37,204 nt of DNA from a virus (UHGV-0014568), one strand, 5' to 3'; shown: positions 1-37,204, numbered from the stretch's first letter. The notes: generated from the sequence alone by a model not told the origin. Translations and numbers: made by a program.

Positions 1-2435
1 ATCTCGTATGCCATTGATGCCCCCTGAGCGTCACCAGCAAATGCATCCTTCACCATGTCAGAAAACTCAAGGCGAAGATCAGCATCTTTAGGCATCGGAA
101 TACCTTTCGCATCATCAGTACCTTTACGAGCCGCCGCGCCAGCAAGAATTGTCTGCGCAGCGGTTTCAGGAGACACGGAAACATCCGGATTAAACCAGTT
201 TTTTTCTGCCAAAATACCACCAGGCTTGTCCATCAGTATCCCGGCAACGGCAGCAGATGGAGCGTTGGCACTGATCTGCTGTAGTGCTGACATATACACC
301 TGCCCACCACCAGTGCTCTGCCTGATGGTATCGAGATATGCTGCCTGTTGGGAAACTGGAGCATCACGAAAGAAAACACCGATCTGATTGGCCTCGTCTT
401 TGGAAAAGAACGTCAGTGGAGTGCCATATGACTTAGCAAGGTCACTGACCTGAGCGGCACGCAAGGCAACGCTCTGTCCAAAGTTATCCTTATTGCTCAT
501 GTCGATAGGCTTTGCCTGTCCGGAGGCAAGAGAGAACTGCACAGGATCCGACTGCCGCTGCTTTATCACCTGATTTGCAGCCGAAACAACGTTGTCATAA
601 AGAGCTGCGCGAGACGCATAACCCTCTCCTGTCTCACCAGTATCCGGGCGTAATTGCTCAACATATGCGGTAATGCTGCTTGTCGGCATGTTGCGGAAAG
701 AGCCTATATACTGTCCGGCGATCTGCGTATTTCTGAACTCGGTATATCGCAGGTTTCCTTCTCTGACGCCATAAGCTGCAATAAAATCAGCCTCACCAGG
801 TGGGTTAGGAAATTCAACGCCACGCATATACGCAGCCGTCGCATCGCGAACCTGGCTGTCAATCATCGTTTTATATTCAGCCTGCTGCTGCCGACGAAGT
901 TGATCCGCCTGTCGCATAAAACTTGCCTGCGCCTCAGGAGATGCCGCATCGAATGCTGCATTACCGGTATAGCGTTTGGTGTTGGTTGGAATTGTTGATA
1001 AACCAAGTGCTGCACTGACACCAGCAGTTAACTGCTGATCACTGTATGGCTGACTACCGTTCTCATGATGGATAATGGCTGCACAAAGCGCCTTCAGGGT
1101 ATCAGGATTTGATGCATCGAGAGGCTCATCAGCAGAAACGCCAAGTTGTTCGCACACTGCTTTGATATACGACATAGTGTCATTTTTATCAGTAGGAGGT
1201 GCCCAGCGATTAATTATCTCACTGACGGTATCAATACCCTGCCGCTGATACGACATCAGGTTACGCCCTAATGCACGAATCCCGTGCTCAGGTGTTTCGA
1301 ATTTAGCAAATCGACCATCATCACCGGTCTGGCCTACCCACGGATTAGTTTTGCTGTATTCGAGATTTCCTGGGTTGTTATTACGGATACCGCGAGCACC
1401 ACCTTTTACGTAATACTGATCCTGCTGTTCGTGAAGTTTCTCAGCATAGGCGGTCGCATTCTCAGGGTTATCGAATATTCCAAGGTGTTTTCCAGTTTTT
1501 TCATACAGAGCAATAGCTTCGTCATCGGTAAGCAATTTTCCATCATCACTGACGGTGGGAATGAGAACTTCTCCAGCTTCCGTGCCTATAGAAATTGTTC
1601 GAACGGTACTGATAGTCCCATCTTCATTTTTGACAGATGGGCGGTTGAAGAGATTAATATTTCCTTGAACAACCATTCCCTTTGTGGACTTTGGCTCTCC
1701 ACCATAAGGATTAACAATAGCCCGCTTTGATCCAGCAGCAGTATCGCTTAACTCGCCATTACTTTGGATAAATGAGATCGCATTGTTTGCCGACCACTGG
1801 GACAATGCTGCATCAGCAACCTTCTCTTTAAACTCGATTTTCTTGGCCTGTATTTGCTCGTCGCTCCAGCCATGTGCAGCACCGTACTCCTCAATTTGCT
1901 GGAAAGTTTGCTTATTAGCCAATACGTATGCGGCATTGTCGCCATACAATGCTGCGGCATTTTTACCATTGTTCAGCAGCGTCGCCTGAAACTGACCTTC
2001 TTCGTAGGCATTAATTTGCCCTATCTCGTGCCGCCCGGCCTGCGTAGTGAACTGAATGCGCTGCTGCTGTGCCTGCTGCATGAAAGCATTACGAGCCTGT
2101 TCATCCGGCAGCGACATAGCCAGTTGCTCGACCTGGGCATCAAACTGCTGCGTATACTCCTGACCTTTTCCAATAGCATTTTTCCCTTTCAGGTTAAGCA
2201 AACCTGTTTCAGGGTTATTCAGCAGATCGCTGCTTATCTGGCTTAAGCTAAGAGAAGCATCCTGAGCCATAGCAACATTCGCACGCTGTTTTGCCTGCGC
2301 AATAATGCCTGCATATTGCTCTGCAACATCGCCAAGTACATCACCGACATTTGGTGTCTGAAACGATGAGAATCCCTGCGTCGAAATCCCTCTGCTCTGA
2401 ACCTGACGGCCCGATGTTGTTGGTACAACTGGCAT
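1..2435 (-). CDS. Large virion internal/ejection-type structural protein, 3' end runs off the window (at least 811 codons)
   Basis: ATG at 2435 with AAGGGG RBS upstream; reading frame stays open to position 1, so it is absent from the ORF track, which appears to list only ORFs closed inside the window. Sits after the gp13/gp14-like genes in a T7-like order. Function is positional inference. Confidence 0.45.
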
Positions 2436-2447
2436 CTTATTATCCCC

Positions 2448-2987
2448 TTATCGACCGGTTGGAGTGCCAACAGCAGCAGAAATCGGCGCAGCCTTCTGAG
2501 AGAACGGGCTCCACGTTCCGCCTCCCATCTGGTATGCACCGTATGCTTTTAGTGGTGCCGTTAACAAAGTGCTGGTCATCGATGATTTAGCAGCCGACTG
2601 AGCAGCTGCCCCCTGTGCCTGAGCATTCATTCCCTGAACCTGATACCCATATGCCTCACGCTGAGCATTATTCACTGTCGTTAACGCATCAAGAGTGCCG
2701 AACTGAGCATTATCCGCAAAAACGTCAAGAGCTGTTCCGCTACTTAATTCCGCACCGGTAGCCCCCATAGTAGCCGCCGCAGTGCCTGAGCGTTGACGCA
2801 TTTCACGACGACGCTGATCTGCTTCAATATTCCCACTATTGATTGAATCCTGTGCCTGAGCTTCAGCAATTTCAGCATTCCGATCAGCTATGGCTGACTG
2901 GTATTTTGCCTGCTTGCTCTGGCTGTACATTGACGCGGCTGTGGATGCCACTGTGACGGCAACCAAAGCGATGGCTGGGTTACACAT
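2448..2987 (-). CDS. Internal virion protein with N-terminal hydrophobic segment and Ala/Gln-rich coiled region (T7 gp14-like position)
   Basis: 179-aa ORF; hydrophobic N-terminus then low-complexity A/Q-rich sequence; tightly packed between neighbouring structural genes. Confidence 0.4.
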   Translation of the reverse strand: MCNPAIALVAVTVASTAASMYSQSKQAKYQSAIADRNAEIAEAQAQDSINSGNIEADQRRREMRQRSGTAAATMGATGAELSSGTALDVFADNAQFGTLDALTTVNNAQREAYGYQVQGMNAQAQGAAAQSAAKSSMTSTLLTAPLKAYGAYQMGGGTWSPFSQKAAPISAAVGTPTGR

Positions 2988-3451
2988 TATTTTCTCTCCA
3001 TGTGAAATCTGTGGAAATTAAGACCAAGAGCACCATAAGGCGCGGCTTCTTCAAGCCTGAATCCAAGCCAGTGCAGCCATGCTTTGGCAACATGGTTTCG
3101 CTCGTCGACGTAGTTTTCCAGGCGCGGATAAACTGCCAGCATCAGCTGCAATACAGGGCGGCAGTGGCGAAGAAATGTCTTCTGATATTTTTCAATACGG
3201 CTGGTTCCGACCAGCCAGGGTGTACCATTGCCACCGATCATTGACGCCGGAGATACACCAAACATGGTTACCAGTTCTCCGTTCGCGAACCCTGACCAGG
3301 CCATAGTCGCAGTGCGAAGACCAACACGCAGCGCATCTTCGGTAGTCATCAGCGATACCGCATACAGTTCGTCAATATCAGCCTGACGAACATCCGGCAA
3401 AATCATCTGAAGATGCTCTTCGGTAGCGGGAATAATTCGAACATCGATCAT
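2987..3451 (-). CDS. Virion structural protein (T7 gp13-like position)
   Basis: 154-aa ORF; its ends share a base with each neighbouring gene (start at 3451 = stop of upstream gene, stop at 2987 = start of downstream gene); position only. Confidence 0.35.
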   Translation of the reverse strand: MIDVRIIPATEEHLQMILPDVRQADIDELYAVSLMTTEDALRVGLRTATMAWSGFANGELVTMFGVSPASMIGGNGTPWLVGTSRIEKYQKTFLRHCRPVLQLMLAVYPRLENYVDERNHVAKAWLHWLGFRLEEAAPYGALGLNFHRFHMERK

Positions 3452-5922
3452 CAGAATCCCCCAACAGTAAGGCGAGGAATAACAGCAAGAACAGACAGCG
3501 GCAACGGGTCAAGCTGACGGATTCTTACACGTCCGTTTTTGCCCCAGTTACTGTCCAGTTTCACTTCTACTTTTCCGGTAGCGTCATCAATAGGATCATC
3601 GTAGAACTCGAATTCACGCTGTGGATATTCGTACCATTTACCGCCGGGCGTAGTCGCCCAGATGCCGCGGCTGGCATTCACAACCAGAGTAACGGAGGGG
3701 ATCACCTGTTTTTTGTCCAGCAGCGTTTCCTGTCCGTTAATGTTGATATCCAGTGTTTCGAATTCAGCAGTTATTGGCAGGCCGATGTGCACTACAGCCC
3801 CTGGTGATTCAAGCGTGACGGCACCTCCGGAAACTACTTTCTGTGGTTCCACGTTCGCATCAGAGAGGATGTTTACGGTCTGACCTTCAAGATGAGACAA
3901 GCCGCCAAATGCCCGGCGCGCCATCTGCCAGTTCGTGGTGGCCACATTCCTGAGGGATGGCGGGACGTTCCTGTTAGCACGAACCACTACAGCGGTGTTG
4001 CTGGTTACAGAAATAATGTCGCAACGTAATTCTTTTGACACTTCATCGCCAGTATCAGGATCAGTTCCGGTATAAGGGAACTGTAGTTGCGCACCGACAT
4101 CACTACTGGTGAAGTACGCACCACCAGAAATACTGATTGTATATTCCGCGCGGTAATCCCATTCGCCAGAACCACCAGTGATGGTCATCGTTCTGTCAGA
4201 CGTATTTCTTCCATCATAGCTAAGGCCAGAATCAACAAAGAAAGCATCTTCATCGCTGGTAAATAAACGGCTGGACAGCCGCTCGATGTATCTCACTGTT
4301 TGCCCGTTAACGGTTCGGTTAACGACGAAATACACTGCATCTTCATTGCCTTCGCTGATACTGCATGTGCTTTCATATTTTCCGGTACTGGATTGTGGTG
4401 CCCATGCAAAAACCTGCTGATCACGCAAATAGGTCATCACCAGTAATTTACCGTCATCACGAATGCAGAAGGCGCTGGAGTAAGGGACAATAGAGAAGCA
4501 CCAGTCAACAATGCTGTGCTTCTGAAAAAGATGATTGGCAAGGATGGTCAGGTCGTTCCCCTGATAGCCGTCAACATCGAATGAGTAGGCCAGATCACGG
4601 ACAACACTGCCTTTCTCCTGGACGAACAGAGCAATATTCGCCACGGCAATTGGTGGGACATTGCTCGAGCCATTTGATCCCTGAGAGCTGAATGCAAATG
4701 ATGATGGGGTAAGCACTTTGTTCTGGTCGCCGGTGATGACGTACTCACCTCCGGAAGTCAGCGCCACCAGCGAACCGACATCAATCAGGTGGCGGATCTC
4801 ATTAACCTGACGCCCGGCATAGGTGTAGATAATTCTGTCGTCATCCTGCGTAGGATTGCTTTTGCCAAAATCCTTATAATCCCCGGTACGGCTGGCCCAG
4901 ATAGTCTGAGGGAACGCAGTCGATGCGGCGAAGTAAAGACGTTGTTGATAATAAACAACAGTGCCAGGATAACCATTAACACTGTTCCAGGCATATTTAG
5001 CCCATTTATAGCTGGCATTATCCTCGCCAACTACCTGCGAAGGGATATAGGAAATCACCTCGGCAGTTGCAGTAGTTCCATTTGCAGCAGTGATACGGGC
5101 AATGCCAAAACCACTGTGCAGATATTCCCACTCAATGCCAGTATCATCATTACCGGATCCGCCCCAGCCATCCCATGATGTGCCTTCTGTATGCGAAGGG
5201 CGCAAAGTACCTGTTTTGCCTGCTGTAACGGCTCGATAGTAGTTACTGTCTGCACGGCGAATATCGCCAATAGACGTACTCTTACTGGTTTCCCATACCG
5301 GCACTGAATCCACTGCAGGCTGTTCCAGATAGAACAATTTGCCTACCTGCTCCGCGCCAAAAATAGAGGCGCTTGCCGTTAACGTAATTGTCCCGGTGCT
5401 GGCGCTGGCATAAACCGTCACTGACTCGTCAATATTGATATCTTCAAATGGCCCGTTCTTCGTTACCACATCAACCAGTTGCCAGTTGTCATGAGCATAT
5501 CGGCGCAACTCTTTCGGCGGGTATGCCGGGTGAACCAGCGTAAGCACGTCGGCGCTTTGCGTGAATTTAATTCGGAACAGATCGGCTTCAGTATATGGCG
5601 TGGCAATTTCATAAATAACATTGCTGCTGTTCAGCACCAACGCACCATCTTTGATAACGCGCATGTACTGGTGTCCGAACTCCAGAGCATAGGTCTGAAC
5701 CGTCGAGAACTGGAACGGGATCAGGCGGCATTTCCGATTTGGGTATTTGGCGGCACCGACAAAACGCGTACCAGGTCGATTCTCAACGCCGCCATACTGC
5801 CGCACGATAAAGTTATCGCACTTGCGCAATGCCACCTGGTACTTCGCCATGTCAATACGCCCGTACAACGACGGTCCAATCTCACCACCGGCAAAGCTGG
5901 GCTGGATCCAACTGATAGCCAT
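3451..5922 (-). CDS. Tail tubular protein B-like (nozzle) protein
   Basis: 823-aa ORF directly after a ~200-aa gene, as T7 gp11/gp12 are; N-terminus MAISWIQPSFAGGEIGPSLYGR resembles the start of podovirus nozzle proteins (recollection). Confidence 0.45.
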   Translation of the reverse strand: MAISWIQPSFAGGEIGPSLYGRIDMAKYQVALRKCDNFIVRQYGGVENRPGTRFVGAAKYPNRKCRLIPFQFSTVQTYALEFGHQYMRVIKDGALVLNSSNVIYEIATPYTEADLFRIKFTQSADVLTLVHPAYPPKELRRYAHDNWQLVDVVTKNGPFEDINIDESVTVYASASTGTITLTASASIFGAEQVGKLFYLEQPAVDSVPVWETSKSTSIGDIRRADSNYYRAVTAGKTGTLRPSHTEGTSWDGWGGSGNDDTGIEWEYLHSGFGIARITAANGTTATAEVISYIPSQVVGEDNASYKWAKYAWNSVNGYPGTVVYYQQRLYFAASTAFPQTIWASRTGDYKDFGKSNPTQDDDRIIYTYAGRQVNEIRHLIDVGSLVALTSGGEYVITGDQNKVLTPSSFAFSSQGSNGSSNVPPIAVANIALFVQEKGSVVRDLAYSFDVDGYQGNDLTILANHLFQKHSIVDWCFSIVPYSSAFCIRDDGKLLVMTYLRDQQVFAWAPQSSTGKYESTCSISEGNEDAVYFVVNRTVNGQTVRYIERLSSRLFTSDEDAFFVDSGLSYDGRNTSDRTMTITGGSGEWDYRAEYTISISGGAYFTSSDVGAQLQFPYTGTDPDTGDEVSKELRCDIISVTSNTAVVVRANRNVPPSLRNVATTNWQMARRAFGGLSHLEGQTVNILSDANVEPQKVVSGGAVTLESPGAVVHIGLPITAEFETLDININGQETLLDKKQVIPSVTLVVNASRGIWATTPGGKWYEYPQREFEFYDDPIDDATGKVEVKLDSNWGKNGRVRIRQLDPLPLSVLAVIPRLTVGGF

Positions 5923-6527
5923 CAGGACAACCTCGCAATGGTAAACTCATCAACCGGTGGCTGTGGTTCCTGTGATTCATTCTGGCTATGCGAGCCAGCA
6001 CTAAGAATCACGCGATTGTACATATTGAGGGCAAACGTACCGAGGTCTGCATTCCCAGTCAGCGCCATGTTAATAGCTGCCGCAAGACGCCAGGCCAACG
6101 CCTCCATAAAAATGGCATCAAACATGTTCACATCTGTAACGCGAGAGACATACTTGAGCCATGCCTGAGGCTGGTCTGTGTAGATCAACTTTCCTGTTCC
6201 GTTGGTGTCTGCACCAACTTCGTACTGAACGCGCATTGCTGCTGTTGGATTGCGTACACCAGGAAGCATAATTTCAGTAATGCGCAGACAATCGGACGGG
6301 TACTGATACGCATATTCCCAGTCAGGCGGTGGATTGCTCGTATCTGCAAGCGCCACGCGTTTGGTAGCAAAGTTCCAGTCAAAATCAGAAAGCACAGCAT
6401 CACGGCAGGCCTCAAAGTGCAGAGAACATTCCCCCGCTTCCTTGCTGGCTTCCGTCAGGCTGTTAATGCTGCGGCTATTGCCAATATTGGACAGCGCACG
6501 ATTGCAGATCTCTACTACAGAGGCCAT
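5922..6527 (-). CDS. Tail tubular protein A-like (adaptor/gatekeeper) protein
   Basis: 201-aa ORF directly upstream of the nozzle-like gene; size and position match T7 gp11-type proteins. Confidence 0.4.
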   Translation of the reverse strand: MASVVEICNRALSNIGNSRSINSLTEASKEAGECSLHFEACRDAVLSDFDWNFATKRVALADTSNPPPDWEYAYQYPSDCLRITEIMLPGVRNPTAAMRVQYEVGADTNGTGKLIYTDQPQAWLKYVSRVTDVNMFDAIFMEALAWRLAAAINMALTGNADLGTFALNMYNRVILSAGSHSQNESQEPQPPVDEFTIARLS

Positions 6528-6856
6528 TACTCACCCCCATTGCCGTACAGGGTTTCAGCCGCTGATTTTTCTACATCCCCGGAAACAGGAGCGATCGCCA
6601 TATCAGTGATCTGCAGATCGGCGCTGCGATTAACACCATCGTCAGTTTCTCTGGCAGACAGGCCTCGAATAACAGCCTTTGCAGTTATCATCACTTCTGT
6701 TCCGACGCCCTGAGGTTGCGCCTTCAGCTTATTCAATGTGTCGTTATTAAGAGTGATGCACAGCCCCCACGGGTATTCATCGCGAGTTCTGGTTTCTCCG
6801 CTCTCATCCTGGTAGCTGTCAGTGCCGGTTTTGAGGTTTACGAGTTCCATATACAC
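6527..6856 (-). CDS. Small virion-associated protein, unknown function
   Basis: 109-aa ORF inside the head/tail structural block. Confidence 0.35.
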   Translation of the reverse strand: MYMELVNLKTGTDSYQDESGETRTRDEYPWGLCITLNNDTLNKLKAQPQGVGTEVMITAKAVIRGLSARETDDGVNRSADLQITDMAIAPVSGDVEKSAAETLYGNGGE

Positions 6857-6900
6857 TCCTGCAATAAAGGGGCCGAAGCCCCTTGTCTGATTCGCGAGGC

Positions 6901-7245
6901 TTACACGCCCAGTTCTTTACGCTTATCTGCGATCTTCTCGCGGAGCGTTTCGGCTTTGGCGTTATGGTGTGGCTTCTCGTTAAAGAGCAATTCGTACTCT
7001 TCACGGAGCTTATCCAGTTCACCATCATCTGACACATCGTTGATGATTTTGGTGCTGGTTGCTGCCATAGACACCTTTCCTGCTACCTTTGCTTTTGCCT
7101 GTCTGGCTGCATCGTTAACAGGTTCCAGTGCGCTACCAGGCTCACCTTCGTATTCGATTTCTGCCCCCTCCGGCCACAGTGTGTTATGGATATGAGAGAG
7201 GCGCAGAACGCGGTATCTTGGTTTCTCACCTGACATCGATATCAC
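6901..7245 (-). CDS. Small virion-associated protein, unknown function
   Basis: 114-aa charged ORF in the structural block. Confidence 0.35.
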   Translation of the reverse strand: MISMSGEKPRYRVLRLSHIHNTLWPEGAEIEYEGEPGSALEPVNDAARQAKAKVAGKVSMAATSTKIINDVSDDGELDKLREEYELLFNEKPHHNAKAETLREKIADKRKELGV

Positions 7246-7246
7246 C

Positions 7247-7684
7247 TTAACCAGTTACTTTTGAGCGGATCGGATACGGCGTATTGGCATCAACATCAAG
7301 ACTGATACCAGCAGTGAATTCGCCAGCCGTTAGTGGGCCAGTTGCGACGGAGTAGTTAACACGCAGATATCGCTTAACACCGGCAGGCACCTTTGCAGAA
7401 ACAATTCGTTTACCTGCTGTCAGGGCGGTCTTTGCCAGTGCGCCACTATCATAAATAGTGGTCCATGAGCTGTTATTCTCACTCGTCTGCAACTGGATGT
7501 TTACAGTTGCATCACCGCTTGCCGCGGCGGCTGTGTTAACCAGCGCCCAAAACTCAAGCGGGTAACCCACGCCGATATCACGATGTTTTCCGTCAATTGG
7601 ACCGAGATCGATTACGTCAGTAGAAGCCGCGGTATTCGTAACCGCCTGAGCTTCGGAGAACATCAACAGTTTGTCGGTGATCAT
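7247..7684 (-). CDS. Putative minor capsid/decoration protein
   Basis: 145-aa ORF immediately downstream of the major capsid gene, with GGAGAAAG RBS; Ser/Thr/Ala-rich beta-type composition. Confidence 0.35.
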   Translation of the reverse strand: MITDKLLMFSEAQAVTNTAASTDVIDLGPIDGKHRDIGVGYPLEFWALVNTAAAASGDATVNIQLQTSENNSSWTTIYDSGALAKTALTAGKRIVSAKVPAGVKRYLRVNYSVATGPLTAGEFTAGISLDVDANTPYPIRSKVTG

Positions 7685-7699
7685 CTTCTTTCTCCATTA

Positions 7700-7719
7700 G
7701 TGGGTCTGTTACGACCCAC
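7700..7719 (-). other. Perfect 7-bp stem hairpin (GTGGGTC-N6-GACCCAC) just after the major capsid stop
   Basis: Inverted repeat between capsid stop (7736) and the next start (7684); no U-run follows, so attenuator or RNA-processing/stability element rather than a full terminator. Confidence 0.4.
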
Positions 7720-7735
7720 AGGTTAATAACAGGCG

Positions 7736-8728
7736 TTACACCACGCGGGCTTCTGTTTCCAGAAGCGCATCAGTTTCACGGATTGGTACACCACGGAATG
7801 AAGTCCACCACTCGCCTTCTGTCTCTTTTACGCTGATCGCCAGAGATGTTTTCTCCAGAGATTGCAGATCAAGAGCCTGGCCTACAGTGCGGTTCATGTA
7901 GAACACTGGGCGCCCCATGCCACGGTTTGGAATGCGATGCAGTGCTTTAACCATCAACTTCGCAATATTTGCGGCAGAGGAAGGTTCTGAAAGATTGCTG
8001 ACATCGATGTTTGCAATGCGAACGACATAACGCCAGTCACGCAGAGCAAGTCCGTTATCCCATTTGTAATGGGTACGGTAGCCTTCGTACTTGCCGCCAT
8101 TAGCATCTTCCAGTGTCACCTGGCCTTTATCTTCCATCTGAATGCCAGCCTTCTGCCCTTTCGGGAAGATGCCATGCACGGTGTTTTCGCCCCACACCAC
8201 TAACCAGATTGAGGTGTTATCTGTACCCGTGCCACCAGCATCAATGATGTTCTGAGCATTACCCGCAGACAGGCTGGAATAGCGGGAGGACAGCCCCATA
8301 AACTGCTGAGGGTTAACGCTGGAATCACCATAAAACAGCGTCTGCGCCATCTGCTGATTCATCGCTTCAATAAATGCTCGGTCTTCAGACAGGCGGAATT
8401 CGGCGGTATTGCCGTTCAGATCAGCCAGTGACTTATCGACTTCAGCATAGGTTTCCAGCATGCCAACGGAATCGGTGACCTGCACTGTGGTTGATTTGCT
8501 TGGCTGTACGCCATAGTTCAGCAAACGCCAGGTAGCTGAAGGTAAACCAGAACGAATGGTGGTTCGGTGTCCGGTAGGAAGGTTCCCTTCGACAAAAGGC
8601 ATATCCTGAAGGATCGGGTTAGTTTGACCGAGAAGCTCGATAATCTTATCGACTTTCCCGTTTGGATCGACGCGCTTACCCCAGTCAGCCAGCGTTAGCG
8701 CAGTTAAGCCTTTAACAGCCATTGTCAT
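7736..8728 (-). CDS. Major capsid protein
   Basis: 330-aa ORF directly after the scaffold-like gene and followed by a hairpin; size and position typical of an HK97-fold coat protein. Confidence 0.65.
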   Translation of the reverse strand: MTMAVKGLTALTLADWGKRVDPNGKVDKIIELLGQTNPILQDMPFVEGNLPTGHRTTIRSGLPSATWRLLNYGVQPSKSTTVQVTDSVGMLETYAEVDKSLADLNGNTAEFRLSEDRAFIEAMNQQMAQTLFYGDSSVNPQQFMGLSSRYSSLSAGNAQNIIDAGGTGTDNTSIWLVVWGENTVHGIFPKGQKAGIQMEDKGQVTLEDANGGKYEGYRTHYKWDNGLALRDWRYVVRIANIDVSNLSEPSSAANIAKLMVKALHRIPNRGMGRPVFYMNRTVGQALDLQSLEKTSLAISVKETEGEWWTSFRGVPIRETDALLETEARVV

Positions 8729-8736
8729 TTCCTCTC

Positions 8737-9438
8737 TTATTTGCCATAGAGCACTTCGGCCGCACTACGCTGGCCTTCATTACCACCGGTGACCATGCCA
8801 TCTTCAGACATCGCCTTTCCGATTTTCACGAACGTTTTGACCAGATCAGGGTGATTACCCAGCCCGGTGGCGTTCAGATACTCTTTGAGTTCAGGTGTCC
8901 CGAACTGGTCAAGCGCACGCTGTGCAGCGCTAAGGTTAGAAATCAACTTGTCGCCACCGATTTCTTTGTCAGCTTTTACATCCGCAGCCCACTGCTCGGT
9001 TGTTTTCTGCCAGGCTTCTGCCTGGCGCTGCTGAACACCTGCCAGAATCTTCGGATAAGCATCAACCAGCTTTTGCGCTTGCTCGTTGGTCAGGTTAAGT
9101 TCTCGCGCCACCGGCTCGAATTCCTTCAACGCTTCTGTATCCAGCTCTACGCCTTCGGCAGCCTGAAACTCGTACTTCTCAGGCGCACCCTCCGGTTTAT
9201 CGCCGTCCTTTTTTTCACCCTGCTTATCGCTTTCAGGCTTTTTGTCATCAGCAGGCTTATCGCCATCAGCAACAGGTTGTGTCTTATCACCTTCCTGTTG
9301 TGATGGATCACCAACTGGAGCAGGGTTATCACCTGCAGGCGCTGACGGTTCTGACGCAGCCGGAGCTGCTCCACCATCGACTGGTTGCTCATTGCAAAGA
9401 CGGCGATACAGCAAACGCTCAAATAAATTCATGATCAC
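8737..9438 (-). CDS. Scaffolding protein
   Basis: 233-aa highly acidic low-complexity protein (Asp/Glu/Lys/Pro-rich N-half, helical C-half) between portal and capsid genes. Confidence 0.5.
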   Translation of the reverse strand: MIMNLFERLLYRRLCNEQPVDGGAAPAASEPSAPAGDNPAPVGDPSQQEGDKTQPVADGDKPADDKKPESDKQGEKKDGDKPEGAPEKYEFQAAEGVELDTEALKEFEPVARELNLTNEQAQKLVDAYPKILAGVQQRQAEAWQKTTEQWAADVKADKEIGGDKLISNLSAAQRALDQFGTPELKEYLNATGLGNHPDLVKTFVKIGKAMSEDGMVTGGNEGQRSAAEVLYGK

Positions 9439-9731
9439 TCCTGTTCACTGGCCTCTTTGGCCATCTTCAAATACTGTTCAGGGCAATGCGCCATAACGCG
9501 CTGAAACAGTTCCAGCGCCAGATTGCGTTGCCCCTCATTAAATGCCATTGCCATAGCGTCCATCGGTGAGATAGCGGAAAACACACGGCCTTTCTCCAGC
9601 ACCGACCAGACAACGCGACGCCCCTGTTCACTGCTCATGACAAAGCGAATGTCATCAATTTCACGCTGCGCCATGTCACGTTGCTTACGGGCGTTTTCTT
9701 CTTTCAGTTGATCGTCTTCGTAATCTGTCAT
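9435..9731 (-). CDS. Small protein between portal and scaffold genes
   Basis: 98-aa ORF whose ends overlap the portal stop and scaffold start by 4 nt each, suggesting translational coupling. Confidence 0.4.
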   Translation of the reverse strand: MTDYEDDQLKEENARKQRDMAQREIDDIRFVMSSEQGRRVVWSVLEKGRVFSAISPMDAMAMAFNEGQRNLALELFQRVMAHCPEQYLKMAKEASEQE

Positions 9732-11407
9732 TGTGATTGCCCACCCTGACCACTAACTGCATTCGCCATAGCTGACAAAACACTCGGATCCGAAGTTTTA
9801 GCTTCGCTTAGCGTCTTGGCACCCTGTGCCGCCGCCATCCCCATCGCCATCATTTGTTGCTGCTGTTGCTGCTGTGCCCGTTGCTGGCGAGCCTGCTCAA
9901 CCTGTTCCTGCGGAACAATGACGGTTGGAGACACTCCGGACATATCAGCGAATGCATCGATCGCCTGATCAACGTTGAGTTTGTCGAGAGCTTCTGGTTT
10001 CGCTTGCGCAAGTTGACCAATGAAGTTAACCGTGGACGCCAGACTGGACAGGCCGATAGACTTCTGCGCCTGAGCCATGACGGAAATGTATTCGACCTTC
10101 AGGGGCATGCCTTCCATCGCGTCAGGCGGTGGCGGCAGCATGTTTTTACGCACCATCATCGAGAAAGCGCGGTAAATGAGAGGATTAAGACATTCGTCGT
10201 TCAGACGCTCAAGTACCGGCCCCAACATCAGAAGTTTTTCTTCTTTCATTTCGATCACCGCTTCAACAGGCATCGAGCGGGTATTGATGTTCTGCAACAT
10301 CATGAACAGATCGACAAAGTAGGCGCTGTTAATGATTTGACGAGTGTCCTGAATGTCTGCCACCAAATCTGCTGTACTGGGGTTAACCAGATAAGCAGGC
10401 CTGAAGCCATCCTGACCAGTAATCTGATCGATATACGTGATGTCGCCAGGAAGAAGGGAGGCGCGCTGATTCTTGAGGGAAGTCGGAGCAACCATCGGCG
10501 GATTGGTGGCTTTATCAATCAACTGCGACTTGCGCTTCTGGAGAAGCTGCAATGCCTTAACAGGTCCAAGCGCCAGCATACCCGGGCATGATGATCCATA
10601 AACATCTTCGCCGTTAACTTCCCAGCGCGGAGCCATAATTGGAAACTCATCAAATCCGGACTCACGCAACAACTTGTCGTTATCGCCACCAACCTCGTAA
10701 TAAACCGATTTGAATGGCTTGTTCTTGCTATCCAGCTTCGATGTATCGCGGTCAATGTTCGGGTAAACCGAATGCATCACTTCAATCCACTTCTCGTAGG
10801 TGCCGCTTTCCCACATGCTTTTTACGGATTCGCTGACGTTATTTAGCCCGAACTCCTGAACAAGCTGACGAACAGTCATAGAGAACTTGCGAAAACAGGT
10901 GTCCACACTGCCACGAGGTGAGTTAGCCAGGTAGTAACTGCCTATCGGGAATGGCATTGTGCGAATGATGTCCTCGTCATCCTCCAGTACTGCCATTGCA
11001 CCAGTGCTGTATGTGCCGAGGCTTCCGTATAACTGCGGCAGCGACTGATAGAGATTCGACTTATTGAACATATCGTTCATGCGGTTCTGCACCGCCTCAA
11101 GCCACAACTTAACAGGACCATAATCCATCATTTCAGGATCAGGCGTAGCCAGGCGAAACCACGGACGCGCGGGGCTTGTGATGCCAGACATCATGCCGCT
11201 GGCGAGAGTGCGCGCCGCCATAGTCCCGGTCGAATCAATAATGCGTGTATTGCGTCGATCGTTACGGTTGACCTCAGAAGTAAGAAAGCGGGAACCACGC
11301 GGGTTGATGTAATCACTCAACTCGCGCCAGTGCGGCTCGAACGACTGACGCTCGCTTTCAAGTTGTGCGAACTGTTTGTTCAATCGCTCTTTAGTTGTTT
11401 CCGCCAT
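9728..11407 (-). CDS. Portal (head-to-tail connector) protein, podovirus/T7 type
   Basis: 559-aa ORF; Gln-rich, Ala/Met-containing C-terminal tail (QQRAQQQQQQQMMAMGMAAAQGA) closely resembles the T7 gp8 C-terminus; lies just downstream of terL. Confidence 0.8.
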   Translation of the reverse strand: MAETTKERLNKQFAQLESERQSFEPHWRELSDYINPRGSRFLTSEVNRNDRRNTRIIDSTGTMAARTLASGMMSGITSPARPWFRLATPDPEMMDYGPVKLWLEAVQNRMNDMFNKSNLYQSLPQLYGSLGTYSTGAMAVLEDDEDIIRTMPFPIGSYYLANSPRGSVDTCFRKFSMTVRQLVQEFGLNNVSESVKSMWESGTYEKWIEVMHSVYPNIDRDTSKLDSKNKPFKSVYYEVGGDNDKLLRESGFDEFPIMAPRWEVNGEDVYGSSCPGMLALGPVKALQLLQKRKSQLIDKATNPPMVAPTSLKNQRASLLPGDITYIDQITGQDGFRPAYLVNPSTADLVADIQDTRQIINSAYFVDLFMMLQNINTRSMPVEAVIEMKEEKLLMLGPVLERLNDECLNPLIYRAFSMMVRKNMLPPPPDAMEGMPLKVEYISVMAQAQKSIGLSSLASTVNFIGQLAQAKPEALDKLNVDQAIDAFADMSGVSPTVIVPQEQVEQARQQRAQQQQQQQMMAMGMAAAQGAKTLSEAKTSDPSVLSAMANAVSGQGGQSQ

Positions 11408-11421
11408 TTCAATGACTCCGG

Positions 11422-11628
11422 TTACTGACCAAGCAGCGTTTTACCGCTGGTATTAGCGGTTGATGTGTCGCCCTGAGAACCGGTAAGCAGCGTAGAACTA
11501 CGACCAGCAGCAGCGCGACGGCGACGTGTTTCTTCGTCGCGGGCATCAACAACGGCAGCATCCTGCTCCTGTGGTGCTGCCTGAACTTCTGGTGTTGCAG
11601 GCACTGATGGTGAGCTACCCATGCACAT
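11422..11628 (-). CDS. Possible small acidic protein upstream of portal
   Basis: 68-aa ORF with a GGAG-type RBS; the same RBS context (CGGAGTCATTGA) precedes the portal start; overlaps another ORF frame, so uncertain. Confidence 0.2.
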   Translation of the reverse strand: MCMGSSPSVPATPEVQAAPQEQDAAVVDARDEETRRRRAAAGRSSTLLTGSQGDTSTANTSGKTLLGQ

Positions 11629-11696
11629 ATCAATGACTCCGTACGCAATTAAATTATTACCAATTTAACCACATATGATTTATTTATCGTAGATAG

Positions 11697-11733
11697 TTGA
11701 CATTTAACGCACGAATTATTACCTTTTAGGTAA
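11697..11733 (+). promoter_or_regulatory. Promoter-like region (TTGACA at 11697-11702) with TTACC-N5-GGTAA palindrome (11719-11733) upstream of the tRNA cassette
   Basis: Consensus -35 hexamer; no good -10 at canonical spacing; operator-like palindrome TTACCTTTTAGGTAA overlaps the expected -10/+1 region. Confidence 0.35.
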
Positions 11734-12055
11734 GCAAATGGTTCATTCCAGTTATTAACCTGACTGGCTTGTCGTTAAATTGAACAGGTGGAGTGAGCTT
11801 TTATTTTGAGCAGTACGGCGTATGGCACATGCGCCGATAGCGGTCTGGATACGTTTAAGGGGCACCCTCCCTTGCTCGGGCAAACGAACCAGGTAGCCGG
11901 AATGTGCAAGTCGAGCGGTTTTATTCCGCGCACGGGGATTCACCATCCCGGCGATTCGGTGTGACGCCTCGGAAGAGACGAGGATACAACGATGAGAGCA
12001 TTTCTGGAGCCGCGACAAAGTGTGGCGCCTTAACAGGCTAAGTGCTCTCAGCGTT

Positions 12056-12132
12056 GTGGCATTAGCTCAGTCGGACAGAGCAACCGCCTTCTAAGCGGTT
12101 GGTCGCAGGTTCGAATCCTGCATGCCACGCCA
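12056..12132 (+). tRNA. tRNA-Arg (anticodon UCU, reads AGA)
   Basis: Hand-folded cloverleaf: acceptor GTGGCAT/ATGCCAC, D-stem GCTC/GAGC, anticodon stem ACCGC/GCGGT with loop CTTCTAA (TCT at 12090-12092), T-arm GCAGG-TTCGAAT-CCTGC, discriminator G and encoded CCA. Confidence 0.85.
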
Positions 12133-12330
12133 GAATCACGCCTAAGGACCGTGATGCCAGAAGTTCCAGGTGCTTGGCGGTGATGGTTTCCCTTGAAGGA
12201 CTATCACCGCCCTTTTTACAGCAGGACGCCATTGCGATGACTTCATGCTGTAAACCAGTACAGCCACGGAAGGCATAACTCATTGCTTCCAGTTCGCCCG
12301 GTTCGCCGGGCATTTTTTTAAGGTGAGATT

Positions 12331-12687
12331 ATGAACGACCAGCAAATCGAAAAAGAAATCGTTGAGAAAGGCAAAACGGCACCGCGCGTTACGCCCCAAT
12401 ATATCGAAAGCATCATTCTTGAAGAGCATTTCTTTACTGCTTATGACGGTATTCGTGCCGCCAGTATGGGCGTTGGCGATACGTGGACAGCGCATAAATC
12501 TACAAACCTCCTTACTTTCTGCGTACTGGTGCTGAAGAATGGCTTCACCGTCACCGGAGAGAGCGCATGTGCAAGCCCGGAAAACTTTGATGCAGAAATT
12601 GGTCGGAAGATTGCCCGGCAGAATGCTGTAAACAAAATCTGGATGCTTGAAGGTTACTTGCTGAAGCAGAAGTTAAGCGAGCAATAA
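12331..12687 (+). CDS. Small moron protein, possibly phage Gp49/Sf6 gene-66-like family
   Basis: 118-aa ORF with AAGGTGAG RBS; opposite orientation to the flanking structural genes; family assignment is recollection of a conserved FFTAYDG...GDTW...NGFTVTGESAC pattern. Confidence 0.45.
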   Translation: MNDQQIEKEIVEKGKTAPRVTPQYIESIILEEHFFTAYDGIRAASMGVGDTWTAHKSTNLLTFCVLVLKNGFTVTGESACASPENFDAEIGRKIARQNAVNKIWMLEGYLLKQKLSEQ

Positions 12688-12691
12688 CACC

Positions 12692-12703
12692 GTGACATGT
12701 CAC
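12692..12703. repeat. 12-bp perfect palindrome GTGACATGTCAC (copy 1 of 3)
   Basis: Exact palindrome 5 nt after the stop of the plus-strand moron gene and just before its terminator. Confidence 0.8.
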
Positions 12704-12707
12704 AAAC

Positions 12708-12734
12708 AGCCAGCCTATGAGCTGGCTTTGTTTT
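12708..12734 (+). terminator. Rho-independent terminator for the tRNA/moron cassette
   Basis: 7-bp stem AGCCAGC/GCTGGCT with 6-nt loop followed by TTGTTTT. Confidence 0.6.
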
Positions 12735-12777
12735 ATCCTCACCAGAGGATATCAACGACATTATCCCCACCAGCGGA

Positions 12778-14253
12778 TTAAGCATAGGGATCGTAATCTG
12801 TAATGGCCTTGCCTTGCTGGTTCTGCTGACCTGGAATTCGCAGACGCTTCGACACAGGGAAAGCAAACGTCAGCAGTAGCGCATCGCCTTTACCCGGCGA
12901 ACGCCCAAGACGCTCTTTGATATCTTCCTTCGGTTCGATAACGATTTTACCGTCCACACGAACTTTGTACTCTGCCGCCGACAGGTCGTCTGCTGTTTCC
13001 TGGTCATCCAGTATGCCGCCCAGCCTCAGCCATGTCTTGCATGAATTGAACATCTCCCCACGCTTGTTGAGCATCTGCGGGTCAGTAGACGCGCCACCGA
13101 ACGGAACAAGTTGCCATGTACGACCCCATCCGTCACCGATTGACTTCAGACCGGTTCCGTAACCGAAGTCGATGAACACCGCGTCAGCCTGGTACTGGTC
13201 TTCAAAGTCAGCGATACGCTTCGCCATAATCAGATCGTCGGTGGTCTTGTTACCAGTCCATAGCACCTTACTGTGCAGCCCCTGCCGCAGGTATATCACC
13301 GCGTCATCAACGCCTGAGTATGCCGGGTCAACGCCGATTATCACCGGAGCATGTGCAACCTGCGCAGCGGTTACCACCCGTTTCATTGCCTCATCAGTAA
13401 GACCGGTAGGGATAAACTGCAATTCAGATGCATCAGGGAATATGCCGCGCACACGGATTTTAACGAAGTCGCTGTCTTCCCCGTAGTCATCAACCCATTT
13501 CTGCAACTGCTGTTTGTTAGTGCCTTCCACCGTCCGGCTGTCAATCTGCGCACACTTCCAGCGGTGTTTGTACTTGCGGAAACATTCACGGAAACGCCCG
13601 GTGTTACGCGTCGGGTTCCCGAACGCCACCCAGATGATTTCGGTGTCTTCGTCCGTCAGCGCACCCTCTGCTACCTCCCACACCAGATCGGCAATGTTCG
13701 ACGCTTCATCGAATACCACGATGATGCGTTTGCGCTCGTTGTGTAGTCCGGCGAATGCCTCAGTGTTGTGCTCAGACCAGGGGATTGCGTCAGCTCGCCA
13801 CCGCTTGTCGTGCCCAGGATCATTGCTGTACATCGCGGTAGCGGTACAGGTAAACCAGTCTTTCGTGATAGCAAGGTTCGACCACTTGATAATTTCCGGC
13901 CAGGTCTTCGTTCGTAGCTGGTTGTCGGTGTTGGCGGTCACCACGACCTTACAATCCTCGCAAGTGGACATGCCCCAGTTGATCAGCATTGAGATGAATG
14001 CGGATTTACCAATACCGTGACCAGAAGCGCGTGCCAGCATAAGCGGCTGATAGCGCGTCTCTGGATTCTGCAGGTGATCACGTATCTCTCGGAACGCATC
14101 AGCCTGCCACTGACGTGGGCCGGTGGCATGTGCCAGTTCAGTCCCCTCTTCCCCCCACGGGAACGCATAGAGGGCATAGCCAAGCGGATCGTGAGTGAAC
14201 CCTGCAATATCCTCGATCAACTGCTCTTCAGGAGATAACGCTGTATCTGTCAC
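12778..14253 (-). CDS. terL: Terminase large subunit
   Basis: 491-aa ORF; Walker A-like GHGIGKS near the N-terminus; overlaps terS by 4 nt; GTG start per ORF track. Confidence 0.85.
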   Translation of the reverse strand: MTDTALSPEEQLIEDIAGFTHDPLGYALYAFPWGEEGTELAHATGPRQWQADAFREIRDHLQNPETRYQPLMLARASGHGIGKSAFISMLINWGMSTCEDCKVVVTANTDNQLRTKTWPEIIKWSNLAITKDWFTCTATAMYSNDPGHDKRWRADAIPWSEHNTEAFAGLHNERKRIIVVFDEASNIADLVWEVAEGALTDEDTEIIWVAFGNPTRNTGRFRECFRKYKHRWKCAQIDSRTVEGTNKQQLQKWVDDYGEDSDFVKIRVRGIFPDASELQFIPTGLTDEAMKRVVTAAQVAHAPVIIGVDPAYSGVDDAVIYLRQGLHSKVLWTGNKTTDDLIMAKRIADFEDQYQADAVFIDFGYGTGLKSIGDGWGRTWQLVPFGGASTDPQMLNKRGEMFNSCKTWLRLGGILDDQETADDLSAAEYKVRVDGKIVIEPKEDIKERLGRSPGKGDALLLTFAFPVSKRLRIPGQQNQQGKAITDYDPYA

Positions 14254-14846
14254 TGATTACCATCCTGACGTTCTTTGAGTCGCTTCCTGGCTGCTGCTAT
14301 GCGATCAGCAATTGTCACATTCACATTAACATCCAGACGTTCTTTGAACGCGTTGACATCAACATGCTTACCAATCAGCTCAAGGTTCTTCACCTTGTCA
14401 GGCCATTTAATTTTTTTGAGGATTGTCTCTATCGAATCCTCGTTCATGTTCATGATGGTCGATGACAGATCAAAGCCACTAAGCGTAGTGCGCCAGATTT
14501 TCGGCCACTCACGGATTGGTTTAAGGCTCCCATCGTCGTTGAGGATGTCGATCACGTCCATCTGGTCGATCTCCACCAGGCGCATGAGAACGTAATCAGC
14601 ACTGACGCGCATTCGTTTGTTGCGCTCCTCCATCAACTCGGCAATCCGTTTTTGAATGCGTTCATCGCGCATCATGACACTGGCTTTAACTGCCGCTGTA
14701 TTTGGGGAGAATCCTGCGTTAATCGCTGCCTGAGTCTGGTTTTCAGGCGTTTTGATGTATGACTGGCAATAAGCCTCCTGCATTGCCGTTAGTGGCTTAA
14801 ATTGCGTTGATTTGCGTTTATAGGTTTTAGGTTCAGCAGGCATCAT
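14250..14846 (-). CDS. terS: Terminase small subunit
   Basis: Immediately upstream of and overlapping terL; ORF track starts at TTG 14924, but the in-frame ATG-ATG at 14846/14843 with a GGTGG RBS is the more likely start (about 198 aa). Confidence 0.65.
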   Translation of the reverse strand: MMPAEPKTYKRKSTQFKPLTAMQEAYCQSYIKTPENQTQAAINAGFSPNTAAVKASVMMRDERIQKRIAELMEERNKRMRVSADYVLMRLVEIDQMDVIDILNDDGSLKPIREWPKIWRTTLSGFDLSSTIMNMNEDSIETILKKIKWPDKVKNLELIGKHVDVNAFKERLDVNVNVTIADRIAAARKRLKERQDGNQ

Positions 14847-14863
14847 AACCACCGTGGTAATAG

Positions 14864-14878
14864 TTACCGTTGTGGTAA
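14864..14878. promoter_or_regulatory. TTACC-N5-GGTAA palindrome (TTACCGTTGTGGTAA) in the terS leader
   Basis: Exact operator-type palindrome 18 nt upstream of the preferred terS ATG, flanked by GTGGTAATAG direct repeats. Confidence 0.5.
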
Positions 14879-14956
14879 TAGTACCATGCAAAATAAAGCC
14901 GCCATAGTTGGCGGCAGTATTCAAAACACGTCAAATTCATCATGCATAATCTACTC

Positions 14957-14968
14957 GTGACATGTCAC
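14957..14968. repeat. 12-bp perfect palindrome GTGACATGTCAC (copy 2 of 3)
   Basis: Exact palindrome overlapping the stop of the upstream 115-aa ORF, about 110 nt upstream of the terS ATG. Confidence 0.8.
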
Positions 14969-15312
14969 ACTATTAATTTCGTTTCATGCCAGCCTTTAGT
15001 CACCCAGCATTGCGAGTCACCATTACACGGGCATGAATTAACTGGAACTCTCTCGCCGCACTTACCGCAACGTTTTCTGCTGATCGATTTTATACGCCCG
15101 CGCACACGTGCATCATCCTGGCGGATCAGCAGCGCGATGTACTCGGCCATTTCATAGGGATCGCGACCAGGGCGCCGGGCGGCGCAGTTCCGCGCCAGCA
15201 TTTCCTGCTCCTGCTTATCCAGCACCAGTTCAATTTTGCGCTCACCGGCGGCGGACTGCCGAGCGCGCTGCGCGGCTTTGCGTTCTGCGGGGGATTTAGC
15301 CACGAACCGCAC
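14965..15312 (-). CDS. Arg-rich protein with C-terminal Cys cluster, unknown function
   Basis: 115-aa ORF (GTG start); C-terminal CGKCG...CPCNG zinc-binding-like motif; start uncertain; overlaps the small ORF 15296..15418. Confidence 0.3.
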   Translation of the reverse strand: MRFVAKSPAERKAAQRARQSAAGERKIELVLDKQEQEMLARNCAARRPGRDPYEMAEYIALLIRQDDARVRGRIKSISRKRCGKCGERVPVNSCPCNGDSQCWVTKGWHETKLIV

Positions 15313-15418
15313 TCCACGCCAGATTGATTAATGACTCCCAGGTAATATAAACCCGGATACCAGCAGCCAGGCCGAAACCAATCACCATGGCATAAAGCAG
15401 AGCGTTGCACTTGTTCAT
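15296..15418 (-). CDS. Possible 40-aa single-pass membrane peptide
   Basis: ATG shares one base with the upstream stop (TGATG); hydrophobic core ALLYAMVIGFGLAAGI; below the ORF-track size cutoff; conflicts with the 115-aa ORF start. Confidence 0.25.
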   Translation of the reverse strand: MNKCNALLYAMVIGFGLAAGIRVYITWESLINLAWSAVRG

Positions 15419-15999
15419 CAGTTCACCTCCTGCGGTGGTTCCGGTAGCGGCATCCAGTGAGTTGAGCTCTCTACTTCGACGCCGTCTTTGTCCACAAAAG
15501 CCATCTTATTCCCGCCACGAGTGGGGCAAAAAACCTTATCCCAAGAACCGGGGAATACATTACCGAGATCATCGAGAAGAATCACATCGCAATATTCAGC
15601 AGGAACTGCATCACTACAGCTTATCCAGCCAGCCGGAGTTACCGGAGGGGTACCCGATAGCGCATTCTGCTCCAGTGATGCTTTTACAAACCACGCTGCC
15701 TGAACTATTACGCCATGAATCCAGCGCAAATCAGCATCGCGATCGTTCTTTTTCATCTTTTCACCACTTAAAGCCTGGCTTATGTGGCTGCATACTAGGT
15801 TTTCATGTAATTCCTTCGCATCCTCAATGGTGAAACCACCAGGTAAACGCCCCGGAGTTACCGGAGAGTTGCCAGCCTTGCGCATGGCAATTTCCACGAT
15901 TTCAACCATATCTTCTGGTGGAATTTTACAATGCTGGCCAATATGCCTCTGCTGTCTGGCATACTCGAGGATGTGCTCCAGCTTGGTTCGATTAATCAT
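15418..15999 (-). CDS. DUF551-like phage protein
   Basis: 193-aa ORF; C-terminal GWISCSDAVPAEYCDVILLDDLGN...THWMPLPEPP matches my recollection of the DUF551 pattern. Confidence 0.45.
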   Translation of the reverse strand: MINRTKLEHILEYARQQRHIGQHCKIPPEDMVEIVEIAMRKAGNSPVTPGRLPGGFTIEDAKELHENLVCSHISQALSGEKMKKNDRDADLRWIHGVIVQAAWFVKASLEQNALSGTPPVTPAGWISCSDAVPAEYCDVILLDDLGNVFPGSWDKVFCPTRGGNKMAFVDKDGVEVESSTHWMPLPEPPQEVN

Positions 16000-16442
16000 G
16001 ATTTATCTCCCTTAAGCATGGCGGCGCGGCAGGCTTCATCAACCATAGCTTCTACGTTTTCGAGAAGTACGTAACTGTACTGCTGCCCGCTAACCCATTC
16101 TTTTCTGCGAGGTAATGCGCGTGGGTCCGCTACAATGGCTCGCAAACGTTCCAGAACAGCTGGTACTGCTGGCGCTGGCGTGGCAGTGTATAGCGCCGTT
16201 GTACCCATCGGCTTATGATTGCATTTCGGGCAAACGTCGTTCTCTCGCCAGTCCTCAATTGTTTCCCACCCGCAGCGACAACATTCGTAACTGATGTAGT
16301 CAGGTTCTGCCTCCAGCGATGCCAGAGCAATCCGTGCCAGCTCTTCCGCTTCTTCTGCTGGCAGTACAACGTTGCTACCAGGTCCGTATGTTTCGCGCCA
16401 CTGCTTGATTGTCAGCAGTCGCTCTTTGGTAATAGTGTTCAT
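15996..16442 (-). CDS. Zinc-ribbon protein, unknown function
   Basis: 148-aa ORF with CCRCG...CPKCNH motif; 4-nt overlaps with both neighbours. Confidence 0.4.
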   Translation of the reverse strand: MNTITKERLLTIKQWRETYGPGSNVVLPAEEAEELARIALASLEAEPDYISYECCRCGWETIEDWRENDVCPKCNHKPMGTTALYTATPAPAVPAVLERLRAIVADPRALPRRKEWVSGQQYSYVLLENVEAMVDEACRAAMLKGDKS

Positions 16443-16804
16443 GCCGTAGCCCCTTCTTGATATTTTTCAAACCAGAACACAACCGGGTCAGATTTCATTT
16501 CAACCAATCCCATACGAACCAGCGCCTTGCCTTTCCCGGACGCAAGGAATTCACGACGACCATCACTGATAATTCGCCGATAATCTTCCAGGCTACTGCA
16601 ATGCTTGTGCAGATTGCATGGGTGGCATGCCGGAACCATGTTGGATATATCGTCACGATCCTGGTGAAGCATATTTCCATCAAAACGAATGACCGGTTTT
16701 ACATGGTCTGCATGCCACTTTTCGCCAAGTTCGCAGCCGCAATAAGCGCAGCGACCACCAAACTTCATGCGCAGCTCTGCACGTTGTTTTTTCGTCAGTG
16801 CCAT
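16439..16804 (-). CDS. HNH endonuclease
   Basis: CAYCGCEL...HADHVKP...CHPCNLHKH motif set; ATG at 16804 with AAGGAAAG RBS preferred over the longer track ORF (start 16894). Confidence 0.7.
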   Translation of the reverse strand: MALTKKQRAELRMKFGGRCAYCGCELGEKWHADHVKPVIRFDGNMLHQDRDDISNMVPACHPCNLHKHCSSLEDYRRIISDGRREFLASGKGKALVRMGLVEMKSDPVVFWFEKYQEGATA

Positions 16805-16805
16805 A

Positions 16806-17024
16806 TCAGCTTTCCTTATATGGATTAATTTTATTGTGCAGTGTGTTGAACGGGGCCCATACCACGTCGTTATACAATTCAATAACTGGCTCAATTATTT
16901 TCCCGATTGCCCAGACAAAAATTAGCAGGGATATCGGTATCATCAACACGACAAACAGAATGAGAAACAGAAATTCTACAGCCCTGTTTTTTCGCGGATA
17001 TTTTTTTCTGAATAATGTGACCAT
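16806..17024 (-). CDS. Small single-pass membrane protein
   Basis: 72-aa ORF; basic N-terminus followed by hydrophobic stretch LFLILFVVLMIPISLLIFVWAIG. Confidence 0.35.
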   Translation of the reverse strand: MVTLFRKKYPRKNRAVEFLFLILFVVLMIPISLLIFVWAIGKIIEPVIELYNDVVWAPFNTLHNKINPYKES

Positions 17025-17157
17025 TCATTACCGCCCTTCCGGGCGGCCTCCTGATGTTCTGAGGGTACAGAAATCCCTCCGGTTAAGGATTTAATAAAAA
17101 TCACTTCTGATTTAAATTTTCAGTGTTTTGTTGTCATGTGGTTTATCGCCTTTATGC

Positions 17158-17463
17158 TTAAGCCTTATTTCTCAGCCATACACAAACAGGACCATCTTCA
17201 GTGTCATGAATGGAACCAATGAACCAGCCTTCACCTTCCGGGCGCTCCGGTTTCCAGGAGGCAATATCGGGACCATCCGCGTCCAGATTAAAATCATCTT
17301 CATCCATAGTTCTGATGGTCCATTGAAGATTATTTTCCTCCATCCATGCGTTAAACTCTTCCGTTGAAATAAGTTCTCTAGCATCACAGAATTTTTCATA
17401 TTCAGGATGCGTCCAGCAGCCATATTCATCACGTACTACTGGTATTTCTCTAATTTCATTCAT
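17158..17463 (-). CDS. Hypothetical acidic protein
   Basis: 101-aa ORF in the nin-like block; overlaps the upstream gene. Confidence 0.4.
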   Translation of the reverse strand: MNEIREIPVVRDEYGCWTHPEYEKFCDARELISTEEFNAWMEENNLQWTIRTMDEDDFNLDADGPDIASWKPERPEGEGWFIGSIHDTEDGPVCVWLRNKA

Positions 17464-17713
17464 TTCTGTTCCTCCACGTTTTCAGACTTTCACCACAGAA
17501 CGGGCAAAAACACATTGCAACACCACGACCGATATATTGGCCGGAGTGAATTTGAGCAATGTCTAAGCCTGGCTCGCCGGTGTTTATATTCACGCGTTCC
17601 GGGATAAATATGCCTTTACTCTTAAAGGTTGGATTTCCATATTCGAGAGATTTTGCCAAAGCCGCGCACGGTTCTATCTTGTTGCCATTAATTTGGCATT
17701 TTGACTCACTCAC
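17456..17713 (-). CDS. Hypothetical Cys-containing small protein
   Basis: 85-aa ORF with CFCPFCGE motif. Confidence 0.4.
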   Translation of the reverse strand: MSESKCQINGNKIEPCAALAKSLEYGNPTFKSKGIFIPERVNINTGEPGLDIAQIHSGQYIGRGVAMCFCPFCGESLKTWRNRNE

Positions 17714-18288
17714 TGGTTGCCTCCTTTGCGAAGCTGGGCGGCGAATTTCTGTGCCTCTTTCTGGATGAATAGCTTTTTGCTGAAGTTATGGTACTGACCG
17801 AACATCTCCACGCCCTGCGCCCGCAGTTCCGACAGGAAAGCGTCGGTGGCTGGGTGCTCTGTCTGGCTATGCATTGCCCATTCAGATAAGTACTCGAAGC
17901 AACGGCGAAACTCCTGCCAATCACTGCACATGTTTAGGTTTCCGCCTTCACACTCGAACTGGTAATTCTCTAAACGGTCTGCAAACGCTCTGCCATTCTC
18001 GATGGCACCAAGTGGAGTTTCAGACTTCAGCCAAGCATTCTCCGCAGCCAGCGCCGAAAACTTCTCGTGTGCCAACTTAACAGCCGCATCAGCCTGCTTA
18101 ATTGACTCAATCGCTTTCTGGTGGTCTTCGGCCAGCGCATTAGCACGCACCAGTTGCACTTCCAGTTGCGTTGCCAAATCGCTGATCAGCTTTGCCACAC
18201 TGCGCATATCAACGGCACCACATTCTGCTTTCAGTTCCGAAGCCATCTCATGCCCGGCGGAAACTAACCCTTTGATATTACTTTCCAT
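17710..18288 (-). CDS. Hypothetical helical protein
   Basis: 192-aa ORF with a helical, coiled-coil-like N-half; no recognised motif. Confidence 0.4.
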   Translation of the reverse strand: MESNIKGLVSAGHEMASELKAECGAVDMRSVAKLISDLATQLEVQLVRANALAEDHQKAIESIKQADAAVKLAHEKFSALAAENAWLKSETPLGAIENGRAFADRLENYQFECEGGNLNMCSDWQEFRRCFEYLSEWAMHSQTEHPATDAFLSELRAQGVEMFGQYHNFSKKLFIQKEAQKFAAQLRKGGNQ

Positions 18289-18349
18289 CTTTACCCTCGC
18301 TTATCCACATAACTTATTGATTACATTGATAACTAAAAAGATCGTCGAT

Positions 18350-18694
18350 TCAGAACTCTTCGATGTTCCAGCCGCCACCTGCTTTCTTTGGTTTAACCGT
18401 TACCCCGATGATTCGGAACGGATACTGATCTGCGGCGACTTTGGTTTTCACCCTGGCGTCGTCGGTCCAGAAACCTTTCACTTCGTGCAGTTCCATCTCG
18501 CCGGTGGCGAGCATCACAGCAAAATCGGGCGTATAGAACGTGTTGTCAGCTAACCGCAGCTTGATACCCTCAAATCGATACCAGACGATTTCTCCTGCAC
18601 GTTTACGCAGCTCAAGGTGCTGGCAATACGCAGATTCTGTTTTGTTCATCTGTCCTGTTTTGAGTCGACCAAGAGCCTGTATCTGTTTTCTCAT
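18350..18694 (-). CDS. Small PD-(D/E)XK-like (DUF1064/VRR-NUC-like) nuclease-fold protein
   Basis: 114-aa ORF with TPDF...ELHEVK...K arrangement typical of a minimal PD-(D/E)XK core; AGGGG RBS. Confidence 0.4.
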   Translation of the reverse strand: MRKQIQALGRLKTGQMNKTESAYCQHLELRKRAGEIVWYRFEGIKLRLADNTFYTPDFAVMLATGEMELHEVKGFWTDDARVKTKVAADQYPFRIIGVTVKPKKAGGGWNIEEF

Positions 18695-18697
18695 GAT

Positions 18698-18774
18698 TTA
18701 CCCCTAAGGTAATTAAAAACCACATAAGACACGAAATCAATAGATTTTAGAATATTTTATTACCTAACAGGTAA
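18698..18774. promoter_or_regulatory. Intergenic control region with two TTACC-N5-GGTAA palindromes
   Basis: TTACCCCTAAGGTAA (18698-18712) and TTACCTAACAGGTAA (18760-18774) flank an IHF-like AATCAATAGATTT and an AACCACATA motif, between the P-like gene and the nin-like genes. Confidence 0.5.
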
Positions 18775-18794
18775 TTATCGAAACGTAAAAAAAT

Positions 18795-18810
18795 GCGCTA
18801 TCGCGCTGGT
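18795..18810 (-). terminator. Weak terminator-like hairpin plus 7-U run after the P-like gene
   Basis: On the minus strand GCGC-GATA-GCGC followed by TTTTTTT; stem is only 4 bp. Confidence 0.3.
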
Positions 18811-18811
18811 A

Positions 18812-19612
18812 TTACTTGATAAATCCTGACGCCTTTCCCCGCCTGTATTCCTCCATCAGCCACTGCGCCGGTGTTATTCCCCCCAGGGTGGCGGCGTTAG
18901 GCATACACCCGAAACTTCGCCCTGGTGGATGGTAAACGTCTCTCCCTGTGTCCGGAGGCGTACTCATGGGTTCTGGCTTTGCCTGTATGCTGATCACCGG
19001 ATCGGGTATCTGCTGTCCGGAAGCCACCTTTTTCGCCCAATCATCGAGCAGCCTGCGCGCGTGTTTCTCAACCTCAATCTCGCTAAGCTGGCGCTGATAC
19101 ATTGCACGGCGGGTATCACATACGACCCAGTACATAACCGGATGCCGCCACGGGAATCTTTCGGGACCACCAGGATATAAACTTTTTTCCTTGCTGTACC
19201 GGTGAAACTCCGTCATCACATCGTCAATGGTGACGCCAAGAACCATCTTGCTGTCTTTGCACCACTTGATGAATTGCCCTGGCGACGGCCAGAACGGAGA
19301 ATCACTGGCGCGGGCGTGGCGCATACCAGCAGAAACCTGTTCACGGGTTCGGATCCCCCCTTCGGCAAACGCAGCAATCCACTGCTGTTTTGCAGCAACT
19401 TCCTGCTCTGGCGTCTTCAGGTTGGTTACCACTGCCGCCGGAAACAGTTGTTTCAACTGTTTGAAAAGGGCATCAACAAGCCTCTCTGCTGACATGTTCA
19501 CTACGTTGTCATTGTTGGTGTACTGATGCTCATAACCTGACATGCGAGAAAGGGCCTCTCCGTCACGGTTTTGTATTGCGGTAAAAACGTTGTTCACAAG
19601 AAATCCTCCCAT
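18812..19612 (-). CDS. Replication protein P-like helicase loader
   Basis: 266-aa ORF; segment QWIAAFAEGGIRTREQVSAGMRHARASDSPFWPSPGQFIKWCKD parallels lambda P (QWVLAFRENGITTMEQVNAGMRVARRQNRPFLPSPGQFVAWCRE) from memory. Confidence 0.7.
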   Translation of the reverse strand: MGGFLVNNVFTAIQNRDGEALSRMSGYEHQYTNNDNVVNMSAERLVDALFKQLKQLFPAAVVTNLKTPEQEVAAKQQWIAAFAEGGIRTREQVSAGMRHARASDSPFWPSPGQFIKWCKDSKMVLGVTIDDVMTEFHRYSKEKSLYPGGPERFPWRHPVMYWVVCDTRRAMYQRQLSEIEVEKHARRLLDDWAKKVASGQQIPDPVISIQAKPEPMSTPPDTGRDVYHPPGRSFGCMPNAATLGGITPAQWLMEEYRRGKASGFIK

Positions 19613-20457
19613 GCTTCAGGGCTGTTCCAGTGCGGAACGTTGTTATCAGGTAATGTTGATTGCTTCTGTCTGCTAATCTGCAGCCGCCTTGCCAGCTTCT
19701 GCTCCCACTGTGCCTGATGGTATGCCTTACCCTCAGCCATCCAGTAAATTCTGAACTCTGCAAGTTCCTGTGCCGTTGGCAGACTGTCCAGGTAGATCCC
19801 CTGCAATGAGCTTTTCCGAAGAAAGTCATCTGATGGCTGCCATTGTTCATGCATGACAAATTTGCCTAATTGCCCTGGCCCACCAGGAGGAACAAAGTTA
19901 TTCATCACGGCGTTGTTTGCGCCGGGGTCATGAGGCACAGAATTCCCGTTTTTTGTCCTGCTCTCCCTCTCTTGGTTAAATGACTGGTTATATGACTGGT
20001 TCTGGATCCCGTTTTTGGGATCATTCAACATCCCGTTTTTGGGATCATTCAACATCCCGTTTTTGGGATCATTCAACATCCCGTTTTTGGGATCATTCAA
20101 CATCCCGTTTTTGGGTATATTCCCGTTTTCGGTAACATTACCGTTTTCGGGTTCATTACCCCCTTCCCGGTTGCCTTTAATGTTCCCGTTTTTGGTTATA
20201 TTAAGAGAGAAAACCCGCACTCTTTTCGTCGCTCCCTTTCTCTCTCCGGTATCTGAAATAAGCCCCATTTTCATGAGCGATATAAGCCCGGCCTGCACGG
20301 TTTTTTTATTCAGGCAAGTGTCTTTAACGAGGCGTTCTATGCTGGGGTAGCAGAGGTTATATTCATCGGCTCTGTCAGCCATCGAGAGCAGTATGAGCTT
20401 TAATGATGAGCTGCCTGGATCTGTCTCCCAAGCCCAATCTGTTGCATGTCTGCTCAT
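19594..20457 (-). CDS. Replication initiator (O-like position) with DnaT-like C-terminal domain and internal iteron-encoded repeats
   Basis: 287-aa ORF; C-terminal GKFVMHEQWQPSDDF...YWMAEGKAYHQAQWEQKLARRLQ resembles E. coli DnaT; contains GMLNDPKN x4 encoded by the 24-bp iterons; GGAG RBS. Confidence 0.65.
   Translation of the reverse strand: MSRHATDWAWETDPGSSSLKLILLSMADRADEYNLCYPSIERLVKDTCLNKKTVQAGLISLMKMGLISDTGERKGATKRVRVFSLNITKNGNIKGNREGGNEPENGNVTENGNIPKNGMLNDPKNGMLNDPKNGMLNDPKNGMLNDPKNGIQNQSYNQSFNQERESRTKNGNSVPHDPGANNAVMNNFVPPGGPGQLGKFVMHEQWQPSDDFLRKSSLQGIYLDSLPTAQELAEFRIYWMAEGKAYHQAQWEQKLARRLQISRQKQSTLPDNNVPHWNSPEAWEDFL
20006..20101. repeat. Four perfect tandem 24-bp direct repeats (ATCCCGTTTTTGGGATCATTCAAC), probable replication-origin iterons
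   Basis: Exact head-to-tail copies at 20006, 20030, 20054 and 20078, followed by degenerate CCCGTTTT(C/T)GG copies to about 20215 and preceded by a TGACTGGTT x2 repeat; all inside the replication initiator gene. Confidence 0.7.
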
Positions 20458-20472
20458 GATTAATCTCCGCTA

Positions 20473-20673
20473 TCAGCTTGAATGTTGTGGGGAGGAATTA
20501 ATCATGATCTGCTTAATCTCTGCCCTGATGCGACGGTTTGATTCCATGGTGCACTCAACACAGTGTCCGTTGTAAACCCAGCGCTCACTGTCATGTCCGT
20601 GCTTACATGGTTTTCCGGTGTAGTAGCGTTTAAGTCCGCGCTTTGCGGCATCAATACGTGTAATGATTTCCAT
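20473..20673 (-). CDS. Small Cys/His-containing protein at the cII-equivalent position
   Basis: 66 aa from ATG 20673 (track gives TTG 20736); YTGKPCKHGH...NGHCVEC motif; no clear RBS, low confidence. Confidence 0.3.
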   Translation of the reverse strand: MEIITRIDAAKRGLKRYYTGKPCKHGHDSERWVYNGHCVECTMESNRRIRAEIKQIMINSSPQHSS

Positions 20674-20753
20674 GGTAAGCCATGTTATTAGTATTGGGAT
20701 TACGGTTATTTTGTGCTGACACAAAAAAAAGATCAACCAGATTTGGTTTTTTA

Positions 20754-20800
20754 TTACCTTTAAGGTGCGAATAGATATGAAAAGACCGCCGGATGGCGGC
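20754..20800 (-). promoter_or_regulatory. Region after the cro-like gene: operator-variant TTACCTTTAAGGTG plus GC hairpin (possible tR1-like terminator)
   Basis: 5-bp GC stem CCGCC/GGCGG followed on the minus strand by CTTTTC; also a copy of GAATAGATATGA. Confidence 0.3.
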
Positions 20801-20823
20801 CTACAGAGGGTTGTGGCTGGATA

Positions 20824-21054
20824 TCATGAGTAGAAGAAGTATGCCAGTTCTGCTTTTGAGCGCAGCCATTGTCTTGTTTTACAGGCTTTAAAAAGCCCAT
20901 TCATCAATACCTTACCTGGCATTTTGCGCTTACCTGTTAAGTGAGTCTGGATATAGTGACTCGTCGTTCCGGCTTCCTGTGCGAAGGCTTCACGCTCATC
21001 CGGAGTAAGTGCAAGCCAGTGCTTTTTGAAATCGAAATGTCCGTTATCGCTCAT
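20824..21054 (-). CDS. Cro-like small HTH regulator
   Basis: 76-aa ORF divergent from the repressor gene across an operator-rich gap; HTH-like segment LTPDEREAFAQEAGTTSHYIQTHLTGKR; first gene of the long minus-strand series. Confidence 0.5.
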   Translation of the reverse strand: MSDNGHFDFKKHWLALTPDEREAFAQEAGTTSHYIQTHLTGKRKMPGKVLMNGLFKACKTRQWLRSKAELAYFFYS

Positions 21055-21091
21055 AGCTATTGCCTGATATTTATTTCAGATAATAAATATT

Positions 21092-21185
21092 CACCCATAA
21101 GGTAACAAAAATCAAGGATAGTTACCTATGGGGTGCATTTACCTGTTGGGTAATATTGCTTTAAATTGAATCATCTACTGATTCA
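21092..21185. promoter_or_regulatory. OR-like divergent operator/promoter region
   Basis: Inverted pair CACCCATAAGGTAAC (21092-21106) and GTTACCTATGGGGTG (21121-21135), exact TTACCTGTTGGGTAA (21139-21153), and a separate perfect palindrome TGAATCA-N5-TGATTCA (21167-21185). Confidence 0.6.
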
Positions 21186-21208
21186 TATATGAGGCGATTT
21201 TCCAGAAA

Positions 21209-21793
21209 ATGAAAAGTATCCAGGACGTCCGCAGGCAAAATCTCAACGACTTGATCGACCGTGAATTCAATGGTGTTCAGACGCGGATGGCAGAAAAACT
21301 TGGAACTCAGGCAAATCTGGTAAACCGCTGGGCTCTTGGCAAGAAGGTTATCGGCGACCAGGTTGCGCGAAAAATTGAAGCTGCCGCCAATAAACCCCGT
21401 AACTGGCTTGATATCGATCGCTCGCTTTCTCAAGAAGGTTTTCAGCCTGTCGGACCAAGCGACATTGGTCAGCTGGCGGCTCACAACCTGGAACGCTGGA
21501 TGAGCGAAAGCCGAGACCTTTCAACGCAGGGAAAACTTCACCGCGCATCCGGCGTCGCCCAGGTGACAATCAGCCGCCTGTTAAACAATGAGGTCAGCGT
21601 TTCCATTTCCACCCTGGAGAATGTTGCATCCGCATTCGGGCGTCACGGCTATGAATTACTGATTCACCCGCACGACCCTGCGACTATCAACTATGATCGC
21701 TCGCGCTACGCATTGTTACCTGAAACAGAGAAGGCAAAGATCGAAAGTTACATTGAATTTGTCATCAACCAGAACGAAAAAAGCAAACAATAA
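21209..21793 (+). CDS. Prophage repressor candidate (CI position) with two XRE-type HTH domains and no peptidase domain
   Basis: 194-aa ORF between the OR-like and OL-like regions, with its own terminator; two HTH-like segments (QTRMAEKLGTQANLVNRW and GVAQVTISRLLNNE); no Ser/Lys S24 autopeptidase motifs seen. Confidence 0.5.
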   Translation: MKSIQDVRRQNLNDLIDREFNGVQTRMAEKLGTQANLVNRWALGKKVIGDQVARKIEAAANKPRNWLDIDRSLSQEGFQPVGPSDIGQLAAHNLERWMSESRDLSTQGKLHRASGVAQVTISRLLNNEVSVSISTLENVASAFGRHGYELLIHPHDPATINYDRSRYALLPETEKAKIESYIEFVINQNEKSKQ

Positions 21794-21815
21794 AACTATA
21801 GTTTTCAGAAAGTAA

Positions 21816-21837
21816 GCCGCCTCATGGCGGCTTTTTT
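21816..21837 (+). terminator. Rho-independent terminator after the repressor gene
   Basis: GCCGCC-TCAT-GGCGGC followed by TTTTTT. Confidence 0.7.
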
Positions 21838-21850
21838 ATTGCCCATGAAA

Positions 21851-21927
21851 TTACCTTACGGGTAATTTTTTTAACTCATATCTATTGACAACAAACCAAA
21901 TACGCATAATTATTACCTAAACGGTAA
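21851..21927 (+). promoter_or_regulatory. OL/PL-like promoter with two TTACC-N5-GGTAA operators
   Basis: TTACCTTACGGGTAA (21851-21865), -35 TTGACA (21885-21890), CATAAT-like -10 region and TTACCTAAACGGTAA (21913-21927) just before the first gene of the plus-strand operon. Confidence 0.55.
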
Positions 21928-21946
21928 CAAGCCGAGGTAACAAGTT

Positions 21947-22099
21947 ATGCAGTGGAAAATCATCAACGGTTGGTACTGCGTTACTGCATGCGGATTCATG
22001 AGCTGGAAGTTCCGCACATTACAGGAAGGCATTAAGTGGGCTTTCGTCAGCAAAGAAGCTCGCGATGTGGCCAACGATAACGAGATATGGGAGGGCTGA
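21947..22099 (+). CDS. Small protein, first gene of the PL-like operon
   Basis: 50-aa ORF with GAGG RBS 8 nt upstream; below track cutoff; Trp/Cys-containing. Confidence 0.3.
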   Translation: MQWKIINGWYCVTACGFMSWKFRTLQEGIKWAFVSKEARDVANDNEIWEG

Positions 22100-22101
22100 T
22101 A

Positions 22102-22401
22102 ATGAACGTTAATCAGCAGAAAAATCTTCAAAAAATCATGCTGGCATTCGACAAGGACTACCGCCTGTCAGAACAGCTATATGACCGACAAGTTGAACTG
22201 ATTGAGAGCATCCGACTTCATCAACTGTCCTCAACTTTCGACGTTGTAACAGGCAAAGGCGTTCGTCAGGAAGTGCTGGAGGCAGCTAAAGACAGCCCTG
22301 AGTTCGAAGAACTTATGGATGCCTACCGGCGCGAGGCAATGGCAATTATCGCCCGCTGGGATCTGGCTGATCAGCTTGATGGGCAGAGGGACGCGGCATG
22401 A
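22102..22401 (+). CDS. Hypothetical protein upstream of the exonuclease
   Basis: 99 aa from ATG 22102 (track ORF starts at 22087); stop overlaps the exonuclease start. Confidence 0.4.
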   Translation: MNVNQQKNLQKIMLAFDKDYRLSEQLYDRQVELIESIRLHQLSSTFDVVTGKGVRQEVLEAAKDSPEFEELMDAYRREAMAIIARWDLADQLDGQRDAA

Positions 22402-23219
22402 AGCCGGGAATTTATTTCGACATCAGCAACGAAGACTACCACGCCGGTGACGGCGTGAGTAAGTCGCAACTGGACATGGTTGCCAAGAATCCGGCGCTTC
22501 TCAAATGGGTTCAGGCAGCACCAGAAGACGAAGAGAAAAAGTCTGCACTGGATATGGGAACCGCATTGCACTGTCTGCTTCTGGAACCTGGAGAATTCGA
22601 CAAACGCTTCATCGTTTCACCGAAATTCGATCGTCGGACAAAACAAGGTAAAGCTGACGAAGAAGCATTTCTTCGTGATGTGGCGGATATGGGTATTACG
22701 GTACTTGATGTCGAGCAGTGGCGAAAACTGGAGCTGATGCGTGATAGCGCAATGGCTCATCCGGCGGCACGCTGGATGCTGGAAGCACCTGGTTACTGCG
22801 AAGCATCAATGTACTGGAACGATGAAGATACGGGTGAGTTGTGCCGAATTCGTCCAGACAAATGGCTGAACGAGCACAACGTGATCGTCGACGTGAAAAA
22901 GGTTGCAGATATGGACCGTTTTGCACGCCACATCGAGGAATTCCGCTACCACGTGCAGGACGCAATGTACCGCGAAGGCGCAATGAGGGTTACTGGTCAG
23001 CCGCATGGTTTTTTCTTTCTTGCCGTGAGCGAAAGCATTGATTGTGGTCGGTATCCGGTACGCGTGTTCGAGCTGGATGCGCAGGATGTCGATGCCGGGC
23101 ACGCTCTGTTCCGCCGGGATCTGAATACCTATCACGAATGCCGCATCAATGATGAATGGGGTGGTGTGGAAATCATTAAACGCCCTGAGTGGGCACGCAA
23201 ACAGGATATGTACATATGA
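22398..23219 (+). CDS. PD-(D/E)XK exonuclease (RecE C-terminal-domain-like)
   Basis: 273-aa ORF; N-terminal YFDISNEDYHAGDGVSKSQLD and downstream D...IVDVKKV and YHVQDAMY motifs typical of phage RecE/YqaJ-type exonucleases; paired with RecT. Confidence 0.6.
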   Translation: MKPGIYFDISNEDYHAGDGVSKSQLDMVAKNPALLKWVQAAPEDEEKKSALDMGTALHCLLLEPGEFDKRFIVSPKFDRRTKQGKADEEAFLRDVADMGITVLDVEQWRKLELMRDSAMAHPAARWMLEAPGYCEASMYWNDEDTGELCRIRPDKWLNEHNVIVDVKKVADMDRFARHIEEFRYHVQDAMYREGAMRVTGQPHGFFFLAVSESIDCGRYPVRVFELDAQDVDAGHALFRRDLNTYHECRINDEWGGVEIIKRPEWARKQDMYI

Positions 23220-24157
23220 GCAACGACATCGCAAACATCAACGCACCAGTAGACACAGCAATCGCTGGAACTGCTGCAACTATTTTCAGCCCAGACGGCT
23301 TGAACCAACTGATGAAATTCGCCGAGGTAATGGCGCAAAGCCGCGTAACGGTACCGGCGCACCTCGCTGGGAAACCAGCTGATTGCATGGCCGTGGCAAT
23401 GCAGGCTGCGCAGTGGGGAATGAACCCGTTTGCCGTGGCTCAGAAAACCCATGTTGTGAACGGCACGCTAGGTTATGAAGCCCAATTAGTAAACGCAGTT
23501 ATCTCAACAATGTCGCCAACAAAAGATCGCATCAACTACGAGTGGTTCGGGCCGTGGGAACGCGTGATCGGTAAGTTTGTTGAGAAAACATCCAAAAACG
23601 GCAATCCGTATATCGCACCAGGCTGGACTCTAAAAGACGAAGAAGGTTGCGGTGTTCGCGTATGGGCAACCATGAAGGGCGAGGATCAACCTCGAGTGCT
23701 TGAGTTAATGCTGTCTCAAGCACAGGTAAGAAACTCCACACTTTGGGCCAGTGATCCGAAACAACAACTCGCATACCTTGCAACAAAACGCTGGTCTCGC
23801 TTGCACTGTCCTGACGTAATCATGGGCGTCTACACACCAGACGAATTACAGGAAACGGCACCGCGCGTTGAGCGAGACATTACTCCGCAAACGACCACTG
23901 CTGCGGGAATGAACAGTCTGATTAACGCTAAACAAGTGAAAAATCCTGATGAGCAAACGCGTAAAGCGGATAGCCGTGATCCAGAAGAAATGCTAATGGC
24001 CTTTACCAGCGCAGCGATGAATTACAGCACTGTCTCCGAACTGGATAAAGCTTACAAATACATTGCACAAAAACTTTCAGATGATGACGAACTGCTGGCA
24101 AAAGCCACCGACGTTTACAGCGTTCGTCGGGAAGAATTAAACGAAACATCTATGTAA
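23216..24157 (+). CDS. recT: RecT-family single-strand annealing protein
   Basis: ATG at 23216 overlaps the exonuclease stop (ATATGA) with an AGGA RBS; about 313 aa; the longer track ORF (23189) is an in-frame extension. Confidence 0.55.
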   Translation: MSNDIANINAPVDTAIAGTAATIFSPDGLNQLMKFAEVMAQSRVTVPAHLAGKPADCMAVAMQAAQWGMNPFAVAQKTHVVNGTLGYEAQLVNAVISTMSPTKDRINYEWFGPWERVIGKFVEKTSKNGNPYIAPGWTLKDEEGCGVRVWATMKGEDQPRVLELMLSQAQVRNSTLWASDPKQQLAYLATKRWSRLHCPDVIMGVYTPDELQETAPRVERDITPQTTTAAGMNSLINAKQVKNPDEQTRKADSRDPEEMLMAFTSAAMNYSTVSELDKAYKYIAQKLSDDDELLAKATDVYSVRREELNETSM

Positions 24158-24206
24158 CCACCACCGCGGCGCCACACGCGCCGCACTGCAACCAAGAGAG
24201 GTATTT

Positions 24207-24455
24207 ATGAAAGGTGCATTAGGTAAGAAGGAACTCCTGGCGGTGGTGCCACTGTCATGGAGCACTATCGACCGTATGGAGCGCGCAGGGGAATTTCCTA
24301 AACGCTGGTATATCACCGATAAACGCTGCGCATGGAACCGCGATGAAGTTGAGCGTTGGCTTGATGAACGTCAGGCAGCAAGCCCGGCAGAGTTCCAGGG
24401 TAAAAAACCTCCTGTTCAGCAACGTGTATATCGTCCTGTGAGCAACGCGGCATGA
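24207..24455 (+). CDS. AlpA-family small DNA-binding protein (regulator or excisionase candidate)
   Basis: 82-aa ORF with strong RBS; LLAVVPLSWSTIDRMERAGEFPKRWYI...W...EVERWL matches the AlpA/Xis pattern from memory. Confidence 0.5.
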   Translation: MKGALGKKELLAVVPLSWSTIDRMERAGEFPKRWYITDKRCAWNRDEVERWLDERQAASPAEFQGKKPPVQQRVYRPVSNAA

Positions 24456-24564
24456 GTGTGCTGCTAAGGCACTGGAGCAAATGGTCAGGATGGTACTTAT
24501 TCCTGGCCTCTGTTTCAGCATGGCTTTATCTGCTGGCATTAATTTTCAGAGAGGGTTGGATTAA

Positions 24565-24864
24565 GTGAGAAAGTTAAGCCGACTTGAAAAATATCACATG
24601 AACAAGGTTTCAATGCGCAGCCATTCAAAGGTTGTTGCCGTTACTCCTGCGGCGATAGAGATCGAAAAACGCGCGATTGAAAGAGAGAAAAAAGGGCAGT
24701 TCCGCATTGCCGCTCACCTTTGGCTTCAGTGTATGGATGTTGCTTCTGGTGATGTTGAGCGTGCAAGGATCGCGGTTCGCAGGGACCAATGTATCACAAA
24801 AGGTAACGGCCTTCGCCGTGGCGACTATAGCGGCATAGGATGTTGTGGGGTGGTTTATGACTAA
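24565..24864 (+). CDS. Small regulator-like protein, possibly PerC-family
   Basis: 99-aa ORF (GTG start with GAGGG RBS); family call from recollection of a G.FRIAAHLWL...RR.QC pattern; weak. Confidence 0.3.
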   Translation: MRKLSRLEKYHMNKVSMRSHSKVVAVTPAAIEIEKRAIEREKKGQFRIAAHLWLQCMDVASGDVERARIAVRRDQCITKGNGLRRGDYSGIGCCGVVYD

Positions 24865-25507
24865 GAAATACACACTAATCTATGCAGATCCACCCTGGGT
24901 ATACCGGGACAAAGCCGCAGATGGTAATCGCGGTGCCGGTTTTAAATATCCGGTTATGAGTGTGCTGGATATCTGCCGCCTTCCTGTGTGGTGTTTGGCC
25001 GATGAAAACTGTCTGTTGGCCATGTGGTGGGTGCCAACACAACCACTCGAAGCACTAAAAGTTGTTGAAGCCTGGGGATTCCGTCTGATGACCATGAAGG
25101 GATTCACGTGGATAAAATGTGGTAGTCGACAACCAGATAAACTGGTTATGGGTATGGGTCACATGACTCGCGCCAATAGTGAAGATTGCCTGTTTGCAGT
25201 AAAGGGAAAACTACCTCCGCGCATTAATGCAGGGATCGTTCAGTCATTTACCGCACCGCGGCTTGAGCATTCAAGAAAACCAGATGTCGTTCGTGAAAAA
25301 CTTGTGCAATTGTTAGGCGATGTTTCTCGCATTGAACTGTTCGCCCGCCAGTCGTCTCATGGCTTCGATGTTTGGGGTAATCAGTGCGAAGACCCGGCAG
25401 TGCAACTACACCCTGGATACGCGTTGGATATTGCCAGATTAACAAATGCATTCAGCAATGCTCCGCTGTCACCAACAGACAACCAGGGGCGGGAGCGTGC
25501 AGCATGA
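24857..25507 (+). CDS. MT-A70-family DNA N6-adenine methyltransferase
   Basis: About 216 aa from ATG 24857 with GGGGTGG RBS; catalytic DPPW motif in YADPPWVY near the N-terminus. Confidence 0.7.
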   Translation: MTKKYTLIYADPPWVYRDKAADGNRGAGFKYPVMSVLDICRLPVWCLADENCLLAMWWVPTQPLEALKVVEAWGFRLMTMKGFTWIKCGSRQPDKLVMGMGHMTRANSEDCLFAVKGKLPPRINAGIVQSFTAPRLEHSRKPDVVREKLVQLLGDVSRIELFARQSSHGFDVWGNQCEDPAVQLHPGYALDIARLTNAFSNAPLSPTDNQGRERAA

Positions 25508-25698
25508 ACCGGGCATCACCAGCAGATTTAAGGAAATGCCTTGAAACTGCAAACATGCTTGCACACAGCGGGATCAGGTTTGTTCCAATTCCCGCTGTCA
25601 CTGATGCTGAATTTGCAACACTGTCAGCAATATTCGCAGATAAAATTGAATCACTGGCAGCAGAAGCCGAGATGGAAGAAAATCAGCAGAATAATTAA
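25504..25698 (+). CDS. Small protein, possibly DUF1382-like
   Basis: 64 aa from ATG 25504 overlapping the methyltransferase stop (ATGA); the track's 104-aa version starts inside the upstream gene. Confidence 0.3.
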   Translation: MNRASPADLRKCLETANMLAHSGIRFVPIPAVTDAEFATLSAIFADKIESLAAEAEMEENQQNN

Positions 25699-25701
25699 AC
25701 G

Positions 25702-26952
25702 TTATTCCCCCGCCATCCACTTCTCAAACTTCGACGGGGAGAACGGAATCAGATCCGTATGCTCCCCGTTAATCCAGGAATCAATCATATCGGCCCACTG
25801 CTGCAACATGTAGGCGCGCTGTCTGGCATATTCCGCTTTGTTATATACGGCGCGCACACCTTTCTGCTCATGTGCCAGAGCCTTTTCAATCCAGTCTGAA
25901 GGATAACCAGCCTCATGCAACAACGTACTGGCTGTACGGCGCATATCATGTACAGTGAAGTCCTGAATATGCTCACCATCTTCATTTATTATTTTCACCG
26001 TTCTGTCGATCAGAGAGTTCAGCGCGGCATTAGATAATGGCTTCCGGAAGTTGTAACGACCAGGAACCAGATATTCACTTCCACCAGCGCACATCTGCAA
26101 CCCGACCAATATATCCTGTGCCTGTTTAGGCAGGTAAATAACGTGCGCCCGGCTTCCCTTCATGCGGTCTGAAGGAATTGTCCATGTCCATTTTTTAAAA
26201 TCTATTTCGTCCCACGTTGCATTGGTGAATTCGCCTTTACGAACCATAGTGATAAGCACCAGTTTTAAAGCCATTTTCATAGTGCCCATAGCACCAATGG
26301 CATCCAACGTGCGGAAGAACAGGCCAATTTCTTCTGGTGTCAGTGTTCGCTCTCGTGGTTTAAATATGGCGATAGACGAAGGCTTAATGTCAGCCGCAGG
26401 ATTAAACAAACCATGACCACGGTCATTGGCGTGACGGTATACGCTGCTGATGATCTCCCTGGCCTGCACTGCTGTTGCCCGGCCACCGCGTTCGACAATC
26501 CGGTCACACAAATCACGAACCATCGATGTGGTAATTTCAGCCATCATTTTGTTGCCAAGAACCGGAAGTATGTCACGGTCGATCACTGCCTGCTTCATTG
26601 CGCGGGTACTTTCAGCCATGATGACGTGTTTCATATAACTGTCGGTATGTACCGCAAACGTCTCGGCACCACGAATCTTTTTGATACCGTCACGTTTAGC
26701 CGCAGCCGGCGACTGGCCTGCTTTAAGCAGCTTCTTTGCAGCAATCAGTTCTTCCCGCGCTTCTGCCAGGCTTATACCGTCACGCCCATACTGCCCGATT
26801 ACCAGTGTTTCGCGGCGACCGTTGATACGGTAGTCATAGCGAAACGAGACCGTACCTGACGTAAGCACAGCTACATACAGCCCGTCACGATCGGAGACTT
26901 TGTACAGTTTGTCCTGCGGCTTGAGGTTTTTCAATTTTGTATCGGTAAGCAC
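25702..26952 (-). CDS. int: Tyrosine integrase, P4-like family
   Basis: 416-aa ORF; N-terminus LTDTKLKNLKPQDKLYKVSDRDGLYV typical of P4-type integrases; C-terminal catalytic region with HDMRRT and Y-containing tail; GTG start. Confidence 0.85.
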   Translation of the reverse strand: MLTDTKLKNLKPQDKLYKVSDRDGLYVAVLTSGTVSFRYDYRINGRRETLVIGQYGRDGISLAEAREELIAAKKLLKAGQSPAAAKRDGIKKIRGAETFAVHTDSYMKHVIMAESTRAMKQAVIDRDILPVLGNKMMAEITTSMVRDLCDRIVERGGRATAVQAREIISSVYRHANDRGHGLFNPAADIKPSSIAIFKPRERTLTPEEIGLFFRTLDAIGAMGTMKMALKLVLITMVRKGEFTNATWDEIDFKKWTWTIPSDRMKGSRAHVIYLPKQAQDILVGLQMCAGGSEYLVPGRYNFRKPLSNAALNSLIDRTVKIINEDGEHIQDFTVHDMRRTASTLLHEAGYPSDWIEKALAHEQKGVRAVYNKAEYARQRAYMLQQWADMIDSWINGEHTDLIPFSPSKFEKWMAGE

Positions 26953-27269
26953 AATTCACCCGTATAGAAACCATTTTCATGACGGTATGAGAGTATACCT
27001 TTCGGGTAATACCGTCACCTATACCGTCGAAAAATGTGGTGTAGAGTGAATAGATATGAGTAGATATAAACAAAAACCCTCTGCAATTACAGAGGGTTAG
27101 GGAAGACATTGAATAGATATGATGTGCTATGAACTAGCTATACATCATTCCCACTCAATTATTTACGAAAGCCATAACCAATTGAGTGATAACATTTTTC
27201 CAAAACCTCATTTTTTTAGTACCGTTTTATATACCGTCACCGGAAATCAGTACCATGAAAAATGCCATG
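26953..27269. other. Candidate attP region with arm-type repeats
   Basis: TACCGTC core four times (26981-26987 inverted, 27010-27016, 27022-28, 27232-27238), (T)GAATAGATATGA twice (27048-27059, 27111-27122), in the gap between int and Rz. Confidence 0.35.
27064..27098 (-). terminator. Rho-independent terminator ending the lysis/late transcript
   Basis: 9-bp perfect stem AACCCTCTG/CAGAGGGTT with 6-nt loop, followed on the minus strand by TTTTTGTTTAT. Confidence 0.65.
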
Positions 27270-27752
27270 CTATCTTGTCAGGGTGTCATACTGTTTTTCG
27301 CAGACTCTTCCGGCTTCGGCTGCCCGGTCAGCATACTCTGCCAGTTGTCTGTTTCTCTCGAGAGATTTGCTGAGCACGTCGGCAAGCAAAACTCCGGTGT
27401 CTGCGGCTGACGTCCCAGCGCCGACAATGGCGTTATACTGCCTGAGCTGCTCACGGATGGCAAAGAGTTGTTGCTGCAACCTGCCAGCGCGAACGGCAGC
27501 ATCAAGAGCATCATTGCGCGCCTGGTCGATCCTCTGCTGAGCTTCACGTTCATTGGTCGCTTTCTCCCGTTCGTACTGCTTACGAATTCTCTCATCTTCA
27601 GCTTTGCGGTCTTCCTTAGCCTGCGCATACCCGGCGTCGTACTGACGACTGCCGTGTGCATTCCAGGCTACAACTCCTGATATTACCAGAACAGCAAGCA
27701 TCACCATGATAACCAACTGTTTCCAGTATGCTTTTGCGAATGCCCAGATCAT
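27270..27752 (-). CDS. Rz-like inner-membrane spanin
   Basis: 160-aa ORF overlapping the endolysin stop; N-terminal TM ([18 protein letters not shown]) then charged coiled-coil region. Confidence 0.6.
27278..27514 (-). CDS. Rz1-like outer-membrane lipoprotein spanin embedded in the +1 frame of Rz
   Basis: Signal peptide with lipobox ([13 protein letters not shown]), Pro-rich mature part; wholly inside the Rz gene. Confidence 0.5.
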   Translation of the reverse strand: MMLLMLPFALAGCSNNSLPSVSSSGSITPLSALGRQPQTPEFCLPTCSANLSRETDNWQSMLTGQPKPEESAKNSMTP

Positions 27753-28378
27753 ACCGCCAGCACCTTACTGGCAGTGATGTACCGCGCGCGCCGGTCGTCG
27801 ATGCCGTTCCGGCCACCATTGATAATCAGAGTTACACGTGCAATATCGCCGGTATACTTCATGCAACCTTTGCTGGAGAAGAACCACGCCGCGCTACGAG
27901 CCGCGTATTCGTCCTGCGCCAGCAGTTCAGGATTCTCCAGCAAGTCCACTTTCAAGCCGTTTCCGCAGTCACGATAGTTATTCAAACCGGTAATCTGGAT
28001 AAGTCCGCGACCTCGGTAATTCCAGCCATCACCAGGGGCATTGTTCCCCATGCGTTTGCTGTACACCAGATTGGCGATCGCTCTCTGGCGCTCAAGTGGC
28101 AACAGCGGTTCGCCTACGCGTCGCCCCAATGCGTTAGCCTGTCCCTGGGTGAGACGCCCAGCCCGAACGAAGTTAGCCAGTCCGGTGACGCTGTAGTTGA
28201 AATTTTCCTGCAACCGGGTGAAGCCCACAGACTCATGCCCGACCTGAGCAATAAACATTGCCTGATCTTCGGGTTTGCTTATTCCAAACTCTTTCATCGC
28301 TGAAGTTATATGCGAGAACCAGCGTGCAGCCAGTGCCTCGCTAATACCAGCAGCTCGCTGGAATTGTTTAATCTCCAT
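27749..28378 (-). CDS. Endolysin, glycoside hydrolase family 19-like
   Basis: 209-aa ORF with GAGG RBS; [16 protein letters not shown] motif typical of GH19-type lysins; no N-terminal signal-anchor. Confidence 0.7.
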
Positions 28379-28676
28379 ATTTAGACCTCGTTATTTTGAA
28401 AATCTGAACGACGTTACCGCGCGTTTTAATAACCGCAGCAAGCATGACAGCGTTGATAATGACCTCAGATAAATCCACAACCATTGGCGTGCGTAACCAG
28501 ATTGCATAAACAACACGAACAGGGATACTGGCCGCTGCAACAATCAGGAAATAAGCAAGCCACCCACCCCATCTCCTGTGTTGAGAACCGTTTCTCCGAA
28601 ATGTGGCAACTCGAACTGCTATACCGGCGCAAATAGCCGCATTGGTGATAAGCAAAAAAAGCTCATGAGTTACCAT
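28368..28676 (-). CDS. Holin (three predicted TM segments)
   Basis: 102-aa ORF immediately upstream of and overlapping the endolysin; three hydrophobic stretches; GGAG RBS. Confidence 0.5.
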
Positions 28677-29067
28677 CGTCTTTTCTCCCCGGAATTAACT
28701 CGCGTGGATTATCGGAACGGTGATAGAGCCAGATTCCAATTCGCACTGCGACGATTGCTGACACAAATGCACCGGCAGAGAAAACAATCCCTTTCTCGAA
28801 AGAATCCTGTGTGATTGTAGGGATCAGGCTGGCTATGCCGATAAGAATTGATGCTGCTGGTTTGTAGAATAGAAGTCCGCATAGAAAGCTAAGCATCGAC
28901 AAAAGCACGCGACGACGAATTGGATACTCTACCGCAGAGGTAACAAAAATTACCGCCCCAGACAAAGACCCCAAAGCAACCTCAGGAGGAACACCGGCCA
29001 CAACCGCAATAAAAGAACTAACACTAAGCCACTGATTTAAAGACTCACTTGTTAGTTGAACTGACAT
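28663..29067 (-). CDS. Multi-pass membrane protein of the lysis cassette (second holin or antiholin candidate)
   Basis: 133 aa from ATG 29067 with GGTGG RBS (track's longer ORF starts at 29157); several hydrophobic segments; overlaps the holin start. Confidence 0.4.
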   Translation of the reverse strand: MSVQLTSESLNQWLSVSSFIAVVAGVPPEVALGSLSGAVIFVTSAVEYPIRRRVLLSMLSFLCGLLFYKPAASILIGIASLIPTITQDSFEKGIVFSAGAFVSAIVAVRIGIWLYHRSDNPRELIPGRKDDGNS

Positions 29068-29168
29068 AAAAACCACCGTTTCATGTGCATGAAGAACCCA
29101 CTTATTTGTGAGTTCATCATACACAATAAACCATATGTGGTTAAACCATAAAGACAACTATCTTGTCT

Positions 29169-31907
29169 TTATTGGATAATATGGAACGAATTTTTAACAT
29201 GAATAGTAGCAGAATTATTACTATTATTAATTAAAGCGATCTTCCCGCCAGAATATCCGGGAACAGCCTGTTGAACAGTTCCGCCAGTAGTGGGTTTAAC
29301 TGTTATTGTAGGTACTGACCCTGCCAGGCCAGCTGTAAGCTTGACCTCACCTGTCACATCGCAAGTCAATGTGCCGACAACAGTAAGAGCGCCGAAAAGC
29401 ATTGTTGAAATCTCAATTCCAGTTGAAGTTCTCTTTGCAACAACTCCGCTTTGTGAAGTAGGTTTATAGTAAAAAATCACTCCACAGCCAACAGGAATTG
29501 ATGATAAAGCAACGTTTTGAACATTTGGTGATTTAGTTGCACCATACATATCAGGAGATTCATCATTAGCAGTTTCTGCCGCATACGACAATAACAAATC
29601 AGCTCTATCCCTTACCTGCCCATATACTCCTTTTATTGCATTTTCAGCAAGATACACTGAAGCGCTTTGCGAGCATGACTCTTTCAAATCTCCTCTAAAC
29701 AACAGCCCTGGTGGATATACTTTTGATGGCGTACCATCGTAAATAATCTCAATCTGATTAAGTCCTTTTTTAAGGGTTCCAAGGTGAGTGGTTAGTTTGT
29801 TTGTAAACGATGAGACGCCATTACTAGCGATATTACCAGAACTAAATGCTGTATTACGGATATCTTGTTGTCGGATAGAGATGGAGTTAGCGCGACCGTT
29901 TGCAACATATGTTGGGTTATACGGCTCAAAAACAACCAATGATATATCAGAAGTTTCACACCAGACAAAATATCGTATGGTTAAATTTTCAGTAGCTGGG
30001 TAAACCACGCCCCAGCCAGTTAGACCATTTAGATACGTGTCTCCACTCAACCGCTCCATACCAACGCTGTACGTGCTACCAGACGGGAAGCCAAATGGCT
30101 GGATATCATTATCAACTGTTGGTACGAAGTTATTCCCTTTTTTCGCAGTGTGGACTCTATACGGCATAACAGCCTTTGCTGCATATGCGCCGATATATTG
30201 ATGGCCCAGAGGAGCAAAATGCGTGCTATCAAAAGTGCCATCTGTCGGGCGCCGAGCAATATCTTCAAGCGTATAGCTTCCGAGGTCTCTGTACATCTCG
30301 GTTACTGGCTGAGAGAGATCGAGGAACTCTACCGCAGGGAACAGGCGTTCAATATGCTTCTTAATTGATGCTTCGAGAGCCGCCCATTGTGAGCCATTCT
30401 GGTTCATTGAAACAACGCAGACGGCACATCCGTAACCCCATGCTTTACGGATAAACTGCTCAAAACGGAATAAATACTGATCGAACCCTAACGTATCAAG
30501 TTGTCCGTTATCGTTAACGCCCATGGATATGAAGCAAACGTCTGGCGGCACGTTTCCGTATGCAGTGTTTTTGAAGAAGCCATGGTCAAAGTTACGATTC
30601 GCCCACCCGTCAATGAGTCGCTTTCCAGAAGATGCGCAGTTTTCAGCCTTAAATATGTAAGCACTATTTTTAGTAAATCGGTTAAGCCAGTCGGTAAATG
30701 TGCGAAACCAAGAACCTGAACCACCATTACTATTGTGATCGTAGTTAGTTGAAGATAGGTCACCATTAGAATCGGTTGGATTAGCTGACCATCCAGCACC
30801 GTATGCGCCGTCAGTGATTGAATCACCAACGATACCAACACGACATAGCGTATTGCGGCGAGCGAACTGGTTTATTACGTTGAATGCAGTGTATTTACTG
30901 CCATGAGTTGCCAATCCAACATCAAATATGTGCTCATTCCCCCATGGATCTCTGGTGAGAATTTTTCCTTCACCGATAAATTTTGTCACATCATCATCTG
31001 GCAGGAAATTGCAGCGTAGCTGAACATCCTTCGGAACATAAATTTGTCCAGTATAAGCGTATACTGCAGCGCGGTTATCTGTCTCGCTATCAATGACTAC
31101 CCCAGGAACATATTTCACGGCTAATGCATCATTGCGATATTTACCGTTGCTTAGCTCTGTCCTTAATACAGCATCACCTACACCTATCCATGCCCCTGGA
31201 CCAACACCACCAGTAGTGGTAGGAGTTGATCCAGGCGGAACTACTTTGGGCAGTGGCCCATCCCATCTGTAGTATTCGCCGTTGCTTTCCCAGAGAAGAA
31301 CATCGTTAAGATAGATGATGGTATTACCCAACTCAAAAGATTTCTTCGTGTTATAGCCATACAATCCATTTTCTAAGGTTTCAATAATGGTGCTAAGTAT
31401 GGTACTAAATTTTGCATAAAGATCATCAGTATATTTTTTTGTAGCAGCATCTTGGGGAAGAGATGGATCACGAAGATTTCTAATATAATTTGAAAGCGCG
31501 TCATAAAAAATTGCTACGTCATTTGGCTTTCTTAAAGCCAACTTATCATTTCTTAATGATTGTTGAATGAGCATAGTAAGTTTATCAAACGCATCCTCAT
31601 GTACCTCAGCGAAGAACTTACCCTGATTACGTAAATCCGTTTCCTGAGTAGCTGGTAGTTCTCGTGATATAGATATCTGATGACCGTTAGCCAACGCCTT
31701 CGAGAGAATTACATTACCGCCGTTGTACCCTCCCGCTCCGGTGACGATGTAATCTGTATCAAGAACCAGTACGTTTATATTCTCGCTAATGTCAACAACC
31801 TGTACTACCAGATCTGATTTTTTGAAGATCCTAAATTTGTAAGGGAATGTCGTCGTAACACCATTGCCAGTGTATTCGTTGTGGTTAACTTCGGTTGAGA
31901 CCGTCAT
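29169..31907 (-). CDS. Tailspike/tail fibre with T7-type N-terminal attachment domain and SGNH (GDSL) esterase domain
   Basis: About 912 aa from ATG 31907 with GGAGA RBS (track ORF starts at 31949); N-terminus VNHNEYTGNGVTTTFPYKF resembles podovirus fibre N-terminal domains; SGNH blocks GDSITDG (Ser codon at 30819-30821), GVNDNG and DSTHF. Confidence 0.7.
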   Translation of the reverse strand: MTVSTEVNHNEYTGNGVTTTFPYKFRIFKKSDLVVQVVDISENINVLVLDTDYIVTGAGGYNGGNVILSKALANGHQISISRELPATQETDLRNQGKFFAEVHEDAFDKLTMLIQQSLRNDKLALRKPNDVAIFYDALSNYIRNLRDPSLPQDAATKKYTDDLYAKFSTILSTIIETLENGLYGYNTKKSFELGNTIIYLNDVLLWESNGEYYRWDGPLPKVVPPGSTPTTTGGVGPGAWIGVGDAVLRTELSNGKYRNDALAVKYVPGVVIDSETDNRAAVYAYTGQIYVPKDVQLRCNFLPDDDVTKFIGEGKILTRDPWGNEHIFDVGLATHGSKYTAFNVINQFARRNTLCRVGIVGDSITDGAYGAGWSANPTDSNGDLSSTNYDHNSNGGSGSWFRTFTDWLNRFTKNSAYIFKAENCASSGKRLIDGWANRNFDHGFFKNTAYGNVPPDVCFISMGVNDNGQLDTLGFDQYLFRFEQFIRKAWGYGCAVCVVSMNQNGSQWAALEASIKKHIERLFPAVEFLDLSQPVTEMYRDLGSYTLEDIARRPTDGTFDSTHFAPLGHQYIGAYAAKAVMPYRVHTAKKGNNFVPTVDNDIQPFGFPSGSTYSVGMERLSGDTYLNGLTGWGVVYPATENLTIRYFVWCETSDISLVVFEPYNPTYVANGRANSISIRQQDIRNTAFSSGNIASNGVSSFTNKLTTHLGTLKKGLNQIEIIYDGTPSKVYPPGLLFRGDLKESCSQSASVYLAENAIKGVYGQVRDRADLLLSYAAETANDESPDMYGATKSPNVQNVALSSIPVGCGVIFYYKPTSQSGVVAKRTSTGIEISTMLFGALTVVGTLTCDVTGEVKLTAGLAGSVPTITVKPTTGGTVQQAVPGYSGGKIALINNSNNSATIHVKNSFHIIQ

Positions 31908-31961
31908 GTTAAATCTCCAGATAGTCGCAGCACCCGTTGCGCCGCACATCCGGTCATTCTA

Positions 31962-32026
31962 TTACCTGAAAAACCACATATGGATAGATAACCCATAAAT
32001 ACGAACAGATATCACCTTTCAGGTAA
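31962..32026. promoter_or_regulatory. Long-range inverted repeat TTACCTGAAA ... TTTCAGGTAA with AACCACATATG motif between tailspike and the LexA-box gene
   Basis: Half-sites at 31962-31971 and 32017-32026 are exact reverse complements, 45 bp apart; AACCACATATG at 31972-31982. Confidence 0.4.
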
Positions 32027-32063
32027 TTCGCAAAACGTGCTGGATAGCAAACAAATTATTTGA

Positions 32064-32083
32064 TACTGTATAAATATACAGTT
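32064..32083 (+). promoter_or_regulatory. LexA (SOS) box overlapping a promoter
   Basis: TACTGTATAAATATACAGTT is a near-match to the LexA consensus TACTGTATATATATACAGTA; TTGATA -35-like hexamer at 32060-32065; 20 nt upstream of the ATG at 32103. Confidence 0.7.
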
Positions 32084-32102
32084 ATTGCATGGAGAAGATA
32101 AG

Positions 32103-32360
32103 ATGCAGCAGTATCACTATCCACTGGAAGACGGATTTACCGAAAGGATTCACACGCCGGGAGGCGTCAGGTCACTGGTGGAGGGATCGCACTTGATGAA
32201 ATTACTCCGGGATCTCGATAAGGATGGATTTAATGTCGATGGCCCACTTGCCGAACTGACTGCACTGATTAACTACGTCACCAGCTCACAGATGTCTATG
32301 CAGGATCTGCAAACACATCTCGACTATTGTGCCGAACAATTGCGAAAACAAACCACATAA
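32103..32360 (+). CDS. Small SOS-regulated protein, candidate antirepressor
   Basis: 85 aa from ATG 32103 with GGAGAAG RBS (track's TTG start at 32085 is less likely); opposite orientation to the flanking virion genes; no family recognised. Confidence 0.5.
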   Translation: MQQYHYPLEDGFTERIHTPGGVRSLVEGSHLMKLLRDLDKDGFNVDGPLAELTALINYVTSSQMSMQDLQTHLDYCAEQLRKQTT

Positions 32361-32382
32361 AGAAAAGGCCGCGAAAGCGGCC
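32351..32382 (-). terminator. Terminator-like hairpin GGCCGC-GAAA-GCGGCC with minus-strand U-rich tail
   Basis: Perfect 6-bp GC stem at 32367-32382; TTTTCTTTATG follows on the minus strand (end of internal-virion-protein transcript); no T-run on the plus side. Confidence 0.45.
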
Positions 32383-32383
32383 T

Positions 32384-32395
32384 GTGACATGTCAC
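32384..32395. repeat. 12-bp perfect palindrome GTGACATGTCAC (copy 3 of 3)
   Basis: Exact palindrome abutting the GC hairpin between two convergent genes. Confidence 0.8.
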
Positions 32396-32402
32396 GCTCA
32401 CG

Positions 32403-32543
32403 TTATGACAAACCTATGTACCCTGCCACACCAGATAATATCAAAACAACTGCAACAGCAAATTCACCATCACCAATGATACATTTACGGTTCATAACGC
32501 CAAGTGCAACAAGCGCAAACACAACAAGAATAAAAGCAATCAT
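32403..32543 (-). CDS. Possible 46-aa two-helix membrane peptide
   Basis: ATG at 32543 ten nt after the 824-aa gene stop, AGGA-type RBS; MIAFILVVFALVALGV...FAVAVVLILSGVAGYIGLS; below the track cutoff. Confidence 0.3.
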   Translation of the reverse strand: MIAFILVVFALVALGVMNRKCIIGDGEFAVAVVLILSGVAGYIGLS

Positions 32544-32552
32544 TTCTCATCC

Positions 32553-35027
32553 TTATTGCGGAGTGACATCCTGCGGTCGCCACCAGTATGTCTGATTAAA
32601 CTCTTTCTTCGAACGTTGCTCCATTTTACGCAAATAGCCTGGTGAAAAATACTCCTGCATCTGGTTAAAGATCATATGATCGAGAGCCGCCTTCAAGTAC
32701 CAGAGATTAGCACCTGGCATCAGCCCCTTCCCAAGCTTAACCAGATCACCACCAGTCTGCTCATTCTTCCCTTCCACAGCATTTAACGGTATGCCCTGAG
32801 CAATCTTCACTACGTCATCAACCAGACCAGCTACCGGGCCAAGCATCGACGCCAGCGCGCCGCTTCCGTACCTAGTGTGATCTGACAATAAAAAGTCACC
32901 GTAAAGGCCAAGACCACCACCTTTCAGTAGAGCACCAAGCCAAAATTTAGCAGCATCTTCCCCCGTCATCTCGCGAGGATTACGACCAGACGCAAGGTCG
33001 TTAAGTTGCTGCGACAAAGCGCCAAGAATGGTCGTACTGGCAATAAACGTCGCAATATATGCCGCACGCCCACCAGCAGACGGCATCCCCATAGCGCGTG
33101 ACCAGTGACGCATAACCACCGAGATAGGGAACGATTTAAACAGGAAAACACTTCTCGTTAATTCACCTTTCCATGTTCCACGCTGAATACCAGAACCTGT
33201 TATCAGTTGCTCACGTGCGCCAGGAGTGATGACCGCCATATCCACTTCTTCGGTCACCGCCCCGAGCAGTTTACGCATTGCCTCAAATTTCACGCGTTCA
33301 GGCTCACCAAGATGTTTAACTGCTGAATCAGGGATACGCATAATGCTTTCCGGTGTCAGCATCGTATTATTACCGTTACCCCAGTCCTCCTGTTGCGCCA
33401 GCTTCCATACGCTCCAGTCTGTGTCAGTAATCCCTTTGCTTTTCAGGATACGAAAATCAGAGTAATCGAGGCTACGAAGGTCTGGTGTCCGTGACACTAC
33501 TTCTCCCAGGCTTCCCATCATAGTTACGCCATAGGCGCGCTTGTGCGCATCTGACCATGCTGTAAGCCCACTGGCACGCATTACCGCCGTTGCCGCCCAA
33601 CGAGACACTGACGGCCCCATATTATCCATCGCCCAGCGGTTAACGCTGCCAAGTAGAGATTCCATCGCCAGACCAGCGCGGCGCGCCCGCGCAAGTTCTG
33701 TACGGTTCGTTGGGTCCATAGCTTCAAGCTGGTTGCGGAATAACTGGTTCATTGGAAGGTTGGTAACCTTCGCAGACAGATACATGGTTCCAAGATCAGA
33801 GAACGATGACAGCAACGCGGATCCGAGTCTGCTGGCAACCAGCCAGTTGCGGATATTGTCAGACCATCGCGCGATATGCGGATTCGCTACAGGCTGTGTC
33901 TTTCCGGAAATAAAGTTGTACAGATTCTCTGTGTTGTTCGCCAGCCGCTCGACTTTACCGGTTTTACTCGGGTTAGCTGTTGCCGTTTCTGCCTTCACCT
34001 GATCAAGAAGAGAGCGGAAAACATGATCGGGGTTTGGGCCATATGTTTCCACCAGTGCAATATCTTTACTGATACCTTCCAGGTGACCGACCATGATTTC
34101 CCATAGAGAGCGATCGCCATAAAGTTGCTGATATTGCAGATAGGAATCTGCATCTTTGAAATGTATCTGTCGTGATGCATTACCACGGTTAGCACGTGCG
34201 CCGGAAATTCGCATTCCGGTATCAGTAAGCTTATTCAGCCCACCAGTAGCGATCGTGTTATAAGCCTCTCCAAGAAATGCAGACAACTCGGCATCGTTCA
34301 TCAGTTGTCCATCGGCTCGGGTATAATATTTGCGATCCAGCTTACCTATAACATCGCTAACCCACTTATCCTTTGATACCGCCCCAACCTTTTCCATAGA
34401 ATGATGTTGAGGGATCCCCCAGTTTTCGAGATAGCCAATGTCCCCACCAGCATCATTAAACCGGCGGCGCAGCAGCTCTGTAACTTCTCTCCACGCCTTA
34501 GCACCTTTTCTTGCTTTAGCATTGCCAGTATTTTGCCCTCGCATTTCATATACCAGGTCACGCACGCCAGCTTCATCTTCAAACAGGCCAAAAAAGCGAG
34601 GATCAACTGCTTCAAATGCCTCTTGCAATTGACTCAATGCATAATCACGAGTGGCTTTTGTTCTGGACTCAACAGAGAGGAAATTCGATTTACCGTCTGC
34701 ATTAAAAGCAATAGTACGGTTAAGAGCGCCAAGCTTCCCATCAGCCCCTTGATAGCTATTGATAAATTTATCCAATCTCTGACGTGCGGCTATAGTGAGG
34801 GCCACACGACGTTTCTTTAATGCCGCTTCTCGCTGTAATTCTTCAGATGCCAATTGTGCTGCACGATATAGCCGCTCTGATTCGGGAAGTTGTCTCCACG
34901 ACATCGGGTCATCACGAGCAATGGAGCGCATATTTCGATAAATGCGGTCTTCAATGTTCTGTATTTCTCGCGCCGTTAACGTGCGCTGCGCCGCCTGCTG
35001 GACCGCTTGTATACATTCCTGTCTCAT
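32553..35027 (-). CDS. Large internal virion (core/ejection) protein
   Basis: 824-aa ORF upstream of the tailspike; large mixed helical protein; role inferred from position. Confidence 0.45.
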   Translation of the reverse strand: MRQECIQAVQQAAQRTLTAREIQNIEDRIYRNMRSIARDDPMSWRQLPESERLYRAAQLASEELQREAALKKRRVALTIAARQRLDKFINSYQGADGKLGALNRTIAFNADGKSNFLSVESRTKATRDYALSQLQEAFEAVDPRFFGLFEDEAGVRDLVYEMRGQNTGNAKARKGAKAWREVTELLRRRFNDAGGDIGYLENWGIPQHHSMEKVGAVSKDKWVSDVIGKLDRKYYTRADGQLMNDAELSAFLGEAYNTIATGGLNKLTDTGMRISGARANRGNASRQIHFKDADSYLQYQQLYGDRSLWEIMVGHLEGISKDIALVETYGPNPDHVFRSLLDQVKAETATANPSKTGKVERLANNTENLYNFISGKTQPVANPHIARWSDNIRNWLVASRLGSALLSSFSDLGTMYLSAKVTNLPMNQLFRNQLEAMDPTNRTELARARRAGLAMESLLGSVNRWAMDNMGPSVSRWAATAVMRASGLTAWSDAHKRAYGVTMMGSLGEVVSRTPDLRSLDYSDFRILKSKGITDTDWSVWKLAQQEDWGNGNNTMLTPESIMRIPDSAVKHLGEPERVKFEAMRKLLGAVTEEVDMAVITPGAREQLITGSGIQRGTWKGELTRSVFLFKSFPISVVMRHWSRAMGMPSAGGRAAYIATFIASTTILGALSQQLNDLASGRNPREMTGEDAAKFWLGALLKGGGLGLYGDFLLSDHTRYGSGALASMLGPVAGLVDDVVKIAQGIPLNAVEGKNEQTGGDLVKLGKGLMPGANLWYLKAALDHMIFNQMQEYFSPGYLRKMEQRSKKEFNQTYWWRPQDVTPQ

Positions 35028-35032
35028 TTAAT

Positions 35033-36835
35033 TTAACCTCTCAAGAAACACGCCACAGCGACATCAAACAGGCTGGAATCCTGTATTGCCTGCTCACTTT
35101 CCCTGTTCGCTTCATCCAGTACTTCACGCGCGCTGCGCGATTGTGGATTACCATCATCATCCAGCACGGTTATTATCATGTCCGGTGATTCAAGCAGCGA
35201 GTCTTCAGCTATGCGCAGATCAATATCTCCTGCCGGATCTGCCATCATCTTTTGTTCTGCCTGTTGCAATATCTTACCTGGCTCAAAAGGAGCTACTTCG
35301 TCTGGCGTCCTGACCTCTGCTGTTTTATAGAATGAAACAGCCTGAGCATTAAGTTCACTCTCAGCCTGCTGTCGCCGTGCCAGTTCTGCTCGAGCTTCAA
35401 AAAACTGACCGCCAGGCTCGTGCGGTGCCAACGCGTTACGGGAAAATTCCAGGCGTTCTTGTGCCTGCCGGATTCGTTGATCAATATCGCGAAGTCTGGC
35501 CTGTTTATCTGATCGAGCACGAGACAAAGCTTTACCGCTACCGGTTGGATCTTCTGCAAGAATTTGTGCACGCTGTTCAGTGAGATTTTCAATAATTCGT
35601 TGGCTATTAGCGATTTCAGACTGGTAAACCTGTCTATCTCCACGCGGCAAAAGCTGCGCGGCCTGTTCTTCAAGCAACCGATTTTCTATAGCGCGCGCCG
35701 TTACTCCATCATCTACAGATGACAGAGCCTCATTAACTGCCTGAGACAGCAGACTCTTGCGCCCAGGAATTTCACTGAAAGATGCAGACTCAACAATGCT
35801 GGCAACGTCTACAGGTCTCCCTTGGCTAACATCAGACATAGCTTTTCGCAGAGCCTGAATGTGAGAATTGCGCGAAAGCACGTTGATCGGCACGCCGGGC
35901 GCAATATCAATTTCAGCATGATGAGCGGCATTCGCCGCCAGTGCAGCATCGATATCAACTGGTGAAAAATTTGGTGCGTTTGTAGACTCGCCGCGAGAGT
36001 TAATAAATCTGCCGACACCACCAAACGCCACCCCAAGAACAGCATCAATAGCAATTGCCTGTCGATCCAACACATCATACTGGTTAGCCATTTCGCTATA
36101 GCCACCATCACGAAGCGTTTTTGCAGTAAGCCCACGCTGTGCCATACCGAACGCAATATTTGTACCTGCGGCATAGGCAATATCTGGCGTTGCACGTACT
36201 GCTGTTGCTGCGGCGCGTCGCACTGAACTCTCACCCGTCCGCGCAAGCTGAGCCGCCACACCTTCCGCCAGCGCACCACCAGCACGTAACCCGAGGCTCA
36301 TAGGGATCAGTGTTCCGGCACCAGCAGCAATGCCCTGCACTAATCCCGCTTCCTGCGCCGTCCTGAAATCAACACCCTGTGCTGTCAGCCGTTCAAACTC
36401 AGAAAAACCCTGTAGCGAAGTTACCGCCGCTGCACCTCCGACAGGACCACCGAGCGTTGTACCGACAACAGCCTGCCCGCCCATATCGAACAACCCATAA
36501 AGAACCTGCCCGGCGGTTCCGGTTGTCGCGGCATCAGGCGTCAGCCGCTTAACCTGCTGCTCTGCTAGTTTTCTCTGCTCAGCAATGTATGAAACTGAAG
36601 TGTCATTGAGCGAGGTGTTTTCGTTAACAAACTGAGCAATCGGGGATACGATTTTATCCATCCCTGCCCATAGCAACTGATCTGGCTTTGCCACCAGCCC
36701 GGAGTACAAACCAGACAATGCCGCTCCTACAGCGTTGTCGAAAAAACCAACATCGCTGTTAAAGCCAGCTGGATTTGATGCTGCTTCGTCAAGCTGCTGA
36801 TTCTGGTTTACTGGATTAAGGCCAAAGTAACTCAT
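35033..36835 (-). CDS. Gly/Ala-rich internal virion (ejection) protein
   Basis: 600-aa ORF with a Gly/Ala-rich hydrophobic N-half and a charged coiled-coil C-half. Confidence 0.45.
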   Translation of the reverse strand: MSYFGLNPVNQNQQLDEAASNPAGFNSDVGFFDNAVGAALSGLYSGLVAKPDQLLWAGMDKIVSPIAQFVNENTSLNDTSVSYIAEQRKLAEQQVKRLTPDAATTGTAGQVLYGLFDMGGQAVVGTTLGGPVGGAAAVTSLQGFSEFERLTAQGVDFRTAQEAGLVQGIAAGAGTLIPMSLGLRAGGALAEGVAAQLARTGESSVRRAAATAVRATPDIAYAAGTNIAFGMAQRGLTAKTLRDGGYSEMANQYDVLDRQAIAIDAVLGVAFGGVGRFINSRGESTNAPNFSPVDIDAALAANAAHHAEIDIAPGVPINVLSRNSHIQALRKAMSDVSQGRPVDVASIVESASFSEIPGRKSLLSQAVNEALSSVDDGVTARAIENRLLEEQAAQLLPRGDRQVYQSEIANSQRIIENLTEQRAQILAEDPTGSGKALSRARSDKQARLRDIDQRIRQAQERLEFSRNALAPHEPGGQFFEARAELARRQQAESELNAQAVSFYKTAEVRTPDEVAPFEPGKILQQAEQKMMADPAGDIDLRIAEDSLLESPDMIITVLDDDGNPQSRSAREVLDEANRESEQAIQDSSLFDVAVACFLRG

Positions 36836-37179
36836 TGCGGAATATCTCCGGAGAATCTCTGACGCTTCTGTGTCAGATTAAGAACAACGGGAGAACCATC
36901 ATCTTTCAGCAGATAACCAGTACCAAGTTTCACCAGGTACTGACTATCGCCGTAACTTTGCAAACCATACTGACCAGGCGGTGTTTTTATCCCGGAGCCG
37001 ACAACTTGTTCATTCCAAGCCTGATTAACCTGCTTATCGAATTGCTCTGCAGACATTCCCCACGGCAAAAGGACATTCCCCATTCCGTTATAGTCATGCA
37101 CGCCACCTGTAGCTACGTTAACAGCCTGTTTCCAGACATCATTGTCAATTTCGCCTGATACCACGCCTTTTTTCGCCAT
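36832..37179 (-). CDS. Small virion-associated protein
   Basis: About 115 aa from ATG 37179 (GTG at 37182 also possible) with AAGGA RBS; stop overlaps the next gene start. Confidence 0.35.
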   Translation of the reverse strand: MAKKGVVSGEIDNDVWKQAVNVATGGVHDYNGMGNVLLPWGMSAEQFDKQVNQAWNEQVVGSGIKTPPGQYGLQSYGDSQYLVKLGTGYLLKDDGSPVVLNLTQKRQRFSGDIPQ

Positions 37180-37204
37180 CACACCAGCGTAATAATCCTT
37201 TGCG

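Follow-up and report, generated by a model that had tools for sequence, protein, structure and literature searches.

The 46-codon open reading frame described here lies on the minus strand of a 37,204-nucleotide viral sequence (UHGV-0014568, the whole of which is referred to below as the window), between the gene for an 824-aa virion protein and a terminator-like hairpin. An initial annotation had pointed out a two-helix hydrophobic frame with a ribosome binding site at this place (32403-32543), together with a 40-aa frame at 15296-15418 that overlaps the upstream gene by one base (TGATG), and both are present at the positions given, on the minus strand. The window represents a phiV10/epsilon15-like (Uetakevirus) genome in circularly permuted form. 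Around the 46-aa ORF its DNA shares ~96% identity with that of Escherichia phage phiV10 and of other Uetakevirus (epsilon15-like podophage) genomes, and the circular permutation follows because a homologue of phiV10 p18 is continuous over both window ends (residues 249-713 correspond to 1397→3, and residues 715-837 to 37203→36835). The minus-strand virion block thus extends from the portal gene over the window junction to position 32403. The features of the locus and its surroundings are as follows.

32403..32543, minus strand: 46-aa ORF (MIAFILVVFALVALGVMNRKCIIGDGEFAVAVVLILSGVAGYIGLS) of the PhiV10p21 / phrog_7892 family, with its ATG at 32543-32541
32550..32554, minus strand: Shine-Dalgarno sequence AAGGA of the 46-aa ORF, 6 nt 5' of the ATG and overlapping the TAA of the 824-aa gene
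32553..35027, minus strand: 824-aa virion protein, phrog_684, homologue of epsilon15 gp17, with its stop codon at 32555-32553
32400..32549, minus strand: exchangeable cassette of 150 bp, the only stretch unlike relatives that carry type B or type C (see below)
32384..32395, either strand: perfect 12-bp palindrome GTGACATGTCAC, copy 1, between the 46-aa stop codon and the terminator, at the right edge of the cassette
32356..32383, minus strand: terminator-like hairpin AGGCCGC-TTTC-GCGGCCT (hairpin 32383..32366) with a T-run, ending the virion operon
32103..32360, plus strand: convergent gene of ~86 codons, phrog_450, homologue of epsilon15 gp19 and of SPC32H 'ant' (annotated anti-repressor)
27270-29157: lysis cassette with phrog_198, phrog_217, phrog_181 and phrog_312 (two holin-family genes, endolysin, spanin)
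1-2435 and 36835-37203, minus strand: homologue of phiV10 p18 (epsilon15 gp15, annotated putative lytic transglycosylase), spanning the window ends

The 824-aa protein is 27.8% identical to epsilon15 gp17 over its full length, and gp17 is a homologue of T7 internal virion protein D, gp16 (IVP-D; Hardies et al., PMC4819975). Compared with phiV10, the p18 homologue has ~100 additional residues near residue 245. The lysis cassette, whose counterpart in phiV10 is p27-p30a, directly follows the tailspike gene (29157-29169); the O-acetyltransferase gene that phiV10 carries beside its tailspike is absent at this junction, and the window tailspike, at 926 aa, is of another type than that of phiV10. 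A tRNA gene (12056-12129, plus strand) and a 118-aa gene (12331-12687, plus strand; phrog_322, related to phiV10 p03 and Sf6 gene 66) form a reverse-oriented insert in the interval between the large terminase and portal genes.

The 46-aa ORF begins 9 nt beyond the stop codon of the 824-aa gene, and the hairpin that follows it corresponds to a terminator annotated in both the phiV10 and epsilon15 records. The phrog_7892 profile matches the predicted product from residue 1 to 46 of 46 (E=1.2e-31). In phiV10 the ORF is annotated as PhiV10p21, a putative integral membrane protein with two predicted transmembrane helices, and it is also an annotated CDS in SPC32H and PAS61. The position, directly after the 824-aa gp17-like gene and before the terminator, is the same in the annotated relatives. 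The description of the 46-aa and 40-aa frames as unannotated therefore holds for the ORF track of the initial annotation, but both are annotated CDSs with PHROG families in public relatives; the 46-aa gene cannot be counted among those that are often missed, since PhiV10p21 is already listed as a membrane protein with two helices. Both genes are thus already known as hypothetical proteins.

Substitution patterns indicate that the 46-aa ORF is a real gene under purifying selection. Among 37 copies representing 22 distinct DNA alleles, drawn from the window, annotated phages, IMG/VR contigs and bacterial genomes, pN/pS is 0.21 in frame versus 1.85 and 2.85 in the two shifted frames (pooled Nei-Gojobori), and the variable sites of the 22 alleles fall at codon positions 1, 2 and 3 in the ratio 11/4/26. 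The frame is intact in 32 of the 37 copies; four of the others have a common C-terminal frameshift and one is truncated. At 76-96% identity there are 48 protein clusters, from Escherichia, Salmonella, Citrobacter and Hafnia, in which the polar loop N18-R19-K20-x-I22-I23-x-D25-G26-E27-F28 is the most conserved part, with positions 21 and 24 varying. A profile search of 1.84 billion representatives returned only five clusters at 50% identity, all of 33-48 aa and all with the polar loop and VAGY(L/M)G as a shared motif; this makes for a small, narrow family, and the same exhaustive search gave no link to any characterised family. Diverged homologues of 45-48 aa preserve the loop as (N/E)RKG-I-I-D..E, together with VAGY(L/M)G, such that length and motifs are conserved down to ~50% identity. 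In one Salmonella genome an ISL3-family transposase gene (4008-5228 of the locus) replaces the tailspike gene just after the anti-repressor gene; this prophage is probably defective, and its 46-aa gene is nonetheless intact.

The product is also unusually hydrophobic. Only one of the 271 ORFs of 30-70 aa in the window reaches a GRAVY of 1.5, and that is the 46-aa ORF (GRAVY 1.84), compared with a mean of 0.13 such ORFs in shuffled windows. That the frame is a chance opening, or a decaying remnant with no product, is a reading to which its very short length and the frameshift or truncation in 5/37 copies lend something; it is effectively refuted by the frame-specific pN/pS, and the strong codon-position bias, the conservation of length and motifs at ~50% identity, the presence of a ribosome binding site and a hydrophobicity far beyond chance likewise oppose it, leaving it a negligible probability.

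The 46-aa product is predicted to be a two-helix membrane hairpin. AlphaFold2, run with the family alignment, models helices at residues 2-19 and 25-45 with a mean pLDDT of 92.7, and a Foldseek search of the PDB with this model finds generic helical hairpins only (best E = 3). Pfam, NCBIfam and PADLOC give no match for the 46-aa peptide, the 40-aa peptide or the proteins that replace the 46-aa peptide in relatives (see below), and in PHROGs both peptides and these replacements match only families of unknown function.

Small hydrophobic peptides of this kind had been suggested to be toxins, holin-like proteins or superinfection-exclusion factors. Pinholins are small and have two transmembrane segments, and a role in the timing of lysis, whether holin-like, antiholin-like or membrane-depolarising, late and alongside the virion proteins, could draw on the pinholin-like size and topology of the 46-aa peptide and on its co-expression with late genes. 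The C-terminus, however, reads ...GVAGYIGLS with no charged residue past E27 and is thus without the charged tail of holins, and a complete lysis cassette with two holin-family genes, endolysin and spanin lies elsewhere (27270-29157); for these two reasons a holin or antiholin function is unlikely. In addition, the proteins found in place of the peptide in relatives include lipoproteins and a signal-peptide protein, which are unfit for one common lysis role, and we regard a part in lysis timing as rather improbable. There is likewise no sign that the peptide is a toxin of the small hydrophobic type I class, in which the gene has its own promoter and an antisense RNA of a kind represented in Rfam: searching the whole window against Rfam at the gathering threshold gives a tRNA only and no antisense RNA, and the 46-aa ORF has no promoter of its own.

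The second small ORF lies in the early region.

15296..15418, minus strand: 40-aa ORF (MNKCNALLYAMVIGFGLAAGIRVYITWESLINLAWSAVRG), phrog_5525, with its ATG at 15418-15416
15426..15430, minus strand: Shine-Dalgarno sequence GGAGG, 7 nt upstream of the 40-aa ORF and within the end of the DUF551 gene

The start codon has one base in common with the stop codon (TGA) of the DUF551 gene before it, and the 3' end of the ORF overlaps the start of the next gene, the phrog_536 'transcriptional regulator'. The phrog_5525 profile matches residues 1-40 of 40 (E=2e-29), the ORF is annotated as a hypothetical CDS in EC.W1-9 and phiv142-3, and 38 protein clusters from Escherichia, Klebsiella and Citrobacter keep a length of 40-41 aa and most residues. 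Conservation across related phages, proposed as a check in the initial annotation, is thus found for both frames. With pN/pS at 0.41 and six alleles only, the evidence of coding is weaker than for the 46-aa ORF. The lambdoid prophages of Klebsiella have the 40-aa gene in the nin region, its start overlapping the stop of the upstream gene; this stop/start overlap involves a DUF551 gene in five of six Klebsiella prophage loci as well as in the window, and the upstream gene of the sixth locus has no Pfam match. In TL-2011b a DUF2591 gene stands in place of the 40-aa gene. The 40-aa ORF is a conserved small gene of an early nin-like region, translationally coupled on both sides. At the six Klebsiella loci (2501-2700) no more than the first ~14-25 codons of the phrog_536 gene remain after the 40-aa gene; the two apparently moved together into these prophages, where the second is truncated. 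AlphaFold2 models the 40-aa peptide as one helix (residues 3-39, pLDDT 90), of which residues 6-21 are hydrophobic and the remainder amphipathic. Its initial designation as a single-TM protein is therefore borne out as regards a single helix, and a membrane location is inferred from hydrophobicity only.

The 46-aa gene comes last in a long virion operon that runs from the portal gene to the genes for the ejection proteins. A sequence scan for sigma-70-like promoters at 8/12 matches or better finds none within 220 nt upstream of the ORF, and synonymous diversity at the 3' end of the gp17-type gene dips mildly, to 0.08-0.09 versus ~0.14. Sites like the repressor operators of epsilon15 (ATTACC-N5-GGTAAT as annotated there, or TTACC-N5-GGTAA) number 13 in the window compared with 0.5 expected by chance. 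Two of these (14846 and 14864) lie upstream of terS, one (11719) upstream of the portal operon and one (32012) between the tailspike and ant genes, with further sites in the immunity region; additional positions include 18698, 18760, 21091, 21139, 21851 and 21913, and none of the 13 is near the 46-aa ORF. Because these sites mark the starts of the terS, portal and tailspike/ant units as well as the immunity region, the pattern suggests that the prophage repressor acts on the virion operons directly. We infer that a virion operon under repressor control, with the 46-aa gene as its last cistron, supplies the peptide on infection or induction, and since the gene is co-directional with the late operon and has no promoter of its own, it is probably silent in a stable lysogen.

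The palindrome at the edge of the 46-aa gene occurs at two further places in the window.

14957..14968, either strand: GTGACATGTCAC, copy 2, overlapping the stop codon of the phrog_536 gene
12692..12703, either strand: GTGACATGTCAC, copy 3, just past the stop codon of the 118-aa gene (12331..12687, plus strand)

Three exact copies compare with ~0.002 expected by chance. Each stands beside a terminator-like hairpin at a gene end, on the strand of the ending gene: copy 2 is ~40 nt upstream of the terminator that precedes terS (14915..14898, minus strand), and copy 3 is 4 nt before a terminator at 12708..12727 (plus strand). The three junctions have counterparts in epsilon15, which carries one copy at each and no others (2142, 19517 and 39612), despite a gp17 only 28% identical, and the two in phiV10 (2262 and 19493) are as many as can appear in its linear record. 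The copy at the cassette edge is present in almost every close relative and absent from the loci of Morganella and of distant relatives. The palindrome is annotated in neither the epsilon15 nor the phiV10 record, and the string was not found in the literature searched. It may bind a protein and thereby affect termination, or it may help the exchange of cassettes as a short conserved junction. A promoter-like site, GTGACA-18-CATGAT (9/12 matches; 14939-14968, minus strand), has one half of the terS-side palindrome as its -35 element; the terminator at 14898-14915 (minus strand) follows ~20 nt past it, then terS, and the whole unit is just downstream of the gene for the Zn-ribbon protein of phrog_536. 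One may speculate that this unit resembles a late promoter/terminator pair under an antiterminator, downstream of the regulator gene.

Comparison with close relatives shows that the 46-aa gene occupies an exchangeable slot. Homology to loci of the other types ends 3 nt past the gp17 stop codon and restarts at ~32399 just before the terminator, and these two boundaries define the cassette in the window as exactly 150 bp. Among 80 IMG/VR contigs in which the C-terminus of gp17 is at least 97% identical to that of the window, the slot has three kinds of contents.

Type A, 31/80 contigs: the 46-aa peptide
Type B, 41/80 contigs: an unrelated GTG-start 57-aa peptide with two TM segments and a 98-aa membrane protein (phrog_3075)
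Type C, 8/80 contigs: a 41-aa TM peptide and a 126-aa lipoprotein (phrog_3716)

Each cassette type brings its own ribosome binding site. At the eight type C loci the frame for the 41-aa peptide (segment positions 309-472) overlaps a second hydrophobic frame of 43 aa, and a frameshift joining the two would give a two-TM peptide of ~55 aa; a pseudogene, a shared sequencing error or a programmed shift could account for this. The slot was also examined downstream of the gp17 homologues of twelve annotated phages and in several prophages, with the following contents.

Epsilon15: gp18, 64 aa with two TM segments, overlapping the end of gp17 and followed by the annotated terminator
Klebsiella phage BUCT711: unannotated TTG-start 57-aa ORF with two TM segments (3985-4158), then a 98-aa multi-TM protein
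Enterobacter phage Tyrion: gp19, 103 aa with two TM segments
Pseudomonas phage Shamal: unannotated multi-TM ORF of ~112-116 aa (4062-4412)
Acinetobacter phage 4316: 154-aa protein with an N-terminal TM segment
BcepC6B, VP2, Ralstonia phage C22, Skadi-3 and Vibrio phage K298: empty, with a tail fibre gene next
KompPA14 and YeP4: empty, with an opposite-strand gene next
Morganella prophage: diverged 48-aa copy of type A
Kluyvera prophage: type B and a 92-aa protein
Citrobacter werkmanii prophage: signal-peptide protein
Pectobacterium and Pantoea prophages: lipoproteins
Sodalis prophage: empty

The 57-aa ORF of BUCT711, which has no annotation in the public record, belongs to the same family as the type B peptide. 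In one distant phage, a 1129-aa protein has only its C-terminal domain in common with gp17; there a member of the 92-aa family comes first, then a type A homologue of 45 aa, then a convergent gene for a Bro-N anti-repressor and what is probably the tailspike gene, so that the slot modules recombine. In profile-profile comparisons type A matches type B with a probability of 1.4% and epsilon15 gp18 with one of 0.7%, and we therefore treat the three as analogues and not as diverged alleles. Every occupant of the slot is envelope-targeted, being an inner-membrane peptide, a lipoprotein or a predicted secreted (signal-peptide) protein, and the contents have the usual features of phage cargo acting on the cell envelope. 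Type A adjoins at least 13 tailspike receptor-binding clusters and type B at least 10.

The 46-aa gene is accordingly accessory and not core, and it is dispensable for virion function since it is swapped or missing beside the same gp17. The same observation bears on the idea that the peptide aids the phage's own ejection proteins, either by chaperoning or shielding them at the membrane of the producing cell or as a minor virion component with gp15-17. The tight translational linkage to an ejection protein gene, kept even in the divergent phage, would be in keeping with such a function, but unrelated proteins replace the peptide beside gp17 C-termini at least 97% identical, some relatives have nothing in the slot, and 5/37 copies are disrupted. 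Being replaced or missing in relatives, the peptide is not a required ejection partner, and a helper function is very unlikely. New here is the evidence for the 46-aa gene as one of several envelope-protein cassettes that replace one another in a sieA-like position with a conserved palindrome at the edge; neither the cassette polymorphism nor the palindrome figured in the initial annotation.

Of the toxin, holin-like and superinfection-exclusion roles suggested at the outset, we judge superinfection exclusion to fit the genomic evidence best, and our tentative proposal, to which we give somewhat less than an even chance, is that the 46-aa peptide blocks phage entry at the inner membrane. It would be made with the virion proteins on infection or when the prophage repressor is lifted, would insert in the cytoplasmic membrane, and would hinder the crossing of the envelope by later phages, most likely at the inner-membrane step of the ejection-protein conduit, the effect being superinfection exclusion in the manner of P22 SieA or T4 Imm. 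We favour an entry-blocking role because the position is equivalent to that of P22 sieA and because the occupants of the slot are envelope proteins; this argument is one of analogy. The occurrence of type A beside at least 13 tailspike receptor-binding types, independently of serotype, is also in favour of such a role. Against it, exclusion produced only in lytic growth is of less obvious value.

The strongest rival is that the peptide acts by inhibiting an inner-membrane enzyme with which the host makes its cell-surface polysaccharide, and so alters the O-antigen receptor, with the consequence that kin phages or released progeny would not adsorb to infected cells or debris. There is precedent in the same group of phages in epsilon15 gp22, a 66-aa protein annotated 'alpha polymerase inhibitor, two transmembrane domains', and in Gnarl1-3, small accessory proteins of variable phage loci that shift O-antigen banding (PMC12373910). 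Phages of the phiV10 type use O-antigen-specific tailspikes, and the lack of an O-acetyltransferase gene beside the tailspike of the window, unlike phiV10, would also agree with this function. However, BLASTP of the 46-aa peptide against epsilon15 gp22 gives no alignment, the gene is outside the seroconversion module, and the same peptide occurs with at least 13 tailspike receptor-binding types in hosts from Escherichia to Morganella. Wzy polymerases are serotype-specific, although a conserved target such as WaaL or Wzz is possible. On balance we consider O-antigen inhibition unlikely.

Returning to the block of entry, a further and doubtful reading is that the slot is a dedicated palindrome-bounded exchange site for minimal anti-entry factors and that GTGACATGTCAC is a new cis-acting site of termination or read-through. 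The smallest known blockers of a podovirus ejection conduit at the inner membrane would then be the 46-aa hairpin and the 57-aa and 64-aa peptides that are its unrelated analogues, and control by the palindrome at operon ends might be exerted via the adjacent Zn-ribbon regulator (phrog_536). The passage of podovirus ejection proteins through the inner membrane is a poorly understood step, on which escape mutants of P22 SieA have been informative. If the peptide does block entry, its 46 residues would give a very simple means of probing a T7-gp16-like conduit genetically and structurally, with three or more unrelated natural alternatives in one slot offering ready-made comparisons. Phages of the phiV10 type serve as reporter and typing phages for O157:H7, and an exclusion or surface-modifying gene would therefore affect the interpretation of host range. 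Should the role of the peptide prove ordinary, a correctly annotated hypothetical gene remains.

Among known systems, epsilon15 gp22 and the Iap protein of Pseudomonas phage D3 are, like the 46-aa peptide, very small and hydrophobic, and they act on an inner-membrane host enzyme (the alpha-polymerase); gp22 has two TM segments and comes from the same phage genus as the window. They differ in that they belong to a seroconversion module beside a beta-polymerase gene (after the tailspike in the case of gp22), whereas the 46-aa peptide is tied to no single serotype. The Gnarl proteins, of 40-90 aa, are encoded at variable accessory loci between conserved phage genes, with a proposed role in the exclusion of kin phages or in preventing re-attachment to debris (PMC12373910); they come from other phages, Gnarl3 binds the cytoplasmic GalU, and the likeness is drawn from their description. 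T4 Imm is a small phage membrane protein of lytic infection that blocks DNA injection by later phages (reviewed in PMC11436027). It too is likened by description; Imm (and Sp) belong to an unrelated virulent myovirus in which Imm is an early gene in another genomic context.

The closest parallel in genome organization is P22 SieA, whose gene lies between the ejection-protein genes and the ant/tailspike region as the 46-aa gene does. The order in P22 is 7-20-16, sieA, mnt/arc/ant and tailspike gene 9, and in the window it is the ejection genes, the 46-aa peptide, the convergent anti-repressor-type gene ('ant' in SPC32H) and the tailspike. SieA is likewise an inner-membrane protein encoded by an accessory gene, and it exists as several sequence types with less than 30% mutual identity (PMC10883804). 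The two differ in size and topology (162-164 aa with three predicted TM segments, versus 46 aa with two helices) and in expression, sieA being on the opposite strand with its own prophage promoter and the 46-aa gene co-directional with none of its own found; BLASTP between the two proteins (E=47) gives no sequence similarity.

The slot also resembles the morons and cargo slots of temperate phages, such as phi80/N15 cor, which hold non-essential envelope-protein genes at the end of a virion block, and its lipoprotein alternatives recall Cor itself. Classical morons carry their own promoter and terminator, whereas the slot cassettes have a ribosome binding site only and rely on the terminator of the operon.
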